Assembly: GCA_963749705.1 (NCBI GenBank)
Contig: CAVVNQ010000004.1
Location: 128,001 to 192,000, forward strand
Reading direction: 5' to 3'
DNA: 64,000 bases
Origin: an uncultured Chloroflexia bacterium
GTDB taxonomy: Bacteria > Chloroflexota > Limnocylindria > Limnocylindrales > CSP1-4
Part shown: positions 1 to 64,000 of the stretch, one piece after another
Layout of the letters: each line of letters starts with the position of its first letter
How positions within the stretch are numbered: the first letter of the stretch is position 1
Notes under the pieces: generated by a model
The model's input: the letters and a program-made list of their open reading frames with translations, nothing else
Told to the model about the DNA's origin: nothing
Database searches by the model: none
Translations under genes and position numbers: made by a program

Positions 1-1
1 C

Positions 2-1363
2 GCCGAGGCCGAGCTGGCCGCCGCGCCCACCGAGCTGGGCGACGGGATCCACGCCACGATCGACGACGCGGTCGCGGCGGCCACCGGCGCGTTCCGCGAG
101 TTCCAGTCCATGGGCCTCGACGGGCGGCGGGTGATCATCGAGGCGATCCGGCAGTCGATGCTCGACCACGCGGAGCAGCTCGCGCGGATGGCCCATCAGG
201 AGACGCACCTCGGGCGGTACGAGGACAAGGTCGTCAAGAACCGCCTGGTGACGATGAAGGCGGCGGGCCCCGAGGACCTCGAGGTCGAGGCGGTGTCCGG
301 CAGCCTGGGCATGATGGTCACGGAGTGGGCGCCGTTCGGTGTCGTGGCCGCGATCACGCCGGTCACCAACCCGACCTCCACGGTGATCAACAACACGATC
401 AGCATCGTGTCCGCCGGCAACGCGGTCGTGTTCAACGCCCACCCCAACGCGAAACGAAGCTCCGCGGAGACGATCCGCCTGATCAACCGCGCGATCGTCG
501 GCGCCGGCGGCCCGTCGGACCTGGTGACCGCGATCGTGGAGCCGACGATCGACAGCGCCCGGGCCCTGATGAGCCACCCCGGCGTCCGGGTGCTGCTGGT
601 CACCGGTGGTCCGGGCGTCGTCCGCGAGGCGCTGCGGACCGACAAGCGGGCGATCACGGCCGGCCCCGGCAACCCGCCCGCGGTGGTCGACCAGACGGCG
701 GACGTCGAGCGCGCGGGCCGCGACATCGTGCGCGGCGCGTCGTTCGACAACAACATCATCTGCACCGACGAGAAGGTCGTGCTGGTCGTGGACTCGGTCG
801 CGGACCGGCTGATCCGCGCGATGACCCACAACGGCGCCTACCTGCTCAAGGAGCACGAGCTCCGACGCCTGGAGCGGGTGATCTTCCGGGAGCTCGGCGA
901 GCCGGGCAAGCCCGGCGTCATCAACCCCGCCTGGATCGGCCGCGACGCCGCGAAGATCCTGGCCGAGATCGGGGTCAGCGTGGAGCCCGAGCCGCGGCTG
1001 CTGATCGCGGAGGTGCCGCGGGATCACAGCCTGGTGTGGACCGAGCAGATGATGCCGGTGCTCCCCGTGGTGCGGGTCGGGACCGTCGACCAGGCGATCG
1101 ACCTCGCCGTCCGAGCCGAGCATGGGTTCCGGCACACCGCGTCGATCCACTCGACCAACGTGGACACGATCACGCGCATGGCCCGGGCCATGAACTGCAG
1201 CATCTTCGTGGCCAACGGACCCAACTTCGCGGGGCTGGGCGAGGGCGGCGAGGGGTTCTCGTCGTTCTCCATCGCCTCCCCCACCGGCGACGGCCTGACC
1301 CGGCCGCGGACCTTCTCGCGCGAGCGGCGGATCACCGTCGTCGGCGCGCTCCGGATCGTCTGA
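2..1363 (+). CDS. BMC-associated acylating aldehyde dehydrogenase (EutE/PduP-like), 5'-truncated by window edge
   Basis: Frame is open from base 2. Motifs PFGVVAAITPVTNP, TGGPGVV, AGPGNPP, catalytic FDNNIIC and C-terminal SFSIASPTGDG. Adjacent to shell genes. Confidence 0.9.
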   Translation, partial: AEAELAAAPTELGDGIHATIDDAVAAATGAFREFQSMGLDGRRVIIEAIRQSMLDHAEQLARMAHQETHLGRYEDKVVKNRLVTMKAAGPEDLEVEAVSGSLGMMVTEWAPFGVVAAITPVTNPTSTVINNTISIVSAGNAVVFNAHPNAKRSSAETIRLINRAIVGAGGPSDLVTAIVEPTIDSARALMSHPGVRVLLVTGGPGVVREALRTDKRAITAGPGNPPAVVDQTADVERAGRDIVRGASFDNNIICTDEKVVLVVDSVADRLIRAMTHNGAYLLKEHELRRLERVIFRELGEPGKPGVINPAWIGRDAAKILAEIGVSVEPEPRLLIAEVPRDHSLVWTEQMMPVLPVVRVGTVDQAIDLAVRAEHGFRHTASIHSTNVDTITRMARAMNCSIFVANGPNFAGLGEGGEGFSSFSIASPTGDGLTRPRTFSRERRITVVGALRIV

Positions 1364-1365
1364 CC

Positions 1366-1956
1366 ATGCAGCCGGCCATCGCCCTGCTCGAGCTCGACTC
1401 GATCGCCGTCGGGATCGAGACCGGCGATGCGATGGCCAAGCGCTCCCCCATCGACGTCATCTACGCCGGGACCGTCCACCCCGGCAAGTACCTGGTGCTC
1501 GTGGGCGGGGCGGTCGCGGACGTCGAGGAGGCGCTCGAGGCCGGGCGCGCCGTCGGCGGACCATCGATCCTCGACGTCGTCCTGCTCCCGGACGTCCATC
1601 CCCAGGTGGTGGCCGCGATCCGCGGCACCCGGCGAGCATCTTCGGGCGAGGCACTGGGGATCATCGAGACCCAGACGGTGGCCGCGATCATCGATGCGGC
1701 CGACGCCGGGGTGAAGGGCGCGCGGGTCCGGCTGCTCGAGCTTCGCCTCGCCGACGGCATCGGCGGCAAGGCGTACCTGCTGTTCGGCGGCGGCGTAGCC
1801 GATGTCGAGGCGGCGGTCGAGCTTGGCCGCGACCGGATCGGCGCCGCCGCGCGCTCGATCTCCCGCGTGATCCCCCAGCTCCATGGCGAGATGCGCGTCA
1901 ACCTCGAGGCCGACTCCCGGTTCCGCGACCGGATTGCCGCTCGAGAGGACGCCTGA
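1366..1956 (+). CDS. BMC-T tandem-domain shell protein (PduT-like)
   Basis: ATG at 1366. Two BMC domains: AIALLELDSIAVG..HPGKYLVLVGG and ALGIIETQTVAAIIDAADAGVK..GIGGKAY. Confidence 0.85.
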   Translation: MQPAIALLELDSIAVGIETGDAMAKRSPIDVIYAGTVHPGKYLVLVGGAVADVEEALEAGRAVGGPSILDVVLLPDVHPQVVAAIRGTRRASSGEALGIIETQTVAAIIDAADAGVKGARVRLLELRLADGIGGKAYLLFGGGVADVEAAVELGRDRIGAAARSISRVIPQLHGEMRVNLEADSRFRDRIAAREDA

Positions 1957-1957
1957 G

Positions 1958-2338
1958 ATGCAGCTCGCGCGGGTCATCGGCACCGTCGTGGCGACGATCA
2001 AGTCGCCCGGGCTCGAGGGCGTCCCGCTGCTGATCGTGCAGCCGCTCGACCGGCGGCAGCAGGCCGAGGGGACGCCGGTCGTCGCCGCGGACGCGGTCCG
2101 GATGGCCGGACCCGGCGAGCTCGTGTACATCGTCGCCGCCCGCGAGGCGTCGCTCGCCCTGGACGAGCCGTTCGTACCGGTCGACCATGCGATCGTGGGC
2201 ATCGTGGACGCGGTCGCCACCGATGGGGAGCGCGACCCACGCGGAACCGGCGAACCACGCGGAGCGGGGGCGCCATCCGCCGGCCATCCCGCGACGCGCC
2301 GGAAGCGGGCGCCGTCACGCGGAAGGGGCACGCCATGA
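1958..2338 (+). CDS. EutN/CcmL-family BMC vertex pentamer with basic C-terminal tail
   Basis: MQLARVIGTVVATIK..LLIVQPL..AADAV..AGPGELV..VDHAIVGIVD. Confidence 0.9.
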   Translation: MQLARVIGTVVATIKSPGLEGVPLLIVQPLDRRQQAEGTPVVAADAVRMAGPGELVYIVAAREASLALDEPFVPVDHAIVGIVDAVATDGERDPRGTGEPRGAGAPSAGHPATRRKRAPSRGRGTP

Positions 2339-2682
2339 AGCTCGCGCGGGTGGTCGCCACGGTCACCTCGACGATCAACGTGCCGCTGTTCGACGGCCGC
2401 AAGCTGCTGCTGTGCGACCTGCTCGATCCTGAGGGCGCCGACGCGGGCGGGTACCTGATCGCCGTCGACACCGTGGGTGCCGGCCCGGGCGAGACGGTGC
2501 TGCTCATGGACGAAGGGAACTCCGCGCGCCAGATCCTGGACGCGCGGGACGCGCCGGTCCGCACGCTGGTGGTGGGGATCGTCGACGCGGTGGAGCTCGC
2601 GAAGCCGGTGGGCGATGCGTCGACGGTGGCGCGGCGCACGCCCAACCGCGCTCGACCCGCACGCCGCCGCGCGGCCGAATGA
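2335..2682 (+). CDS. Second EutN/CcmL-family BMC vertex pentamer
   Basis: MKLARVVATVTST..IAVDTVGAGPGETVLL..VVGIVD. ATGA overlap with the previous gene. Confidence 0.9.
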   Translation: MKLARVVATVTSTINVPLFDGRKLLLCDLLDPEGADAGGYLIAVDTVGAGPGETVLLMDEGNSARQILDARDAPVRTLVVGIVDAVELAKPVGDASTVARRTPNRARPARRRAAE

Positions 2683-3119
2683 CCCCGGACGACGGGGTCC
2701 CCCGGCGCGTCCGCCTTGCCGCCTACGCGTGGATCGAGGACGACGGGCGGGTGGTCCTGGTCCGTGTCGCCGCCGGGTCGCCGGGAGCCGGCGAGTGGAC
2801 GCTGCCCGGGGGCGGGCTCCGGTTCGGGGAGGACCCGGTCGACGGCGTCGTCCGCGAGGTGGCCGAGGAGACCGGCCTGACGGTCAGGGTCGGCAGCCTC
2901 GTCGCGGTCCGATCGACCGTGCTCGAGCCCGGGGAGACGCCGAGCGGCGACCGAATCCACGCGGTCGGGCTCGTGTACCGGGCGAGCGCCGACGACGGCG
3001 AGCTTCGCCACGAGGCTGACGGATCCACCGACATGGCGGCGTGGATCTCGTTCGACGAGCTCGATGCGCTCGCGTCGGCGCGGCTGCTGCGCTGGGCGCG
3101 GAGCGTGGTTGGTCGATGA
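2679..3119 (+). CDS. Nudix hydrolase
   Basis: Complete Nudix box GGLRFGEDPVDGVVREVAEETGL. ATGA overlap. Confidence 0.9.
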   Translation: MTPDDGVPRRVRLAAYAWIEDDGRVVLVRVAAGSPGAGEWTLPGGGLRFGEDPVDGVVREVAEETGLTVRVGSLVAVRSTVLEPGETPSGDRIHAVGLVYRASADDGELRHEADGSTDMAAWISFDELDALASARLLRWARSVVGR

Positions 3120-5011
3120 CCCGAACGACGCCCCCCTCCGCGCGCTACCCTGCCGCCATGTCGAACCTTCCGTTGTGGGAGCGCCGTTTCCGCGCGCCCG
3201 TCCTGTCCTTTCCGTCATGGTCAGCGGAGGCGCCGGACAGGATCGTGGTCGCCTCCACCGAGAGCGGGAGCTACCAGCTCCACACCTGGGACCGGGCCAC
3301 CGGCCGTCGCCGGCAGGTCACCCGGGACCCCGTCGGGGTCACCGAGGGCCGGCCGACCCGCGATGGCACGGGGGTGATCTGGTTCCGCGACGACACGGGA
3401 GATGAGACAGGTACCTTCGTGATCGCCCCGTTCGACGAGGACGTCGCGCCCGAGCCGTTGATCGAAGGGTTGCCCAGGGGCTGGTCCGAGGGCCTCGCGA
3501 TCGGCCGGACGCGCTCGGTCGCCGTGGTCAGCTCGATCGACGGGTTCTCGGTGTGGACCGCGGCCAACGGCTCGGCTGCGCGCCGGATCCACGCCCACCG
3601 GCAGCCGGTCCGGCTGGCCGGAGGCTGGGGCGTGATCGCGTCGGTGGACCGCAACGCCCTGTCGGCCGACGACGCGGTCGTCGTGCTCGAGATCATGGAG
3701 GACGGCGACGTCCTGCACCCGTCGCTGCGGGCGATCGACGCCGACACCGGCGAGACCGTCCGCGACCTGCGGGATCCGGGGCTCGAGCTCGCGGGGTTCG
3801 GCTTCTCGCCCGTGCCCGGCGACCGCCGCATCGCGATCACGCACGAGCGGACCGGCGATCGGCGGCCGGCCCTGTGGGACACGGACAGCGGTGAGGTCAT
3901 CGACCTCGACATCGACCTCGAGGGGCCGGTGGAGCCGGTCGGCTGGTGGCCGGATGGCTCGGCGCTCCTCCTGCAGCAGCTCGTCGAGGGCCGCCACCGC
4001 CTCCATCGCTACGACCTGGCCGGCGGACGCGTCGAGGCCCTCGACACGGTGCTGGGCTCGATCACCGCCGCGGCCGTCCGGCCCGACGGCTCCGTGTGGT
4101 ATCGCGTCCATGCCGGCGAGCATCCGGCGATGCTCCTGGCGGTGGGCTCGCCGACGCCGCTCCTGGTCGCCGATGGAGCCCCGGCGCCGGCGGGCCGGCC
4201 GTTCGAATCCTGGTGGTTCGCCAATCCCGACGGGCAGCAAGTGCACGGCTTCCTCGTCCACCCCGAGGGGCCCGGGCCGCACCCCGTGATGATGCGCGTG
4301 CACGGTGGCCCGCAATCCACCGACATGGACCGGTGGGCGCCCGACATCCAGGCACACGTGGACGCCGGCTTCCTGGTCGCGATGGTCAACTACCGTGGAT
4401 CCGAGGGGTTCGGCCGGCAATGGCGCGATGCGCTCACCGGCAACGTCGGCTTCCTCGAGCTCGAGGACGTCCTTGCCGGGCTCGACGACCTCGTCGCCCG
4501 GGGCCTCGCGGACCCGTCTCGAGCGGTGCTCGCCGGCTGGTCATGGGGCGGGTACATCACGCTGCTGGGCATGGGCCGCCACCCTGGGCGCTGGGTCGCC
4601 GGCATCGGCGGCGTGCCCGTGGCCGACTACATCGCGGCCTACGAGGACGAGGCTCCCACCCTGCAGGCGCTCGACCGTGCGCTGTTCGGCGGGTCGCCCG
4701 AGACGGTGCCGGACCTGTTCGTGGAGCGCAACCCGATCACGTACGCCGACGATGTCCGCGCACCGCTGCTGATCCTCGCCGGCGAGAACGACAGCCGCTG
4801 CCCGATCCGCCAGGTGTGGAACTACGTCGAGCGGCTGCGCGCGCGTGGCGTCGAGCCGCAGGTGTACACGTACGCGACGGGACATGCGTCGTACGACATC
4901 GAGGAACGGGTCCGCCAGACGCGGATCGTGCTCGAGTTCCTGGCCAGGACCGTGCCGGGCGTGCGGCGGCTCGACGGGCTGGACGCTCCGCTGGAGGCGG
5001 CGCCGGCGTAG
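3116..5011 (+). CDS. S9 (prolyl oligopeptidase/acylaminoacyl peptidase) family serine peptidase
   Basis: VHGGP, NYRGSEGFG, nucleophile GWSWGG, GENDSRC and GH triad residues. Start is 3116 (ATGA overlap) or 3158. Confidence 0.88.
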   Translation: MTRTTPPSARYPAAMSNLPLWERRFRAPVLSFPSWSAEAPDRIVVASTESGSYQLHTWDRATGRRRQVTRDPVGVTEGRPTRDGTGVIWFRDDTGDETGTFVIAPFDEDVAPEPLIEGLPRGWSEGLAIGRTRSVAVVSSIDGFSVWTAANGSAARRIHAHRQPVRLAGGWGVIASVDRNALSADDAVVVLEIMEDGDVLHPSLRAIDADTGETVRDLRDPGLELAGFGFSPVPGDRRIAITHERTGDRRPALWDTDSGEVIDLDIDLEGPVEPVGWWPDGSALLLQQLVEGRHRLHRYDLAGGRVEALDTVLGSITAAAVRPDGSVWYRVHAGEHPAMLLAVGSPTPLLVADGAPAPAGRPFESWWFANPDGQQVHGFLVHPEGPGPHPVMMRVHGGPQSTDMDRWAPDIQAHVDAGFLVAMVNYRGSEGFGRQWRDALTGNVGFLELEDVLAGLDDLVARGLADPSRAVLAGWSWGGYITLLGMGRHPGRWVAGIGGVPVADYIAAYEDEAPTLQALDRALFGGSPETVPDLFVERNPITYADDVRAPLLILAGENDSRCPIRQVWNYVERLRARGVEPQVYTYATGHASYDIEERVRQTRIVLEFLARTVPGVRRLDGLDAPLEAAPA

Positions 5012-5211
5012 CGGGCCGCCGTATGCCCACCACGTTTAGCGAGCGCCAGAACCCGGCCGATCGGGCACGCGAGCACCGGGAACGACCCCACGACCCGTTC
5101 GCGACACGCTCACGGCGCTCGATTCGGCGGCACAGGAGTCCTTCGGGCGCCGCATTTCCGGCCCGGTAAGCGTGGTACGCATGCGAGGGGCAGCCACCAA
5201 GCCGCCGCGCC

Positions 5212-6315
5212 TCAGTCGAACCGGAACCGGCCCTCGCGGCCGAGGCAGGGCTGTCCGCGCCCGTACCTGATCTCGCCCGCGGTGACGTCGGCGACACACC
5301 AGAACGCGGTGGTCGAGGTCTCCGCACCGTCGTCGTGGCGACAGATCGATGGCGTCGACGCGTGATCGGACAGGGCCGCGAGCAACGTGTCCGCCGTGAT
5401 TGAACCCGCAGCCGGCCCTTCGCGGTCCGGGCCATCCAGCAGCTCCAGGGCGCGCCCCAGCCGAACCGCGGAGCGGCGCGCGTACGCCGGATCACCCTCA
5501 TAGCGAAGCATCGGCTCGCACGCGTAGTGGTTCGTGTGTGCGAACGTCCCGCCGCGGGTCAACCCGCCCAGCTCGGCATCGGTGGCCGATCCCTCGACGT
5601 TGACGACGCGCCCGTCGCGGTGCGCGAGCACGGTGTTGTACGAGGACGCACGGTCGGGCCGCAGCGTCATCCGCACGGCCTCGTCGAGCGAGGTCGCGGT
5701 GAGCTGCTCGCGGACCATCAGCAGGCGCGGGACCCCGACCCGCTCATCGTTGGGTGACAGCTCGTTGCCGGTCAGCGACAGGCCGGCCGCGTTCCAGCCG
5801 ACGCTGATCCAGGGGCCGATCCCGAGCGAGAACACGACCGGCTCCCCGGGCACCCGCCACTCGATGGCGATGATCGAATCCTCCGAGGCCGGGGCCAGGT
5901 CGTTGTTGTGCGCGATCAACACGTGGCCGTCGGCGGTCGCCGGGGGCCCCGCAACCAGGTCCGTGCAGCGGCCGTCCACGACCGCACCCGCGGTCGCCTG
6001 CGACGGACGGATCGACCAGATCTCCTCGATCGAGGCGGCGAACAGGGCGATCGGATCGACTCGCGCGCCGTCCGCAGCGCCGTCGATCTCGTCCACCAGC
6101 CATGGCGTCGCGCGGAGCGTCGCATCGCGGTACGCCGTCGCGAGCGCGAGCTGCTGGTCACGGGTCCGGCCGGCCGGTAGCTCGTCGTCGAAGGCGACCG
6201 CCTGCCGGAGGACCTCGGCGGTCGCCTCGCCGACCTGGCGGCCGACATCGCGATGCGATCCGCGCACGCTAAGGAACGGGATGCCCGGGCTCATGAACGG
6301 GATGCCCGGGCTCAT
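5212..6315 (-). CDS. C45-family Ntn-hydrolase (isopenicillin-N N-acyltransferase-like)
   Basis: GRCT nucleophile site, GHVLIAHNND, GWNAAGL and HTNHY motifs. Start is 6315 or 6294 (duplicated). Confidence 0.8.
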   Translation of the reverse strand: MSPGIPFMSPGIPFLSVRGSHRDVGRQVGEATAEVLRQAVAFDDELPAGRTRDQQLALATAYRDATLRATPWLVDEIDGAADGARVDPIALFAASIEEIWSIRPSQATAGAVVDGRCTDLVAGPPATADGHVLIAHNNDLAPASEDSIIAIEWRVPGEPVVFSLGIGPWISVGWNAAGLSLTGNELSPNDERVGVPRLLMVREQLTATSLDEAVRMTLRPDRASSYNTVLAHRDGRVVNVEGSATDAELGGLTRGGTFAHTNHYACEPMLRYEGDPAYARRSAVRLGRALELLDGPDREGPAAGSITADTLLAALSDHASTPSICRHDDGAETSTTAFWCVADVTAGEIRYGRGQPCLGREGRFRFD

Positions 6316-6322
6316 GAACGGG
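6274..6322. repeat. 21-bp tandem repeat (2 exact copies plus a partial copy) duplicating the start codon
   Basis: gaacgggatgcccgggctcat at 6274 and 6295. Encodes MSPGIPF twice on the minus strand. Confidence 0.9.
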
Positions 6323-6449
6323 TGCCCGGCTTGGCGCCGGTCGGCTGGATGGTCATTGGATCGCGACTGTACGCCGGTCGCCGGCCGGCCGCACCCGCGA
6401 ACGGGGTCGCCCGGCCGTTCTGACCCGCCGGCGCCGAGCCAGACCGCCG

Positions 6450-8576
6450 TCAGGCGCCCGCGCGGTTCCTCGGCGCGGGCGGCAGGCGCCGCGCACCGTG
6501 GACCAGGAAGTGGACGAACCAGTCGCGGACCTGGACCAGGTTCTCGGCGCGGCGGAACGGCACCCCGCCGCGGGTCAGCTCGTGGGACTCCTCCGGGACG
6601 CGCATGAAGCGCACCGGCCGCCGCAGCGAGCGCAGGACGGTGAACAGGGCCTCGGCCTGGCCGATGGTCGTCCGGATGTCGCGCTCCGAGTGCTGGATCA
6701 GCAGCGGCGTGTGGATGTCGGGAGCCCGCGAGATCGGCGAGATCGAATCGAAGTACGCAGGGTCGTCCCATGGCCGGCGACCGAACTCGGTCCACGCCCA
6801 CTCGGCGTTCGAGATGTCGCCGGTCAGGAACAGCATCCGCATGTCCGCGACCGAGCGGCAGGTGACCGCGGCACGGAAGCGGTTGGTCCGGCCCACGATC
6901 CAGTTCGTGAGGTAGCCGCCGTAGGAGCCGCCCGTGATGCCCAGGCGATCCGGGTCGGCGAGGCCGTCGGCGATCGCCTGGTCGACGCCGGCGAGCACGT
7001 CCGCCATCGGGCCATCGCCCCAGTCGCCGAGGTTCGCGCGGTTGAAGGCCTCGCCGTATCCCTCCGACCCGCGCGGGTTGGCGGCGAGCACCGAGACGCC
7101 GGCACCCGCGAGGATCTGCCACTCGAGGGTCGGCGCCCAGCCGTAGAGCGTGTGGGGACCGCCGTGGATCTCGAGTGCGAGAGGCTGCCGGCCCGCTCCG
7201 GCGGGCAGCAGCCAGCCCTGGATCTCGCGTCCGTCGCTCGTCCAGCGGCGCTCGACCGGGGCGACCCAGTCGATCTCCCCCGCGAGCACGGTGTTGAGGT
7301 TGCTCAGCGGCCGCGCACCGGCCGCGTGACCGCCGCCATGCAGGTCGTAGACGACGACCTCGGGGAACGACACGGCCGTCGACCGCACGGCGACGATCGC
7401 GTCGCGGCCGGCGACCCGGCCATGATCCCAGCCCGACAGGTAGTGGTGATCCGTGGTCAGGCGCTCGGGTGCGGAACCACCGCCCACCGGGACGCGCCAT
7501 GCCTCGACGCTGCCCTCGATCGGCGCCGTGAACAGGACGTGCTCGCCATCGGCCGAGACGGCAAGCCGCGAGCGTTCACCCATCGCGACGTCGCTGTTCA
7601 TCCCGGCATCGGGCTTGAGCTCGCTCGTCGCCAGCAGGTCCTCGCCGCCGTTTCGGCCGGCATCCGCACCGTCGGCGGCGAACCGCCAGATCCCGGTCCG
7701 GTACTCGCCCCGCGGGAACCGGTCACCGAGCGCGACGATCGCCGACCCGTCGGGCAGCCATGCCGGCTCCCGGAACAGCGGGTCCGGGCCCCCGGCGATG
7801 GTGGTGACGGTCCCGGTGGCGACGTCGACCGCGTAGATCCCCGATCGGGACTCGACGTCCGGGTGCCGGCCGCGGTTGGCCGCGAACGCGATCCTGCTCC
7901 CATCGGGCGACCACGCCGGCGATTCGACCGACGTGCCTCCGACGACGAGCGGGCGTGCCGCTCCCGTTGCCACGTCGACCAGCCACAGGTGCGCGATGCG
8001 ATCGTCGACGAAACCGACCCCGTTGGCCATGTAGTGGAGGCGGTCGATGTACCGGAAGTCGGACCGCGGCACGGCCCCCGGCGCGGGCTTGGGTGGCCGG
8101 CGCCGACGCCGCTTCTCCTCGTCCATCGTCGCCCCGACCGAGTAGGTCAGGACCGCGATCATCCGGCCATCGGGCGACCACGAGAGCGCCTCGACACCGC
8201 GCGGCAGGTCCGTGAGCCGATGGGCCTCGCCGCCGTCGAGCGGGAGCAGGTGGACCTGGAAGCAGTCGTCTCGATCCCTCGGGTCCTTCGGTCGGCCCGG
8301 CTCATCTTCGGCGAACAGTCGCCGGTCGCTGACGAAGGCCAGCGTGGTCCCGTCGGGCGAGAAGCGCGCCTGGCTGTCGTTCCGGGCGCCGATCGTGAGC
8401 CGGCGAGCGTCGCCCGAGCCGTCGGCCGGGGCCGCCCAGATCGCCGACCGATACGCGTCACTGCCGGGCGCCGTCGTCCTGACGCTGAATGCGACCATCC
8501 GGCCGTCGGGCGACAGCCTGGGGTCGAATGGAATGCGGAGGCGGTACAGGTCCTCCGGGCGTGCGGGTCTGGGCAC
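6450..8576 (-). CDS. S9-family peptidase with beta-propeller (acylaminoacyl-peptidase-like)
   Basis: PD40-like SPDG repeats, IHGGP, NPRGSEGYG, GGSYGG, SERD and ESH. Confidence 0.9.
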   Translation of the reverse strand: MPRPARPEDLYRLRIPFDPRLSPDGRMVAFSVRTTAPGSDAYRSAIWAAPADGSGDARRLTIGARNDSQARFSPDGTTLAFVSDRRLFAEDEPGRPKDPRDRDDCFQVHLLPLDGGEAHRLTDLPRGVEALSWSPDGRMIAVLTYSVGATMDEEKRRRRRPPKPAPGAVPRSDFRYIDRLHYMANGVGFVDDRIAHLWLVDVATGAARPLVVGGTSVESPAWSPDGSRIAFAANRGRHPDVESRSGIYAVDVATGTVTTIAGGPDPLFREPAWLPDGSAIVALGDRFPRGEYRTGIWRFAADGADAGRNGGEDLLATSELKPDAGMNSDVAMGERSRLAVSADGEHVLFTAPIEGSVEAWRVPVGGGSAPERLTTDHHYLSGWDHGRVAGRDAIVAVRSTAVSFPEVVVYDLHGGGHAAGARPLSNLNTVLAGEIDWVAPVERRWTSDGREIQGWLLPAGAGRQPLALEIHGGPHTLYGWAPTLEWQILAGAGVSVLAANPRGSEGYGEAFNRANLGDWGDGPMADVLAGVDQAIADGLADPDRLGITGGSYGGYLTNWIVGRTNRFRAAVTCRSVADMRMLFLTGDISNAEWAWTEFGRRPWDDPAYFDSISPISRAPDIHTPLLIQHSERDIRTTIGQAEALFTVLRSLRRPVRFMRVPEESHELTRGGVPFRRAENLVQVRDWFVHFLVHGARRLPPAPRNRAGA

Positions 8577-8679
8577 GGGCCCCTCCGGGTGGGCGGGCGG
8601 CCGGCCCGCAGCGGGCGCCAGGGTGCGCCGGGGATTGCCGGCAGTCTAGCGCGGAGGGACGGGCTACCATCGGGGCTCG

Positions 8680-9453
8680 ATGGCCGAGCAGCTCTCTCTC
8701 CGGCTCGATCCGGCGCTCCCCCGCCCCGGTGACGTGGCCCCGATGTGGCCCACGGCCGTTGCCGATGCCTTCGACGCGCCTGACTTCCTGTTCGAGCCCA
8801 CCTGGGGCGGTCACCGGGTCCTGGCCTTCGTCGGGCCCGCGGACCGGGCGGGCGGCGGCGACGTACGGCTGGTCGATCCCAACGGGCTGGAGCTGGTCGA
8901 GCGGCTGCCGGAGCTCGCCGGGCTTGCCGTGCGCGTGGCGGCGCGCTCCGCGGTGCTCGACGGCGAGCTCGTCCTGGTCGACGGGCGAGGGCGCGCCGAC
9001 GACCAGGCGCTGCGCGAACGGCTGAGCGGGCGGCCGGGGCGTCCGGTCGCGTTCCTCGTGTTCGACATCCTCCACCTCGACGGCCGGTGGCTGCTCAACC
9101 AGCCGCTCGACAAGCGGCGCCAGCAGCTGCGCGCCGTCCTGCGACCGGGCGACGAGGTCGTGGTCGTGCCCGCGATCGTCGGCGAGGGCCGGGCGCTGTT
9201 CGACGCGGTCGTCGCCCAGGGGATCGCCGGGGTGCTGGCCCGGCGGCGGTCGAGCCCGTACCTGCCCGGCGTCCGGAGCACGCTGTGGCGGTCGATCCTC
9301 GCGACCCCCGGTGCGGTCGCGGGCGAGGGCGAAACCGAGGCCGAGGCGGGGATGACCGGCGACGGCGGGATCGACGGCCCGGCGCCCAGCGGCACCGCGC
9401 CCGTCCTCGCGCTGTTCCGACGCCTCCCGTTCGACGACGACCCGGACGGGTAA
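8680..9453 (+). CDS. ATP-dependent DNA ligase adenylation-domain homolog, predicted catalytically inactive
   Basis: Retains VLDGELV, FLVFDILHLDG and SPYLPG.RS..W. Motif I reads EPTWGGHR instead of EPKxDGxR. No OB domain. Confidence 0.75.
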   Translation: MAEQLSLRLDPALPRPGDVAPMWPTAVADAFDAPDFLFEPTWGGHRVLAFVGPADRAGGGDVRLVDPNGLELVERLPELAGLAVRVAARSAVLDGELVLVDGRGRADDQALRERLSGRPGRPVAFLVFDILHLDGRWLLNQPLDKRRQQLRAVLRPGDEVVVVPAIVGEGRALFDAVVAQGIAGVLARRRSSPYLPGVRSTLWRSILATPGAVAGEGETEAEAGMTGDGGIDGPAPSGTAPVLALFRRLPFDDDPDG

Positions 9454-9497
9454 CCCGGCCGCGGCGGGTCGCCGGGGGCGCCTGGCCGGACGGGTCG

Positions 9498-10883
9498 CTA
9501 GCCGCGGACCGCCCGCGCGAACGCGCGGAGCCCCGGCGGCTGCCCGTACATCAGGACGCCGGCGCGGAACACGCGGATCGAGAACCACATCGCCAGCGGC
9601 ACCGTCAGCAGCAACAGCCCGATCGAGAGCGCCAGCTCCCAGGGCTCCACGCGCCCGACCGAGAGCCGGGACAGCATCACGAACGGGCTCCAGATCGGGA
9701 TGTAGGACGCGATCCGGATGATCGACGAGCTGCCGCCGCTCAGGGCGAGCACCGCGGGCAGGTACCCGGCGATCGCCGGGATCGACAGGGGCAGCGCGAT
9801 GACCTGGAGATCCTCCGCGCGACTGAGCAGCGAGCCGGCACCCGCGTACAGCGACGCATAGAGCGCGAACCCGAGCACGAAGTAGACGAGGAACGCCGCC
9901 AGGAGTCCGGGCGACAGCCCCGCCAGGGACGACGCGGACCCCGGGTCCTCGCCCAGCAGCGCGTTGCCGATCCTGCCCGACAGGAGCAGTGCCGCGAGCG
10001 CCGGCGCCAGCACGAGCGCCACCTGGGTCAACCCGGACAGGCCGATCCCGAGGATCTTGCCCAGCACCAGCTGCGGTGCGGTGCCCGCCGAGATGAGCAG
10101 CTCCATGACCCGGCTGGCCTTCTCGGCGACCACGCCCGCGGCGACCCACAGGCCGTAGAACACGAGGGTTAGGAACGACAGGACCACGAACACGATGCCC
10201 ACGATGCGGCGACTCGCGTACTCGGCGGTGTCGATGGTGTCGCCGCCACCGGCGCCGCCCGTGGCGCCCGGATCCACGACGTTGAACGTGGGTGCGACGA
10301 ACTGCCGGCTGCTGGGCGGCTGGGTCGCCGTCCAGTCGAGGATCCCAACGGCGAACGCCCCGATCTGCAGCAGCTGCGCGCGATCCTGGCTCAGCGCCCC
10401 CACGGTCAGCACCCGGAAGTCGAGGCCGCCATCCGGGCCGCGCGTGATCAGCACGGCACCCGCCAGCGATCCGTCCCGGACCTCGGCGGCCGCGGCGGCG
10501 GCGTCGTCCTGGCGCTCGAAGTCGAAGCGGCGGCTGGCCGCGGCGCCGGAGTCGAGCCGTGCGTTGAGGAAGCCGTCCATGACCGACACGGCCCGGTCCC
10601 CGAGCGTCTGCTCGTCGGCGACCACCGCGATCCGGGTCACCGTGACCTGGTCCACGAACCGGACCGCGAGCGGGATGAGCGCGATCATCACGGCCAGGCC
10701 TGCGAGCAGCACCGTCGAGAACACGAATGCCCGGGCCCGGACCCGCTCGGCGTACTCGCGCCGCGCGACCAGCCCGATGTTGCCGAGCCCGATGCTGCCG
10801 AGCCCGATGCTGCCGAGCCCGACGTCGGGCCGCACGTCGACGCGCGGATCCTGCTCGACGCGCGGATCCTGCTCGCCGCTCAT
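9498..10883 (-). CDS. ABC-2 type exporter permease (NatB/YhaP-like)
   Basis: LVARREY, VVAEKASRVMELLIS and LGKILG motifs; multiple TM segments. Confidence 0.85.
   Translation of the reverse strand: MSGEQDPRVEQDPRVDVRPDVGLGSIGLGSIGLGNIGLVARREYAERVRARAFVFSTVLLAGLAVMIALIPLAVRFVDQVTVTRIAVVADEQTLGDRAVSVMDGFLNARLDSGAAASRRFDFERQDDAAAAAAEVRDGSLAGAVLITRGPDGGLDFRVLTVGALSQDRAQLLQIGAFAVGILDWTATQPPSSRQFVAPTFNVVDPGATGGAGGGDTIDTAEYASRRIVGIVFVVLSFLTLVFYGLWVAAGVVAEKASRVMELLISAGTAPQLVLGKILGIGLSGLTQVALVLAPALAALLLSGRIGNALLGEDPGSASSLAGLSPGLLAAFLVYFVLGFALYASLYAGAGSLLSRAEDLQVIALPLSIPAIAGYLPAVLALSGGSSSIIRIASYIPIWSPFVMLSRLSVGRVEPWELALSIGLLLLTVPLAMWFSIRVFRAGVLMYGQPPGLRAFARAVRG
10771..10872. repeat. Adjacent in-frame tandem repeats (15 bp x3 and 18 bp x2) in the permease N-terminus
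   Basis: agcccgatg(c/t)tgccg x3 from 10771; tcgacgcgcggatcctgc x2 from 10837. Confidence 0.9.
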
Positions 10884-11851
10884 GCCGCGTCCCCGACACG
10901 AGACTCGGGCGAGTCGGGGTCACCGGGCGCGAGACGGCGCTCGTCCTCCGGGGGATGGCCGACATGGTCGATGAACACCTGCTCGAGGGTCGGATCGGCT
11001 GCCTCGAAGTGGAGCACGCGGGCGCCGGCGGCGACGGCCGCCAGCAGCACCGACTCCGGCTCGACCCCGGGATCGAGCTCCACCGACGAGCGATCCATCC
11101 CCGCCTGGATGATCCGCGTCCCGGGCACCGCGCTCAGCCACGGGAGGCGATGGTCGCCGGCAACCGAGATCCGGACCAGCCGCCGGCCGGTCGACCGGCG
11201 GACCTCGCGCACCGGACCCCCGACGACCATCCTGCCCCGGTCGACGATCGCGACCGCCTCGCACAGCGATTCCGCGACGTCCATCGAATGGGTCGAGAAC
11301 ACGACGGTCCGGCCGCGGTCGCGGAGCTCGAGGAACGCCTCGCGCAGGAGCATCACGTTGACCGGATCGAGCCCCGAGAACGGCTCGTCCATGAGCAGCA
11401 CCTGGGGATCGTGCAGGACCGCGGCGATGAACTGGACCTTCTGCTGGTTGCCCTTGGACAGCTGCTCGGCCTTGCGTCCGACGAGATCCTCCGCGCGGAA
11501 CCGCCGGAGCCACGCCAGCGCCTCCCGCCGGGCACGCTCGCGCGGCATCCCGTGGAGTCCGGCGAAGAACAGCAGCTGGTCGAGCACCCGCATCCGGGGG
11601 TACAGGCCGCGCTCCTCGGGGAGGTAGCCCCAGGTCGATCGCGGCAGCCGGGCGCTCGGCATCCCGCGCCACGTCACCTGCCCCGCGTCGGGCTCGAGCA
11701 CGCCGACCGCGATCCGCATGGTCGTCGTCTTGCCCGCGCCATTCGCCCCGAGGAATCCGAACACCTGGCCCGGGGCGACCTCGAACGTGAGGTCATCGAC
11801 GGCCACGACGGCTCCGAACCGCTTGGACAGGTGATCGACCACGAGCGCCAT
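10880..11851 (-). CDS. ABC exporter ATP-binding protein (YhaQ-like)
   Basis: GANGAGKTT, LSKGNQQK and LLMDEPFSGLD. ATG at 11851. Confidence 0.9.
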   Translation of the reverse strand: MALVVDHLSKRFGAVVAVDDLTFEVAPGQVFGFLGANGAGKTTTMRIAVGVLEPDAGQVTWRGMPSARLPRSTWGYLPEERGLYPRMRVLDQLLFFAGLHGMPRERARREALAWLRRFRAEDLVGRKAEQLSKGNQQKVQFIAAVLHDPQVLLMDEPFSGLDPVNVMLLREAFLELRDRGRTVVFSTHSMDVAESLCEAVAIVDRGRMVVGGPVREVRRSTGRRLVRISVAGDHRLPWLSAVPGTRIIQAGMDRSSVELDPGVEPESVLLAAVAAGARVLHFEAADPTLEQVFIDHVGHPPEDERRLAPGDPDSPESRVGDAA

Positions 11852-12006
11852 TCGCGCCCGAGCATACCGGGGCCCCGGCCCGAGGCCATTGCGGGATAGT
11901 CCGCATCGACGACACGATGAAGGTCCCGGTGGCGGCCCGGCCCCGCACGGTGGACACGGCCCGGTGCCGCACGGTGCCCGCGGCCCGGCGAGAGTACGAT
12001 CGGAGC

Positions 12007-12417
12007 GTGCAGGACCCGAGATCGACGACACCCGTCCGCATCGACGCGGACCGCACGGCCGGGACGCTCCGGCTGGAGTGGGCGGACGGGCACCAGACGG
12101 CATACGACGCCGCGACCCTGCGCTGGCTGTGCCCCTGCGCGTACTGTCGCGGCGAGGCGGGCCAGCCGGGCTGGCTCGACACCAACCCGACGCTCACGCC
12201 GGACCAGACGACGCTGGTCGATGTCGCCCTGGTGGGTTCCTATGCGGTCCAGGTGACCTGGGGCGACGGACACCACACGGGCTATCACACGTTCATGCTG
12301 CTGCGCGACCGCTGCCCGTGCGCCGAGTGCACGCGCGCCCGCGCCCAGCGTCACGAGCACGAGCCCCGGGCGACCGCTCAGGCGAGCGACCGCCACTGGC
12401 ATGGAGGAGACCAATGA
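12007..12417 (+). CDS. DUF971 / GBBH-like N-terminal domain protein
   Basis: LEWADGH, LRWLCPCAYC, VGSYAVQVTWGDGHHTG and a second CPCAEC. GTG start inferred. Confidence 0.8.
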   Translation: MQDPRSTTPVRIDADRTAGTLRLEWADGHQTAYDAATLRWLCPCAYCRGEAGQPGWLDTNPTLTPDQTTLVDVALVGSYAVQVTWGDGHHTGYHTFMLLRDRCPCAECTRARAQRHEHEPRATAQASDRHWHGGDQ

Positions 12418-12758
12418 TCATCTCGACTGCGCCGTTCATCGCCGGCCACCGCGTGACCGAGACCAAGGGCCAGGTGTTCGGCCTCGTCGTCCGCAGCCGC
12501 GGCCTGGGCGGGAACCTGGTCGCGAGCCTTCGCTCGATCGCCGGCGGCGAGATCCACGAGTACACCAGCCTGCTCGAGGACACCCGCCGCCAGGCCGTCG
12601 ACCGCATGGTCCAGAACGCGACCATGATGGGCGCCAACGGCGTCATCTCGATGCGCTTCGACTCCTCGGAGATGGCATCGACCATGACCGAGATCGTCGC
12701 CTACGGGACCGCGGTCGTGGTCACGCCGGACGCGGGCGCCGCACAGCCGCTGGAATAG
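12414..12758 (+). CDS. YbjQ/UPF0145 family protein
   Basis: MIISTAPFIAGHRV..GGEIHEYT..GANGVISMRFDS..EIVAYGTAV. Confidence 0.9.
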   Translation: MIISTAPFIAGHRVTETKGQVFGLVVRSRGLGGNLVASLRSIAGGEIHEYTSLLEDTRRQAVDRMVQNATMMGANGVISMRFDSSEMASTMTEIVAYGTAVVVTPDAGAAQPLE

Positions 12759-12761
12759 CCC

Positions 12762-13115
12762 GTGGGCGTGGCGCTCGCTCGAGCCGTCATCGGGACGGCC
12801 GGCGTCCTGCTCCTGGTCGGCGGCATCGCGGTGGCCGCGACCACCGGCCCGTCCGGTGACGCGTTCTCGGCCCTGTTCCTGTTCGTTCCCGGTGCGCTGC
12901 TGATCGCCGCCGTGATCCTCGAGCGGACCCGCTACCGCTCGCTCACGGCGGAGCAGTCGGGCGATGGCCACGGCCTGGGAGGCGGCGAAACGGCCGTCCC
13001 GGATGCGCGCTTCCAGCCGACCGACGAACGGTTCGTGGATCCAACGACGCGCGTCCCGATGCGCGTGTTCGTCGACCCGCGCACCGGCGAGCGGCGGTAC
13101 GTCGCGGAGCGGTAG
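12762..13115 (+). CDS. Small hypothetical membrane protein
   Basis: Two hydrophobic helices, then FQPTDERFVDPTT..RVFVDPRTGERRYV. Follows ybjQ by 3 bp. Confidence 0.7.
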   Translation: MGVALARAVIGTAGVLLLVGGIAVAATTGPSGDAFSALFLFVPGALLIAAVILERTRYRSLTAEQSGDGHGLGGGETAVPDARFQPTDERFVDPTTRVPMRVFVDPRTGERRYVAER

Positions 13116-13281
13116 CCGGGGCTTCACCCTGGCCCGGTCGAGGCTCCGGGCCGGGCGACCGAACGGGGGCCGCGTGCGGCTGCGTGCTATTCTCGGCCGT
13201 CCGACCGGGTTCGGGTGACGTGGCTCGCGTCACGCCCGCGTCCCCCGTCTCGCGCCCGGCGGGCACGCCTGCGAGAGGATC

Positions 13282-15453
13282 ATGACCGCCGTTCGACCCG
13301 CTCCCGGACCCCGCGCCGCGTCCCGCGGCCGACGGCGGGCGGTGCACGACCATAAGGCCCCGATCCTCAACCGCGAGCTGTCGTGGATCGAGTTCAACGC
13401 CCGCGTGCTCCACGAGGCCCGCGACACGCGCAACCCGATCCTCGAGCGCGTCAAGTTCCTCGCGATCTTCGCGTCCAACCTCGACGAGTTCTTCCAGGTT
13501 CGCGTGTCCGGGTTGCGCCGGCAGGACCTGGCCGGCTCGCAGCACCTGTCCTCGGACGGCCTGACCCCGGCCAAGCAGCTGGACGCGATCCGGGCCCGGG
13601 TCCGGGACCTCGTCGCCGAGCATTCCCTGATCTTCGCCACGATCCGCGAGGAGCTCGCCGGCGAGGGCGTCGAGATCGTGGACTACGACGACGTTCCCGA
13701 GCACCACGACACGCTCCGGCGCCGGTTCCACGACGAGATCTTCCCGGTCCTGACGCCGCTCGCCGTGGATCCGGGACACCCGTTCCCGTACATCAGCACC
13801 CTGTCGCTCTCGATCGCGGTCGGGCTGCGGGACCCCGAGACGGGCGAGAAGCGGTTCGCGCGGGTCAAGATCCCGCCGATCCTGCCCCGCCTGTTCGAGG
13901 TCGAGCGCGACCGGTTCGTGCTCCTGGACCAGGTCATCGAGGCCAACCTCGACGAGCTGTTCCGGGGCATGGAGATCCTCGAGACGCACCTGTTCCGGGT
14001 CACCCGCGACGCGGACATCGCGATCGAGGAGGACGAGGCGGACGACCTGCTGCTCGCGATCGAGGAAGAGGTCCGGCGGCGGCGGTTCGGCGAGGCGGTC
14101 CGGCTCGAGGTCGAGCGCTCGATGCCGGAGCTGACGCGCAAGATCCTGATCAACGGCATCGGGCTGCGCGAGGACGACAGCTTCGAGGTCGCCGGGATGA
14201 TGGACCTCACGGCGCTGTGGCAGCTCGCCGAGCTCGACCGTCCCGACCTCAAGGCGCCGACCTTCACGCCGGTCGTGCCCCAGCGGCTGCTGCCGCCGGA
14301 CGAGGACGAGCCGGTCGACGTGTTCGCGCAGATGCGGGCCGGGGACCTGCTCCTCCATCACCCGTACGACTCGTTCACCGCCTCGGTCGAGCGGTTCATC
14401 TCGCAGGCCGCGGACGACCCCCTGGTGCTGACCATCAAGCAGACCCTGTACCGGACGTCGGGCGACTCGCCCATCGTCAAGGCGCTGATCCGCGCGGCGG
14501 AGCAGGGCAAGCAGGTCGTGGTCCTGGTCGAGATCAAGGCGCGCTTCGACGAGGAGGTCAACATCGTCTGGGCGCGCAAGCTTGAGCAGGCGGGCGCCCA
14601 CGTCGTGTACGGGCTGGTCGGCCTCAAGACCCACTGCAAGGTCGCGCTCGTCGTCCGGCGCGAGGGCAACGGGCTCCGGCGCTACGTCCACATCGGCACC
14701 GGCAACTACAACTCGCGGACGGCGCGCCTGTACGTGGATCTCGGCCTGCTCTCGTGCCGCGAGGAGCTGGGCGCGGACGTCACGGACCTGTTCAACGTGC
14801 TCACCGGGCTGTCACGCCAGAGCGTGTTCCGCCGCCTGCTCGTGGCGCCGATGACGCTCCGGTCGCGCTTCCTCGAGCTGGTCGAGCGGGAGGCGGCGAA
14901 TGCCCGTGCGGGCCAGCAGGCCCGGATCGTGATCAAGGTCAACTCGCTGGTCGACACCCAGGTGGTCGAGGCGCTGTACGAGGCGGCGCGGGCGGGCGTC
15001 GAGATCGAGTGCATCATCCGGGGCGCGTGCTGCCTGGTCCCCGGCGTCCCCGGTGCCTCCGAGCGGGCGCGCGCGCGCTCGATCATCGGCGAGTTCCTGG
15101 AGCACTCGCGGATCTGGATGTTCGCCAACGGCGGGCGCCCTGAGTGGTACATCGGGTCGGCGGACCTGATGGAGCGCAACCTCGATCGGCGGGTCGAGGT
15201 CGTGACCCCGGTCGAGGATCACGAGGCGCAGGTCCGGCTCGCGCGGATCATCGAGGTCATGCTGGCCGATGACCGCCGCTCGTGGCAGCTGCAGTCCGAC
15301 GGCCGATGGGTCCGGACCGAGGTGCTGACGTCGGCCGCGGGCGAGATCGACACGTTCGCCGTGCTCAAGCAGGATGCCGCGGCCGCCGCAGCCGCCGCGG
15401 ACGTGCCCAGACGGCCGCACTCGAACGTCGGATCGATGGACCCGCGCGCGTGA
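13282..15453 (+). CDS. ppk1: Polyphosphate kinase 1
   Basis: NRELSWIEFNARVL, SNLDEFFQVRV, HHPYDSF, IKQTLYRTSGDS, LKTHCK, GTGNYN and GSADLMERNLDRRVE. Confidence 0.97.
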   Translation: MTAVRPAPGPRAASRGRRRAVHDHKAPILNRELSWIEFNARVLHEARDTRNPILERVKFLAIFASNLDEFFQVRVSGLRRQDLAGSQHLSSDGLTPAKQLDAIRARVRDLVAEHSLIFATIREELAGEGVEIVDYDDVPEHHDTLRRRFHDEIFPVLTPLAVDPGHPFPYISTLSLSIAVGLRDPETGEKRFARVKIPPILPRLFEVERDRFVLLDQVIEANLDELFRGMEILETHLFRVTRDADIAIEEDEADDLLLAIEEEVRRRRFGEAVRLEVERSMPELTRKILINGIGLREDDSFEVAGMMDLTALWQLAELDRPDLKAPTFTPVVPQRLLPPDEDEPVDVFAQMRAGDLLLHHPYDSFTASVERFISQAADDPLVLTIKQTLYRTSGDSPIVKALIRAAEQGKQVVVLVEIKARFDEEVNIVWARKLEQAGAHVVYGLVGLKTHCKVALVVRREGNGLRRYVHIGTGNYNSRTARLYVDLGLLSCREELGADVTDLFNVLTGLSRQSVFRRLLVAPMTLRSRFLELVEREAANARAGQQARIVIKVNSLVDTQVVEALYEAARAGVEIECIIRGACCLVPGVPGASERARARSIIGEFLEHSRIWMFANGGRPEWYIGSADLMERNLDRRVEVVTPVEDHEAQVRLARIIEVMLADDRRSWQLQSDGRWVRTEVLTSAAGEIDTFAVLKQDAAAAAAAADVPRRPHSNVGSMDPRA

Positions 15454-17174
15454 CCGATGTCGCCATCCCGCGACCCGGCGGCGTGGTCGAGGTCGAGCTC
15501 AAGTTCCGCATGTCCGGGACGGGCGCCGGGACCCGGCTGATCGCCGCCGACGACCTGGCCGGGTTCGCCGCGCTGGCGCCCGCGGCGACGGTCCGGCACG
15601 AGGACCGGTACGTCGACACGGCCGACGGCCGGCTGGCGGCGGCCGGCTACGCGGGACGGTTCCGGTCGGCGGGCGATGTCACGGTGCTCACGCTCAAGTC
15701 CCTCCGCTCTGACGCCGAGGACGGCGCGCTCCACCGGCGCGAGGAGCTGGAGGGCCCGGCGATCGCCGAGGTCCCACCCGATGCGTGGCCCGACTCCGCG
15801 GCTCGCACCGCCGTGCTCGAGCTGCTGGGCGGTGCGCCGCTGAGCGACCTCGTGACCGTCCGGCAGACACGGCACAAGCGAACGTACGGGCGCGAGGGGG
15901 TCGTCGTCGAGCTGTCCGTCGATGACGTGGAGATCGTGGCCGGCGAGCGGGTGCTGGACCGGTTCGCCGAGCTCGAGGTGGAGCTCATCGAGGGCGGCGA
16001 GGCGGCGCTCGAACCGCTCGCTGACCTGCTCGCCGAGGTCGAGGAGCTGGTCCCCGCCGAATCGTCGAAGCTCGAACGGGCGCTGGAGGCCGTCGCCCAC
16101 GACCGGGCGGGCACGGGCGACCTTCGCGAGGCACCCCAGGGCCCCCGGACGAGCGTGGCTGCCGGACCGGTCGAGGTGCCCGCGTCGGGCACGGACGTGA
16201 CCGCGACCCAGGCGCCGGAGCCGGCCGTCCCGCGGATCACCGTCCCCAAGGCGCCGGGTGTCATCTCCGAGGACCACCTCGCCGAGGCGGGTCGGAAGGT
16301 GCTCCGGTTCCACCTGGCCCGGATGATCGCCCGCGAGCCCGGCACCCGCGTCGGCCGCGACGACGCGGAGCTGCACGCGATGCGCGTGGCGACGCGGCGA
16401 CAGCGCGCCGCCTGGCGCGTGTTCGGCGAGGCGTTCGACCGCAAGGCGACGGCCCGCCACCGGGTCCGGCTGCGCGAGGTCGCCCGGGACCTGGGTGCGG
16501 TCCGGGACCTCGATGTGCTGATCGGGGCCGCCGAGATGCATCGTGCCCAGCTGCCGGCACGCGAGGCGGCGGCCTTCGACCGGCTGATCCAGGGGTGGCG
16601 CGGGCAGCGCGAAGGTGCCCGCGAGGTCCTGCTCCGGGAGCTCGACTCGGGCCGCTACCGCAAATGGGTCGACGGGTACGTGGAGTTCGTCCAGGCCGAG
16701 GGAGCGGGCGCTCTCCCGGTCGGGCCGACCCAGCCCCACCGCGTGCGGGACACGATGCCGTCGCGGATCTGGGCGGCGTACGAGGGCGTTCGCGCCTACG
16801 AGCCCGTGCTCAGGTGGGCCGACGTGACCACCCTCCACGACCTCCGGATCGCGGCCAAGTGGCTGCGCTACACGCTGGAGTTCGTGCGCGAGGCGCTGGG
16901 ACGTGACGCCGGCCCGGTCATCGAGAAGATCGTCGCGCTCCAGGACCACCTCGGCTGGCTCCACGACGCGGACGTGGCGGCGGCCCTTGCGCGCCAGTAC
17001 CTGGTGGAGCACGCGGGCGACCTCACGGAGCTCGAGAGCGCGGCGATCGGCCGCTATCTCGTCGATCGGGAGCGGGAGCTCGCGCGGCTCCGGCGGACCG
17101 TCGGCGGACCCTGGCGCGGGTTGTCGAGCCTCGCCTTCCGTCGCGCGCTCGGCCGGCTCGTGGCGGGCCTGTAG
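15450..17174 (+). CDS. CYTH (triphosphate tunnel) + CHAD domain protein
   Basis: N-terminal EVELKF (ExExK) and ELEVEL. CHAD motifs LHAMRVATRR, LGAVRDLDV, LHDLRIAAKWLRY and LQDHLGWLHD. GTGA overlap with ppk1. Confidence 0.9.
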   Translation: MTDVAIPRPGGVVEVELKFRMSGTGAGTRLIAADDLAGFAALAPAATVRHEDRYVDTADGRLAAAGYAGRFRSAGDVTVLTLKSLRSDAEDGALHRREELEGPAIAEVPPDAWPDSAARTAVLELLGGAPLSDLVTVRQTRHKRTYGREGVVVELSVDDVEIVAGERVLDRFAELEVELIEGGEAALEPLADLLAEVEELVPAESSKLERALEAVAHDRAGTGDLREAPQGPRTSVAAGPVEVPASGTDVTATQAPEPAVPRITVPKAPGVISEDHLAEAGRKVLRFHLARMIAREPGTRVGRDDAELHAMRVATRRQRAAWRVFGEAFDRKATARHRVRLREVARDLGAVRDLDVLIGAAEMHRAQLPAREAAAFDRLIQGWRGQREGAREVLLRELDSGRYRKWVDGYVEFVQAEGAGALPVGPTQPHRVRDTMPSRIWAAYEGVRAYEPVLRWADVTTLHDLRIAAKWLRYTLEFVREALGRDAGPVIEKIVALQDHLGWLHDADVAAALARQYLVEHAGDLTELESAAIGRYLVDRERELARLRRTVGGPWRGLSSLAFRRALGRLVAGL

Positions 17175-17176
17175 GC

Positions 17177-19375
17177 CTAGCCCTCCCAGCCGCCGGCCAG
17201 GACGGGCAACCGGTCCCGCCAGGCACGACCCGCGATGGCACTCACCAGGATCGCCCCTTCCCGGATGCCCGCCTCGGACACGCGCAGGCGGTCGACGCCG
17301 TACCGGTCCAGGATCGCGTCCACGATCACGGCGCCGGCCGGCAGGATCCTGGCCCGGGTGTGGCGGAGCGTGTGACGCGCCGCGGTGTCGGCACTGGTCC
17401 CGACCGTCAGCATCGCGAGCGCGATCGTCACGCGGCGGCTGGTGAGGATGCTGTCGGACGTCCGTCCCGGCAGGATCCGCAACAGGTTGGACGCGGTTCC
17501 GCCGACCGCGACCATCTCCTCGGGACGGGCGTCGGGCGCGTCGGCGATGACGCGTCGAGCGTCGATGACCATGGCGTCGATCTCGTCCATCGTGGGCGGA
17601 TCGGATCGAACGTGATCCTGCGTCAGGCGCGCTGATCCGAGCGGCAGGCCGATGCACCGGGCGGGCTCGCCCGGCGAGGAGACGACGATCTCGGAGCTGC
17701 CGCCGCCGATGTCGACGACCATGATCTCGCGACCGGCGGCCCGTCCCATCGTGACGCCCGCCAGCGTGAGCATGCCCTCTTCACGGTGGTCGAGGACGTA
17801 CAGCGGCAGGCCAGTACGCGCCTCGACGTCGCGGACGAGGATCGCGGCATCGGCGGCGCGCCGGATCGGCTCGGTGCCCATCAGCACGACCTCGACGGCA
17901 CCGAGGTTCCGGGCGGCCTCCGCGTATGTCGCCAGGGCAGCGACGAGGTCATCGCGCGCGGTCGCACCGAGGAAGCCATCCGTCGCCACGCGATCGCCCA
18001 GCCCGAGGAACACCAATTCGTCGAGCATCGGATCGAGCTGGTGGCCCCCGGCCGCGGCGACCAGGAGATGGACGCTGTTGGCGCCGATGTCGATGGATGC
18101 ACCGACGACGAGCTCGGGACCGGTCACCAGCAGCGGCCGGGAGATCTCGATCACGGTCACCGACGGTCCCTGGGGCTCCAACCCGGCGGCGGCTGCCGGC
18201 GGCAGGTCAGCTGCGAGCTCCGGCTCGGCGGCGGTGGACGGTTCGGGGGCGGCGGACGGTTCGTCCGGCGCGACGGGGGCCACGTCGTAGGCGTCCGGAA
18301 CATCGTCATCGGGACTCGACATGTACGGCGGCGCGACCTGGGCGTCAAAGGCGAAGCCGGTTCGATCGGGTGACATGGCGAATGGCGGCTCGACCGGCCA
18401 CGGATCGGACGGCGTTGCGAACGCCGGCTGCCGTGGTCCTGGCTCGGGTTCGGGTTCCGCCTCGAGGGGCGGCTCAGGTTCGAGCTCGAGGGCCGGCTCG
18501 GGCTCAGACTCCGGTTCCGGCTCCAGGGCGAGTTCGGGCTCGGGTTCGGGCTCGAGGGCGAGTTCGGGCTCCGGCTCGATGGCAGGTTCGGGCTCGAGGG
18601 CGAGTTCGGGCTCCGGCTCGATGGCCGGTTCGGGCTCGAGGGCAGGTTCGGGTTCGGGCTCGGGTTCGGGCTCGGGCTCGGGCGCCGATCCGACCTCGGG
18701 TTCCGATTCGACCTCGGCCTCCGGTTCGGGGTCGCGCTCGCGCCGCCCGACACGGTCGACGATCCGCGACGCAGCGGGCTCAGCGGTCTGGCGGACGAGA
18801 TCGGCGACCTCCTGGAGCACCGCTTCGGCAGCTGCGGCCATCTCGCCCGATTGCTCTGCCTGCTCCGGTACGGGCTCGGGCGCGGGCACGGCGACCCGCG
18901 CCGCGCGCTCTCGCTTGACCCGCCGAGCATCCGCATGCACATCGACCGCCGTTGCGGCGACGTCCGCGGCCGTTCGTTCGATCCTGCGGGCTGCTTTCGC
19001 CGCCCGCTTTGCTGCCTTGGCCGCCCGTTGCGCCGCCTTCTCGGCGGCGGCCGCCTCCCGCCGCGCCGCCCTGGCCCGCCGTTTCGCTTCCTTCCTTATG
19101 GCCTTCCGTTCCGCCTTGCGCGCGGCCTTGCGGGCGGCTTTCGCCTTCTTCGCGGCGCGCCTGCCGGCCTTTGCCTCGCGCTTCGACATTGCGTCGTCGG
19201 CCGGCTCCTGGTCCGGCGTCTCGCGGACGCCGCCCGCGCGCGGCAACCCTGTGCCCGTCGGCGGCACGTCCAGACCACCCGGCGCGCCCGCAAACGGGTT
19301 GTCGAGCCCGCTCGTCTCGCCGCTCCGACGCCAGTCGGTCCTGTCGTGATCACCCACCGCACAAGTCTGCCCCAC
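17177..19375 (-). CDS. Ppx/GppA-family exopolyphosphatase with a ~400-aa low-complexity N-terminal extension
   Basis: C-terminal domain has [31 protein letters not shown] and GIREG. Start uncertain (19375, 19357 or 19189). Confidence 0.8.
18440..18740. repeat. Pro-Glu (PE)n low-complexity coding repeat
   Basis: Runs of (c/t)tcggg hexamers encoding PEPEPE and [14 protein letters not shown] on the minus strand. Confidence 0.9.
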
Positions 19376-19502
19376 CCGCGGCCACCCTGCGAGGCCGGCG
19401 TGACCGCATGACGTGCTGCGGCGCCCGATCGCTCACGTTCGATGACCGACCCGGAACGGGACCGCGATTCGTGCACGGATCCCGAGCGGCATCCACCGAA
19501 GC

Positions 19503-19524
19503 GTTAACCCGCACTTAACGGTCC
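19503..19524 (+). promoter_or_regulatory. Candidate Pho box (two TTAAC direct repeats, 11-bp period) upstream of pstS
   Basis: gTTAACccgca cTTAACggtcc, about 100 bp upstream of pstS. AT-rich words in a GC-rich context. Confidence 0.5.
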
Positions 19525-19622
19525 GCACATCAGCCGTTGACGGCCGGGCTCGAACGTGAGAGCGGCAAGAGACGGAATCACTGCACGGCGCGTGGCGCCG
19601 GCCAACCCACGGAGGAGTCCTG

Positions 19623-20774
19623 GTGACCATCACCCCTGCGAGGCGCCTCGGCGCGATCGCCCTCGCCGCGACCATGTTCGTCGCCGCCTGCGGCGGCTCC
19701 GGCGCCACCACCGCGCCCACCGACCAGTCGGCGGCAAGCATGGCTCCCGGATCCTCGGGCGACGCGATGACCGGACCCGAGCCCGGCACGGCGAGCCTCG
19801 TGCTCCAGGGCGCCGGTGCCACCTTCCCGGCCCCCCTGTACCAGGTCTGGTTCGAGAAGTACACGGAGCTGCACGGCAACATCCAGTTCGACTACCAGGC
19901 GATCGGCTCCGGCGGTGGCATCAAGGCCATCACCGAGCAGACCGTGGACTTCGGCGCATCCGATGCAGCGATGAAGGACAGCGAGATCTCCGCGCTCCCG
20001 GCCGGCGTCACGCTGCTCCATGTCCCGACCGCGCTGGGCGCCGTCGTGGTGATCTTTAACGTCCCGGGCGTGACCGACCTGAACCTCGACGCCGACGCGG
20101 TGGCCGGGATCTTCCTGGGCACGATCACCAACTGGAACGACCCGAAGATCGCGGCGCTCAATCCCGGCGTCACGCTCCCCGACCTCGCGGTCACGGTCGT
20201 CCATCGCAGCGACGGCTCGGGCACGACCAACGCCTTCACCACCTACCTCGACACGGTCAGCCCTGACTGGCACGCGGGTCCCGGTGCGGGCAAGGAGGTC
20301 AACTGGCCGGTGGGCATCGGTGCCCCGGGCAACGACGGCGTCGCCGGCGGCGTCAAGCAGACCGACGGGACGGTGGGCTACGTCGAGCTCAACTACGCCG
20401 CGCAGGCCGGGCTGACGTCGGCCAAGGTCAAGAACGCCGACGGCCAGTTCGTCGCCGGATCGACCGCCGGCGTCACCGCTGCCGCGGAAGCCGCCGCCAC
20501 CACCTTCCCCGCCGACTTCCGCCAGGCCCCGATCATCAACGGTGCGGGCGCCTCGACCTATCCGATCGCTTCCTACACCTACCTGCTGATCCCGGTCGAC
20601 TGGACCGACGCTGACAAGGCGCAGGCGATGGTCGCGTTCACCTACTGGGCGCTGACCGACGGCCAGGCGGACGAGGACGGGCTGGGCTACGCACCGCTCC
20701 CCGCCCCGATCCAGCAGAAGTCGCTCGACGAGCTCCACAAGGTCATGGCCAACGGGTCCGCCGTCTGGCCCTGA
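19623..20774 (+). CDS. pstS: Phosphate ABC transporter substrate-binding lipoprotein
   Basis: Lipobox FVAAC, GAGATFPAPLY, GSGGG, DFGASD and RSDGSGTT. GGAGG RBS. Confidence 0.96.
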   Translation: MTITPARRLGAIALAATMFVAACGGSGATTAPTDQSAASMAPGSSGDAMTGPEPGTASLVLQGAGATFPAPLYQVWFEKYTELHGNIQFDYQAIGSGGGIKAITEQTVDFGASDAAMKDSEISALPAGVTLLHVPTALGAVVVIFNVPGVTDLNLDADAVAGIFLGTITNWNDPKIAALNPGVTLPDLAVTVVHRSDGSGTTNAFTTYLDTVSPDWHAGPGAGKEVNWPVGIGAPGNDGVAGGVKQTDGTVGYVELNYAAQAGLTSAKVKNADGQFVAGSTAGVTAAAEAAATTFPADFRQAPIINGAGASTYPIASYTYLLIPVDWTDADKAQAMVAFTYWALTDGQADEDGLGYAPLPAPIQQKSLDELHKVMANGSAVWP

Positions 20775-20800
20775 GCCAATCCCTCGCACTCCCTCCTCCG

Positions 20801-20836
20801 CCGACCGGTCCCGCATCTCGGAGCGGGACCGGTCGG
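20801..20836 (+). terminator. Perfect 14-bp stem-loop between pstS and pstC (mRNA stabiliser or partial terminator)
   Basis: ccgaccggtcccgc-atctcgga-gcgggaccggtcgg. No U-tract. Confidence 0.55.
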
Positions 20837-20897
20837 TCCCGTTCGTCGGCACTACCCTTGGCAACGTGACCCTTCCCCGCCATTCGAGGATCACCGC

Positions 20898-21860
20898 ATG
20901 ACGACGCTCCAGGTCCCCGGACGACGGCTTGCCTCCGGCTCGGGCAAGGTCGCCGACCGCCTGTTCCGTGGCGGATCGGGCCTCGCCGCGTATGCGGTCG
21001 TCGGGATCCTGATCCTGCTGGCGGCGATGCTGACGCTGAGCAGCACCGAGGCCCTGACGCACTTCGGGATCGTCGAGTTCATCACGGGCACGACCTGGGA
21101 CCCGGTCAACCGGATCTTCGGTGCGCTGCCGTACATCGTCGGCACGCTCCTGTCCGCCGCGATCGCGCTGGTCATCGCCACACCGATCGCGCTGCTCACC
21201 GCGATCTACCTCTCGGAGCTCGCGCCGCGCCGGGTCGCGATCCCGCTCACGTTCCTGGTCGAGCTGATCGCAGCGGTCCCATCCGTCGTCATCGGCCTGT
21301 GGGGCGTGTTCGTGCTGACGCCGTTCCTCAAGCTGACCGTCGAGTCCTTCCTCGTGAGCACCCTCGGCGGCTCGATCAGCATCTTCGAGGGGCCGCCGCT
21401 GGGGATCGGGCTGTTCGCCGCCGGCGTCATCCTCGCGATCATGATCCTGCCCACCATCGTGTCCGTCTCGCGCGAGGTCATCACCTCGGTGCCGATGGCC
21501 CAGCGCGAAGCAATGTTCGCCCTCGGCGCCACGCGCTGGGAGGTGGTCACCAGGGCCGTCCTGCCGGCGGCCAGGTCGGGCATCGCCGGGGCGGTGATCC
21601 TGGGCCTGGGCCGCGCGCTGGGCGAGACGATGGCCGTGACCATGGTCATCGGCAACGCGCAGGACATCCCGACGTCGCTGTTCGACCAGTCGCAGACCAT
21701 CGCGTCCAAGATCGCGACGACCTTCAACGAGGCGTCGGTCGGGCTCCAGACCTCGAGCCTCATCGCCCTCGGCCTGATCCTGCTGGTGCTGACGATCGGG
21801 CTCAACATCGTGGCCCGGTTGCTGGTGTGGCGGGTCGCCGGCGCGGTCGGCACGGAGTGA
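20898..21860 (+). CDS. pstC: Phosphate ABC transporter permease PstC
   Basis: ELIAAVPSVVIGLWG, EAMFALGATRWE and GRALGETMAV. Confidence 0.95.
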   Translation: MTTLQVPGRRLASGSGKVADRLFRGGSGLAAYAVVGILILLAAMLTLSSTEALTHFGIVEFITGTTWDPVNRIFGALPYIVGTLLSAAIALVIATPIALLTAIYLSELAPRRVAIPLTFLVELIAAVPSVVIGLWGVFVLTPFLKLTVESFLVSTLGGSISIFEGPPLGIGLFAAGVILAIMILPTIVSVSREVITSVPMAQREAMFALGATRWEVVTRAVLPAARSGIAGAVILGLGRALGETMAVTMVIGNAQDIPTSLFDQSQTIASKIATTFNEASVGLQTSSLIALGLILLVLTIGLNIVARLLVWRVAGAVGTE

Positions 21861-21864
21861 TGGC

Positions 21865-22753
21865 ATGACCGCAGGCTCCCCCGCCGTCGCTGCCCGGGGC
21901 GTGCTCAGGAGGTCGGCGTCCGATCGTCGCCGCAGCCTGGTCGACCGCACGTTCCGCGCCATCGCGCTGCTCGCAGCGATCAGCGGGATCGTGCCGCTCG
22001 CGTTCATCGTCGCGTTCGTGACGATCAACGGCATCGGTGCCCTCAACCTCGACCTGCTGACCAGGCCGCCGAAGGCGCTTGGGCGTCGGCGGGGGTGCGC
22101 TGGCGGCGATCCTTGGCTCGCTCCAGCTGGTCGGCCTGGCCACGCTGCTGGCGGTCCCGTTCGGGATCCTCGCCGGCGTGTACGTCAACGAGTTCAGCGA
22201 CCGGCGGTCCGCCCGCGTGATCCGGTTCGCGGCCGACGTCCTGGTGGGCGTCCCGTCGATCCTGGTCGGGATCTTCGTGTTCAGCTTCCTGGTGCTGCCG
22301 TTCAAGCAGTTCAACGCGTTCGCCGGCGCGGTGGCCCTGGCCGTGATCATGGTCCCGGTGATCATGCGCACGACCGAGGAGATGCTCAAGATCGTCCCCG
22401 GCACGCTCCGGGAGGCGTCGCTGTCGCTGGGCATCCCGGTCTGGCGGACGGTGCTCTCGGTCGTCATCCCCACCGGGCTGTCCGGGATCCTGACCGGCCT
22501 CATGCTGGCCATCGCCCGCGCGATGGGCGAGACTGCTCCCCTGCTGTTCACGGCACTCGGCAGCCGCCTCGTGAACGTGGGTGACTTCGGGCGGCCGATG
22601 GACGCCCTGCCGATCTTCATCTATGTCAATGCCCGGCAGCCGTACGAGGCGCTGAACCAGCAGGCCTGGGGTGCCGCATTCCTGCTGCTGGCATTCGTGC
22701 TCGTGATCAACGTCCTGGTGCGGTTCCGCACCTGGGGCCAGCGGGCCGGTTGA
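21865..22753 (+). pseudogene. pstA: Phosphate ABC permease PstA split by a +1 frameshift near 22080 (real lesion or sequencing error)
   Basis: N-part in ORF 21865 (..LLTRPPKAL); C-part in ORF 22079 (GVGGGALAAILGS..GVPSILVG..ARAMGETAPLL). Deleting one base from ctt-ggg joins them. Confidence 0.85.
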
Positions 22754-22760
22754 GGGAGCC

Positions 22761-23738
22761 ATGACCGTGAACCTGACCACACCGCCGAACCTCGAGCCGT
22801 CGACCGAGCCGGGGACGGCGCCGTCGACCGAGCCGGGCGGGGCGTCGCACCAGCCCGCGCGCGATCCCGCGACCCCGTCGGCGTCGGAGGGCGCGGTCGT
22901 CCGGCGCGCGGTGCCGCCCGATCCGGCCGCCCGGGACACGCCGGCGCCGGGTGCCGCCGAGGCGACGAGCGGCAGGATCGAGATCCGGGGCCTGTCCGCG
23001 TACTACGGCTCGTTCAGGGCCGTGCGCGACGTCTCGATGACCATCCGGCCGCACGCGGTCACGGCCATCATCGGGCCGTCCGGCTGTGGCAAGAGCACGT
23101 TCCTGCGAAGCCTCAACCGGATGCACGAGCTGGTCCCCGGCGCCCACATCGAGGGCCAGCTGCTGCTCGACGGCATCGACCTGTACGCCGACGACGTGGA
23201 CCCGGTCCAGCTGCGGCGGGTGATCGGGATGGTGTTCCAGCGGCCGAACCCGTTCCCCACCATGTCGATCTACGACAACGTGGTCGCGGGGCTGCGGCTC
23301 ACGGGGCGTCACCCCCGGTCATTGCTCGACGAGACGGTCGAGCGCTGCCTCCGGTCCGCGGCCCTGTGGGACGACGTGAAGGACAAGCTCCGGCAGCCCG
23401 GAACGTCGCTGTCGGGCGGCCAGCAGCAGCGGCTGTGCATCGCGCGCGCCCTGGCGGTGGACCCGGCCGTGCTGCTGATGGACGAGCCGGCGTCCGCGCT
23501 CGACCCGGTCGCGACGCTGCGGATCGAGGAGCTGATGCACGAGCTGCGGGCCAACTACACGATCGTGATCGTGACCCACAACATGCAGCAGGCGGCCCGG
23601 GTGAGCGATCAGACGGCGTTCTTCAACATGGACGACGACCGGGCGGGCTACCTTGTGGAGATGGCCGACACGACCACGATCTTCACCAACCCGGCCGACC
23701 GGCTGACCGAGGACTACGTGTCCGGCCGGTTCGGCTGA
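22761..23738 (+). CDS. pstB: Phosphate ABC transporter ATPase
   Basis: [45 protein letters not shown] and [10 protein letters not shown]. Confidence 0.96.
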
Positions 23739-23752
23739 GACGGGAGGCGACG

Positions 23753-24517
23753 ATGACGGACAACGAGACGCCGACCGCGGCCAGCCTCGAGGCGGAGGTC
23801 GCCGCCCTGGCAGAGGCGGCCCGCGACGCGACCATCCCCCTCCCGGCCGAGCCGCGGCACCCGATCCGATCGACGTACGACCGCGAGATCGGCGAGGTCA
23901 AGGACAACGTCCTGCGCATGGGCTCGCTGGTCGAGTCGCAGATCCGTGCCGCGATCGCCGCGCTGATCGCACACGACGCGGATGCGGCGCTGCGGGTGAT
24001 CATCGACGACCGGCAGATCAACGAGGTGCAGCGCAAGGCGACCGCGATGATCGCCGCCGTGATCGCCACCCAGAACCCGGTCGCGCGCGACCTTCGCTAC
24101 CTGCTCACGCTGGACCATGTCTCGTACGAGCTGGAGCGGATGGGCGACCACGCCGGCTCGGTCGCCAAGCAGGCGCGCAAGCTGGCCCCGTATCCCCCGA
24201 TGGGGAACTTCGTGGACCTCCCGACCCTCGGCGAGCGGGTGGCCGAGCTGGTGCACGGGATCATTCGCGCGCTGGTCGAGGTGGACGAGGCCCAGGCGCG
24301 CGAGGTCGCCAGGCTGGACGACCAGGTCGACGACCTGTACCACGCGATCTTCGACCGGGTGCTGGTGCTGATGCGCGACGACCCCGCGAACGTGGAGCCC
24401 GGCACCCGGATCCTGTTCGCCTCGCACTACCTGGAGCGCATCGGGGATCGGGTCACGAACATCGCGGAGGACATCGTGTTCCTGGCCTCCGGCGAGGTCG
24501 AGGACCTCAACCCGTGA
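23753..24517 (+). CDS. phoU: Phosphate signalling protein PhoU
   Basis: QNPVARDLR, ELERMGDHA, DDQVDDLY and LERIGDRVTNIAE. Confidence 0.95.
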   Translation: MTDNETPTAASLEAEVAALAEAARDATIPLPAEPRHPIRSTYDREIGEVKDNVLRMGSLVESQIRAAIAALIAHDADAALRVIIDDRQINEVQRKATAMIAAVIATQNPVARDLRYLLTLDHVSYELERMGDHAGSVAKQARKLAPYPPMGNFVDLPTLGERVAELVHGIIRALVEVDEAQAREVARLDDQVDDLYHAIFDRVLVLMRDDPANVEPGTRILFASHYLERIGDRVTNIAEDIVFLASGEVEDLNP

Positions 24518-25014
24518 CCGCCGATCCGGGGGTCCACCCGCTGTTCCTGCTCCGCCATGCCCACGCCGGCAACCCCCAGCGCTGGCAGGGCGACGACGCG
24601 GATCGTCCCCTGTCCGACAAGGGGCGCGGCCAGGCCGAGCGGCTGGGCCGGCTGCTCGCCGCCATCGACGAGCCGCCGGACCTGTTCATCACCTCGCCCA
24701 AGGTGCGTGCAGAGGAGACGGCACGGATCGTGGCGGCGGCCGTCGGCGCCCCGGTCGCTGTCGATGCCCGCCTGACCGGCCCGCTGGACGCGTCGGTGCT
24801 CGATGACATCCTGGGTGCCGCCGGGCCGGTCGACCGGCCGTGCATCGTCGGCCACGACCCCGACTTCTCGGAGCTGCTGGGCGAGCTGGTCGGGCTGCCG
24901 GGCCTGCCGATGCGCAAGGGCGCGCTCGCCCGGGTGGACCTGCCAGGACGCGCGCCCGCGGGTCGCGGGATCCTGCGCTACCTGGTGCCGCCGGAGCTCG
25001 TGCCGGGCGGGTGA
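24514..25014 (+). CDS. SixA-like phosphohistidine phosphatase
   Basis: LLRHAHA, DADRPLS, TSPKVRAEETA and VGHDP. GTGA overlap with phoU. Confidence 0.85.
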   Translation: MTADPGVHPLFLLRHAHAGNPQRWQGDDADRPLSDKGRGQAERLGRLLAAIDEPPDLFITSPKVRAEETARIVAAAVGAPVAVDARLTGPLDASVLDDILGAAGPVDRPCIVGHDPDFSELLGELVGLPGLPMRKGALARVDLPGRAPAGRGILRYLVPPELVPGG

Positions 25015-25050
25015 GACCGCGGGCGCGGCGGTCGGGGCCGGCGCCGTCCC

Positions 25051-25878
25051 TCAGGCGCGCGTCCACCGCCAGCGCATCTTGTGGGTCAACGGTGACCCCG
25101 GGCCGACCACGTCCGCCTCCCCGTTCAGGGCGTCCGGCGGCCCGCTCTGGGGCTCCACGCAGATCGAGTCATCCGGCTCCGTGTACACGACCCACCAGGC
25201 ACAGTCGGACGACAGCTCGAGCCGCAGCTGGCCGGGCCACACGAGCACCGGGTCACGCTGGAGCCCCGTGAACGCATCGTCCCATGGGCCCGCCGAGGGC
25301 GGCACCCGCCGGCCGCTGGGCATCCCTTCCGCGTCTCGGACCAGCATCTCGTCCGCGGCGAGGTCCAGCGCGACCGGGACCTCGCCGGGCTCGAGGACCC
25401 GGCGGAACCACGGGTGCCAGCCGATCGTCGCGGGCATCGGCTCCGCGGCCTCGAGGGTCATCGTCACCTCGAGCCCGTCCTCGTCCAGCGCGAAATGCTG
25501 CGTCACGGAGCCCTGGAACGGCCACCTGGCGTCGAGGTCGATCGCGATGGTCTTGGGGTCCACCACGCGCCACGGACGGTCGTAGACGACGCCGTGGATG
25601 GCGTGCGGCGGCATGCCCAACGGGAGCTGGTGCTCGCGGCCCGCGAACGAGAACCGGCCATGGCGGACCCGGCCCGCCCACGGGGCCATCGGAAACGCGC
25701 CCCAGTACATGGGCCCGCGGTCGCGATCCGTCACCAGGAGCTCCCGGCTCGCGACGAGCACGGAGGCGAGCCGGCCACCGTGGTGCGCATCGACGACCAC
25801 GCGCGCACCGGCCGCCTCGAGGACGAGGGCGTCCTCTCCCCGGCTGCCATCGCGCACCCCTGCCCGGTTGATCGCCAT
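25051..25878 (-). CDS. Aldose 1-epimerase family protein
   Basis: MAPWAGRV, HAIHG, GWHPWF, WDDAF and ICVEPQ. Confidence 0.88.
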   Translation of the reverse strand: MAINRAGVRDGSRGEDALVLEAAGARVVVDAHHGGRLASVLVASRELLVTDRDRGPMYWGAFPMAPWAGRVRHGRFSFAGREHQLPLGMPPHAIHGVVYDRPWRVVDPKTIAIDLDARWPFQGSVTQHFALDEDGLEVTMTLEAAEPMPATIGWHPWFRRVLEPGEVPVALDLAADEMLVRDAEGMPSGRRVPPSAGPWDDAFTGLQRDPVLVWPGQLRLELSSDCAWWVVYTEPDDSICVEPQSGPPDALNGEADVVGPGSPLTHKMRWRWTRA

Positions 25879-25901
25879 GTTCGTGCTCCGATCGTGGCGG
25901 A

Positions 25902-27056
25902 CTACGGCTGGCCTCCGAGCTGGGCGGGCGTGAAGTGCCCGCTGTCGACCAGCACCTGTCGCGCGTTGTCCATGGTCACGCCGACCACGTCAACCAGGAA
26001 CGATGGAACGATCTTGGTCCCGTTGTTCCAGGTCGACGTGTCATTGACGTCGACCGTCGTGCCCTTGATCGCCTGGTCGACCATCGTCGCGGCCTCGGCC
26101 GCGAGCACGCGCCCGTCCTCGAACACGGTCGAGGTCTGCTCGCCCGCGAGGATGGACTGCGTCGATGCCAGCTCCGCGTCCCGTCCGGTGACCACGGGGC
26201 CGGGCTGGTCTGTGGTGTAGTAGCCGGCCTGCTTGAGCGACGCGATGAGGGCCCGGCTGATGGCGTCGGACGGTGCCAGGACCGCGTCGAGTCGCGTGCC
26301 GGCGTAGTGCTTGGCCAGGATGCCGGCGAGTCGCGTGCCGGCGGTGGCGGGGTCCCAGCCGAGCGTGGCCACCTGCGCCGGGAACTCCGTCTCACCGGAC
26401 TGGACGACGAGCGCGCCGCGGTCGATGAACGGCTGGAGGATCGACATCGCGCCGTCGTGCTGGAGCGCGGCCGTGGCATCGTCGGGTGCGCCGGCGAACA
26501 GCTCGATGTTGAACGGCCCGGCGGCGTTCCTGAGGTCGAGCGTATCGACGATGGACCTTGCCTGGAGGACGCCGACCTTGAAGTCGTCGAAGGTCACGAA
26601 GTAGTCGACGTTCGGCGAGCTCCGGATCAGGCGGGCGTAGGCGACGACCCGGATGCCGGCATCCGAGGCGTGCTGCAGGGTGTCGGTCAGCGTCGTGCCA
26701 TCGACGGGCGCGATCACGAGGGCCTTCGCGCCCTCCTTGATCATCTGCTCGACCTGGGACACCTGGGTTGCCGGGTCATCCGCGGCGAACTGCAGGTCGG
26801 CGGCATGGCCGAGCGCCGACAGCTCGCTCACGAGGCTGTCGCCGGCGGCGGACCAGCGCGATGACGCGCTGGCCGGCAGGGCGATCCCGACCAGCGGACC
26901 CGTCGCGGGGCTCGCGGAACCGGCGGCTGCGGTCGGGGCCCCCGGCGATGGCGTCGGCGTTGCCGTGCCATCGCCGCACGCGGCGACGACGAGGATGCCG
27001 GCCAGCAGGGCGCCGCCGAGCAGCCGCTTCATCCGATGCCGGTTCGCAGTTCCCAT
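25902..27056 (-). CDS. Sugar ABC substrate-binding lipoprotein (ChvE/XylF-like)
   Basis: Lipobox VVAAC, VGIALP..SRW, NIELFAGAPDD, PVVTGRDAE and WNNGTKIVPS. Confidence 0.85.
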   Translation of the reverse strand: MGTANRHRMKRLLGGALLAGILVVAACGDGTATPTPSPGAPTAAAGSASPATGPLVGIALPASASSRWSAAGDSLVSELSALGHAADLQFAADDPATQVSQVEQMIKEGAKALVIAPVDGTTLTDTLQHASDAGIRVVAYARLIRSSPNVDYFVTFDDFKVGVLQARSIVDTLDLRNAAGPFNIELFAGAPDDATAALQHDGAMSILQPFIDRGALVVQSGETEFPAQVATLGWDPATAGTRLAGILAKHYAGTRLDAVLAPSDAISRALIASLKQAGYYTTDQPGPVVTGRDAELASTQSILAGEQTSTVFEDGRVLAAEAATMVDQAIKGTTVDVNDTSTWNNGTKIVPSFLVDVVGVTMDNARQVLVDSGHFTPAQLGGQP

Positions 27057-27110
27057 CGCCGCTCACGGTACCCGATCATCCGCGACGGCCTGCGGCGGCC
27101 ACGATGGCGG

Positions 27111-27854
27111 CTATCGCGCGGCGTCGAGCGCGTCGCCCTCGACGCACGCTGCCGCCACCCCGAGCGCAGCCAGCCGCTCGACCGCCCCGCGGGTCGGCAC
27201 GGTCCACGCGGCCAGCCCGAGCCCGACCGCGCGAACGCGAGCCAGCGACGCGGGCGTGATCGCGGTCCAGCGAACGGAGATCGCCCGGCAGCCGAGCCGG
27301 ACCGCGCGGGCGATCGTCGCCGGCGCCAGTTCATCGGCGTTGAGCCAGCGCGTCCAGCCGGGAAGGTGCGCCGCCATCGCCGCCAGCGTCGAGTCCTCGA
27401 AGGACGAGATCACGGCCGTGCCGGGATGCTCGCCACGGGCCTCGCGCAGGATCGTCGCGGTCGCCGGCCCGTGGTCCGTCCCCTTGAGCTCGACGTCGAG
27501 GAACGTCGCGGGAGGGAGCGCACGCAGCACCGAGGCGAGGTCGGGGACGCCGGCCGCACCGAGCTCCGCTGCGGCGAGCTCGTCCACGCGCTCCGGTCGG
27601 TGCTGGACGCGGGCGAGCGTCCGGTCGTGGAGCAGGACCGGGACGCCGTCGCCCGCGATCCGGACGTCGAGCTCGACGCCGTCGCAGCCCGCGATCGCGG
27701 TTGCCGCGAGGAGGGCGGCGAGCGAGTTCTCCGGCGCGTGCCGCCAGTCGCCGCGATGGGCCAGGCGGAGGATCCGGGTCCCCGCGTCCGGGCCGGGGTC
27801 GTCCGCGATCAGGTCCCGGTCCCCCGCACCCGGACCGGGGTCGTCTGCGATCAG
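27111..27854 (-). CDS. Glycerophosphodiester phosphodiesterase
   Basis: AHRG, PENSL, GVELDV, LLHD, DVELK, ISSF and AWTV. No canonical in-frame start near the gene junction; CTG at 27854 proposed. Confidence 0.82.
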   Translation of the reverse strand: MIADDPGPGAGDRDLIADDPGPDAGTRILRLAHRGDWRHAPENSLAALLAATAIAGCDGVELDVRIAGDGVPVLLHDRTLARVQHRPERVDELAAAELGAAGVPDLASVLRALPPATFLDVELKGTDHGPATATILREARGEHPGTAVISSFEDSTLAAMAAHLPGWTRWLNADELAPATIARAVRLGCRAISVRWTAITPASLARVRAVGLGLAAWTVPTRGAVERLAALGVAAACVEGDALDAAR

Positions 27855-27869
27855 GTCCCGGTCCCCCGC
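27790..27869. repeat. 42-bp tandem duplication at the EEP/GDPD junction
   Basis: cgatcaggtcccggtcccccgc at 27806 and 27848. Encodes GDRDLIADDPGP twice. Confidence 0.88.
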
Positions 27870-28612
27870 CCGATCGCGACGTGCGCGGCGATCCCCAGGT
27901 GGTCCGACGGGTAGAGCGTCGGGTCCTCCACCGCCGGCCGGTCGAACGCGAGCCGGGCCCCGTCCACCTGCACGGCCCCGCGAACCCAGATGTAGTCGAG
28001 GCAGCCGGGTTCCCCATCCGCGTCCATGGCCGGCGCCTGGAGGCCGGACGGCCAGGTGACCTCGGGCTCGGCGCCGTTCGCCTCCGCAAACGCGGACCGG
28101 AAGCCGGCGGCCAGCATCCGGGCATGAGCCGGATCGCCGGGGCGCGCGTTGAAGTCGCCGACGACGATCATCGCGTCGTGGGCCAGTGATCCATCCAGCC
28201 ATGGCAGCAGCGCATCGACCTGGCGCAGGCGCAACTCGTGGTCGGCGGTCAGATGGTGGAGATGCGTGACCGCGAACACCAGCGTGGCGCCTTCGGGCAA
28301 CACGATCCGGGCGCGGTGTGCCGCGCGCGAGAGGCCCAGGTCCAGCCGATCGACGTCGACCGCGGCAAGCCCGGAGCGCACCAGCAGGCTGTTGCCGTAC
28401 TCGGGCCGCCCCGCCCAGCCGCGAACGGCCTCGTAGCGGCCCTCACCCGCCGCACCGAGCAGCCGGTCCTGCTGCATCGGGTAGACCACCTCCTGGAGCC
28501 CGATCAGGTCCGGCTGGAGGGCCGCCATGTCCGCCAGCAGCAGCGGCAGCCGCTCCGCCCAGCGATCCGCGAGGTTGAGGATGTTGAGCGTGGCGACGAG
28601 CAGGCGATCCAT
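27851..28612 (-). CDS. Endonuclease/exonuclease/phosphatase (EEP) family protein
   Basis: VATLN, DLIGLQEV, THL, VGDFNA, LDYIW and PSDH. Confidence 0.9.
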   Translation of the reverse strand: MDRLLVATLNILNLADRWAERLPLLLADMAALQPDLIGLQEVVYPMQQDRLLGAAGEGRYEAVRGWAGRPEYGNSLLVRSGLAAVDVDRLDLGLSRAAHRARIVLPEGATLVFAVTHLHHLTADHELRLRQVDALLPWLDGSLAHDAMIVVGDFNARPGDPAHARMLAAGFRSAFAEANGAEPEVTWPSGLQAPAMDADGEPGCLDYIWVRGAVQVDGARLAFDRPAVEDPTLYPSDHLGIAAHVAIGRGTGT

Positions 28613-28638
28613 CCGCCCTCCATGACGTGCGGCCGGGT

Positions 28639-29961
28639 TCATCGTTCGGGGTGTTGCGGCGGGAGGTCCGGCGACGGGAGGTCCGGCGCCGGCCCGCCGC
28701 CCGTCGCGGCCGGTGCGACCGCCAGCGCGGGGATCGCGAACGCGAACGTGGAGCCACGTCCCTCCTCCGACGCAACCCAGATGCGGCCGCCGTGACGCTC
28801 CACGACGTGGCGGGCGATCGCGAGCCCCAGGCCAGTCCCGCCGCCGCGCACGCGGGCGCGATCGGCCTTGTAGAAGCGCTCGAAGATCCGGGCGGCGTCG
28901 GTGGCCGAGATCCCGATCCCGTGGTCGGTGACCGACACGACCACGTCACCGGCGTCCGAGCGGACGTCGACGGTGACCACGCCCCCGTCGGGGCTGAACT
29001 TGACCGCGTTGTGGACCAGGTTGACGACCACCTGCCCCAACCGCTCTTCGTCGCCACGGACCGGCGGCGCGGCCGGGTCCACCTCGACGGTCAGGTCCAC
29101 GCCCTGGCGCTCGGCGAACAGCCGCAGCCGGTCCGTCGACGCGGCTGCCAGCTGGCCCAGGTCCACGTCGTCGGCCAGGCGGATCTCGGTGCCGCCCTCG
29201 ATCCTCGCCAGGTCGAGCAGCTCGCTGACCATCTGGACGAGGTGGCCGGTCTCGACCTCGACCTTCGCGATCCGCTCGCGCATGCGTGGCGGGACGTCGG
29301 CGCTCTCTGCATCGCGGGCCAGGGTCTCCGCCAGCAGGCTGACCGTGGTCAGCGGGGTCCGCAGCTCATGGCTCAGGTTGTCGATGAACTCGGCCCGGAT
29401 CTGCTGCAGGCGGCGGAGCTCGGTCACGTCCTCGAGCACGATCCAGGTGCCACCGTCGAGCGGGCGGTGGACCCGGAGGACCACCGTGCGCGGCTCGCGT
29501 GCACCGACCCTCGTCTCGCCGGTGGCCGTGCCGCCGTCGGGGACGCCGTCGACCAGCGCCTCGACGCGGGCGTCGAGGAACGTCTCCATGACGGTCCGGC
29601 CGATCAGCCGACCGGGACGGATCTCGAGCAGGGCGTGCGCCCGGTCGCTTGCCCGGTCGACGCGCCGGTCTGCGTCGAAGTGGAGCACCCCGACCGGCAT
29701 CAGGCCCTCGAGCGGCTCGGGTCCCTGGTCATCCGGCGCCGCAGGCCCCGGATGCAGGTCAGCGAGGGCCGGACGCGACCCGGCAGGCGCGCCCGAACCG
29801 GCGGGCGCGCCGGATCCGTCGACTGCCCCCGACCCGGCGGGTCCCCGTGACCCGGCGGCGACGAGGTCGTCCATCTCGGCGGCGCGATTGCGCAGCGCAA
29901 CCAGCGCCGCGACGAGCGCGAGCGAGAGCCCGGCGACGGCGATGACGAACACGGCATCCAT
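28639..29961 (-). CDS. PAS-domain sensor histidine kinase (PhoR/SenX3-like)
   Basis: N-terminal TM, SHELRTPL H-box, NLVHNAVKFS, DHGIGI, FERFYKAD and GTGLGLAI. Confidence 0.9.
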   Translation of the reverse strand: MDAVFVIAVAGLSLALVAALVALRNRAAEMDDLVAAGSRGPAGSGAVDGSGAPAGSGAPAGSRPALADLHPGPAAPDDQGPEPLEGLMPVGVLHFDADRRVDRASDRAHALLEIRPGRLIGRTVMETFLDARVEALVDGVPDGGTATGETRVGAREPRTVVLRVHRPLDGGTWIVLEDVTELRRLQQIRAEFIDNLSHELRTPLTTVSLLAETLARDAESADVPPRMRERIAKVEVETGHLVQMVSELLDLARIEGGTEIRLADDVDLGQLAAASTDRLRLFAERQGVDLTVEVDPAAPPVRGDEERLGQVVVNLVHNAVKFSPDGGVVTVDVRSDAGDVVVSVTDHGIGISATDAARIFERFYKADRARVRGGGTGLGLAIARHVVERHGGRIWVASEEGRGSTFAFAIPALAVAPAATGGGPAPDLPSPDLPPQHPER

Positions 29962-30051
29962 CGCGCAACAGGATCGCACGGGGGTGGCCGAGCGCGTGCC
30001 GCAGGACGCACCTGTGACCGAGCAGACGCCGCGACCGGGCAGCCGCGCGAC

Positions 30052-31161
30052 TCAGCGCGTCCGCGACACCCCCGGGGGCGGCACCGGGCGCGTCGTCTCC
30101 GCGCCCGTCGCCTCGGCGAACGGCGCAAGCAGCGTCGCGTAGGCCGCGCGCGGGAACGCGTGCCGCAGCGCGACCACGTGGCCCAGGCGCGCGAGGAGCC
30201 GCCGGCCGCGGGTCACCGCGGCCGGCGACAGGCCCGCGACCGGCATCGCCGCTGCCACGTCCCGCGCCGCGAGCACCGCCGAGATCCTGAGCGCCTCGTC
30301 CTCATCGAGGCTCAGCGCGGCCGGCCAGGGCCGGTCGTCGCCGGCGATCCCCTGCGATCGGCGGATCAGCGTGGCGACCTCGCCGGCGGTGAGCGTCCCG
30401 GCCCTCGAGCGGAACGCGACCACGTCAGCGCCGTTGGGTCCGTACCGGGGCTGGTCAATGGAGGCTTCCCACGCTCGCAGCAGCCGCTCGCGGGCGCGTC
30501 CCCGGAAGGGCTCCGCCAGCATGTCGTCGAGGAACGCCGCCAGGACCACCTCCGCGGCGACGCCAAGCAGGCCTTCGCGCACGCCCGCCTCTGCCCATCG
30601 CTCGTGCGGCACCCGCTTGGCGAGCACGGCCTCCGCATCGGCAAAGGCGGCCCGCGCGTCGGGCGCGAGGAACCGGCGGATCGTGGCCAGGAACGCGATC
30701 GGCGGCGGCTCCGACTCGGCGAGCCGGTCCAGCTCGTCGCCGGTCAGGCGCTCCACCCGCGCGAGGAACCGGGCAAGCACGGTCGTGGGGTCGCCGCGGA
30801 ACAGGCTGGGACGGGTCGGCCGTGCCCGACGGGCTGCCGGTGCACGCGCGGACGGAGGCGGCACGGGCGCGGCCGACGCGGCCCGACGCGGAGAGCGTCC
30901 GTGCCGGACACCGGTGCGGCCGCCGGTGAGCCCGAGATGCTCACGGTCGTAGCGCGCCCGAAGGCCGGGGTCGCTCAGCCAGTCGTGGGCGACGTTGATC
31001 CGCTTGGCCCGCTCCAGCGACGCCGCGTCCTCGCCGGCGACGTCCGGGTGATGCCGCTTGAGCAGCGCGCGCCAGGCAAGCTCGATCGCCTCGGGCGAGG
31101 CGTCGACCGCCACCTCGAGCCGGGCGTACAGGTCCTCGTCGGGTACCAGCGGGCGCGGCAT
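30052..31161 (-). CDS. J-domain (DnaJ N-terminal) protein with unknown C-terminal region
   Basis: DLYARLEV..LKRHHPD..INVAHDWLSDPGLRARYD. Confidence 0.8.
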   Translation of the reverse strand: MPRPLVPDEDLYARLEVAVDASPEAIELAWRALLKRHHPDVAGEDAASLERAKRINVAHDWLSDPGLRARYDREHLGLTGGRTGVRHGRSPRRAASAAPVPPPSARAPAARRARPTRPSLFRGDPTTVLARFLARVERLTGDELDRLAESEPPPIAFLATIRRFLAPDARAAFADAEAVLAKRVPHERWAEAGVREGLLGVAAEVVLAAFLDDMLAEPFRGRARERLLRAWEASIDQPRYGPNGADVVAFRSRAGTLTAGEVATLIRRSQGIAGDDRPWPAALSLDEDEALRISAVLAARDVAAAMPVAGLSPAAVTRGRRLLARLGHVVALRHAFPRAAYATLLAPFAEATGAETTRPVPPPGVSRTR

Positions 31162-31188
31162 CGGGCCGGATCGTCCCGGGCGCCGGCC

Positions 31189-32907
31189 TCAGGCCGGGCT
31201 CGCCGCCTGCCCGGTGAGGAACGCGGTGACCTCGTCCAGGGAGCGGACGGACCGTTCGCCCGTGGCCCGGTTGGTGACCTCGATCCCGCCCGCCGCCAGC
31301 GACCGCGGGCTGACGGTCAGGATCCAGGGCATTCCCAGCAGCTCCGCGTCGGTCAGCTTGACGCCCGGCGATTCGTCGCGGTCGTCGTACAGGATCTCGC
31401 GGCGCGGTCCGGCCGCCGCGGCGGTCGCGTGCAGCGCCTCGGCGACCTCGGTCACCTTCGGCTCCCGGTTCGCGCCCAGGGCGACCAGGTGCGCGCGATA
31501 GGGCGCGACCTCGGCCGGCCAGGCGATTCCCTTCTCGTCGTGGTGGGCCTCGACGATGCAGGCGACGTTGCGCCCGACCCCGATCCCGTACGAGCCCATG
31601 ACGATGGGGTGGGCCTGGCCGTCCTCGCCCAGGTAGGTCGCGCCGGCGGCGTCGGTGAACTTGGTGCCGAGCTTGAAGATGTTGCCGACCTCGATCCCGT
31701 TGCGCAGGATCACGGGCTCCCCGCAGGTGGGGCACGGGTCGCCCTCGCGGGCGTTCGTGATGTCGGCCGTCGTGTCGGGCGTGAAGTCGCGCCCGACGTT
31801 GACGTTCCGGTAGTGGAACCCGACGCGGTTGGCGCCCGCGACGAGGTTCGGCGAGCGGGCGACGAGCTCGTCGACGACGACCACGGTGCCGTGTGCCCCG
31901 ATCGGCGACCCGTACCCCGGCTCCATGCCGGCGGCCTGGATCTCCTCGGCGGTCGCCGGCCGGAGGCCCGTGCTGGCGCCCACCGCGTTGGCCAGCTTGG
32001 TCTCGTTGACCTCGAGGTCGCCGCGCACGATCGCGGTCACGAGGCGTCCGTCGCCGGTCACGAAGAACGCGGCTTTCGCGGTGCGTGCCTCGGGGACGTC
32101 CAGGAACGCGGCCAGGCTGGCGATGGTGGTCGTCCCGGGCGTTGCCACCTCCTCGAGGGCGAGGGGCGCCTCGTCGCCGGCCGACGGGCGGGTGATCCGG
32201 GCGACCTGGCGGTTCGCCGCGTACCCGCAGGCCTCGCACAGGACGAGGACGTCCTCGCCGGCCGGGTTGAGGACCATGAACTCGTGCGCCTGGCTGCCGC
32301 CCATGATGCCGACGTCGCTCGAGACCGCGACCGTCTCCAGCCCCAGCCGTTCGAACGTGCGCGAGTAGGCCTCGTACTGCGCCTGGTAGCTCGCATCGAG
32401 CCCGGCCGCGTCCCGATCGCAGCTGTAGGCGTCCTTCATCACGAACTCGCGCACCCGGATCAGCCCGGCGCGGGCGCGCGGCTCGTCCCGCCACTTGGTC
32501 TGGAAGTGGTAGACCATCATCGGCAGCTGGCGATACGACCGCACGATCTCGGACAGCAGGATGCCGACGACCTCCTCGTGCGTCATCGCGAGCACCATGT
32601 CCCGGCCGTTGCGGTCCTTGAACCGGGTCAGCTCGGGCCCGATCGCGTCGTAGCGGCCGCTCGCCCGCCAGATGTCGGCCGGGTGGACGACCGGCATCTC
32701 CATCTCCTGGCCACCGATCCGGTCCTGCTCCTCGCGAATGACCTGCTCCACCCGGTCGTTGACGCGCTTGCCCAGGGGCAGCAGCGAGTAGATCCCGGAT
32801 CCCAGCGGGCGAATGTAGCCGGCCCGGAGCAGCAGCCGATGCGACGGCATCTCCACGTCGGCGGGATCGTCGCGCAGGGTGGTGAAGAACAGCTGGCTCA
32901 GGCGCAT
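31189..32907 (-). CDS. proS: Proline--tRNA ligase (with INS editing domain)
   Basis: MRLSQLF, THEE, KWRDEPR, REFVMKDAYS, GIEVGNIFKLG and MGSYGIG. Confidence 0.97.
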   Translation of the reverse strand: MRLSQLFFTTLRDDPADVEMPSHRLLLRAGYIRPLGSGIYSLLPLGKRVNDRVEQVIREEQDRIGGQEMEMPVVHPADIWRASGRYDAIGPELTRFKDRNGRDMVLAMTHEEVVGILLSEIVRSYRQLPMMVYHFQTKWRDEPRARAGLIRVREFVMKDAYSCDRDAAGLDASYQAQYEAYSRTFERLGLETVAVSSDVGIMGGSQAHEFMVLNPAGEDVLVLCEACGYAANRQVARITRPSAGDEAPLALEEVATPGTTTIASLAAFLDVPEARTAKAAFFVTGDGRLVTAIVRGDLEVNETKLANAVGASTGLRPATAEEIQAAGMEPGYGSPIGAHGTVVVVDELVARSPNLVAGANRVGFHYRNVNVGRDFTPDTTADITNAREGDPCPTCGEPVILRNGIEVGNIFKLGTKFTDAAGATYLGEDGQAHPIVMGSYGIGVGRNVACIVEAHHDEKGIAWPAEVAPYRAHLVALGANREPKVTEVAEALHATAAAAGPRREILYDDRDESPGVKLTDAELLGMPWILTVSPRSLAAGGIEVTNRATGERSVRSLDEVTAFLTGQAASPA

Positions 32908-33018
32908 GGCGCGAAGGATACCGGCGACCGGCGCATGGCGGGCGTGATTGCCGGCTCCCCGGGCGCGCCCGGGGACCTCGCTCGTGCCGTGGCTCAGCGT
33001 CAGCCCACGCCGCAGGGT

Positions 33019-33567
33019 TCAGCGCCCCGGCGCGCCTGCGGTACCGAGGCCGTCGGCGATCTCGTCGGCCCAGGCGTCGATCGCGGGCCAGTCCCGGAAG
33101 TCGCCCGCGGGCAGCGAGGCCTTGGCGGCCGGCAGCAGGGTCATGAAGCGTTCGGCGAGGCCGATCGGCTTGGCATCGGGATCGAGCGCGCCGAAGAACA
33201 CCTTCTCGCCCCGGGGATGGATCGCATCGCGCAGCCCGGGGAACTCCTTGGGGACGGTCGCATCGAGGACGTCGCGGCCCTGCTTGTCGACCGTGTCCGT
33301 GCCGATCGGGCCGCTGCTGAACAACCACGTGGGCCGCTGGGCGAGCAGCGCCCGATTGCGGCGGACGAACGAGGTCGAGTCCTTGAGCCAGTGGAACATG
33401 TAGGCGGCACCGCCGACGACGAACGCGTCGTACCGCGCTGCATCGCGGACTCCTCGGGCAGGGCGCGTCTCGGCCTCGAAGCCGCGGGCCTGAAGCCGCT
33501 CCGCGATCCGCTCGGCGATCCCCTGCGTCGAGCCATGGCGACTGGAGTACGTGACAAGGACCGGCAT
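33019..33567 (-). CDS. Flavodoxin-domain protein (HemG-like)
   Basis: VLVTYSSRHGST, WLFSSGP, FFGALD and GDFRDW. Confidence 0.85.
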   Translation of the reverse strand: MPVLVTYSSRHGSTQGIAERIAERLQARGFEAETRPARGVRDAARYDAFVVGGAAYMFHWLKDSTSFVRRNRALLAQRPTWLFSSGPIGTDTVDKQGRDVLDATVPKEFPGLRDAIHPRGEKVFFGALDPDAKPIGLAERFMTLLPAAKASLPAGDFRDWPAIDAWADEIADGLGTAGAPGR

Positions 33568-33796
33568 GGAGCGAGCTCCTCCCATGATCGACCGGACGTT
33601 GCGGCGAGGATGTCGCATCGCGGCCTGCGGTTCCCAGAGCCGGACGGCCGCCGTGGTCAGCACCGATGGCCTGCGAGGATCGGAGTCCCGTTGCGCGGGC
33701 AGCGCCGGACCGCACGCCAAACCCGTGACGACAAGGTGACCCGTCATGGTCAGCGCAGGTACATCGGCGCGTTCACGATGACCCCGGTCAGCCGAT

Positions 33797-34855
33797 ATGC
33801 TGGAGGCCCCCGGAACCTGCCCCGGTCCGGTCGATGTGCCCGAGGATCGTCCGATCGAAGCCCTGAACCTGATGCTGATCGCCGTGCTCGCGCTGGCGGT
33901 CGTGTTCGACTACATCAACGGCTTCCACGACACCGCGAACGCCATCGCGACCTCCGTGGCGACCCGCGCGCTGCGCCCCCAGTACGCCCTGCTGATGGCG
34001 ACTGCGTTCAACTTCATCGGCGCGTTTGCCGGCACCGCCGTGGCCAAGACCATCGGTGCCGGGCTGGTCGACGAGCAGACCACGACCCAGGTCGTGGTCG
34101 CCGCCGCGCTCATCGGCGCGATCGCCTGGAACCTCATCACGTGGCTGCTCGGCCTGCCGAGCTCGAGCAGCCACGCCCTCATCGGCGGCCTGCTTGGAGC
34201 GACGGCCACGGCGGTGGGCACCGGCTCGTTCAAGCTCGACGGGATCTTCAACAAGGTGGTGATCCCGCTGATCACGTCCCCGATCGCGGGCTTCGTCCTG
34301 GCGCTGGTCCTGATGGTCGCGCTCACGTGGATCTTCCGAGGGGCGGCGCGCAAGCCGCTGGGCACCGCGTTCCGGCGATTACAGGTGTTCTCCGCCGGCT
34401 ACATGGCGTTCGCGCACGGCTCCAACGACGCGCAGAAGACGATGGGCATCATCACGCTCGCCCTGTTCTCGGCCGGGGTCATCCCGACCAACGACGTGCC
34501 CGCCTGGGTGATCGTGATCGCGGCGTCGGCGATCTCGCTGGGCACGGCCATCGGTGGCTGGCGGATCATGCACACGATGGGACAGCGCGTGGTCCAGCTC
34601 GAGCCGATCCACGGGTTCGCCGCCGAGACGACCGCGGCGACCGTGCTGCTGGTCACCGCCCACCTCGGCATGCCCGTGTCGACCACGCACGTGATCTCGA
34701 GCGCGATCATGGGCGTCGGGGCCAGCCGGGGCGTGCGCGCCGTGCGCTGGGGCGTCGCGCGCCGGATCCTGGTCGCCTGGGTGCTCACGATCCCCGCCGC
34801 GGCGCTCGTCGGCGGCCTGACCTGGGTCGTCCTCAACGCAATCGGGCTCCGATGA
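33797..34855 (+). CDS. pit: Inorganic phosphate transporter, PiT family
   Basis: NGFHDTANAIAT, PSSSSH, HGSNDAQK and PVSTTH. True start probably further downstream (~33854-33872). Confidence 0.93.
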   Translation: MLEAPGTCPGPVDVPEDRPIEALNLMLIAVLALAVVFDYINGFHDTANAIATSVATRALRPQYALLMATAFNFIGAFAGTAVAKTIGAGLVDEQTTTQVVVAAALIGAIAWNLITWLLGLPSSSSHALIGGLLGATATAVGTGSFKLDGIFNKVVIPLITSPIAGFVLALVLMVALTWIFRGAARKPLGTAFRRLQVFSAGYMAFAHGSNDAQKTMGIITLALFSAGVIPTNDVPAWVIVIAASAISLGTAIGGWRIMHTMGQRVVQLEPIHGFAAETTAATVLLVTAHLGMPVSTTHVISSAIMGVGASRGVRAVRWGVARRILVAWVLTIPAAALVGGLTWVVLNAIGLR

Positions 34856-34907
34856 CCACCATCCGCTCGACCCCCACCCCACCCCAGCCCGCCACCGGAG
34901 GCCCGCG

Positions 34908-35519
34908 ATGGTCCGCCTGATCCCACGCGACGAGAAGTTCTTCGAGCTGTTCATCAGGGACGGCGAGAACCTGCTCGAGGCCGCCCGCAAGCTCGAGGAG
35001 ATGGTCGGGACGTACGACCGTCTTGACGAGCGCATCGCCGAGATCCAGGCGCTCGAGAAGCGCGGCGACGAGATCGACGACGAGCTCGCCGGCCGTCTCG
35101 AACGGAGCTTCATCACCCCCTTCGATCGCGAGGACATCCACGAGCTGGGCGTCCTGCTCGACGATGTCGTCGACGGCATCCAGGCGGCCGCGGAGACGTT
35201 CACGATCTACCGCATCACGGAGCCCGACGATGCAGCCAGGCAGCTGGTCGGCATCCTCACCGCCCAGGCGGTCCAGCTGGTCGAGGCGCTGCACAAGCTC
35301 GAGCGTGGCAAGGACATCGGCCGGCACCTGGCCATCGTCCACGACCTCGAGCACCAGGCGGACGGGCTGTCGAGGTCGGCCATCGGACGGCTGTTCCACG
35401 GCCAGCTCGACCCGCTCGAGGTGATCAAGCTTCGCGACCTGTACCGGACGCTCGAGGAGACGATCGACGCGGCCGAGGACGCGGCCGAGGTGATCGAGCG
35501 GATCCTCGCCAAGAGCTGA
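34908..35519 (+). CDS. DUF47 / PhoU-like phosphate transport regulator
   Basis: LEKRGD, SFITPFDREDI, LEHQAD and LEETIDAAED. Follows pit. Confidence 0.9.
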   Translation: MVRLIPRDEKFFELFIRDGENLLEAARKLEEMVGTYDRLDERIAEIQALEKRGDEIDDELAGRLERSFITPFDREDIHELGVLLDDVVDGIQAAAETFTIYRITEPDDAARQLVGILTAQAVQLVEALHKLERGKDIGRHLAIVHDLEHQADGLSRSAIGRLFHGQLDPLEVIKLRDLYRTLEETIDAAEDAAEVIERILAKS

Positions 35520-35587
35520 GCTCGCGGCCACGGCCGGACACGCGAGGCCGGCGGGTCGGTCGTCGAACGCGAGGTGCCGCCGGCGGG

Positions 35588-37702
35588 TCAGTCGTCCGAG
35601 GTCGCGTCGCCCTCGTCCACGATCTCGTCCTCGTCCTCGGACCGGGGACCCATCGATGCCGACTTGGCGCGCTCCATCCGGACATCCCGGGACGCCGACG
35701 AGCGCATGCCCGCGTGCGGGTGCCGGCCCTCGGCGTCGATCACGTGCATCACCGCGTTGATCAACGCCAGGTGGGTGAACGCCTGCGGGAAGTTGCCCAG
35801 CTGGCGGCCGGTCTCCGCGTCGATCTCCTCGCCGTACAGGTCGAGCGAGCTCGCCAACGACAGCAGCCGCTCGCACAGGCGCCGGCCGCGGGCGATCTCG
35901 CCGATCTGCACCAGCGCGGACACCAGCCAGAACGAGCAGATCGTGAAGCTGCCCTCCTCGCCCGACAGCCCGTCGTCGGTGTGCTCGGTGCGGTAGCGCA
36001 GCACCAGCCCGTCCTCGGTCAGCTCGTCCGCGATGGCGAGCACCGTGCGGCGGATCCGCTCGTCGTCGGCGGGCAGGAAGCGGACCAGGGGCAGCAGCAG
36101 CAGCGACGCGTCGAGGGCGGTCGTGTCGTAGTGCTGGGTGAACACGCCGCGCGCGTCGACCGCATTGGCCAGGACGTCCGCCCGGATCTCGTCGGCCGCC
36201 GCCTGCCAGCGCGTCGCGATCTCCGCCTCGCCGCGCAGGTGTGCGAGCCGGACCCCGCGATCCGCCGCGACCCAGCACATCACCTTGGACGACGTGAAGT
36301 GCCTGGGCTCGCCGCGCACCTCCCAGATCCCGCGATCCGGCTCGCGCCAATGCCCGATCGCCGCCTCGACGAGCCCGCTGAGGATGGGCCACATGCGATC
36401 GTCGAGCCGGTCACGTGACGTGGTGTGGAGGTAGAACGAGTCGAGGATCGCGCCCCACACGTCATGCTGCTGCTGGCTGTACGCCGCATTGCCGATCCGG
36501 ACCGGCCGTGAGCCCTCGTAGCCGGACAGGTGGTCGAGGGTCTCCTCGCTGAGCGTCCGCTCGCCGCCGACGCCGTACATGACCTGGATGCTGCCGTCCT
36601 CCCCGGCCATGTCGGCAAGGAAGTAGAAGAAGTCGTTCGCCTCCCAGTCGAAGCCGAGCGTGTACAGGCCCCACAGCGCGAACGTCGAGTCGCGGACCCA
36701 GCTGTAGCGATAGTCCCAGTTGCGCTCGCCGCCGGGTGTCTCGGGCAGCGACGTGGTCGCGGCGGCCGCGATCGCGCCGGTCGGCGCGTAGGCAAGGCCC
36801 TTGAGCGTCAGCGCCGAGCGCTGGAGGTGCGACCGCCAGGGATGGTCCGGGAACCGGCCCCGGGCCAGCCAGTGCTGCCAGTGATGCGCGGTCCAGGTCA
36901 GCCGCCCGATGCCCTCCTCGACCGTCTGCGGCGGCCGGCCGGCACCCCAGGACAGCGCCGCGAAGCGCGTCTCGCCCTCCTTGATCAGCGTCCGCGCGAT
37001 CGCGCGCGGACCCTCGAAGCCCATCCGCATGTCGCTCGTGAGCGTGACCGACATGTCGTCCGGGCCGCGACAGATGCCCTGGCTGTAGTCGGCGCCGGTG
37101 TAGCTCCATACCCCCAGCGCTCGCCCATAGTCGAACACCGGCTCGCAGTCGAGGGTCAGCTGCACCTCGCCGTTGACGCACCGGACGGTCCGCAGCAGCA
37201 CGTGCTCTGCGTCGTAGTCGGTCGGCGCCCGGCGCTGGGTATGCGACCGCTCCTCGGTGTTGTGCCACGGCCCCATGAGCAGCACGTCGCGGATGATCAC
37301 CCAGCCGCCACCCGGCGTCCCCCAGCTGGTCTCGAGCACCATCGTGCCCGGCAGGTAGCGCCGCGCGACGGGGACCATGACATCCGCGGGGCCCAGGCGG
37401 AAGCCGCCGGCGTCCCGGTCCAGGATCGCGCCGAACACGCTCGGGGAGTCGAACCTCGGCAGGCACATCCACTCGACCGTGCCGCTGGGCGCCACCAGGG
37501 CCGTGACCTCGCCGTCGGACAGGAAGGCGTAGTCACCGATCGGCGGGAACGCGGATCCGGCGAACGCGTCGTGCTCCGCGGGCGGGTCCTCGGCGGGCGT
37601 CGGGCCGGCGGACGTTGAGCCGGCGGGCGCGTCGAACTTCTCGAGCGCGTCCGCTGCGGGCGCGTCGAGCGGCTGTTCCGGCGCCTTGCGATCAACCTGC
37701 AA
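35588..37702 (-). CDS. Glycoside hydrolase family 15 (trehalase/glucoamylase-like)
   Basis: IGDYAFLSD, SLPETPGGERNWDYRYSWVRD, GIWEVRG and LGNFPQAFTHLALINA. Confidence 0.92.
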   Translation of the reverse strand: MQVDRKAPEQPLDAPAADALEKFDAPAGSTSAGPTPAEDPPAEHDAFAGSAFPPIGDYAFLSDGEVTALVAPSGTVEWMCLPRFDSPSVFGAILDRDAGGFRLGPADVMVPVARRYLPGTMVLETSWGTPGGGWVIIRDVLLMGPWHNTEERSHTQRRAPTDYDAEHVLLRTVRCVNGEVQLTLDCEPVFDYGRALGVWSYTGADYSQGICRGPDDMSVTLTSDMRMGFEGPRAIARTLIKEGETRFAALSWGAGRPPQTVEEGIGRLTWTAHHWQHWLARGRFPDHPWRSHLQRSALTLKGLAYAPTGAIAAAATTSLPETPGGERNWDYRYSWVRDSTFALWGLYTLGFDWEANDFFYFLADMAGEDGSIQVMYGVGGERTLSEETLDHLSGYEGSRPVRIGNAAYSQQQHDVWGAILDSFYLHTTSRDRLDDRMWPILSGLVEAAIGHWREPDRGIWEVRGEPRHFTSSKVMCWVAADRGVRLAHLRGEAEIATRWQAAADEIRADVLANAVDARGVFTQHYDTTALDASLLLLPLVRFLPADDERIRRTVLAIADELTEDGLVLRYRTEHTDDGLSGEEGSFTICSFWLVSALVQIGEIARGRRLCERLLSLASSLDLYGEEIDAETGRQLGNFPQAFTHLALINAVMHVIDAEGRHPHAGMRSSASRDVRMERAKSASMGPRSEDEDEIVDEGDATSDD

Positions 37703-37765
37703 ATCCGGCCTCCACGAACCTGCAGTTTCCCACGTCGGGCAATTGCCGGCTCTGGGTCGGGTGCC

Positions 37766-38428
37766 CTACTGCCTGCGGGCGATCGTCATGCCGTCCGCGA
37801 TGGCGAGCATCACGTGCCGCACCCGGGTGTCCGAGGCGACGAGCTCGTTGACCTCGCGGATCGCTCGCGTGGAGGCATCATCGACCGAAGGATCGGCGAC
37901 CGCGCCGCCCCACAGGACGTTGTCGATCGCGATCACGCCGCCCGGCCGGACGAGGGCGACACAGCGCTCCCAGTAGGCGGGATAGCCAGGCTTGTCGGCA
38001 TCGATGAAGGCGAGGTCGAAGGTGGCTGCCGCGCCATCCGCGAGCAGCCGGTCCAGGGTGTCGACCGCCGGTCCCAGCCGGAGGTCCACCTTGTGCGCGA
38101 CGCCGGCGTCAGCCCAGTAGCGGCGGGCGATCGAGGTGTAGTCGTCCGAGACGTCGCAGCACACGATCGCGCCGTCGTCCGGCATGGCCAGCGCCACCGC
38201 GAGCGACGAGTACCCGGTGAACGTCCCGATCTCGAGGCACCGGCGCGCGTCGATCAGCTCGACCAGGAGCCCCAGGAGCGCCCCCTGGTCGGGCGAGATC
38301 TGCATCCCGGCGCGGGGGTGCGACGCCGTCTCCGCGCGCAGGCGGCCGAGGATCTCGGGTTCGCGGACGCCCCAGCGCCGGACATAGGCATCGACCTCGT
38401 CCGGCAGGCCGATCGATCTGGTTCCCAT
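37766..38428 (-). CDS. SAM-dependent O-methyltransferase (caffeoyl-CoA/COMT-like)
   Basis: LEIGTFTGYS, FDLAFIDADK and IDNVLW. Confidence 0.92.
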   Translation of the reverse strand: MGTRSIGLPDEVDAYVRRWGVREPEILGRLRAETASHPRAGMQISPDQGALLGLLVELIDARRCLEIGTFTGYSSLAVALAMPDDGAIVCCDVSDDYTSIARRYWADAGVAHKVDLRLGPAVDTLDRLLADGAAATFDLAFIDADKPGYPAYWERCVALVRPGGVIAIDNVLWGGAVADPSVDDASTRAIREVNELVASDTRVRHVMLAIADGMTIARRQ

Positions 38429-38451
38429 GGCCACCGATGATCGCAGCCGCG

Positions 38452-39150
38452 TCAATCGCGCCGGAACGCGTAACCCACGCCGCGCACCGTGTGCAGCAGC
38501 CGCGGCGCCGCCGGGTCGAGCTCGATCTCGCTCCGCAGCCAGTGGATATGCACGTCCACGGTGCGCGTCTCGCCCGCGTAGTCGTATCCCCAGACATGTT
38601 CCAGCAGCTGGTCCCGAGTGAACACCTGGCCCGGGTTGCGGACCAGAAACGCGAGCAGCTCGAACGCCTTGGGCTTGACCGCGACGCGCTCGCCGTCGCG
38701 GATGAGGCGGTGGCCGGCGAGGTCGAGCTGGACGCGCCCCAGATCGACCAGCGGCGGCACATCGGTTGCGGCCGCCGCGGCTGCCTGGTCCGCCCGGCGG
38801 AAGATCGCCCGGATCCGCGCGGTGAGCTCGCGAAGGCTGAACGGCTTGGTCACGTAGTCGTCCGCACCCAGCTCGAGGCCGACCACCTTGTCGACCTCGG
38901 CGTCCTTGGCGGTGAGCATGATGATCGGCACCGACAATTCCGCGCGGAGGATGCGACAGACCTCGACCCCGGACAGCAGGGGCAGCATCAGGTCGAGCAG
39001 GACGAGGTCGGGGCGGTCCGCGCGAAATCGCTCGAGCGCCTCGCGCCCGTCGGCGGCGGGGATGGCCCGGTAGCCCTCCGTCTCGAGGGCCTCGACCAGG
39101 GTCTCGCGCAGGGTGGTCTCGTCATCGACGACGAGGATGGTGCGGGTCAT
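38452..39150 (-). CDS. OmpR/PhoB-family response regulator (RegX3/PhoB-like)
   Basis: ILVVDDE, LLDLMLP, GADDYVTKPFS and winged helix RTVDVHIHWLR..TVRGVGY. Confidence 0.92.
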   Translation of the reverse strand: MTRTILVVDDETTLRETLVEALETEGYRAIPAADGREALERFRADRPDLVLLDLMLPLLSGVEVCRILRAELSVPIIMLTAKDAEVDKVVGLELGADDYVTKPFSLRELTARIRAIFRRADQAAAAAATDVPPLVDLGRVQLDLAGHRLIRDGERVAVKPKAFELLAFLVRNPGQVFTRDQLLEHVWGYDYAGETRTVDVHIHWLRSEIELDPAAPRLLHTVRGVGYAFRRD

Positions 39151-39383
39151 GTCCGCAGGAGCGTGCCCTGCGCCTGTTAACGAACGGTTCGAGGTCGTCA
39201 AGGAGCGATACCGCGACTCGAGTGCGAGCGCCCGAAGCACGGGCGCGCCGGATGATCATCGTTGCACGAATCGATCCCCGGCCACCCGTGCCTGCGGCGC
39301 CGGTCAGCGGGCCGAGTATGGGCTCGTTCGACGTTACCGAATGTCACGTGTCGGGTCGGCGTGCGACGCTGCTCCACTCGGCC

Positions 39384-40250
39384 TCAGTTGAGGCCGGAGA
39401 TGGCGCCGAGCGCCGGGTACGGTGGGCCAGCCCGCAACGCGGCGAGGAGCTCCACGGCAGCCTGTCTCCCGCTCGGAAGCTGGTCTTCAGGGTCCAGCCG
39501 CCAGGCCGCGACCATCGCAAGGACGAGGACGCGGCACTCGGAGAGCAGCGCCTGATCGATGCCCGGGTAGCACCCGCTGACCTCTTTCGGGACATGGGCG
39601 AGGTCGAATTCGACCGGACCGCGACAGCAAGTCTCGAGGTCGATGAACCGCGGGCCGATCCGGGTGTTGAGGACGTTCCCGGGGTGGGGCTCGCCGTGCA
39701 GCAGCTGCTCCGCGGCGCGTCGCCCCGCGATCGCGCGCATCGCGCGGCTGAACGTGTTCCCGAGAAGGTCCCGGTCCACGTCGGCGACCGCCGGAGTCCG
39801 GTCGCGGCTCTCGACCAGTCGCTTGGCGTCCCTCACCCGATCCATGAAATGCGGCGCCGCGACATCGACGTGCCGCATCGCATCGTGAAGCCGCGCGAGC
39901 GCGCCGGCGTACTCGGTCGGTAGGAGCTGGCGAGCCGGCAGGGGCTCGTAATAGGTCCACAGCGTGATCGAATAGCCGTCGCGCTCGTAGACCCGCGGCG
40001 CCACGCGAGGTTCGAGGAGCGCCACGGGACTGTCCGTTGCGGCCAGCCGTGCTGCAAGTTCGACCTCGAGTGCTGCTGCCTCGTGCGCTGCGAGCGCCAC
40101 GCGCGCCAGAACGTCGGACGGCAGCAGGCGCAGCGCAAACCTGTTCGAGACGTGAACGACGACCGCCTCGTCCACGCTCAAGCCGAGGGCCGAGGCGGTC
40201 GACATGGCCGCAGCCACCGCCCGCGGTACGTCCGACGCCTGCATTGCCAT
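39384..40250 (-). CDS. Aminoglycoside phosphotransferase/choline kinase-like protein
   Basis: LARLHDAM, LLHGEPHPGNV, FIDLET and GPVEFDLA. Confidence 0.8.
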   Translation of the reverse strand: MAMQASDVPRAVAAAMSTASALGLSVDEAVVVHVSNRFALRLLPSDVLARVALAAHEAAALEVELAARLAATDSPVALLEPRVAPRVYERDGYSITLWTYYEPLPARQLLPTEYAGALARLHDAMRHVDVAAPHFMDRVRDAKRLVESRDRTPAVADVDRDLLGNTFSRAMRAIAGRRAAEQLLHGEPHPGNVLNTRIGPRFIDLETCCRGPVEFDLAHVPKEVSGCYPGIDQALLSECRVLVLAMVAAWRLDPEDQLPSGRQAAVELLAALRAGPPYPALGAISGLN

Positions 40251-40292
40251 GGTGGTCGCTCGACGTTGCTGAAGGTCACTCGAGGTCGCGCC

Positions 40293-41804
40293 TCAGGTTG
40301 CGGGCCTGGCCGAAGGCCGCTCGAGCCCGGCAATCGCGGCGTCGAGCCGGGCAAGGGTCCGGTCCCGGCCGAGCGCGACGAGGGTGTCGAACAGCGGTGG
40401 TGTCGCCGTCCGACCCGTGGTCGCCACGCGGATCGCCATGAACAGGTCGCCGGCCTTCCAGCCTCGAGCCTCACCCAGCGCGCGGAGCGGCGGCTCGAGC
40501 TCGTCGGCCTCCCAGGTCACCGCGTCGTGGGCGGCGAGCACCTCGCGCGCGGCGACCAGGCCGCTGATCGTGGTCTCGGCGTCCCAGCGCTTGGGCCGGA
40601 TCGTCGCGGGATCCACCTCAAGGTCGTCGACCCACAGGAATCCCACCAGGTCGACGATCGCCGCGAGCGTTGGCAGCCGCTCGCGCACGATCGGCAGCAG
40701 GGCCCGAAGCTCGCCCTCGTCGGGCGTCCGGTCGATCTCGCCGGCAACCGCCGCGGCCTCGATGAACGGCCGCAGCCGCTCGACCAGGTCGTCGTCGTCC
40801 AGCCGCCGGATCCACTGGCCGTTGAGCCATTCCAGCCGGTCGCGATCGAACCGGGCGCCACCCTTCTGGACCTTGTCCAGCTCGAACCGCTGCTCGAGCT
40901 CCGCCAGCGTGAACACCTCCTCCTCGGTCCCCGGCGACCAGCCGAGGAACGCGAAGTAGTTGACGAGCGCCTCGCGGACGAAGCCCTGCGCGATGTAGTC
41001 GGCAACCGCGGTCTGGCTCTTGCGCTTGCTCATCTTGGTCCCGTCGGGGTTGAGGATGAGCGGCAGGTGGGCGAACGCCGGCACCGGGTATCCAAGCGCC
41101 TCGAACAGCAGGATGTGCTTGGGGGTGTTGCTGATGTGGTCCTCGCCACGGATCACGTGGCTGATCTCCATCGCGGCGTCGTCCACGACGACCGTGAAGT
41201 GGTACAGCGGCGTCCCGTCGGCGCGCTGGATCACGAAGTCGCCGCCCAGGTTGTCGGTGTCGATCTCGACCCGGTCCCGCACGAGGTCGTTCCAGCCCAC
41301 GACACCGGCCCGGACCCGGAACCGCGTCGCGGCGGCGCGGCCCTGGGCAACCCGTTCCGCGCGCTCGGTCTCGGTCAGCCGCGCGCACCGCCCGTTGTAG
41401 CGCGGCGGCTCCTTCGCGAGCTCCTGCGCCCGGCGATCGGCGGCCAGCTCCTCGGCCGTGCAGAAGCAGGGGTACGCCTGGTCCGCGGCCAGGAGTCGAG
41501 CCGCGGCCGCCGCGTAGGTGTCGAGCCGCTGCATCTGTCGGTACGGCGCGTACGGGCCGGCCTCCTCCAGGCCGGCCACGCCGGGTCCCTCATCCCAGCT
41601 GATCCCCAGCCAGTGGAGGCCGTCGAGGATGTCCTTCTCATACGCTTCCGTGCTCCGTGCCACGTCCGTGTCCTCAAGCCGGAGCACGAACGTGCCGCCC
41701 ACCCGCCGCGCGTACAGGTAGTTGAACAGCGCCGTGCGCGCCGTCCCGATGTGGAGGGGGCCTGTCGGGCTGGGTGCGATGCGGACGCGGATATCGGCGG
41801 CCAT
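40293..41804 (-). CDS. gltX: Glutamate--tRNA ligase
   Basis: RIAPSPTG, HIGT, LRLEDTD, RGEDH and KMSKR. Confidence 0.96.
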   Translation of the reverse strand: MAADIRVRIAPSPTGPLHIGTARTALFNYLYARRVGGTFVLRLEDTDVARSTEAYEKDILDGLHWLGISWDEGPGVAGLEEAGPYAPYRQMQRLDTYAAAAARLLAADQAYPCFCTAEELAADRRAQELAKEPPRYNGRCARLTETERAERVAQGRAAATRFRVRAGVVGWNDLVRDRVEIDTDNLGGDFVIQRADGTPLYHFTVVVDDAAMEISHVIRGEDHISNTPKHILLFEALGYPVPAFAHLPLILNPDGTKMSKRKSQTAVADYIAQGFVREALVNYFAFLGWSPGTEEEVFTLAELEQRFELDKVQKGGARFDRDRLEWLNGQWIRRLDDDDLVERLRPFIEAAAVAGEIDRTPDEGELRALLPIVRERLPTLAAIVDLVGFLWVDDLEVDPATIRPKRWDAETTISGLVAAREVLAAHDAVTWEADELEPPLRALGEARGWKAGDLFMAIRVATTGRTATPPLFDTLVALGRDRTLARLDAAIAGLERPSARPAT

Positions 41805-41824
41805 GGACCGATTGTAGGGGCGCG

Positions 41825-42093
41825 GGCGTCAGGACCCGGGCCCGCAACCAACTCGGTGTCTGTGGCGTGTGGCGCCACGAATCCTGGCCTGGCGGCCCCA
41901 CCTCGGTGCCCCGCGGTCTCCTCGTCGCCTGTGGCGCCACGAATCCTGGCCTGACGGCACAACCTCGGTGCCCGGGGTCTCCTCGTGGCCTGTGGCGCCA
42001 CGGTTCTTGGCCTGGCGCCCGCCTGGCCAACCGTCGAGGCGATCTCGTGGCGCCGGAGACCACAGGACCAGCCGACCAGGCAGTCCTGACGCC
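41825..42093. repeat. Intergenic element: ~61-bp tandem units with a palindromic GTGGCGCCAC core, bounded by a perfect 11-bp inverted repeat
   Basis: Units start at 41868, 41930 and 41991. Ends are ggcgtcaggac (41825) and gtcctgacgcc (42083). Confidence 0.8.
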
Positions 42094-42100
42094 GACAGAC

Positions 42101-42829
42101 CTATCCGGCGAGCGGCGCCGGCACCTGGTGGAACAGCGACGGATCGGCATCCCCGGCGATCACGCGGATCAGCGCCGCCGGGCGGAGACCGAGGGTGGCC
42201 CGCCCGCGCGGGCCGTCGAGCGTGAGCGAGTCCAGCGACTCCGATCGCGCCAGCACGGTGATGTGTGCTCCCGGCGTCAGCGCCCGCGCCTCGAGGTAGG
42301 ACAGCAGGCCGGCGTCCTCCTCGGCCTCCTCGGTGATCCGGAGCACGGTCGCCCGGGACCCCGATTCGAGCTCCGACAGGGGGGTCCCGTCGGGACGGCG
42401 CCGGGCCGTCTCGAGGTCGATCGGGTTGCCGTGCGGACACGTCTCCGGGTGGCCCAACAGCTCGTCCAGCTTCGCCTCGACGCGCGGCGACAGGGCGCCC
42501 TGGAGCCGCATCGCCTCGACGTCGCTCTCAGCCCAGGACAGCCCCACGACCGAGGTGAGCAGCCACTCGAGCAGGGCGTGCCGGCGGAAGATCGCATCGG
42601 CGGCCGTGCGCCCGGCTGTGGTCAGCGCGAGGCCCCGGCCGGCCGTCGTCTCGAGCAGGCCGTCCGCGCCCAGCCGGCGGCACATCTCGCTCGCCGCCTG
42701 CGTGGTGACCCCGACCTGGCGCCCGACCTGCGCGGTCGTCGCCGCCCGACCGTCGGACGCCATCACGCGCAGCGCCAGCAGGTACTCCTGGGCGGCGGCC
42801 GAGATGTCCGCCGGATCGTGTCGACGCAT
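42101..42829 (-). CDS. DtxR/MntR-family regulator with FeoA-like C-terminal domain
   Basis: QEYLLAL, HTH, RRHALLEWLL and CPHGNPI. Confidence 0.85.
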   Translation of the reverse strand: MRRHDPADISAAAQEYLLALRVMASDGRAATTAQVGRQVGVTTQAASEMCRRLGADGLLETTAGRGLALTTAGRTAADAIFRRHALLEWLLTSVVGLSWAESDVEAMRLQGALSPRVEAKLDELLGHPETCPHGNPIDLETARRRPDGTPLSELESGSRATVLRITEEAEEDAGLLSYLEARALTPGAHITVLARSESLDSLTLDGPRGRATLGLRPAALIRVIAGDADPSLFHQVPAPLAG

Positions 42830-42838
42830 GGATCAAGT

Positions 42839-44333
42839 CTACGGCGGGGATCGGTCGTCGCCGCGACGGAAGCGCCACGTGCCGCGAACGCCGGCGATGA
42901 CGGCGGCGAGCCAGGCGACCGCGATCGCGGCGCCCAGCACGGGGGCACCGGCCCGGCTCCCGGGCCCGGAGCCGACCGCCAGCACGGCGGCCACCGGCAG
43001 CGCCACGGCCAGGGCGACGATCGACCCGAACGCGGACATCGCGGCCAATGGCCCGACCAGGAACAGGGCCGCGATGACGACGGGTTGTACCGCGATCGGG
43101 AGGACGGGCAGCGGTTCGGTGCACGCCGCCGTGTACGTGGCGCATCCGGTGATCGTGGACAGCAGGGTGCCCAGCGCGAAGCCGATCGGTGGCCAGCCGA
43201 TGAGCGCGAGCAGGAGCCGCCAGCGACGCTCGGGGCGCTGGGCGAGGGCGAGCAGGCTCGCGGGCGACGCGCGACGGGCAAGCGCCTCGAGGTCCGGCAG
43301 GTCCGCCATGTCCGGGCCGGCTCGGCCGGCCCCCGCCGGCGGGCTCGACGCGCGCGCGCCGTGCGTCCCCGGCCGCCCGGGCCTGCGCTCCGCCCGGCGG
43401 GCCGGGGGGTTCGGTGGCGTCGTACGCCCATCGGCCGGTCGCCCACTCGCCCTCGCCCCGTGCGGTGGTGGTGCCGCGGCTGCCATCCCAGCGCAGGTCG
43501 ACGCGCTCGCCCGTGGCGTCGGCGTCGGCAACCGGTCCCGGCATGGCCGGGACCTCCCGTTCGCCACCCGGGGCCGTCTCGCCCTCCGCAGCCCGGCGGG
43601 CGCGGGCCTGGTATTCGGGACCGTGCTTGCGCGGATCGGCATATTCGCGCGGGTTGATCGTCCAGAACGTGCCCGATGACGGGCCGTACCAGGCACCGCC
43701 GCCCCACTCCGGGTCGCGGGGCATCTCGGCGGCCTCGTCATAGGTCGTCGACCCGGGGGTTGCCTTCCGGGGGCCTCGAGGCGATCGGCGACCCGGACGG
43801 TCGCCGGGCGCGGTTCGGCCGTCGCGCCGACCCGTCCCGCCGGCTGCACCCGCGCTCGCTGCCCCCGTGCCGGCTGCACCCGTGCCGGCTGCACCCGCTC
43901 CACCGCCCGAGCCCTGCCGCCGGCGGCCGGCCGATCCCGGACGGGGAGCGTCGGACGCTCCCGCGGCTGCGTCCGTCGTGCCCGGGTCCCGGAACCCGGA
44001 TCGGCGGGCCCGCCACGCATCTCGTGATGCCCGGGCACGATCGGGATCCGCCCGCCACGGCTCGCGATCGCGGGCCGATCCGCCGCGCCCGCCGGCACCG
44101 GCGGCTCGCGCATCGGAGCCCTGACCGGCGCCCCGCAGGCGCCCCTCGCCGTCGACGAGGCGCTCGTAGGCGGCCTGGATGGCGAGGAACCGCGGCAGCG
44201 CCCGCTCGCCGGCGGCGTCCGGGTGGTACTGCTTGGCGAGGCGGCGGTACGCGGAGCGGATCTCGATCAGGGAGGCGCCCGCGCGGATCCCGAGGATCCG
44301 GTATGGGTCTCCCTGGTTGGTCATGGGACGCAT
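42839..44333 (-). pseudogene. J-domain protein with C-terminal membrane domain, apparently frameshifted at ~43310-43430
   Basis: J domain (DPYRILG..AKQYHPD) is in frame 44333. The TM block (RWRLLLALIGWPPIG..) is in the frame ending at 42839. Confidence 0.6.
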
Positions 44334-44429
44334 ACCTCCGTCAGCCGGAGCGACCCGGCCGTCGAGCGACGGTTCGTCGTCAGGCGGTCGAGGTCGTCAA
44401 CCCGTGGCCGTCGTCGCCCATCGCCATCG

Positions 44430-45587
44430 TCAGCCGACCAGCTCGCCCACGGGCGCGAGCTCGAAGCCCGAGATCGCTTCCGCGCCGGTCCGGCCGTGCG
44501 GGTCCAGTGTGACCGGCCGGTGGTAGCGAGCCAGGGCGCGCAGCGGCTGCCCGTCCAGAACGCCCGCCTGGCGAAGCGCCTCGACGGATGCGGACCATGT
44601 CCCGCGGCCGGACCCGTCGCCGTCCTCGATCTTGATCGCCATGCCGGTGGCGGGCGCCACCGCGCCGTTCCCGCGAGGGCCGCGCAGGATGCCGATCGCG
44701 CGCAGCGCCTCCATCCCGCTCTTGCTCACGAGCCGTCCGTCGATGGCCTTCATGAGCGATGTGTCGAGCCGGTCGCGCGTCCCGGCGACCAGCTCGGGAT
44801 GGGCGATCATCGCGTCCCGGACGGTGAGGTACTGGCGTTCCAGCGCCACCCGTGGATCGTCCGAGGGAAGCGCCGACGGGTCGGCGAGGATCGCGAATGC
44901 GCGCGCGACCTCGCGCAGCGGGAACGCGTAGGTGAGCACGCCGCAGCCATCGAGCCCGGTGCGCAGCTGGTCCGGACGCACGTTGTAGGCGGCGGCGACC
45001 GCCTCCTGGTACGCGACGTGGGCTGGATGCGTCGACTGCCAGTAGGTCTCCAGCTCCCATCCGCCGAGCTTGGCGAGCAGGATGAACACCGAGTGCTGGC
45101 CGGAGCACATGTGGCGCAGCGGACCGGGGCGCTCGCCGTCGCGCGCGAGGCGGGCCGCGGTCAGCGCGTCGAGCGGCATGCCCTCGGTCCCGCACGCCAG
45201 GATCCCCTGCGGGATGCCGATCCGGCGGTACATCGCCTGGATCGTTCGTACGTGAACGTCCTCGCCGGAATGGCTCGACGCCATCACGGCCAGCTCCTCG
45301 CTCGTCAGGTCGAACTCGCGCTGACCGCCCGCGCGCAGGAGCCCCATCAGGCCGAACGGCTTGACCGTCGATCGCAGGTAGACGAGGCGATCCGGCTCAC
45401 CGATCAGGCGCAGCATCCGGCCCGTGGCGTCGACCTCGACCACGTCACCCCGATGGACCGACTCGACAACGCCGTTCCGCGTCTGCCTGACCAGGACCGG
45501 AGCAGCGCTCCATCGCGGTGCGCGCGGGGCGGCGGCCGGCATGCCGCCGGCGCTGCGCGGAGACCGGGTCGGGGTTCGAGCAGCCAT
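44430..45587 (-). CDS. Asparaginase II family (Rhizobium AnsA-type) protein
   Basis: RNGVVESVHRG, RSTVKP, SSHSGE, CSGQH, DGCG and HPELVAG. Start at 45587 inferred. Confidence 0.85.
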   Translation of the reverse strand: MAARTPTRSPRSAGGMPAAAPRAPRWSAAPVLVRQTRNGVVESVHRGDVVEVDATGRMLRLIGEPDRLVYLRSTVKPFGLMGLLRAGGQREFDLTSEELAVMASSHSGEDVHVRTIQAMYRRIGIPQGILACGTEGMPLDALTAARLARDGERPGPLRHMCSGQHSVFILLAKLGGWELETYWQSTHPAHVAYQEAVAAAYNVRPDQLRTGLDGCGVLTYAFPLREVARAFAILADPSALPSDDPRVALERQYLTVRDAMIAHPELVAGTRDRLDTSLMKAIDGRLVSKSGMEALRAIGILRGPRGNGAVAPATGMAIKIEDGDGSGRGTWSASVEALRQAGVLDGQPLRALARYHRPVTLDPHGRTGAEAISGFELAPVGELVG

Positions 45588-45689
45588 GAACATCGAGCAT
45601 AGCGCGGGCCCGATGTCGCGGTTCCGGCACGAGAGCGCGAGGCCCGAGAGGCGGTGCGCAAGCGCACCGGGTTTGGTCGCCGGCTCGAG

Positions 45690-45760
45690 CATCGCCTCGA
45701 TCATCGGCTCGGTCGCCGCCTCGGCCATCGGCTCGGTCGTCGCCTCGGCCATCGGCTCGC
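45690..45760. repeat. 24-bp degenerate tandem repeat upstream of the asparaginase
   Basis: catcggctcggtcg(c/t)cgcctcggc repeated. Reads MAEATTEP MAEAATEP MIEAMLEP in the asparaginase frame. Confidence 0.75.
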
Positions 45761-46077
45761 CTGACAGTTGTCCGCCATGCGAGCGTTCGCCACCGGTGCC
45801 CCGCGGATCCCTGACACCTGCTCGCCAGGTGGACACTATCGGGCCGATTCACGACTTTGCCCACGTCACGGAGCCTGCGGATCCGGTTGGATCGCCCGGC
45901 CACGGTGGCTAGTGCTCGCCCCGCGGCCATCTGTCAGGGGCTGTCGACCCATCGAGAGAGCCCAGGTTCCCCCGCACCACCGCCCCGGCCCGCGCTAGGA
46001 TTCGCGACGATCCGGAGGACGGTCGCCTCCGACCGGCCGCGTCCGCCGACCCGACCACCGCAGCGTGAGGGATCCCC

Positions 46078-46722
46078 GTGGCAGCCTCGCCCAACCTCCA
46101 CGTCTCGCAGCACCCGGCGGTGCGCCACAAGCTGGGCATCCTCCGCGACCAGGCCACCGAGCCCAAGAAGTTCCGCGAGGTCGTGCGAGAGCTTTCCTGG
46201 CTCCTCGGCTACGAGGCCCTGGCGGACGCCCGGACGCAACCGCTCGACGTGACCACCCCGATCGAGACCATGCAGGGCGAGGAGCTCGCCGACCGCATCG
46301 GGTTCATCCCGATCCTGCGCGCCGGCCTGGGCATGGTCGACGCCTTCCTCGAGCTCATGCCCACCGCCCAGGTCTGGCACCTCGGCCTGTTCCGCGACGA
46401 GCGGACGCTGCGCCCGGTCGAGTACTACAACAAGCTGCCCAACAGCGCGACCGTCGACCTGTGCCTGATCCTCGACCCGATGCTCGCGACCGGCGGCTCG
46501 GCCAGCGCGGCCATCGACGTCCTCAAGCGCTGGGGCGCGGTGCGCATCAAGCTCGTCAACCTCATCGCGGCCCCGGAAGGCGTCGAGGCAGTGCTCAAGG
46601 CGCATCCCGACGTCGAGATCTACGCCGCCGCGCTCGACCGCCAGTTGAACGACAAGGGCTACATCATGCCCGGCCTCGGGGACGCGGGTGACCGCCAGTT
46701 CGGGACCGGGAACACCGGCTGA
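46078..46722 (+). CDS. upp: Uracil phosphoribosyltransferase
   Basis: [19 protein letters not shown] and [12 protein letters not shown]. Confidence 0.97.
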
Positions 46723-46806
46723 TCATCGACGACCTCAACCACTATCGATCAGCGACTGCGAGGACGAGCACGAGCGGCAGGTGGTCGTTGTGAGGTGAGC
46801 GTCGCC

Positions 46807-48033
46807 CTACGGCGCCACGATCGTGAGAGCGGCCTCCGGGCTTGCCGAGCTCGTGTCGAGGGAACCGCCTGGGTCCATGTCCCAGTGCAGGATGGCCGGA
46901 CCCGGCACGACCCCTGCGCCGACCGGCAGTCGCATCTCGAGCGTGACGCTGGCTCCGGGTGCCAGTGCCGGTGCGATGGCGGCGCAGTTCAGCAGGAGAC
47001 GCTGGACGGTGGGCAGCTTGAGCGCCACGCCGCCGAGGACCAGGTTCTCGGAGTAGGTGGGACAGGGATCGAGTGGGGCGGGCTGCGTCCCGAGGTTCGT
47101 GAGCGTCACGTAGTAGACGAGGTCGGCCCCGGCAGTGGCCGACGACGGCACGGACAGCACCACTGATGCCGGCTGCGGCGGAGACGGAGGCTGCTCCGGC
47201 GCGACCGGGGTGAAGGCGTAAGCGGTGAAGGTGGACGCCGCGGACGGCACGTCGCACCGGGGCACCCCGCCGATCCCTGGCCCGAACGACGTTGGACCGG
47301 CGTCGATGGGGGCTCCTCCCGACGGAAGGGTGACGGTCAGGGAGGTGACGACCGGGGTCGTTGTGCCACACCAGTTCGACCACCACAGGAACGCCCCTGC
47401 CGTCCCGCCTGGCTCGAGCAGGACCGGACCCGCGATGACGCTCGGGTCGCTGCTGCCGTCGCTGGGCTCGGCGTGGTAGGTGATCGGCTCAACGATCGCC
47501 CTGGCGGACCGCAACTCGACGAGACGTGGGCTGCCCCGAAGGAGGCATGCGTGCTGACCAACGTTCGTCACAGTGAGCGATCCGAGCATCTGCCCGCCGC
47601 CGCCCTGCCACCCGGCTGACGCGGTGAGATCGCCGGGAAGACAGGTCGGCGTCCCCGACGGGATCACGACAGGCGTCGGCGACGGGGCCGTGAAGGTCGT
47701 CTGGTGGAGCCACGGAACGATCGACCCGGATGGTTTCGGGTTCTCCGTCGCGGCGCCAGCCGAAGGCGTCCGCGAGATCATCGGGGTCTGACTCGGCGTC
47801 GCCCCCGATGACACGCCAAAGGGGATGCCACCGCCCCAAGCGAGGACCGCGACGACCATGACCGCAGCGGCCAGCACCGGGACGGCCCGAAGTACGCCAC
47901 GCCACCTCGGCTCCCGTCGCCCCGAAGGCTCGGCCCCGAGCTGGTCCACCGCATTGCGGAGGCTGCTCGGCGCGGACGGCAGATCCCAATCACTGAGGCG
48001 CTCGCGCAACCTGCGGTCGAGGTCGTCGCTCAT
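46807..48033 (-). CDS. Putative membrane-anchored anti-sigma factor with DUF4232-like extracellular domain
   Basis: MSDDLDRRLRERL, single TM, S/T/P linker and Cys-containing CLPGDL..VTNVGQHACLLRGSP domain. Overlaps the ECF stop codon. Confidence 0.7.
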   Translation of the reverse strand: MSDDLDRRLRERLSDWDLPSAPSSLRNAVDQLGAEPSGRREPRWRGVLRAVPVLAAAVMVVAVLAWGGGIPFGVSSGATPSQTPMISRTPSAGAATENPKPSGSIVPWLHQTTFTAPSPTPVVIPSGTPTCLPGDLTASAGWQGGGGQMLGSLTVTNVGQHACLLRGSPRLVELRSARAIVEPITYHAEPSDGSSDPSVIAGPVLLEPGGTAGAFLWWSNWCGTTTPVVTSLTVTLPSGGAPIDAGPTSFGPGIGGVPRCDVPSAASTFTAYAFTPVAPEQPPSPPQPASVVLSVPSSATAGADLVYYVTLTNLGTQPAPLDPCPTYSENLVLGGVALKLPTVQRLLLNCAAIAPALAPGASVTLEMRLPVGAGVVPGPAILHWDMDPGGSLDTSSASPEAALTIVAP

Positions 48034-48569
48034 CGGGCGTCCTCCGCAGGTACCGAGGCCCCCTCGAGGCTCGCCCGCATCTGCTGGAGCGCGCGGTGCA
48101 GGCGCGACTTGACGGTGCCCAGGGGCCAGCCCAAACGGTCGGCGACGCCCTCGAGCGTCACGCCGGCCCAGTAGTGCAGGACGACGACGATCCGCTGGTC
48201 CGCATCGAGGCCCCGCATCGCTCGGGCGACCTCGTCGCGGTCGACCACGGCCTGGAAAGGATCGAGCGCTGGCCCGGTCGCCCCATCGGCGAGGACGATG
48301 AACCGAACGAGCTTTCGCCGCCGCATGCGATCGCGGCAGACGTTGACCAGGATCCCATCGAGCCAGGCGTCGACGCGTGAGAAATCGCGCAGCGACGCCG
48401 CGGAGCGCCACGCGCGAAGCATCGCCTCCTGCGTGGCGTCTTCGGCATCGGCGGCGTTGCCCAGCAGCAGGCCGGCCAGCCGATAGCGCCGGTCGATCCC
48501 CGCCCGAGCGGACGCCACGATCAGAACCTCTGCGTCTGTGCGCGGCACGGTCAGATCGATCTCCCCCAT
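48030..48569 (-). CDS. ECF RNA polymerase sigma factor
   Basis: DAEDATQEAMLRAW and region 4 VVVLHYW..GTVKSRLHRAL. Confidence 0.88.
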   Translation of the reverse strand: MGEIDLTVPRTDAEVLIVASARAGIDRRYRLAGLLLGNAADAEDATQEAMLRAWRSAASLRDFSRVDAWLDGILVNVCRDRMRRRKLVRFIVLADGATGPALDPFQAVVDRDEVARAMRGLDADQRIVVVLHYWAGVTLEGVADRLGWPLGTVKSRLHRALQQMRASLEGASVPAEDAR

Positions 48570-48900
48570 CTCATGGGTCAGGACGAGCGCGGCGGCTCTC
48601 ATGGTGCCCGTAAAGACGAGCGACGGAGCGATACGGTTCTCGAGGCTCCTCACCACCATCCCGCTGGCCGAGGGCAAACGTACCGTTCGCCGCTCTGCTC
48701 CGACTCAGAGCCGGCCTCGAATGTAGCCTGCCCGCCGGCTGTCTCCGTCGCGACGTGATCGGGTCAACGACCCGCGTGCATCCGCAGCCGAAAGACCAAC
48801 GGTTCGTTGCGTCCGCAATTACCACCAATTCCACATGTCCCTGGGGCCTCGACCTGCCCTGGCGCTCGCGCCGGCCGGGACTCTGATCGACCGTGCAGTC

Positions 48901-48916
48901 GGCTGAGGCCTCAGCC
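48901..48916. promoter_or_regulatory. Perfect 16-bp palindrome in a divergent intergenic region
   Basis: ggctgaggcctcagcc. Confidence 0.35.
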
Positions 48917-49108
48917 ACCCGGGCACAAGAACTGAGGGTCGGCATCCGCTGATCTAAGGCTTGTCCCGATGTGCCCGGCACCCCTGCGCCGTAGGTTCGA
49001 GACACGCCCGTCGGCCGGGCGCCACCACCGCGGAGCCAGTCCCGTCAGGCCGAGCCGGTGACGAGGCATCCGCGCCTGTACCGGAACTGATCAAAGGAGA
49101 ACGACACG

Positions 49109-49450
49109 ATGCGGAATGAACGCCCCTACAAGGTCGGGTTCGGCCTCACCCTGGCCCTCGCCACCACCCTGCTGGGCGGCACGAGCGCCCTCGCCTTTCC
49201 CGCACCCATGGACACGACCACCACTTCCGGGCCGGCGAGCATCCTGCCTCCGCCCCCGGGCGCACCCAACCGCAACTATTCCGACCCGGTGGACGGCACC
49301 GTGATCATGGCATCGCCAACGACCGGCCGAAACGTCAGGGTTCCGGCCGTTGACTCGCAGCAGGCCGCGCCACAGCGACTCGACCAGAACGCGATCAGCA
49401 TCGTTCGCTCGCCAGCGACCGGACGCAACGCCAGGGTGCCGGCCTTCTGA
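49109..49450 (+). CDS. Small secreted protein with a duplicated SPxTGRNxRVPA motif
   Basis: AAAGGAG RBS, signal peptide ending ALA, and the motif at ~49313 and ~49409. Confidence 0.65.
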   Translation: MRNERPYKVGFGLTLALATTLLGGTSALAFPAPMDTTTTSGPASILPPPPGAPNRNYSDPVDGTVIMASPTTGRNVRVPAVDSQQAAPQRLDQNAISIVRSPATGRNARVPAF

Positions 49451-49622
49451 ACGCGGCTGGAGGTCGCATTGAGACAACCCGCAGCGGCCGGCTCGCTGAC
49501 GCACGTCCGTGATCCGGCGGCACCCACCGCGCACAGGTCACCGGGGGTCCAGCACCGTTCAATGGCCGCTGGGCCCTCGCTCCCGGGGTGCTGCCAGATG
49601 TGGCCAGACTGCCGACCAGGAC

Positions 49623-52600
49623 ATGCTGACTATGCTTGAGGACGTGCCTCGCGATACGTCCTTCGCGTTCATCGGACGCCAGGCCGAGCTCGAGCAGCTG
49701 GAGGCGGCTTGGAATCGGGTCGTGCACGGCGAGCCGCGCTTCATCCTCGTTGGCGGCGACGCTGGCATCGGCAAGACCCGCCTGGTGCGCGAGCATCTCG
49801 GGCGGCCTGGCGGCGAGCGCGTCATCGCCACCGGTGGGTGCGTCCCGGTCGCGGGCGGAAGCCTCCCGTACGTGCCGTTCATCCAGATCCTCCGTACTCT
49901 CGCGTTGTCGAGCGGGCCTGGATACGACGCCGCGGTGGCGCTCGCATCGCTGCCGCCGGCGTCACGGGCCGAGCTTCACCGCCTGGTGCCCGCGCTGCGG
50001 TCGCTGGACTCGTCTGCGCCGGTCTCGATCCCACCCGAGCCCGACGAGTCGCTCGCCCGGGCTCGCCTGTTCGAGGCCGTCCTGACCTACCTGCTCGGGG
50101 TTGCCGCCGAGGCGCCGCTGCTGCTCGTCCTCGAGGATCTCCACTGGGCCGACCGCTCGAGCCGCGACCTGCTTTCCTACCTCGTCCGCAACCTGCGGAC
50201 CGAGCGGATCCTCGCGCTCGCCACGTATCGCATCGACGAGCTCCACCGCCGGCATCCACTCCGACCGTGGCTGGCTGAGCTGGGCCGCCTCGACCAGGTG
50301 GAGCGCCTGGAGCTGCACCCGCTCGAGGCCGACGACCTGCGCCGCGATGTCGCCGAGATGCTCGGGCCCGACGCGGATCCTTCGCTCGTGGACCGGATCG
50401 TCCGGCGGTCCGAAGGCAACCCGCTGTTCGCGATCGAGCTCGTGGCGAGCGCCCGCGCCGGCACCGGTCACCATGGGCTGCCCGAGACGCTCCGCGACGG
50501 GTTCCTCGACCGTGTCGAGGGCCTGGGGCGCGACGCGCTGCCGATTGCCCGCGCTTCCGCCATCCTCGGCCGACCTGCCGCAGAGCAGCTCCTCGGCGAC
50601 GTGACCGGGCTCCCGGCCGACCGGCTCGCCGCCGGGATCCGCGAGATACTCGACGCCCAGGTGCTGACCACCGTGCACCACGAGTCCGGGGAGCGGTTCG
50701 AGCCCCGGCATGCGCTCCTCGCCGAGGCAATCGTCGACGACCTGCTGCCGGGCGAGCGGACCGCGCTCCACCGCCGGATCGCGGACCTGCTCGAGGCCGG
50801 GACCGACGACGACGGGGAGCCGGCCCGGATCGCGGCCGAGATCGCTCACCACCGCTGGGCGGCCCACGACACCGAGCTCGCCGTAGAGGCCAGCGTGCGG
50901 GCGGCCGTCGCCGCGGCCGACGCCCGCGCGTACGCCGAGGCCGATGCCCACTGGACCCGCGCCCTCGAGGCCTGGCCGGCCCCGAGCGAGGTCGAGGGCT
51001 TCGACCACCCGGCGGCCCTGCTTCGGGCCGCCGAGGTTGCGTGGGCCCTCGGGGACCGTGGACGGGCCGCGGACCTGGCAGATCAGGCCCTCGAGCGTAT
51101 CGACGCACGCACCGATCCGATGCGGGCCGCGCTGGCCCACCAGCAGCTCGGCCTGACCCTGAACACCGTGGACGCGCGAGCCGCCGACCTTCACATCGCC
51201 CAGGCGGTCCGCCTCGTCCCGGCCATTGACGCACCGCCGGCGGCGGCGCAGGTCCTCGTCGTGCGCGCGGCCTACCTGGGCTGGCGGCTGCAGCTGGACC
51301 GGGCGGTGCCGATCGCCCGGCGCGCCCTCGAGCTCGACCCGCGGCACGAGTTCCCGATGGTGGAACCAGCAGCGCTCGGAGTGCTGGGCGCGACCCATCT
51401 TGGGCGGTCGCAACACGGGGCGGCCATCGAGCTCCTGACGCGCGTGTTCGAGCTCGCGGAGCAGGTCGACGACCGGAGGATCATGGTCTTTGCGGCGCAT
51501 TCGTTGTGCACCGGCCTGAACAGCGTCGGCCTCTGGAGCCTTGTGCTCGAGTACCACGATCGGTATGTCGCGCGCATCAGGGAGCTCGGCGTCGTCCGAT
51601 TGTGGGGCTGGTGGCTGCATGACGCTCGCGTGACCGCCCTGCTTGGACTCGGACGATGGCGTGAGGCGGAGTCGGTGATGGAGGCCATGCTCGCCGAGCA
51701 CGACGTTGCGGAGCACCTGGAGTTCGCCGCGGTCGCAGCCGTGGTCTGGGCACGCCGAGGGCGGGTCGAGGAGGCTGCCAGGCTGGCTGCGTTGGCTGCC
51801 GCCGACCCAAGTCTGGCGCTCGTCGACCGGCTGGTACCGGTCGGGTGCCTGTCGGCCCGTGCCGAGGTCGCGCTCGCCCGGGGCGAATGGACCGAGCTCC
51901 GCGAAACCGTGGCCATGGCATTCGCGTCCGTGCCGGCCAGGACTCGGAACACATATCCCGACCTGCGTCCATTCGCGCTGTTCGGCCTCCAGGCCGAGGC
52001 CGAGCTCGCGTTCGAGGCGCGGATCCGGCGGGATGCGGAGGCGGAGGCCGAGGCACTCGACATCGCCCGCAACCTCGCCGGCTGGGCCCGGAACCTCGCC
52101 CAGCGCGTGACCGAGGCCGGCGAACCCTTGGTGGCCACGACGCTTGCCGACGCGGCGATGGCCGTGGCCCTGCTCACCCGGGTGGAGCATCGAGCCGATC
52201 CGGGCACCTGGCGGACCGCCCTCGAGCGGTGTGAGGCGGTCGGCAACCCGTACGACATCGCCCGGGTGCGTCACTGGCTGGCCGAGGCGATCCTCGAGCG
52301 CGGGGGTTCCCGGTCCGAGGCGACCGCCGAGCTCGCGCACGCCCTTGCGACGGCGGCAGAGCTCGGTGCGGCCGGTCTCGAGCGGGCCATCCGCGACCTC
52401 GCGCGACGAGCGCGCATCGAGCTTGAGACCGCGGATGCGACCACGGCCGCCGCGACGGCTCCCGGGCTGACCGCGGCCCCGATCGATGACCGGCTGCCGA
52501 CACCCATGAAGCCGGCCGTCGACCGACCCACCGAGCTCGTCGAGCCCCTGACAAGGCGCGAGCGCGAGGTGCTCGGCTACCTCGCCGCCGGCTGGACCAA

Positions 52601-52751
52601 CCGCCGCATCGGCGAGGCGCTGTTCATCAGCGACAAGACCGTGAGCGTCCACGTGTCCAACCTGATGGGCAAGCTGGCTGCCACCAACCGTGCCGAGGCC
52701 GCCATCATCGGCGACCGGCTGGGGCTGGTGGCGCCGGTCGAGAAGCCCTGA
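49623..52751 (+). CDS. Large ATP-binding LuxR-family regulator (AAA ATPase + TPR-like + LuxR HTH)
   Basis: FIGRQAEL, Walker A GDAGIGKT, LEDLHWAD, SEGNPLF and C-terminal LTRREREVL..TVSVHVSNLMGKL. Confidence 0.92.
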   Translation: MLTMLEDVPRDTSFAFIGRQAELEQLEAAWNRVVHGEPRFILVGGDAGIGKTRLVREHLGRPGGERVIATGGCVPVAGGSLPYVPFIQILRTLALSSGPGYDAAVALASLPPASRAELHRLVPALRSLDSSAPVSIPPEPDESLARARLFEAVLTYLLGVAAEAPLLLVLEDLHWADRSSRDLLSYLVRNLRTERILALATYRIDELHRRHPLRPWLAELGRLDQVERLELHPLEADDLRRDVAEMLGPDADPSLVDRIVRRSEGNPLFAIELVASARAGTGHHGLPETLRDGFLDRVEGLGRDALPIARASAILGRPAAEQLLGDVTGLPADRLAAGIREILDAQVLTTVHHESGERFEPRHALLAEAIVDDLLPGERTALHRRIADLLEAGTDDDGEPARIAAEIAHHRWAAHDTELAVEASVRAAVAAADARAYAEADAHWTRALEAWPAPSEVEGFDHPAALLRAAEVAWALGDRGRAADLADQALERIDARTDPMRAALAHQQLGLTLNTVDARAADLHIAQAVRLVPAIDAPPAAAQVLVVRAAYLGWRLQLDRAVPIARRALELDPRHEFPMVEPAALGVLGATHLGRSQHGAAIELLTRVFELAEQVDDRRIMVFAAHSLCTGLNSVGLWSLVLEYHDRYVARIRELGVVRLWGWWLHDARVTALLGLGRWREAESVMEAMLAEHDVAEHLEFAAVAAVVWARRGRVEEAARLAALAAADPSLALVDRLVPVGCLSARAEVALARGEWTELRETVAMAFASVPARTRNTYPDLRPFALFGLQAEAELAFEARIRRDAEAEAEALDIARNLAGWARNLAQRVTEAGEPLVATTLADAAMAVALLTRVEHRADPGTWRTALERCEAVGNPYDIARVRHWLAEAILERGGSRSEATAELAHALATAAELGAAGLERAIRDLARRARIELETADATTAAATAPGLTAAPIDDRLPTPMKPAVDRPTELVEPLTRREREVLGYLAAGWTNRRIGEALFISDKTVSVHVSNLMGKLAATNRAEAAIIGDRLGLVAPVEKP

Positions 52752-52955
52752 TCCTGAAGGGTTGGCCGGGACGCCCACGCGTCGGCCGGACCGCATCCAG
52801 GTCCGGCGGAGGCGCGACACAGGTGCGCCCGCACCGGGTCCTGGGGCAGGAACGTCTGATCTGGTCGACGATGTCTGATCTGGGGCGGCGATGTTCGTAG
52901 CATTGGTGAGTGGCAGCCCACCACGGGTGCCACAAACCGCAGGAGATGCTCCGTG

Positions 52956-53279
52956 ATGCAGTACCTGGTTTCCGTGATCCACGACCAGGCCACCCTCGCC
53001 ACCCCCTCCGAGATGGCGGCCATCGACGCCTTCAACGACCGGCTCCAGGCCGATGGCCGCTGGGTCTTCGCCGGCGGCCTCGGGTCGCCCAGTGCCGCCA
53101 CCGTCATCGACAATCGGGATGGGGCTGCAGTGTTCTCCGACGGGCCGTTCGTGGAGTCGAAGGAGTTCCTTGCCGGGTTCTGGATCATCGAGGCCCCCGA
53201 CATCGACACGGCGCTCAGGATCGCCGCCGAGGGGTCGAAGGCCTGCAACCGGAAGGTCGAGGTGCGCCCGTTCCTGTGA
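52956..53279 (+). CDS. YciI/DGPF-family protein
   Basis: DGPFVESKEFLAGFWII and VEVRPF. Confidence 0.9.
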   Translation: MQYLVSVIHDQATLATPSEMAAIDAFNDRLQADGRWVFAGGLGSPSAATVIDNRDGAAVFSDGPFVESKEFLAGFWIIEAPDIDTALRIAAEGSKACNRKVEVRPFL

Positions 53280-54523
53280 TGAGGACCCGGAAGCCCGTGA
53301 CCGACGTCCAGGCGACGATTGCCCGGGTCCACCGCGAAGAGTGGGCTCGGGTGGTCGCCGCCCTGACCCGGCGGTTCGGTGACCTCGACGTGGCCGAGGA
53401 AGCCGCCGCCGAGGCGTTCGCGACGGCCGTGGAGCGGTGGCCCGGCGACGGCGTGCCGCCCAACCCGGGGGGCTGGCTGACGACCACCGCCACCCGCAAG
53501 GCCATCGACCGGATCCGGCGCGAGCACAAGCGCGAGGACAAACACATGGCCGCCCTGGTGCTGTCCGGCGATGACCCGCCCGAGCCGACCGGCGCCATCG
53601 ACGACGACCGGCTTCGGCTGATCTTCACCTGCAGCCACCCGGCGCTCGCGATGGACACGCGGGTCGCCCTGACGCTGCGGATGGTCGGTGGCCTGACCGT
53701 GCCCGAGATCGCCCGCGCCTTCCTGGTGCAGGAGGGCGCGATGGGCCGGCGGATCACCCGGGCCAAGGCCAAGATCAAGGCGGCTCGCATCCCCTATCGA
53801 GTGCCGTCAGCGGAGGATCTCCCGGCGCGGGTCTCGGGCGTCCTGGCCGTCCTGTACCTCGTGTTCAACGAGGGCTACCTGGCCACCGGTCCCGACACGG
53901 ATCCCGTACGGCACGACCTGACGGCCGAGGCGATCCGGCTCGCCCGCCTGATCCACGCGCTGATGCCGCGCGACGGTGAGGTGACCGGGCTGCTGGCGCT
54001 GATGCTCCTCACCGAGGCGCGCCGCCCCGCCCGGGTCTCCGCGAGCGGCGAGCTCGTCCCCCTCGACGTCCAGGATCGTGGCGCCTGGGACGCGGCGCTG
54101 ATCGAGGAGGGTCATCGGCTGGTGCGCGAGCGCCTGGCCTCGGGGATCGCTCCGGGCCGCTACCAGATCCTGGCGGCGATCAACGCCGTGCACACGTCCG
54201 CCCGCGACGCCCACGACACCGATTGGTGGCAGGTCGTCGCCCTCTACGATCAGCTCGTCCGCCTCGATCCATCGCCGATCGTCGCCCTCAACCGGGCCAT
54301 CGCCGTGGGCGAGCTTGACGGCCCGCGGGTCGCCCTGGCGGAGGTCGACCGTCTTGCGGACGCGTTGACGGGCTACCACGCGTACCACGCGACGCGTGCC
54401 GACCTGCTGCGCCGGCTGGACCGTACCCAGGCGTCGCGCGAGGCGTACGACAGGGCCATCGAGCTGGCGGGCAACACCGCCGAGACCGCCTACCTGACCC
54501 GCCGCCGCAACGAGCTGGGGTAG
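53279..54523 (+). CDS. ECF sigma factor with C-terminal TPR-like extension (ECF42-like)
   Basis: DDRLRLIFTCSHPAL, LYLVFNEGY and YQILAAINAVH. DGPF gene directly upstream. Confidence 0.88.
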   Translation: MRTRKPVTDVQATIARVHREEWARVVAALTRRFGDLDVAEEAAAEAFATAVERWPGDGVPPNPGGWLTTTATRKAIDRIRREHKREDKHMAALVLSGDDPPEPTGAIDDDRLRLIFTCSHPALAMDTRVALTLRMVGGLTVPEIARAFLVQEGAMGRRITRAKAKIKAARIPYRVPSAEDLPARVSGVLAVLYLVFNEGYLATGPDTDPVRHDLTAEAIRLARLIHALMPRDGEVTGLLALMLLTEARRPARVSASGELVPLDVQDRGAWDAALIEEGHRLVRERLASGIAPGRYQILAAINAVHTSARDAHDTDWWQVVALYDQLVRLDPSPIVALNRAIAVGELDGPRVALAEVDRLADALTGYHAYHATRADLLRRLDRTQASREAYDRAIELAGNTAETAYLTRRRNELG

Positions 54524-54642
54524 GCGTCTGGCGAAGGCCGCGGCGGGCCGCCGAGGGCGGTGAGGGCTTACGATCCCGGGCATGAACGGCACCCAGGGAC
54601 TCGCTCGATGCTGAGGGGCGCCACCGACATCGCCCTGGAGCC

Positions 54643-55575
54643 GTGACGACCCGATCGCCCGAGCCGGGTGCGTCCGGGGAGCGAGCGCCCGAGCCGCGAT
54701 CGCCCGGGGTGCGAGCGCCCGAGCCGCCCGCGGCTCGGCCCTCGGGCAGCGGTCTCGTGTTCGCGTGCATCGCGCCGCACGGCGACCTGGCGATCCCCGA
54801 CGCCTGCCCGCCCGGGACCCGGGACCTCGCATCCGCCACGCAGGCGGGCATGGCGGCGCTCGGGCGCCGGTTCGATGCCGCGGACCCGGACGTCGTCGTC
54901 GTGCTCACGCCGCACGGGATCCATGTCGATGGACACCTGGCCGTCGTGATCGCGGGGCGCACGTCCGGAACCCTGGACGAGGCACCGGCGATCTCGCTCG
55001 ACCTCCCCGTCGACCGCGGGCTCGCCATGGCACTGGTCCAGGAGATGGGCGCCGCCGGGATCCCGGCGGTCGGCGTGAGCTATGGCGGCAACGACCCGGC
55101 CGAGGCCGTCATGCCGCTCGACTGGGGCAGCCTCATCCCGCTGTGGTACCTCGGCGGCCGGCGAGACCCCCCGGTGCCCGTCGTGATCGTCGCCCCGGCG
55201 CGCGACCTCCCGATCGACGTCCACGTCGCCGCAGGGACCGCGATCGCCCGTGCCATCGCCGCCGACGGCCGCCGGGTCGCGCTGGTGGCGAGCGCGGACC
55301 AGGCCCACGCCCACCTCGCGGACGGTCCGTACGGCTTCGACCCGGCCGCACGCACGTTCGACGAGACCGTGGCGGCCATCCTCCGCGAGGGCCGCCTCGG
55401 CGCGTTGCGCGACCTCGACCCGGCCCTGATCGAAAGCGCAAAGCCGGACTCCTGGTGGCAGATGCTGATGCTGCTCGGCGCGATCGGCGAGACGTGGCGA
55501 CCGGAGCTGCTGTCGTACGAGGTCCCGACGTACTACGGGATGCTGTGCGCGGCGTTCGAGCCTCCCGGCGGCTGA
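54643..55575 (+). CDS. LigB/MEMO1-like class III extradiol dioxygenase fold protein
   Basis: ACIAPHG, VLTPHG, LDWG, ASADQAHAH and YEVPTYYGM. Confidence 0.75.
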   Translation: MTTRSPEPGASGERAPEPRSPGVRAPEPPAARPSGSGLVFACIAPHGDLAIPDACPPGTRDLASATQAGMAALGRRFDAADPDVVVVLTPHGIHVDGHLAVVIAGRTSGTLDEAPAISLDLPVDRGLAMALVQEMGAAGIPAVGVSYGGNDPAEAVMPLDWGSLIPLWYLGGRRDPPVPVVIVAPARDLPIDVHVAAGTAIARAIAADGRRVALVASADQAHAHLADGPYGFDPAARTFDETVAAILREGRLGALRDLDPALIESAKPDSWWQMLMLLGAIGETWRPELLSYEVPTYYGMLCAAFEPPGG

Positions 55576-55651
55576 CCACGTGCCCGGCGCGGCCGTCGCC
55601 GGGGTTCGGTCATCACCGGAGTACGGGTCCCTCACCGGGCCCCATCGATCG

Positions 55652-58183
55652 TCAGGCCACCCACAGCCTCCGGCCCCGCCCCAGCGTCCGGATCGCCTCC
55701 GCCGCGACCGCGGGCATGAACGCGACGATCGCGACCACCACCCACTCGACGGCGTCGAGCGGCGTCGCCCGGAACGCCTCCGCGAGCACCGGGACGTACG
55801 GGATCAGCACCTGGATGGCGAAGGCGGCAAGGCAGGCACCAAGCAGGAGGCCGTTGCGCCCGAGCCGATGGATCGGCTCGTGGACGCTCCGGTTCCAGTA
55901 GGCGCGGACGCACTGGCCGACCACGAGGACCGTGTAGGCGAGCCACGCGGCATGCTCGAAGGTCCCGCCGCGCGCGAGCATGACGACGAGTGCGGCGATC
56001 GCGGTGAACGCGCCGGCGAGCGCAACGCCGCCCAGGATCCCGTTGGTGAGCAGCGGCGCAGTCGCAGATCGTGGGGCGCGGGTCATGACCTCGGGCTCCG
56101 GCGGCTCGCGCTCGAAGGCGATCGAGGTGGACAGGTCGATGAACAGCTCCATCCACAGGATCTGGAGGGGGAGGAGCACCTGGCTCTGGGTCACGAAGAT
56201 CGTCGAGATGAAGATGAAGCCGAGGAACGCCATATGCGTCGACAGCAGGAACACGAGTCCCTTCTGGACGTTGTCGACGATGCGCCGGCCCTCGGCGAGC
56301 CCGTACATCAGGGTCGCGAACGAGTCGTCGCCCAGGACGAGGTCGGACGCCTCCCGCGCGACCGCGGTGCCGCTGCCCATGGCCACGGCCACGTCCGCGC
56401 CGTGGAGGGCCGGCGCGTCGTTCACCCCGTCGCCGGTCACGGCCACGATCCGCCGGTCGGTGCGCGCCGCCGCGACCAGGCGGCGCTTCTGCTCGGGGGT
56501 CGAGCGCGCGACGACATGGAGGTCCGGAAGCTCGGCCGCGAGCCGCGCGTCATCCCAGGTCGCGAGCTCCTCGCCGGTGACGATGCGCTCGCCGCGCAGC
56601 CCCGCCTCGGCGGCGATCGTCGCGGCCGTCCCCGGATGGTCCCCGGTGACGACCAGGACCTGGATGCCGGCCGCGGCGGCGACCGACATCGCGTCGGCGA
56701 TCCCCGGCCGGATGGGATCCGCGAAGCCGACCAGCGCCCGCATCTCCCACGGACCGTCGTCGATCCGCCGGGCGAGGCCGACCAGGCGCTCGCCGGCGGC
56801 CGCCGACACCTCGATCAGGTCCGCCCAGCGGTCTCGCTCACCCGGGCCGCCGGCGGGCGACTCGACGTAGCCGAGCACGACCTCCGGGGCGCCCAGGGCA
56901 AGCCCCTCGACGTGGCCGTCGCGGCGGGCGTCGGTGCGCGTCACGGGGTGCGCGTCGGAGGCCGGGGTCGCGTCGACGAGATCGGCCGCGTCCAGCCGGG
57001 TGACGCCGCCCGCCTCGGTGACCGCGGTCCGCAGCGCGCGGGTGAACGACGCCGGCGCGATGTCCTCGCTCGGCCACGCGTCCTCCTCCGCCCGCAACGC
57101 CTGCTCGAGGAGCTCGCGGCGCTCGACGGGGTCGTCGACGGACCCCGCAGGCGTCCGGACTGACGACACCGCGAGGCGGTTCTGCGTGATCGTCCCGGTC
57201 TTGTCGGTGACGATGAGGTCGACCGCGCCCAGCGTCTCCTCGGCGTTGAGCCGCCGGACGAGGACGCCACGCCGCAGCAGCCGGTACGCCCCCAGACCGA
57301 GGATCACCGCCAGCAGGACCGGCGGCTCCTCGGGGATCGCCGCGATGGCGGCGGAGACGCCGGCGAGGATGTTCTCGCCCAGCGCGTGGCCGCGGACGAA
57401 GCCGATCCCGGTCGTGAACGCGATCAGTGCGAGCGCGACGACGAGCAGGATCCGGACGAGCCGATCGAGCTCGCGCTGGAGCGGCGAGCGGCGGCGCTCC
57501 TCGGACGCGAGGCTGCCCGCGATCCGCCCGAACTCGGTCGCCGCGCCGATCGCGACGACGATGCCCTCGCCCCGGCCGCCGACCACGCTCGTCCCCGAGT
57601 AGGCGATCGAGCGCCGGCTCGCGAGCGGCGCGTCGGCCGGGTCGGCTTCGACGCGCGCCTCCTCGGGGATCGACTCGCCCGTCAGGACGCTCCGATCGAG
57701 GAGCAGCCGCTCGGCCCGGTTGACCCGGAGATCGGCGGGCACGACGTCGCCGGCCTGGAGCAGGACCACGTCACCCGGGACGAGCGTGGTCGCGGCCACC
57801 AGCGCGACCGCGCCGTCGCGACGGACGCGGGCGACGGGGGCCGATGCGTCGCGCAACGCCTCGAGCGCCCGTTCACCGCGGTACTCGGTGACGACGTCCG
57901 CGCCCACGATCGGCAGGAGCGCGACCAGGATCAGGACGCCGTCACGCACCTCGCCGACGGCGATCGCGAGCACGCCCGCGATGATCAGCATGATGATGAA
58001 CGGCTCGGTGAGCGCTTCGACGACCATCCGCCACACGGGCCGGCGGCTGGTCTCCTCGAGCGCGTTGGGACCTGCCTCCACGCCCCGCCGACGCGCCTCG
58101 TCCGCGTCCAGGCCGCGTGCCGGGTCGACCCCGAGCTCACTCGCGACGGCGGCCGCCGCCATCGCGTGCTGCTCCTGAATCAC
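55652..58183 (-). CDS. P-type cation-transporting ATPase (P2-like)
   Basis: [18 protein letters not shown] and [13 protein letters not shown] at 58183 overlaps the acr3 stop codon. Confidence 0.9.
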
Positions 58184-59310
58184 GGCGTCGCGGCCTCCCG
58201 GGAGCCGGCAACGCCGGTGGCGGCGTCGTCCGGGTAGTAGCGGCGGCCGAGCCACAGGGCCACGTTGACGAGCGAGATGAGCACGGGCACCTCGACCAGG
58301 GGACCGATGACCGCCGCGAACGCCGCACCACTCCCGATGCCGAAGGTGGCGACCGCCACCGCGATCGCAAGCTCGAAGTTGTTGGACGCGGCCGTGAACG
58401 ACAGCGCGGTCGTCTGGCCGTACGTCGCCCCGCTGCGCAGGCTCATGTAGAAGGTGATGAAGAACATCACCACGAAGTAGATGAGCAGCGGGACCGCGAT
58501 CCGCACCACGTCGAACGGCAGCGCCACGATGTTCTCGCCCTTGAGCGAGAACATCACGATGATCGTGAACAGCAGCGCGACGAGCGTGATCGGGCTGATC
58601 CGCGGCACGAACGTGCCCTCGTACCACGCTCGTCCCCTGGCCCGGATCAGCGTGTACCGCGTGATGATCCCGGCGAGGAACGGGATGCCCAGGTAGATGA
58701 ACACGCTCTGGGCGATCTGGCCGATCGTGATGTCGACGGCGATCCCCTGGAGGCCGATCCAGGTCGGCAGGACCGTGATGAACAGGTAGGCGAACACCGA
58801 GTAGAACAGGACCTGGAAGATCGAGTTGAGCGCGACCAGGGCCGCGACGTACTCCGGGTCGCCGCGGGCCAGGTCGTTCCACACGATGACCATGGCGATG
58901 CACCGGGCGAGGCCGATCATGATCAGGCCCACCATGTACTCCGGCTGGTCGCGCAGGAAGATGACCGCGAGCGCGAACATCAGCAGCGGGCCGATGATCC
59001 AGTTCTGGACGAGGGACAGGGCGAGCACCTTCACGTTCCGGAACACGCGCCCGATCTCCTCGTAGCGGACCTTCGCCAACGGCGGGTACATCATCAGGAT
59101 CAGCCCGATGGCGATCGGGATCGAGGTCGTGCCAACGCTCAGGCGATCGAGGAACGGGACGATGTCGGGCGCCAGGGTCCCGAGACCGACGCCGACCGCC
59201 ATGGCCAGGAAGATCCACACCGTGAGATAGCGATCGAGCAGCTTCAGCCGGCGCGCAGGCGCGGGCGCGATCGTCGCGGCGGCGGAGAACGACGGGGTCG
59301 GGCTGCTCAA
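58180..59310 (-). CDS. acr3: Acr3-family arsenite efflux transporter
   Basis: [50 protein letters not shown] and GPLVEVPVL. Confidence 0.95.
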
Positions 59311-59331
59311 CGGAGTCCCTCGTGGCCGGAC

Positions 59332-59354
59332 GCGTCAGGAGCTGATCCTGATGC
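59332..59354. promoter_or_regulatory. Imperfect inverted repeat upstream of acr3 (possible operator)
   Basis: gcgtcagga-gctga-tcctgatgc, next to a TAGCAT -10-like hexamer on the minus strand. Confidence 0.35.
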
Positions 59355-59379
59355 TACCGGCAGTGCAAGCCTCGGGGTG

Positions 59380-60549
59380 TCACGAGCCTGCGAGCAGCTC
59401 CCGGATCACGGCCTCGGCGGTGTCGTAGCCGCCCTCGCCGGCGCTGTAGTAGCGGACCACGCCCTCGCGATCGACGAAGTAGAACGCCGGCCAGTAGTGG
59501 TTGTCGTAGGTGCGCCAGGTGGCGAACTCGGGGTCGAACGCGACCGGAAACGTGACCCCATCGTCGGCCACGGCCTGCCGCACGTTGGCAAGGTCCCGCT
59601 CGAACGAGAGCTCCGGCGTGTGCACGCCGACCACGACCAGCCCGTCCGGGGCGTACCTGTCGTACCACGCCTTGACGTACGGCTGGACGTGGATGCAGTT
59701 GATGCACGCAAAGGTCCAGAAGTGGACGAGCACGACCTTGCCGCGCAGCGACGCCATCGTGAGCGGTGCGCTGTTGATCCAGCTGGTGATGCCCGTGAAC
59801 TCCGGCGCGGGACCCAGGTCCTGGAGCGGGACGACGAGGTCAACGGGCGCGTCGCTCGCCCCTGCCGCCGTGGCCTGCGACGGCTGCGCGGCGAACGCCG
59901 ACTGGAGCCGCAGGTCGAGGCCGCTGGCAACGAGCAGGCCGGCCGCGAGCATCACCACGCCATAGCCCTGGCGCAACCGCAGACCACGGACGACGCCACC
60001 GAGGCGTGCGGCGACGGCGCGGCCGCCAAGGGCGATCGCGGCGAGCGGGACCGCGGCCCCGGCCACGTAGGCGATGGCGATCGTCACGGTATCGATCCCC
60101 GGTCCGTCGACCACGGCCGCGGCGATCACGGTCGCCATCACCGGGCCCACGCACGGCGCCCACAGCAACCCGATCCCGGCGCCCAGCGTCAGGCCGGCCG
60201 CCAGATCCCCGCGCGGGCCCAGCGCCTTGGGCCGCTCCGTGGATCGCGGCGCGTGGCGCGTGAGCCAGTCACCCGCCCGCGGCCAGGCAAGGAGCACGCC
60301 GGCGGCCACGAATACGGCCGCGGCGGCGAGTCGCAATGGCTGGGTGGTCAGCCCGGCCGCAGCGAGGACGCCCGCGATCAGGACGGTCGTGAGCAGGAAC
60401 GTGCCGGCGAACCCCGCGACCACCCCGGCCACGCGCGCAGAACGTCCCGTGCCCGCCGCGCCGACCACGAGCGGGAGGATCGGCAGCGAGCACGGCCCGA
60501 GGATCGTGAGGACGCCAGCCAGGAAGGCGACGGCGAGCAGGCCGGGCAA
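59380..60549 (-). CDS. DipZ-like CcdA + thioredoxin fusion
   Basis: GPCSLPILP and WAPCVGP TM cysteines; FWTFACINC, GVHTPE and NHYWPA. Confidence 0.88.
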   Translation of the reverse strand: MPGLLAVAFLAGVLTILGPCSLPILPLVVGAAGTGRSARVAGVVAGFAGTFLLTTVLIAGVLAAAGLTTQPLRLAAAAVFVAAGVLLAWPRAGDWLTRHAPRSTERPKALGPRGDLAAGLTLGAGIGLLWAPCVGPVMATVIAAAVVDGPGIDTVTIAIAYVAGAAVPLAAIALGGRAVAARLGGVVRGLRLRQGYGVVMLAAGLLVASGLDLRLQSAFAAQPSQATAAGASDAPVDLVVPLQDLGPAPEFTGITSWINSAPLTMASLRGKVVLVHFWTFACINCIHVQPYVKAWYDRYAPDGLVVVGVHTPELSFERDLANVRQAVADDGVTFPVAFDPEFATWRTYDNHYWPAFYFVDREGVVRYYSAGEGGYDTAEAVIRELLAGS

Positions 60550-60694
60550 TTCAGGCCGCCGCCGACGCGGAACTGGGCGCCGTCAAGGTGATCAGCGTGG
60601 CACCGCGCCTCGGAATCGTCGCCATCTGGCAACCCTAGCCGCGGTGCGTGACGGTCCGATGACGGCCGGGACGCGTTCCCGACGAGCCACGATC

Positions 60695-60982
60695 TCAGAC
60701 GGCGGGTTCGTTCCCGTCCCGGCCGCGACCGAGCTCACCCCGAGCGGCCGCCGCACCGTGGATGGTCGACCATGCGCCGACGGCCTCCGCGAGCGCCGTG
60801 GACGAGGGCCGCACCGCCAGCCGGTCGTCCGCGCCGCGGATCCCGGCCCCGAGCTCGACGAGACGGCCGCGGTAGGCGGGCCTGTGACCGGCCGACCGGG
60901 TCGCGGTCGGATAGACGTCGAAATAGCCGTCGCTGCTGACGACGATGTCCGCCTCGGGCGGCGCGAAGGGTGTGCGAGCCAT
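60695..60982 (-). CDS. Hypothetical protein
   Basis: 95-aa ORF (MARTPFAPPEADIVVSSDGYFDVYP..) fills the gap between dipZ-like and liaF-like genes. No motif recognised. Confidence 0.35.
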   Translation of the reverse strand: MARTPFAPPEADIVVSSDGYFDVYPTATRSAGHRPAYRGRLVELGAGIRGADDRLAVRPSSTALAEAVGAWSTIHGAAAARGELGRGRDGNEPAV

Positions 60983-61225
60983 GGGAGTTCCGATCTGGCC
61001 GCGCGCTTCGGACTGACGGAATCGCGTCCGGCGCCTGCGACATGCGCCCCTACCATCGAACGAACGTGCGATTTCGTCAAATGGCCCCGGTTCGGTGGCG
61101 GCATCCGCCCATCGATCGCGGCACCCGCGGCCCGGTTCGATCGTGACAAGATCAATCCCACACCGGGTTGCCCTTCGGCCGGCCATTCATGATGACGCCG
61201 GCGCCTGGTGCCTGGAGGCTTGTCG

Positions 61226-61999
61226 ATGTCGAACGGCGGTCGTGGCGGGGTCGACCCCGCGCTCATCGGCGGGGTGATCCTGCTCGTGATCGGCGTCCTG
61301 TTCCTGCTCCAGAACACGGGCGTGCTGAGCTTCGACTGGGCGGTCACCTGGCCGATCCTCCTGATCGCGGTGGGGCTGGTCGTGCTCGCGGGCGCGCTCG
61401 GCGCCAGCCGCCAGCGCGGCACCGGCGTGTCGTCGCTTGCGATCCCGTCCGATGGCGCGAGCCGCCTCGAGCTGTCGCTGCGCCTGGGCGCCGGCCGATA
61501 CCGGCTGGCCGGCGGCGCCAGCCAGCTGGTCGAGGTGGAGGCCACCGACCCGATGATCGAGAGCCGCGTGGAACGCCTGGGGGATGTCCAGCGCGTTCGC
61601 CTGTCCCCGTCGACATCCTGGTGGGGCTGGAGCTGGCGGACCGGGATGGAATGGCGGATCGCGGTCGCCGGGGATACGCCGACGGTGCTCGATCTCCAGG
61701 GTGGTGCCGGCGACTTTGCGTTCGACCTGTCGGGGATCGATGTCACATCGGCGACCGTATCGATCGGTGCCGCCGAGCTGCGCCTCGTGCTGCCCAGGCC
61801 GCGGGGCGAGGTCCCGATCCGGGTCGAGGGCGGCGCGGCGAGCCTCAGCTTCCAGGTGCCGCCGGGCGTCGAGGCACGGGTGACGTCCAAGGGGCTGGTC
61901 TCCACCAGCGGGCGCCAGGAGACGCCCGGCTACGCATCGGCGAGGGACCGCGTGACGGTGACGGTCACCGGCGGGGCGGCCTCCGTGCGCATCATCTGA
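61226..61999 (+). CDS. LiaF-like membrane protein (DUF5668 TM + toast-rack-like domain)
   Basis: GVILLVIGVLFLLQN..WPILLIAVG, repeated GAG/GAA beta motifs, GGAGG RBS. Confidence 0.75.
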   Translation: MSNGGRGGVDPALIGGVILLVIGVLFLLQNTGVLSFDWAVTWPILLIAVGLVVLAGALGASRQRGTGVSSLAIPSDGASRLELSLRLGAGRYRLAGGASQLVEVEATDPMIESRVERLGDVQRVRLSPSTSWWGWSWRTGMEWRIAVAGDTPTVLDLQGGAGDFAFDLSGIDVTSATVSIGAAELRLVLPRPRGEVPIRVEGGAASLSFQVPPGVEARVTSKGLVSTSGRQETPGYASARDRVTVTVTGGAASVRII

Positions 62000-62092
62000 G
62001 CCACGAGGCGACCGTCGGCGGGGGGCGCGGGGGGCGCTGGCCGCCCTCGCGTCAGGGCTGCACCGGCCGCCTGGGCCGCCGGGTCCACGGCC

Positions 62093-62875
62093 TCAGGCCG
62101 CGTCTCCGGCTCGAAGCGCCTCCCGAACCTCCGTCACGAGCCGGAAGTAGCGGTCCGTCGCGCGGGTCCGGTCCGACCGCGGCCGTGGCAGGTCGACCTC
62201 GACCACCTGCGTGATCCGCCCCGGTCGCGGGCTCATGACCGCGATCCGCGACGACAGGTAGACCGCCTCGGGCACGGAATGGGTCACGAACACGATCGTG
62301 GTCCCGGTCAGCGCCCAGATCCTGAGCAGCTCGTCGTTCATCCGCTCGCGGGTCATCTCGTCCAGGGCACCGAACGGCTCGTCCATGAGCAGGATCGGCG
62401 GCTGGAAGGACAGCGCCCGGGCGATCGAGACGCGCTGCTGCATGCCCCCCGACAGCTGCGACGGCCGGTGCCCGCCGAACGCCCCGAGCTCGACCAGATC
62501 CAGCATCTCGCGGGCCCGCGCGGCGCGCGAGCGGGCGGCCATGCCGAGGATCTCGAGCGGCAGCGCGATGTTGTCCTCGACCGTCCGCCACTCGAACAGG
62601 ACGGGCGCCTGGAACACCATGCCGTAGTCGTGGTCCAGGCGCGCGCCGGCCGGTGGCTTGCCATTGACGACAACCTCGCCCGCGTCCGGCTCGACGAGAT
62701 CGCCGACGACCCGCAGGAGCGTTGACTTGCCACACCCCGACGGGCCGATGAGCGACACGAGCTCGCCCTGGGCGACGTCGAGGTCGATCCCGTCGAGCGC
62801 CAGGGTCCCGCCGTCCGGACCCCCGGCAAACGCCTTGCGGACGCCGCGGATCCGGACGATCGGCCGGGGCTCCAC
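62093..62875 (-). CDS. ABC ATP-binding protein, NitT/TauB family
   Basis: [31 protein letters not shown] and SPRPGRI. Confidence 0.9.
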   Translation of the reverse strand: MEPRPIVRIRGVRKAFAGGPDGGTLALDGIDLDVAQGELVSLIGPSGCGKSTLLRVVGDLVEPDAGEVVVNGKPPAGARLDHDYGMVFQAPVLFEWRTVEDNIALPLEILGMAARSRAARAREMLDLVELGAFGGHRPSQLSGGMQQRVSIARALSFQPPILLMDEPFGALDEMTRERMNDELLRIWALTGTTIVFVTHSVPEAVYLSSRIAVMSPRPGRITQVVEVDLPRPRSDRTRATDRYFRLVTEVREALRAGDAA

Positions 62876-62892
62876 GACCCCCGCCGGGAGTG

Positions 62893-63999
62893 CTATCCGG
62901 TCACCGCCTCGTCGGCGATGTCCAGGGCACGATCGATGACCTCGAAGCCCTCCGCCAGCTGCTCCTCGGTGATGCACAGCGGCGGGTTGGTATGGATCGA
63001 GTTGTTGGCCATCATCGTGTACAGGCCGTTGGCGCGGAAGAACTTGCCGATCGCCTTCATCTCGTCGCTGGTCCCGTTGAACGGGGTCAGCGGGGTCCAC
63101 GGGTCGCGCGAGCGGACCAGGTCGATGATCCCGAACAGCCCGATGCTGCGGTGCGCGCCGACCGACGGGTGCTTGGCCGCGAGCGCCTCGTGGTGGGCGC
63201 GCATGACCGGACCAAGGCGGGCGGCATTGCCGATCAGGTCGTCCTCCTCGTACACGCCGATCGTGGCCAGCGCGGCGGCGAGGCTGATCGGGTGGCTGCT
63301 GTAGGTGAGGCCGCCGAAGAACATCTTCGAGTCCATCGCCTCGGAGATGAAGTCACGCATCGCGACGGCGCCGAGCGGCAGGTAGCTCGAGGTGAGGCCC
63401 TTGGCCATCGTCATCAGGTCGGGCACGACGTCCCAGTTGTCGACCGCGAACCAGCGGCCGGTGCGCCCGAAGCCCGCCATGACCTCGTCGGCGACCATCA
63501 GGATGCCGTACTTGTCGCACAGCTCGCGGACGCCCTTGAGGTACCCGTCGGGCGGGATGAGGATGCCGTTGGTGCCCACGACCGTCTCGAGGAACACCGC
63601 CGCGATCGTCTGCGGACCCTCGTACTTGATCACGTCCTCGAGGCCGTTGAGCGCCTCCTCGGCCGAACGCGGCTCCGGCTCCCCCCAGCGGTGGGTGTCG
63701 GGGTAACGGACGACGCCGACCAGCCCCGGCTCGTTGGCCCAGCGGCGGTAGTCGCCGGTGAGCGTCATCGCGCCGAAGGTCGCCCCGTGGTAAGAGCGGT
63801 ACCGGGCGAGCAGCTTGTAGCGGCCGGTGTAGTGGCGGGCCAGCTTGATCGCGTTCTCGATCGCCTCCGCGCCACCGAGCGTGAAGAACACCTTGTTCAT
63901 GTCGCCCGGCAGGATCTCGGCCATCTTCGCGCCCAGCCGGGCGCGGACCTCGGTCGCGAACGCCGGCTGGACGAACTGGAGCTTCGTCGCCTGCTCGGT
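62893..63999 (-). CDS. Class III PLP aminotransferase, 5'-truncated by window edge
   Basis: SYHGAT, DEVMAGFGRTG and PDLMTMAKGLTS. Frame is open to the window end. Confidence 0.92.
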   Translation of the reverse strand, partial: TEQATKLQFVQPAFATEVRARLGAKMAEILPGDMNKVFFTLGGAEAIENAIKLARHYTGRYKLLARYRSYHGATFGAMTLTGDYRRWANEPGLVGVVRYPDTHRWGEPEPRSAEEALNGLEDVIKYEGPQTIAAVFLETVVGTNGILIPPDGYLKGVRELCDKYGILMVADEVMAGFGRTGRWFAVDNWDVVPDLMTMAKGLTSSYLPLGAVAMRDFISEAMDSKMFFGGLTYSSHPISLAAALATIGVYEEDDLIGNAARLGPVMRAHHEALAAKHPSVGAHRSIGLFGIIDLVRSRDPWTPLTPFNGTSDEMKAIGKFFRANGLYTMMANNSIHTNPPLCITEEQLAEGFEVIDRALDIADEAVTG

Positions 64000-64000
64000 G

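Follow-up and report, generated by a model that had tools for sequence, protein, structure and literature searches.

A lysine-less DNA ligase paralogue with two conserved terminal peptides, a candidate non-enzymatic repair adaptor in Limnocylindria

End joining (NHEJ) in bacteria is taught as a two-protein system composed of Ku and LigD. The nearest solved structures to the protein described here are those of the M. tuberculosis LigD ligase domain (1VS0, 6NHX), with which it shares the nucleotidyltransferase (NTase) fold at an rmsd of about 2.1–2.2 Å over some 194 columns and 32% identity. Outside the ligases, the closest parallel in logic is ImuB, a dead enzyme fold that serves as a hub and carries a beta-clamp-binding motif, QLPLWG, along with a separate partner-binding region (PMC10421592). 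A related hexapeptide is found in E. coli Hda, whose motif 6-QLSLPL-11 occupies the clamp cleft (PMC5397184). Short ligase-domain proteins of metagenomes are treated as fragments or as LigC (PMC10140301). Public sources label members of the family described here either 'ATP-dependent DNA ligase' or, in other cases, 'bifunctional NHEJ protein LigD'. Full-text searches yielded no paper that describes an inactive or lysine-less bacterial DNA ligase paralogue or that connects NHEJ to the clamp.

Here, we examine such a gene in a 64,000-nucleotide stretch of DNA, referred to as the window, together with its orthologues and sister types. The gene and its upstream element lie at the following positions:

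8680..9453, + strand: pseudo-ligase gene, 257 aa plus stop, from the reading frame, its translation and a Pfam match
8665..8670, + strand: TACCAT, a −10-like hexamer 9 nt 5′ of the ATG, shared by orthologue upstream regions and putative in function

The product opens MAEQLSLRL, no earlier start codon separates position 8680 from the stop upstream of it, and of the 24 other genomes in the genus, 23 have an orthologue. Among 98 distinct regions upstream of orthologues, 84 have a TACCAT that starts between −20 and −10, in 59 of them at −15. No Shine-Dalgarno sequence precedes the ATG, and a word resembling one occurs in 5 of the same 98 regions; the mRNA is therefore probably leaderless. We rejected CTACCATCG as the specific operator of a regulon, since it occurs 15 times in the genome against about 17 estimated from base composition (our own calculation); it looks like an ordinary −10 element.

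Ligase fold and catalytic positions

The original prediction described an intact 257-aa frame with the scaffold of an ATP-dependent ligase and no OB domain, and both parts of that description held. The segments VLDGELV, FLVFDILHLDG and SPYLPGVRS are all present, and the Pfam family DNA_ligase_A_M (PF01068) covers residues 30–203 with an E value of 2.5e-17 and a score of 63.7, above its cut-off of 26.2. No NCBIfam model passes its own cut-off for this protein, all 12 ligase models included; TIGR02779 yields 113.7 bits against a curated cut-off of 227.75, and its aligned profile positions run from 5 to 180 of 302. No OB domain was found, as the TIGR02779 match ends at position 180 and residues 212–257 are modelled as disordered. 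We modelled the structure with AF2 from a 102-row alignment (mean pLDDT 86.7; an earlier alignment of 32 close homologues gave an unusable 44.1), and pLDDT was at least 92 in each 10-residue block from residue 21 to 210 and about 85 for residues 11–20. The top Foldseek match to this model was the LigD ligase domain 1vs0_B (E = 9.5e-16, rmsd 2.2 Å, 194 columns), and by sequence the closest solved relatives were likewise 1vs0 and 6nhx (E about 6e-19). The fold and its motifs are located as follows:

8734..9309, + strand: NTase (adenylation-domain) fold, residues 19–210, from AF2 pLDDT and Foldseek
8791..8817, + strand: motif I remnant FEPTWGGHR, Lys to Thr and Asp to Gly in the alignment to 1vs0
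8950..8976, + strand: motif III AVLDGELVL, kept (D94 in 116/116 orthologues, E96 in 111/116)
9049..9084, + strand: motif IIIa AFLVFDILHLDG, kept (F128 in 113/116, D129 in 116/116)
9220..9249, + strand: motif IV remnant GIAGVLARRR, Glu to Ala and Lys to Arg (A183 in 89/116, R188 in 116/116)
9283..9303, + strand: motif V remnant LWRSILA, both Lys gone (W203 in 116/116)

The replacements proposed for the catalytic positions (TWGG in motif I, AG..R in motif IV, WRSIL in motif V) were borne out by the alignment to 1vs0 and 6nhx, in which EPTWGGHR stands opposite EGKWDGYR, AGVLARRR opposite EGVIAKRR, and WRSIL opposite WVKDK. Compared with the LigD ligase domain, the pseudo-ligase keeps motifs III and IIIa and the SPY.PG.R segment but lacks the motif I Lys and Asp, the motif IV Glu and Lys, the motif V lysines and the OB domain. 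These losses extend across the orthologues, for which we extracted 119 loci and counted motif positions in 116 distinct sequences. Lysine is absent from the motif I site in all 116 (the seven commonest residues at position 41 being W38, T23, S22, V10, A9, N4 and I4), and position 43, the site of the motif I Asp, is Gly in 113, Ala in two and Asp in one. At motif V, position 205 is F, S, L or Y and position 207 is A, P or L. Across the entire alignment, no column holds Lys in more than 42 of 116 sequences, only positions 118 and 145 hold it in ten or more, and individual orthologues contain zero to four lysines (median 1), some having none at all. Neither TWGGHR nor the N-terminal QL motif varies among the 32 close homologues, and these features go beyond chance. 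From these residues, we read the pseudo-ligase as a catalytically dead ligase paralogue consisting of the NTase fold only, and as predictably unable to form the lysyl-AMP intermediate. The host genome also encodes three ligases with far stronger PF01068 matches; KxDG was read in two of these, and in the third the x of K-x-D-G is Tyr.

Such losses, together with the missing OB domain, are what a decaying pseudogene or an annotation artefact would present, a reading to which we give virtually no credence: the frame is intact in nearly all 119 loci (L056, L058, L066 and L105 have aberrant C-termini; one ends at a contig edge), the upstream −10 element is conserved, and Nei-Gojobori dN/dS has a median of 0.167 over 235 pairs (range 0.058–0.324). 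The "stops inside" flags on matches from genus g36 mark the regular stop codons that end intact 247-aa genes. Pooled pN/pS was 0.20 for the core, 0.18 for the N-terminal tail (residues 1–18), 0.15 for the C-terminal motif and 0.72 for the linker, so that both disordered tails are as constrained as the NTase core. These patterns indicate that purifying selection maintains the core and both tails, in agreement with the original view of a dead protein retained under selection, and pseudogene status was rejected on the intact frames, the conserved orthologue pattern and the low dN/dS. As in ImuB-like pseudoenzymes, the catalytic residues are lost and the fold and gene are under purifying selection; the two differ in that ImuB has a Y-family polymerase fold in place of the ligase NTase fold.

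Terminal peptides and the beta clamp

Outside the fold, the pseudo-ligase consists of two conserved peptides and a linker:

8686..8709, + strand: N-terminal peptide EQLSLRLD, residues 3–10, a motif of the beta-clamp-binding type by conservation in 116 sequences
9310..9390, + strand: variable acidic/Gly-rich linker, residues 211–237, of varying length (pLDDT below 50 for residues 212–232)
9391..9438, + strand: C-terminal peptide GTAPVLALFRRLPFDD, residues 238–253, a second docking-type motif by conservation

The beta-clamp-binding consensus is QL[SD]LF or QLxLxL. The pseudo-ligase motif reads Q-L-S-[LFM]-x-[LF], or [DE]-Q-L-S-[LFM]-x-[LF] in its whole form, and is of the Hda QLSLPL type, with some orthologues carrying exactly QLSLPL. 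Conservation of the QLxLxL motif, on which the original prediction had staked its case, was evident: Gln 4 and Leu 5 are each present in 113 of 116 sequences, position 7 is L in 93, F in 11 and M in 10, and position 9 is L in 109 and F in five. The motif sits at the extreme N-terminus in a segment predicted to be unstructured (pLDDT about 60), and among stand-alone relatives in a representative search it was found in 24 of 32 lysine-less proteins against 0 of 17 with KxDG. The Hda hexapeptide, too, is N-terminal and in a flexible segment (PMC5397184); Hda is, however, an AAA+ protein that regulates DnaA, with no homology to the pseudo-ligase outside the peptide. In the same genome, DinB carries QLAMF and an ImuB-like protein carries QLPLF.

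Co-folding of residues 1–36 with the genome's own DnaN gave ipSAE values of 0.60, 0.55 and 0.69 over three runs, against 0.01 for the best control, with at least 70% of contacts in agreement between runs and a partner pLDDT of at least 44. Of 80 solved complexes, 58 reached the mark applied to such co-folds, as did 2 of 110 mismatched pairs; among those that reached it, just 7 of the 80 and both mismatches did so at 0.60 or below. The result was graded 'weak support', and the score may be a product of memory of solved clamp-peptide complexes. The proposed recruitment by the clamp is weakly supported by this co-fold. The modelled complex suggests that the N-terminal peptide may bind the beta clamp, a contact that is experimental in ImuB and weakly predicted in the pseudo-ligase.

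The C-terminal peptide has the consensus P-V-L-A-L-[IF]-x-R-L-P-[LF], and its positions are conserved (P241 in 97 of 116 sequences, V242 in 103, L243 in 108, A244 in 106, R248 in 109, L249 in 113, P250 in 114 and [LF]251 in 113). This motif is common to the pseudo-ligases of the window's type, which we refer to as WGG, to a Ku-linked sister type and to Ku-linked active ligases. Neither the conserved C-terminal peptide nor the link to Ku and end joining had been part of the original prediction.

Linkage to Ku and relationships among ligase types

The sister dead type, EPWWPG (WWPG), is more degenerate than the WGG type and bears the same two tails. It lacks the Glu of motif III and the Phe of motif IIIa as well, returned no Pfam match at an E value of 1e-5 or better, and includes some members without the N-terminal Gln (PLPLEF, RLPLEF). 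In 21 of 22 loci, the WWPG gene follows directly downstream of Ku and shares its strand, and in one genus the operon order is Ku, pseudo-ligase and LigD. In the Limnocylindria families f26 and f27, the slot after Ku is occupied instead by an active 354-aa ligase with the same C-terminal tail (RPRLMVLHSLPF, compared with PVLALFRRLPF) at all six chosen loci. These stand-alone ligases of LigC type (354–363 aa) are the closest active relatives of the pseudo-ligase, although tree support is weak (80). They differ from it in keeping KWDG, EGIVAK, WLK and the OB domain, in having an N-terminal peptide of only loose similarity (PTLLDV), and in being adjacent to Ku.

The WGG gene, in contrast, is linked to neither Ku nor LigD. 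Ku was found within 8 kb at 0 of 80 WGG loci, the two genes being on different contigs or 0.17–1.7 Mb apart. Across genomes, however, the dead ligase tracks Ku: in the window's own family (f1), each of 56 Ku-positive genomes carries one dead type (43 WGG, 13 WWPG, never both) and none of four Ku-negative genomes carries any, counts that are not independent, as the genomes are related and 69–99% complete.

The WGG sequences make up a single clade of the tree (SH-aLRT 94). They group with the WWPG type and with the active ligases that bear the tail, apart from LigD ligase domains, with a weak support of 80 from a quick search; the pseudo-ligase differs from the LigD ligase domain in its place in the tree as well as in standing alone with two terminal peptides. 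A recent duplication of the genome's own LigD ligase domain was not supported; that domain is the nearest within-genome paralogue (44% identity) yet belongs to another clade. A PADLOC search for membership in a defence system gave no match, and that idea was dropped.

Proposed role and alternatives

Because the residues required for joining are all lost and two docking peptides are kept, the pseudo-ligase probably assists in the repair of DNA breaks without acting as an enzyme. We consider it most likely, at a probability of roughly 0.45, that it is a selection-kept dead paralogue of a Ku-associated stand-alone NHEJ ligase that acts as an adaptor or regulator in the repair of DNA breaks or nicks. 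The C-terminal PVLAL(F/I)xRLP(L/F) peptide would dock a second partner, with Ku as the first candidate and LigD as the second, and the dead NTase core could offer a surface that binds DNA ends or proteins; we infer the adaptor role, the docking of the N-terminal peptide on the clamp and the C-terminal partner. More tentatively, end joining in Limnocylindria may be a three-part system in which the dead ligase domain is an obligatory structural subunit that bridges Ku or LigD at the break to the beta clamp via both terminal peptides. This version is possible, though we hold it with limited conviction.

Sister types in operons with Ku and LigD would also suit an NHEJ accessory factor that dispenses with the clamp, in which both tails bind repair proteins (Ku, LigD or PrimPol) and the resemblance to QLxLxL is coincidental. 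The N-terminal motif degrades to PLPLEF and RLPLEF precisely in the genus whose gene lies between Ku and LigD, and the support from the DnaN co-fold is weak; against this stand the near-invariant Q4 and L5 of the WGG sequences, the orthologues that match Hda exactly and the distance of the co-fold score from its controls, and we regard a clamp-free role as somewhat improbable. The dead domain might also serve as a decoy or brake that competes for the docking sites or DNA ends used by the LigD ligase domain or by active ligases with the tail, and so delays or limits ligation. The C-terminal tail shared with active Ku-linked ligases, their genomic slot held by the dead type in sister lineages and the three stronger ligases retained in the genome would suit such competition, but we saw no tail-bearing active ligase in lineages with a dead type, and its strict co-occurrence with Ku would be just as expected of a positive partner; we consider a brake unlikely.

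We give still less weight to a ligand-binding or otherwise catalytic protein, for example a sensor of nucleotides or adenylated DNA that uses the kept pocket residues. Although the WGG type hardly varies at D94/E96, F128/D129, R46 and R188, these residues may be purely structural; the nucleophile position has no conserved residue, no Lys is conserved anywhere, and the WWPG type has lost two of the pocket motif residues and still has both tails. A non-repair function tied to the conserved neighbours, a divergent S9 peptidase and a convergent ABC-2 transporter/exporter, we consider very improbable. Synteny speaks for it, with the ABC permease present at 75 of 80 pseudo-ligase loci and the S9 peptidase at 60 of 80; however, both neighbours occupy the opposite strand, so the pseudo-ligase gene is not in an operon with them, the synteny is accounted for by descent since it is confined to one lineage, and the homologous WWPG type is found in Ku operons, with gene presence following Ku.

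The adaptor reading would extend the ImuB principle of a dead enzyme as a clamp-tethered hub to the ligase superfamily. A conserved lysine-less domain with docking peptides, found in Ku operons of sister lineages and tracking Ku, suggests a third, non-catalytic component of bacterial NHEJ. The current public names misstate the DNA repair abilities of these Chloroflexota, which are abundant in soil and freshwater. If the three-part system is true, it would present a pseudo-ligase adaptor for the first time and, likewise for the first time, connect bacterial NHEJ directly to the replication clamp.

A nucleotidyl-transferase fold without catalytic residues

The pseudo-ligase gene is read intact from the earliest start codon past the upstream stop. 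Residues 30-203 of its product match the DNA_ligase_A_M domain (Pfam, E 2.5e-17), and of the NCBIfam models TIGR02779 (NHEJ ligase domain) ranks first, at 113.7 bits relative to a cut-off of 227.75; this match spans profile positions 5-180 of 302, so that the protein lacks the OB half. No curated NCBIfam model scored above cut-off for these proteins and PADLOC gave no match. A sequence search of solved structures returned the M. tuberculosis LigD ligase domain at the top (6nhx and 1vs0, E ~6e-19), and in alignment with LigD, EGKWDGYR, EGVIAKRR and WVKDK are replaced by EPTWGGHR, AGVLARRR and WRSIL. All elements listed in the original prediction, a ligase scaffold with lost catalytic motifs and no OB domain, were thus recovered by Pfam, TIGR02779 and the LigD alignment.

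An AF2 model built with only 32 close homologues reached a pLDDT of 44 and was replaced by one from a 102-row alignment including active ligases (mean pLDDT 86.7, pTM 0.79). Here pLDDT was at least 92 in each 10-residue block of 21-210, ~85 for residues 11-20 and ~60 at residues 1-10; the blocks over 211-257 averaged 44-59, with residues 212-232 below 50. The protein is accordingly modeled as one nucleotidyl-transferase (NTase) domain between two unstructured tails. Foldseek against the PDB placed the LigD ligase domain 1vs0_B first (E 9.5e-16, rmsd 2.2 Å, 194 columns, 32% identity), followed by archaeal and eukaryotic ATP-dependent ligases.

In a word-indexed search the pseudo-ligase matched more than 120 proteins, 245-299 aa long and 70-84% identical to it; those with a named source come from Candidatus Limnocylindrales or Chloroflexi MAGs, and they are labelled 'hypothetical protein', 'ATP-dependent DNA ligase' or 'bifunctional NHEJ protein LigD'. 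Within the genus, 23 of 24 other genomes have the gene, and scanning species-representative genomes added 80 loci, nearly all with Chloroflexota-type titles. Four contigs with the gene (L083, L093, L123, L126) are titled Deferrimicrobiaceae, Methylomirabilota, Dormiibacterota and Patescibacteria; their proteins are 53-61% identical to the window protein, as in Chloroflexota-titled loci, and the odd titles are probably binning or labelling errors, not transfer. The 119 extracted loci yielded 115 further distinct orthologues, 116 with the window's; four frames (L056, L058, L066, L105) have an aberrant C-terminus, possibly through frameshifts, and one is cut by a contig end. Genome G146 holds two copies (C6:51-827 and C7:450085-450864), one at a contig edge with a TGA within the match, which may reflect duplication or an assembly artefact.

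Residues at ligase motif positions among the 116 orthologues
Position 41 (motif I Lys): W 38, T 23, S 22, V 10, A 9, N 4, I 4 (the seven commonest); never K
Position 43 (motif I Asp): G 113, A 2, D 1
F38, P40, W42, G44 and R46 (flanking motif I): invariant
Position 94 (motif III): D 116/116
Position 96 (motif III): E 111/116
Positions 128 and 129 (motif IIIa): F 113/116 and D 116/116
Position 188 (motif IV Lys): R 116/116
Positions 205 and 207 (motif V lysines): F/S/L/Y and A/P/L

Loss of the motif I lysine is family-wide, and no orthologue retains KxDG. Judged from the aligned sequences, a lysyl-AMP intermediate is impossible across the whole family, hereafter the WGG type, because no column contains Lys in more than 42 of 116 proteins and each protein has only 0-4 lysines (median 1). 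No residue that could perform ligation steps 1-3 is left in this NTase fold.

Pairwise Nei-Gojobori omega had a median of 0.167 (range 0.058-0.324) over 235 pairs above 78% identity; these pairs are non-independent and dS is affected by high G+C codon bias, on neither of which the contrast between regions depends. Pooled pN/pS was 0.20 in the core (residues 19-210), 0.18 in residues 1-18, 0.15 in residues 238-253 and 0.72 in the linker (residues 211-237), so that the two disordered peptides are as constrained as the fold. With 116 distinct orthologues and this omega, the claim that the gene is not decaying holds, and decay is exceedingly improbable.

Terminal peptides and the sliding clamp

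Features at the locus (window coordinates)
3041-5011 (+), 6450-8576 (-), 13282-15453 (+): two S9 prolyl-oligopeptidase paralogues and polyphosphate kinase 1, flanking the locus
6450-8576 (-): S9 peptidase, divergent (Pfam)
8643-8650: second conserved intergenic word, AGTCTAGC
8665-8670 (+): TACCAT, -10-like hexamer, 9 nt 5' of the ATG at 8680
8680-9453 (+): pseudo-ligase ORF, intact, 257 aa, N-terminus MAEQLSLRL
9498-12103 (-): ABC-2 permease/ATPase pair, convergent (Pfam)

TACCAT keeps a fixed distance from the start codon: of 98 distinct orthologue upstream regions, 84 have it beginning between -20 and -10, and SD-like words occur in 5. This pattern supports the annotated start, hence the terminal placing of the QL motif, and suggests a leaderless mRNA. 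CTACCATCG looks like a lineage-wide promoter form, since it occurs 15 times in the genome, often 5-8 nt ahead of ATG or GTG. Orthologues differ in the spacing of the second word to TACCAT; read in reverse complement, this word gives TAGACT, which conforms to TAnnnT and might serve as the -10 for the divergent peptidase gene.

The N-terminal consensus is [DE]-Q-L-[STNA]-[LFM]-x-[LF]. Q4 and L5 are found in 113 of 116 sequences, the other three being those with a doubtful start call; position 7 is L (93), F (11) or M (10), position 9 is L (109) or F (5), and Pro occupies position 8 in 11. Together with the low pN/pS of residues 1-18, this shows that QLxLxL is conserved. Orthologues such as L063, L064 and L066 carry QLSLPL, an exact match to the E. 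coli Hda hexapeptide 6-QLSLPL-11, which an excerpt of PMC5397184 describes as entering the clamp cleft via Leu7, Leu9, Pro10 and Leu11. Canonical motifs also occur in the window genome's own Y-family proteins, DinB (QLAMF) and an ImuB-like protein (QLPLF). The latter is a second Y-family homologue, encoded outside the window (L188, G000:C18:13397-13795, +); its IMS match is weak (44.9 bits), its clamp-type motif, QQLPLF, is internal, and it looks ImuB-like, so that a further clamp adaptor derived from a dead enzyme may be present in this genome. Among stand-alone relatives in the 150 best representatives, a regular expression for the N-motif matched 24 of 32 lysine-less proteins versus 0 of 17 with KxDG, an expression that leaves out the active P0177 cluster (N-terminus DQLSIELES).

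We co-folded residues 1-36 (31-row alignment) with the genome's own DnaN (372 aa, 24 rows from Chloroflexota genomes). Three runs, sharing at least 70% of contacts with partner pLDDT of at least 44, gave ipSAE values of 0.60, 0.55 and 0.69, relative to 0.01 for the best of three controls. The tool graded this as 'weak support': 58 of 80 solved complexes attained its mark, as did 2 of 110 mismatched pairs, and values of 0.60 or under comprised just 7 of the 80 complexes and both mismatches that passed. The score may also stem from likeness, because clamp-peptide complexes have already been solved. On the models, the proposed recruitment by the clamp is plausible.

The C-terminal peptide, absent from the original prediction, follows P-V-L-A-L-[IFL]-x-R-L-P-[LF]-[DE], with L243 in 108, A244 in 106, R248 in 109, L249 in 113 and P250 in 114 of 116 sequences.

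Ku-linked relatives and the origin of the gene

Searching 201 genomes of the class Limnocylindria with a profile gave sharply bimodal scores: matches over the full length, scoring 284 bits or more, were confined to family f1 (44 genomes including the window's), and the remaining matches, at most 180 bits over positions 12-214, were LigD-like. Matches beginning near the N-terminus included a sister dead ligase, the WWPG type, which is more degenerate (motif I EPWWPG, motif III Glu to Thr, motif IIIa Phe to Ala) and has the tails [DE]QLxLx[ILV] and RPxLALIxRLPL. Of 22 loci examined, 21 have its gene immediately 3' of Ku in the same orientation (with a gap of 8 nt in G074), and the order in genus g34 is Ku, WWPG pseudo-ligase, LigD. 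Two g34 loci (L191 and L192; G114 and G084) encode a WWPG protein with a Gly/Ala/Pro-rich insertion mid NTase domain and an N-motif without Gln (PLPLEF), and the WWPG stop overlaps the LigD start region. The type occurs in 61 of 66 f3 genomes at E 1e-63 or better and partially in three more (four of the 66, G159, G168, G193 and G227, are unpublished), and the 13 f1 genomes that carry it are exactly those without the WGG type. In families f26/f27, all 6 loci inspected, a non-random sample picked by N-terminal matches, have an active ligase of 354-363 aa after Ku, which retains ELKWDG and EGIVAKRR as well as the OB domain; these ligases end in RPRLMVLHSLPF, like the dead-ligase C-peptide.

L159:3873-5951 (G234): Ku and same-strand active ligase; five more f26/f27 loci are L160-L164

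In L159-L164, LigD is encoded close by on the opposite strand.

Ku was found in 187 of the 201 genomes. Among 60 f1 genomes besides the window's, none unpublished (three tables merged by hand), all 56 with Ku have one dead ligase (43 WGG, 13 WWPG, never both), and none of the four without Ku does (G099, G111, G180, G241; 90-95% complete); for two of these (g37, g40), congeners hold Ku and a dead ligase at unlinked sites. Among the reduced f2 genomes (1.0-1.4 Mb), 0 of 7 have Ku and 0 of 7 a dead ligase. Pseudo-ligase presence thus tracks Ku, a pattern that is suggestive, not statistical, because the genomes are related and incomplete. Ku was found within 8 kb of the WGG-type gene in 0 of 80 loci; the window genome has Ku and LigD (971-aa frame) together on another contig.

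A quick maximum-likelihood analysis covered 71 NTase domains (187 columns, LG+C20+F+G4 by PMSF, SH-aLRT support). In this tree the 35 WGG-type rows fall into a single clade (94), two WWPG rows group with the OB-bearing dead protein P0183 (91), and the Ku-linked active tail-bearing ligases group with P0177/P0198 (86). These three groups unite, at a weak support of 80, apart from LigD LIG domains, and on this topology the WGG gene is best seen as derived from a tail-bearing stand-alone ligase lineage, with catalysis lost once or twice. The other members of this lineage adjoin Ku. A recent LigD copy is not supported as the origin, the window genome's own LigD LIG domain falling in a separate clade (99).

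Eight representatives (P0182, P0183, P0178, P0191, P0220, P0227, P0240, P0258) are stand-alone LigD/LigC-type proteins of 263-378 aa without the motif I lysine, which read DWGG, LYDG, RWDG, DWDG, RWGG, DWDG, RWDG or LWGG; P0182 and P0183, the two checked, retain the OB domain, and P0183 (N-terminus MPQLSLF) is from a Dehalococcoidia MAG. Lysine-less variants with a confirmed or presumed OB domain among the representatives have motif I DWGG, LYDG, RWDG, RWGG or DWDG, and such paralogues may extend beyond the window's family.

Possible roles of the pseudo-ligase

The best explanation, to which we assign a probability of about 0.45, is a non-catalytic adaptor of Ku-linked repair. The protein would assist or regulate end joining, or a related repair of breaks or nicks, as an adaptor or a regulator, its N-peptide docking on the clamp and its C-peptide on a partner common to the Ku-linked active ligases, for which Ku is the first candidate. 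The closest functional analogy is ImuB, a dead Y-family polymerase that acts as a clamp-bound hub according to an excerpt of PMC10421592.

An NHEJ factor independent of the clamp would share the association with Ku and dispense with clamp docking; we consider it rather doubtful, and a decoy or brake, equally free of catalysis, more doubtful still. The WGG type retains the pocket residues of motifs III and IIIa, as a residual ligand-binding role might have it. They are gone from the WWPG type, which still has both tails; this speaks for the tails rather than nucleotide binding as the conserved function, and a residual ligand-binding role is improbable. The gene's surroundings are conserved, the ABC permease accompanying it in 75 of 80 orthologous loci and the S9 peptidase in 60. 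A function bound to these peptidase or transporter neighbours is very unlikely. The flanking S9 peptidases and polyphosphate kinase 1 are ordinary genes, found in the same arrangement in many orthologous loci.

A full-text literature search, with subscription journals thinly covered, returned no account of bacterial ligase paralogues lacking the lysine, nor any that connects NHEJ with the clamp. We rate the pseudo-ligase as a candidate pseudoenzyme adaptor inside the LigD/LigC superfamily.

Follow-up and report, generated by a model that had tools for sequence, protein, structure and literature searches.

The open reading frame at 17177..19375 on the minus strand of the window (the whole 64-kb stretch of DNA analysed here) encodes a protein of 732 amino acids plus a stop codon. 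Judged from its sequence, this protein is a short-type exopolyphosphatase of the Ppx/GppA family with two domains, to which an accessory arm particular to the clade is attached: an N-terminal extension of 420 residues that comprises a polycationic helix, a conserved motif and an acidic linker. We infer, and narrowly regard as probable, that the cationic helix binds long-chain polyphosphate (polyP), that the acidic linker acts as both spacer and self-shield, and that the motif docks a partner.

The catalytic core (aa 421-732, 17180..18115, minus strand) consists of two ASKHA domains without the C-terminal domains III and IV. The Pfam family Ppx-GppA (PF02541) matches aa 439-710 with E 9.5e-33 and 114.3 bits (cut-off 27; the genome-wide search scores it at 117.9 bits), and the AlphaFold2 model gives pLDDT values mostly above 94 across aa 421-732, in agreement with the sequence-only reading, which had confined the domain to the last ~310 residues. 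In the genome, which is 88% complete, a profile search detects PF02541 in this reading frame alone. All 50 sequences compared share D429, G431, S434, E532, E533, D555, G557-G559, S560 and E562, which correspond to the DIGSNS, EQEG, DQGGGS and E motifs in the alignment with Aquifex PPX; we take these residues to be those that bind phosphate in ASKHA proteins and the catalytic acidic ones. The dN/dS of the core is 0.09 and 0.19 relative to two relatives. Two narrower models score below their cut-offs: TIGR03706 (exo_poly_only) reaches 177.4 bits of the required 307, and NF008108, the E. coli-type exopolyphosphatase, reaches 63.5 bits against 864, with only positions 14-302 of 513 matched.

The closest solved structures are the Aquifex PPX/GppA chains 2j4r, 1t6c and 1t6d (308-315 aa, E 4e-22), with which aa 424-713 align. 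Short Ppx/GppA enzymes such as those of Aquifex aeolicus (1t6c/2j4r), M. tuberculosis (PPX1, Rv0496) and C. glutamicum (PPX2) have a similar core and also lack domains III and IV; however, they have no N-terminal arm, whereas here helix, motif and acidic linker precede the core. The E. coli-type PPX/GppA proteins (1u6z, 2flo; ~500 aa) belong to the same family, and the arm-free database relatives nearest to the protein are 306-356 aa long.

Long spurious frames are common in high-GC genomes and the open frames 5' of ppx in other genera look non-coding, which would fit the extension being an untranslated or non-functional low-complexity frame, open by chance in 72%-GC DNA, with the true start near the catalytic domain. 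This explanation is highly improbable, as it is already contradicted by several observations: dN/dS is low in the helix (0.06-0.17) and ~0 in the motif, the architecture is kept in 46 proteins from many assemblies, the basic residues follow a helical periodicity, and GC3 in the frame of the gene is coding-like, at 0.73-0.93 along the entire 17177..19375. A start just before the catalytic domain, which the sequence-only reading had named as a reason to abandon its proposal, is not what the relatives indicate. The internal ATG at 19189 of the window is ACC in genome G020, and similarity to genome G009 begins exactly at GTG 19375, where third-position changes are synonymous. The start is likely this GTG, ahead of the basic block. 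By these comparative measures the frame is one translated protein, and its extension is under purifying selection. Its N-terminal tip (aa 1-62, 19190..19375, minus strand) is Gly/Asp/Pro-rich, has a net charge of -6 and is predicted to be disordered (pLDDT below 50 across aa 1-59), with a dN/dS of 0.36-0.43 against two relatives. Opposite charges are strongly segregated along the protein (SCD -16.9, compared with +11.0 +/- 1.2 in 300 shuffles).

The cationic part of the arm spans aa 63-160 (18896..19189, minus strand). Described earlier as a block of ~70 residues upstream in the same frame, it is indeed there but is longer, with 98 residues that include 15 Lys, 22 Arg, 38 Ala and no Pro (net charge +27). 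All 15 Lys of the protein fall within this segment, and the catalytic core has none alongside its 31 Arg. Lysine makes up only 1.46% of the proteome (K/(K+R) 0.136 in 1,221 long ORFs), and we argue from this contrast that selection acts on the charge itself. AlphaFold2 models a single helix (aa 61-157, pLDDT 83-90), and its model of homologue P0042 likewise has one long helix. The Lys and Arg residues recur with a period of 3.67 residues, matched by none of 200 shuffles, and a spectral peak at 94-104 degrees is present in 41 of 44 homologues; in 35 of the 44 the peak is reached by 0/200 shuffles, and only two of them (P0015 and P0022) have blocks that contain Pro and a period close to 3. The block is predicted to form an amphipathic helix whose cationic stripe runs unbroken along it and whose non-charged face is alanine. 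Its dN/dS, 0.17 and 0.06 against two relatives, is low like that of the catalytic domain.

Isolated alpha-helices of the ER/K type (single alpha-helix, SAH) owe their stability to acidic and basic residues that alternate in roughly equal numbers. This balance is lacking in aa 63-160, where basic residues outnumber acidic ones 37 to 10, so the free helix should be destabilized, and the prediction may overstate the order of the block. No comparable Ala/Lys/Arg block was detected in the other ORFs of the genome, searches with Pfam and NCBIfam assigned the block to no DNA-binding family, and a search of the ESM Atlas for look-alikes of aa 60-216 returned no usable match. A simple cationic helix would bind DNA or RNA too.

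Between the basic and acidic blocks lies a motif of ~30 residues that the sequence-only reading had not mentioned, A-x-x-VLxEVAxLVRQAxEPAAxRIVxRV, whose core (aa 183-212, 18740..18829, minus strand) is predicted to form two short amphipathic helices (aa 177-197 and 201-210, pLDDT 57-74 in AlphaFold2), with hydrophobic residues at i, i+1, i+4, i+7 and i+8. A strict regular expression finds the motif in 44 of 60 proteins. A183, L187, E189, A191 and L193 are nearly invariant, and its dN/dS of 0 and 0.02 against two relatives makes it the most constrained part of the protein. An HMM of the motif has a single match in its own genome, namely this ORF (E 3e-15; next best 0.15). In a motif-only search of a set of 5.8 billion proteins, for which the 47-aa query is too short, one of 574 candidates had E<=0.01, and a single-sequence search of low sensitivity found matches in 7 of 151 genomes of the family. 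In genome G089 the motif lies 105 nt upstream of the Ppx match. In the AlphaFold2 model of homologue P0042, where only 13 residues separate the motif from the core, the motif helix has a pLDDT of ~80 and the joining segment is below 50. In neither this model nor that of the protein studied here is the motif or the helix placed against the catalytic core.

The acidic linker (aa 217-320, 18416..18727, minus strand) matches the earlier description of a ~100-residue Pro-Glu repeat. Its 104 residues include 38 Glu, 32 Pro and no Lys (net charge -37) and are predicted to be disordered; a 42-bp unit repeated 3.3 times in tandem (18541-18680) points to recent repeats inside the block. The only Pfam match there is a weak one to Trypan_PARP (E 0.0093). 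A second disordered segment that is rich in Pro, Ala and Asp (aa 321-420, 18116..18415, minus strand, net charge -15) leads into the domain and is weakly constrained (dN/dS 0.35-0.61 for aa 340-420); together the two make an acidic, disordered stretch of ~200 residues. Among homologues the distance from motif to domain ranges from 13 to 271 residues with the composition kept, and the linker always lies between basic helix and core, even where the order of the motif is swapped. Three other, unrelated proteins encoded in the genome likewise have Pro/Glu blocks for linkers. We infer that the acidic linker behaves as a spacer. A latch in which the two arms neutralize each other 1:1 is not indicated: their charges correlate only weakly (Pearson -0.40, kinship ignored; Spearman -0.27, p 0.07), and the acidic arm mostly outweighs the basic one in homologues (mean -28 compared with +14).

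In 46 homologous proteins the two blocks again come in this order, basic before acidic, so that the check for conservation in orthologues suggested by the sequence-only reading turns out positive. In 15 of 24 genomes of the same genus, a separate match to the N-terminal part lies directly 5' of the Ppx match. Two genomes of this genus (G003 and G005) nest within the extension-bearing clade in the tree while lacking the whole arm; the extension is thus present in relatives, though lost in two close ones, and is dispensable for the enzyme in some lineages. The tree indicates one gain of the arm in a Limnocylindrales clade, followed by at least two losses. A 'GGPF(N/D)P' string 5' of ppx in other genera might have been a protein motif but was set aside, because it could equally be a translated GGAGG ribosome-binding site with a start codon. 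Among sequencing runs that share sequence words with this DNA, none of RNA is listed. Five DNA runs, from soil or wetland metagenomes, each contain at most 0.30 of the words; the contigs assembled from these five runs are short and of low depth, and none spans the extension.

The gene neighbourhood is that of polyP and phosphate metabolism, as the sequence-only reading had recognized and Pfam matches bear out. On the plus strand, convergent to ppx, are ppk1 (polyphosphate kinase 1, 13282..15453), which matches all four PPK1 Pfam domains, and a gene for a CYTH (TTM) and CHAD protein (15282..17174; PF05235 CHAD E 7e-48, PF01928 CYTH E 8e-16) that provides the single CHAD match in the genome. Divergent from ppx are the phosphate transporter genes pstS-pstC-pstA-pstB (19623..23738, plus strand; PBP_like_2, BPD_transp_1 twice and ABC_tran), of which pstS (19623..20774, plus strand) comes first. 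The ppx/pstS intergenic region contains the direct repeat GTTAA-N6-GTTAA (19504..19519, minus strand), a candidate Pho-type operator that is unique in the 64-kb window (0 expected from 100 shuffles) and kept in G020 and G009. The ppx gene shares this candidate operator with pstS, which suggests that it is used in phosphate mobilization.

In the reading that we favour, the cationic helix would bind long-chain polyP or the granule surface, probably folding upon binding. Its core of ~70 residues would be ~10 nm long and could contact a few tens of phosphate units. In this way the helix may supply the polymer binding and processivity that the C-terminal domains provide in E. coli PPX and that short Ppx enzymes lack. 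The available excerpts of PMC3411833 describe the short M. tuberculosis enzyme MTB-PPX1 as missing the C-terminal polyP-binding region of EcPPX, preferring short chains and not being highly processive. By analogy with E. coli PPX, where an appended polymer-binding part aids action on long chains (PMC3411833, in excerpt), the arm may have a similar role; however, the E. coli enzyme uses folded C-terminal domains, whereas here we propose an N-terminal cationic helix of unrelated sequence on a disordered acidic tether. The linker would keep anchor and catalytic core apart and so leave the core free to look for the ends of chains. Being itself a polyanion in cis, it may also shield the helix from DNA and RNA, which are weaker polyanions, until it gives way to dense polyP. 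A putative partner would dock at the invariant motif.

A stronger version, which we consider fairly unlikely, treats the arm as a self-gated polyP sensor and tether, whose lysine stripe is covered at rest by the acidic Pro/Glu block. To displace that block, a polyanion would need both the charge density of polyP and sufficient length; the helix would then fold along the chain, park the hydrolase on granules and turn it from distributive to processive, and through the motif this state would be coupled to a partner, for instance PPK1 or the CYTH-CHAD protein.

Several other functions of the arm were weighed. The sequence-only reading had suggested tethering to polyP granules or the nucleoid, an autoinhibitory acidic arm and a polyP condensate module. 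The helix may instead be a nucleic-acid anchor, to nucleoid or RNA, that sets Ppx beside nucleoid-associated polyP and does not itself bind polyP, a role that has been put forward for the AlgP and PhaF tails. The block is Lys/Ala-rich as in known DNA-binding tails, a bare cationic helix has no obvious preference for polyP over DNA, and the parts of PMC9239181 that were available report binding of KPAA peptides to DNA and a coating of AlgP on the nucleoid in the absence of polyP. However, the segment has no Pro, no KPAA-type repeats and a helical periodicity, DNA-binding families of Pfam and NCBIfam do not match it, the denser polyanion is the enzyme's own substrate, and a large acidic arm in cis would outcompete weaker polyanions best; we consider such an anchor unlikely. 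A similarly low probability applies to the arm as a mainly regulatory or phase-separating block polyampholyte. In that case, either the acidic arm would fold back against the basic helix, or against the core's basic path for polyP, and hold the enzyme inactive, or the positive and negative blocks of separate molecules would coacervate with polyP into a condensate that includes PPK1 and CHAD. The extreme charge segregation relative to shuffles, the shared order of basic and acidic blocks in the 46 proteins and the negative charge correlation between the arms are in line with it, but that correlation is weak and ignores kinship, the acidic arm varies ~20-fold in length (13-271 aa) with a poorly constrained sequence, and Pro/Glu blocks are plain linkers in unrelated proteins of the genome.

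Helix and motif could also be a scaffold for oligomerization or partner recruitment, for example an Ala-faced coiled coil or a docking element for PPK1 or CYTH-CHAD, with the positive charge incidental. The strong constraint on the motif (dN/dS 0-0.02, the lowest of any segment), its amphipathic pattern and the alanine face of the helix agree with this. However, a net charge of +27 over a helix of ~100 residues disfavours self-association without a polyanion, the Lys enrichment in a Lys-poor proteome argues against incidental charge, and the motif is absent from the other ORFs of the genome, which together make a pure scaffold quite improbable.

The arm differs from the known polyP-associated elements with which it was compared. 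The sequence-only reading had called the basic block histone-H1-like, which holds for its Lys/Ala-rich composition but not for its structure: it lacks Pro and KPAA-type repeats, and its K/R spacing of 3.6 residues and predicted helix place it outside the AlgP/H1 type. The AlgP and PhaF tails of Pseudomonas are likewise Lys/Ala-rich and polycationic. However, AlgP, which associates with polyP granules, has Pro-containing KPAA tandem repeats in a C-terminal tail that is predicted to be disordered and has no enzyme attached (PMC9239181, in excerpt), whereas the block studied here is N-terminal and fused to a hydrolase and an acidic counter-block; it shares the composition of these tails and not their Pro repeats or disorder. 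The same excerpts report that P. aeruginosa Ppx is not enriched on polyP granules, and granule residence is therefore not general to Ppx. CHAD domains (phosins) are helical, bind polyP along conserved basic surfaces and are encoded beside polyP enzymes (available sections of PMC6537752), as at this locus, but CHAD is a folded two-times-four-helix bundle with its own Pfam model, whereas the arm has a single predicted helix; a profile search of the extension for PF05235 gave no match at E<=0.01. Lys-rich low-complexity regions, namely PASK and PASK-like sequences and the disordered basic regions of E. coli YihI and RNase R, bind polyP non-covalently, and PASK is defined there by 20-aa windows that have a D/E/S/K content of 75% or more and include one or more K (PMC12345225, in excerpt). 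No window of the protein qualifies, the best Lys-containing one having 45% D/E/S/K, and PASK-like regions mix charges that are here in separate blocks. We found no published description of such a Ppx extension in a literature search that covered only a minority of subscription journals, and the available portion of a cyanobacterial polyP paper (PMC13556221) holds no relevant passage on Ppx localization, disorder or N-terminal features.

It is poorly understood how polyP enzymes find and hold their granule-bound, long-chain substrate, and how short-type Ppx enzymes, without the polymer-binding domains of E. coli PPX, handle long chains. The clade is a natural modular experiment: besides the forms with the arm, G003, G005 and other genera have the same catalytic core without it, and the lysine stripe, motif and acidic linker that make up the arm are each separable. 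As the host belongs to an uncultured soil lineage of the Chloroflexota, the value of the system lies in mechanism and tools rather than in physiology. The Lys-rich helix of ~100 residues is a candidate for a simple polyP-binding element, distinct from CHAD, PASK and KPAA tails, and if the self-gated version were true, the arm would be a minimal natural reader of polyP length that also targets a degradative enzyme to granules and could be used as a polyP probe.

The Ppx-fused frame proposed at 17177-19375 on the minus strand is real, encoding 732 aa from a GTG start. The Ppx-GppA domain spans aa 439-710 (Pfam, E 9.5e-33), and aa 421-732 are folded in an AlphaFold2 (AF2) model with 50 homologues, with pLDDT mostly >94. 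Ahead of this core lie a Gly/Asp/Pro-rich tip (aa 1-62), an Ala/Lys/Arg block (aa 63-160; 15 K, 22 R, 38 A, no P, net +27), a motif-bearing segment (aa 161-216), a Pro/Glu block (aa 217-320; 38 E, 32 P, net -37) that contains 3.3 copies of a 42-bp unit, and a Pro/Ala/Asp-rich stretch (aa 321-420, net -15). Third-codon-position GC is 0.73-0.93 along the entire ORF frame, and opposite-charge segregation over aa 63-420 is far above that of all 300 shuffles.

Four lines of comparative evidence (homologues, a strict parse, relatives' genomes and codon substitutions) indicate that the extension is translated and selected. A word-indexed database search returned 58 proteins of 409-907 aa with a Ppx-GppA domain, two of them from sources named "Candidatus Limnocylindrales bacterium" (Limnocylindrales is a Chloroflexota order). 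Both charged blocks proved to be conserved in these orthologues; in most of them the charge profile runs from a basic through an acidic block into the enzyme. A strict parse requiring the catalytic motif, at least 130 aa ahead of it and the motif at query aa 183-212 kept 46 proteins, including the query. The motif-to-core stretch is net negative in all 46, and the stretch ahead of the motif is net positive in 43; in the other three, the database proteins P0042, P0051 and P0054, the order is basic-acidic-motif-core. The Ppx core is present in 24 of 24 same-genus genomes searched, and 15 of these have a separate match starting at or before query residue 74, directly upstream on the same contig and strand (in others, contig ends interrupt or the match reaches only the acidic part). 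Nei-Gojobori dN/dS values of the query against the relatives G020 and G009, respectively, are 0.43 and 0.36 for the N-terminal tip, 0.17 and 0.06 for the basic block, 0 and 0.02 for the 30-aa motif core, and 0.09 and 0.19 for the catalytic core.

The annotated GTG at 19375 is a plausible start, because the internal ATG at 19189 is ACC in G020, and nucleotide conservation in G009 starts exactly at this GTG, with synonymous third-position changes onward. The basic block is within the protein whichever start is taken. The ppx frame is broken within or near the Pro/Glu-coding repeat at three relatives' loci (L002 in G020, L003 in G009 and L025 in G118), and in G016 (C19:804095-805043) a frameshift lies within the core. 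These frameshifts could be assembly errors at repeats or true length or phase variation.

The sequence-only reading called the basic block histone-H1-like, which holds for its composition and fails for its structure, given the lack of proline and the helical K/R periodicity. For 41 of 44 homologues, the K/R positions in the most basic 60 residues have their strongest period between 94 and 104 degrees per residue (3.5-3.8 residues), and in 35 of the 44 the observed power was reached by none of 200 shuffles. The region forms one helix of ~100-120 residues in both AF2 models. The absence of proline, the ~3.6-residue K/R period and the single modelled helix together indicate an amphipathic helix that has alanine on one face and carries a cationic stripe. 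The block contains every lysine of the protein (15), and the catalytic core has none (0 K, 31 R); across 1,221 long coding-like ORFs of the same genome, lysine makes up 1.46% of residues and K/(K+R) is 0.136. No comparable Ala/Lys/Arg block was found in other ORFs of the genome at the thresholds used. Lysine as such appears to be under selection in the block. Only one long ORF of the genome, with 462 aa on the minus strand (G000:C8, reverse-strand offset 199164), has a lysine window denser than the Ppx arm, at 17 K in 98 aa. In the 335-position NCBIfam adenylate kinase model NF010381, the C-terminal tail (positions 218-330) weakly matches aa 61-161 of the query (P0001; E 0.0055), a hint that similar Ala/Lys tails occur on other nucleotide or phosphate enzymes.

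Between the charged blocks, at aa 183-212, lies a motif that the earlier reading overlooked, A-x-x-(V/M)LxEVAxLVRQAxEPAAxRIVxRV. The strict pattern is present in 44 of 60 proteins. Across 50 aligned sequences, in which the remaining extension barely aligns, conservation reaches ≥90% at five motif positions. AF2 predicts two short helices here (pLDDT 57-74), and neither model shows the motif docking on the core. A shared targeting peptide is ruled out, since a profile of 47 motif instances matched only this ORF in its own genome (E 3e-15; next best 0.15).

The acidic linker appears to behave as a spacer: it is invariably positioned between helix and core, the motif-to-core length is 13-271 aa across parsed proteins, it evolves through repeat expansion, and similar blocks join domains elsewhere. 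This organism uses Pro/Glu linkers repeatedly; they are found in three other ORFs that encode TPR, 4Fe-4S dicluster and zinc-ribbon/DUF7402 proteins (L053-L055; G000:C3:329133-329810, C7:86069-87289 and C20:3500-5419). Arm charges correlate at Pearson -0.40 and Spearman -0.27, and evidence for a stoichiometric latch between the arms is weak.

An exhaustive HMMER search of 1.84 billion representatives gave 144 proteins at E<=1e-30; among the matches listed, those just outside the extension-bearing group have 306-356 aa and a domain start within ~35 residues. A family-level sample of 151 genomes from 49 genera has the Ppx core in 113 genomes and 36 genera, a tally that takes in the unpublished genomes G121 and G177, which contributed to no other result; 29 loci of the sample were read. 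Of the six from the window's genus, four carry the arm in full; in G118 a frameshift in the Pro/Glu repeat interrupts it, and G005 is without it. Neither the motif nor the block architecture was found at any of 23 loci from 12 other genera, where the frames upstream of ppx look non-coding. In 16 small genomes (1.0-1.4 Mb) of a second family of the order, the frame is 342-362 aa long wherever it is intact.

In a quick maximum-likelihood tree of 132 cores (midpoint-rooted, SH-aLRT support only), 56 of 59 long forms fall within one clade of 64 rows (support 95). The complete short genes of G003 and G005 both lie deep within it; G003 is 85% identical to the long form P0004, and G005 is sister to the long form P0040 (support 99). 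No helix-plus-motif copy was found elsewhere in either genome. The simplest reading is that the arm was gained once and lost at least twice. Some rows of short or intermediate length in this clade probably reflect gene calls truncated on fragments. More distant Ppx homologues just outside the main clade (P0084, P0088, P0091 and P0086) have an N-terminal extension of another kind, Arg-rich and helical, with a motif-like "...VLEEA..." segment and then an acidic/Pro linker. It may represent the arm in an older form or one that arose in parallel.

The neighbours were also correctly identified, with ppk1 and CYTH-CHAD convergent on ppx and pstS divergent; the divergent genes run on as pstS-C-A-B. 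In this genome (3.6 Mb, 22 contigs, 88% complete) Ppx/GppA and CHAD have one match each, both at the ppx locus. Only 2 nt lie between the end of the CYTH-CHAD ORF (17174) and the ppx stop codon (17177-17179). This gap leaves no space for separate terminators, and the two transcripts may overlap at their 3' ends. In its longest frame, CYTH-CHAD shares ~170 nt (15282-15453) with the end of ppk1, and its CYTH domain begins only at aa 70; translation probably starts close to the ppk1 stop instead, an arrangement suggestive of translational coupling. The ppx/pstS intergenic region holds a GTTAA-N6-GTTAA direct repeat (11-nt spacing, 19504-19519). It occurs nowhere else in the 64-kb window, for which shuffles predict 0 copies, is conserved in G020 and G009, and is a candidate Pho-type operator common to the divergent pstS and ppx. 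The pstA region (21865-22753) is spread over two frames: ORF 21865-22584 has no Pfam match and ORF 22079-22753, in the other frame, has BPD_transp_1, so that this may be a frameshift or a wrongly chosen ORF.

The protein is a Ppx/GppA family member, and is not of the E. coli long PPX type. The best solved relatives of its core are Aquifex enzymes of 308-315 aa, the match to a 513-position E. coli-type profile is limited to the first ~300 positions, and the core is of the short two-domain type. According to PMC3411833, E. coli PPX holds the polyP chain mainly by its C-terminal region; the short MTB-PPX1 does not have this region, favours short chains and is not highly processive. In E. coli, YihI and RNase R bind polyP through disordered regions rich in lysine (PMC12345225), and in helical CHAD domains the polymer runs along basic surfaces (PMC6537752). 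From the short core type and these precedents, we infer that the lysine stripe may anchor Ppx on long-chain polyP or granules. The stripe would bind the long chain or the granule surface, the helix would probably fold upon binding, and the polyP-bound helix would hold the hydrolase on its substrate; the linker, a polyanion in cis, might additionally keep DNA or RNA off the helix. Against polyP anchoring, two close relatives have lost the arm, cationic helices on their own are not polyP-specific, and P. aeruginosa Ppx was in the lysate, not the granule fraction (PMC9239181).

The Ppx arm is no member of the KPAA/H1-like, CHAD, PASK or ER/K helix classes, and full-text searches, in a library with few subscription journals, listed no account of a Ppx extended in this way. 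This natural fusion is conserved, modular and easy to test, and bears on how polyP enzymes recognize long chains and granules.
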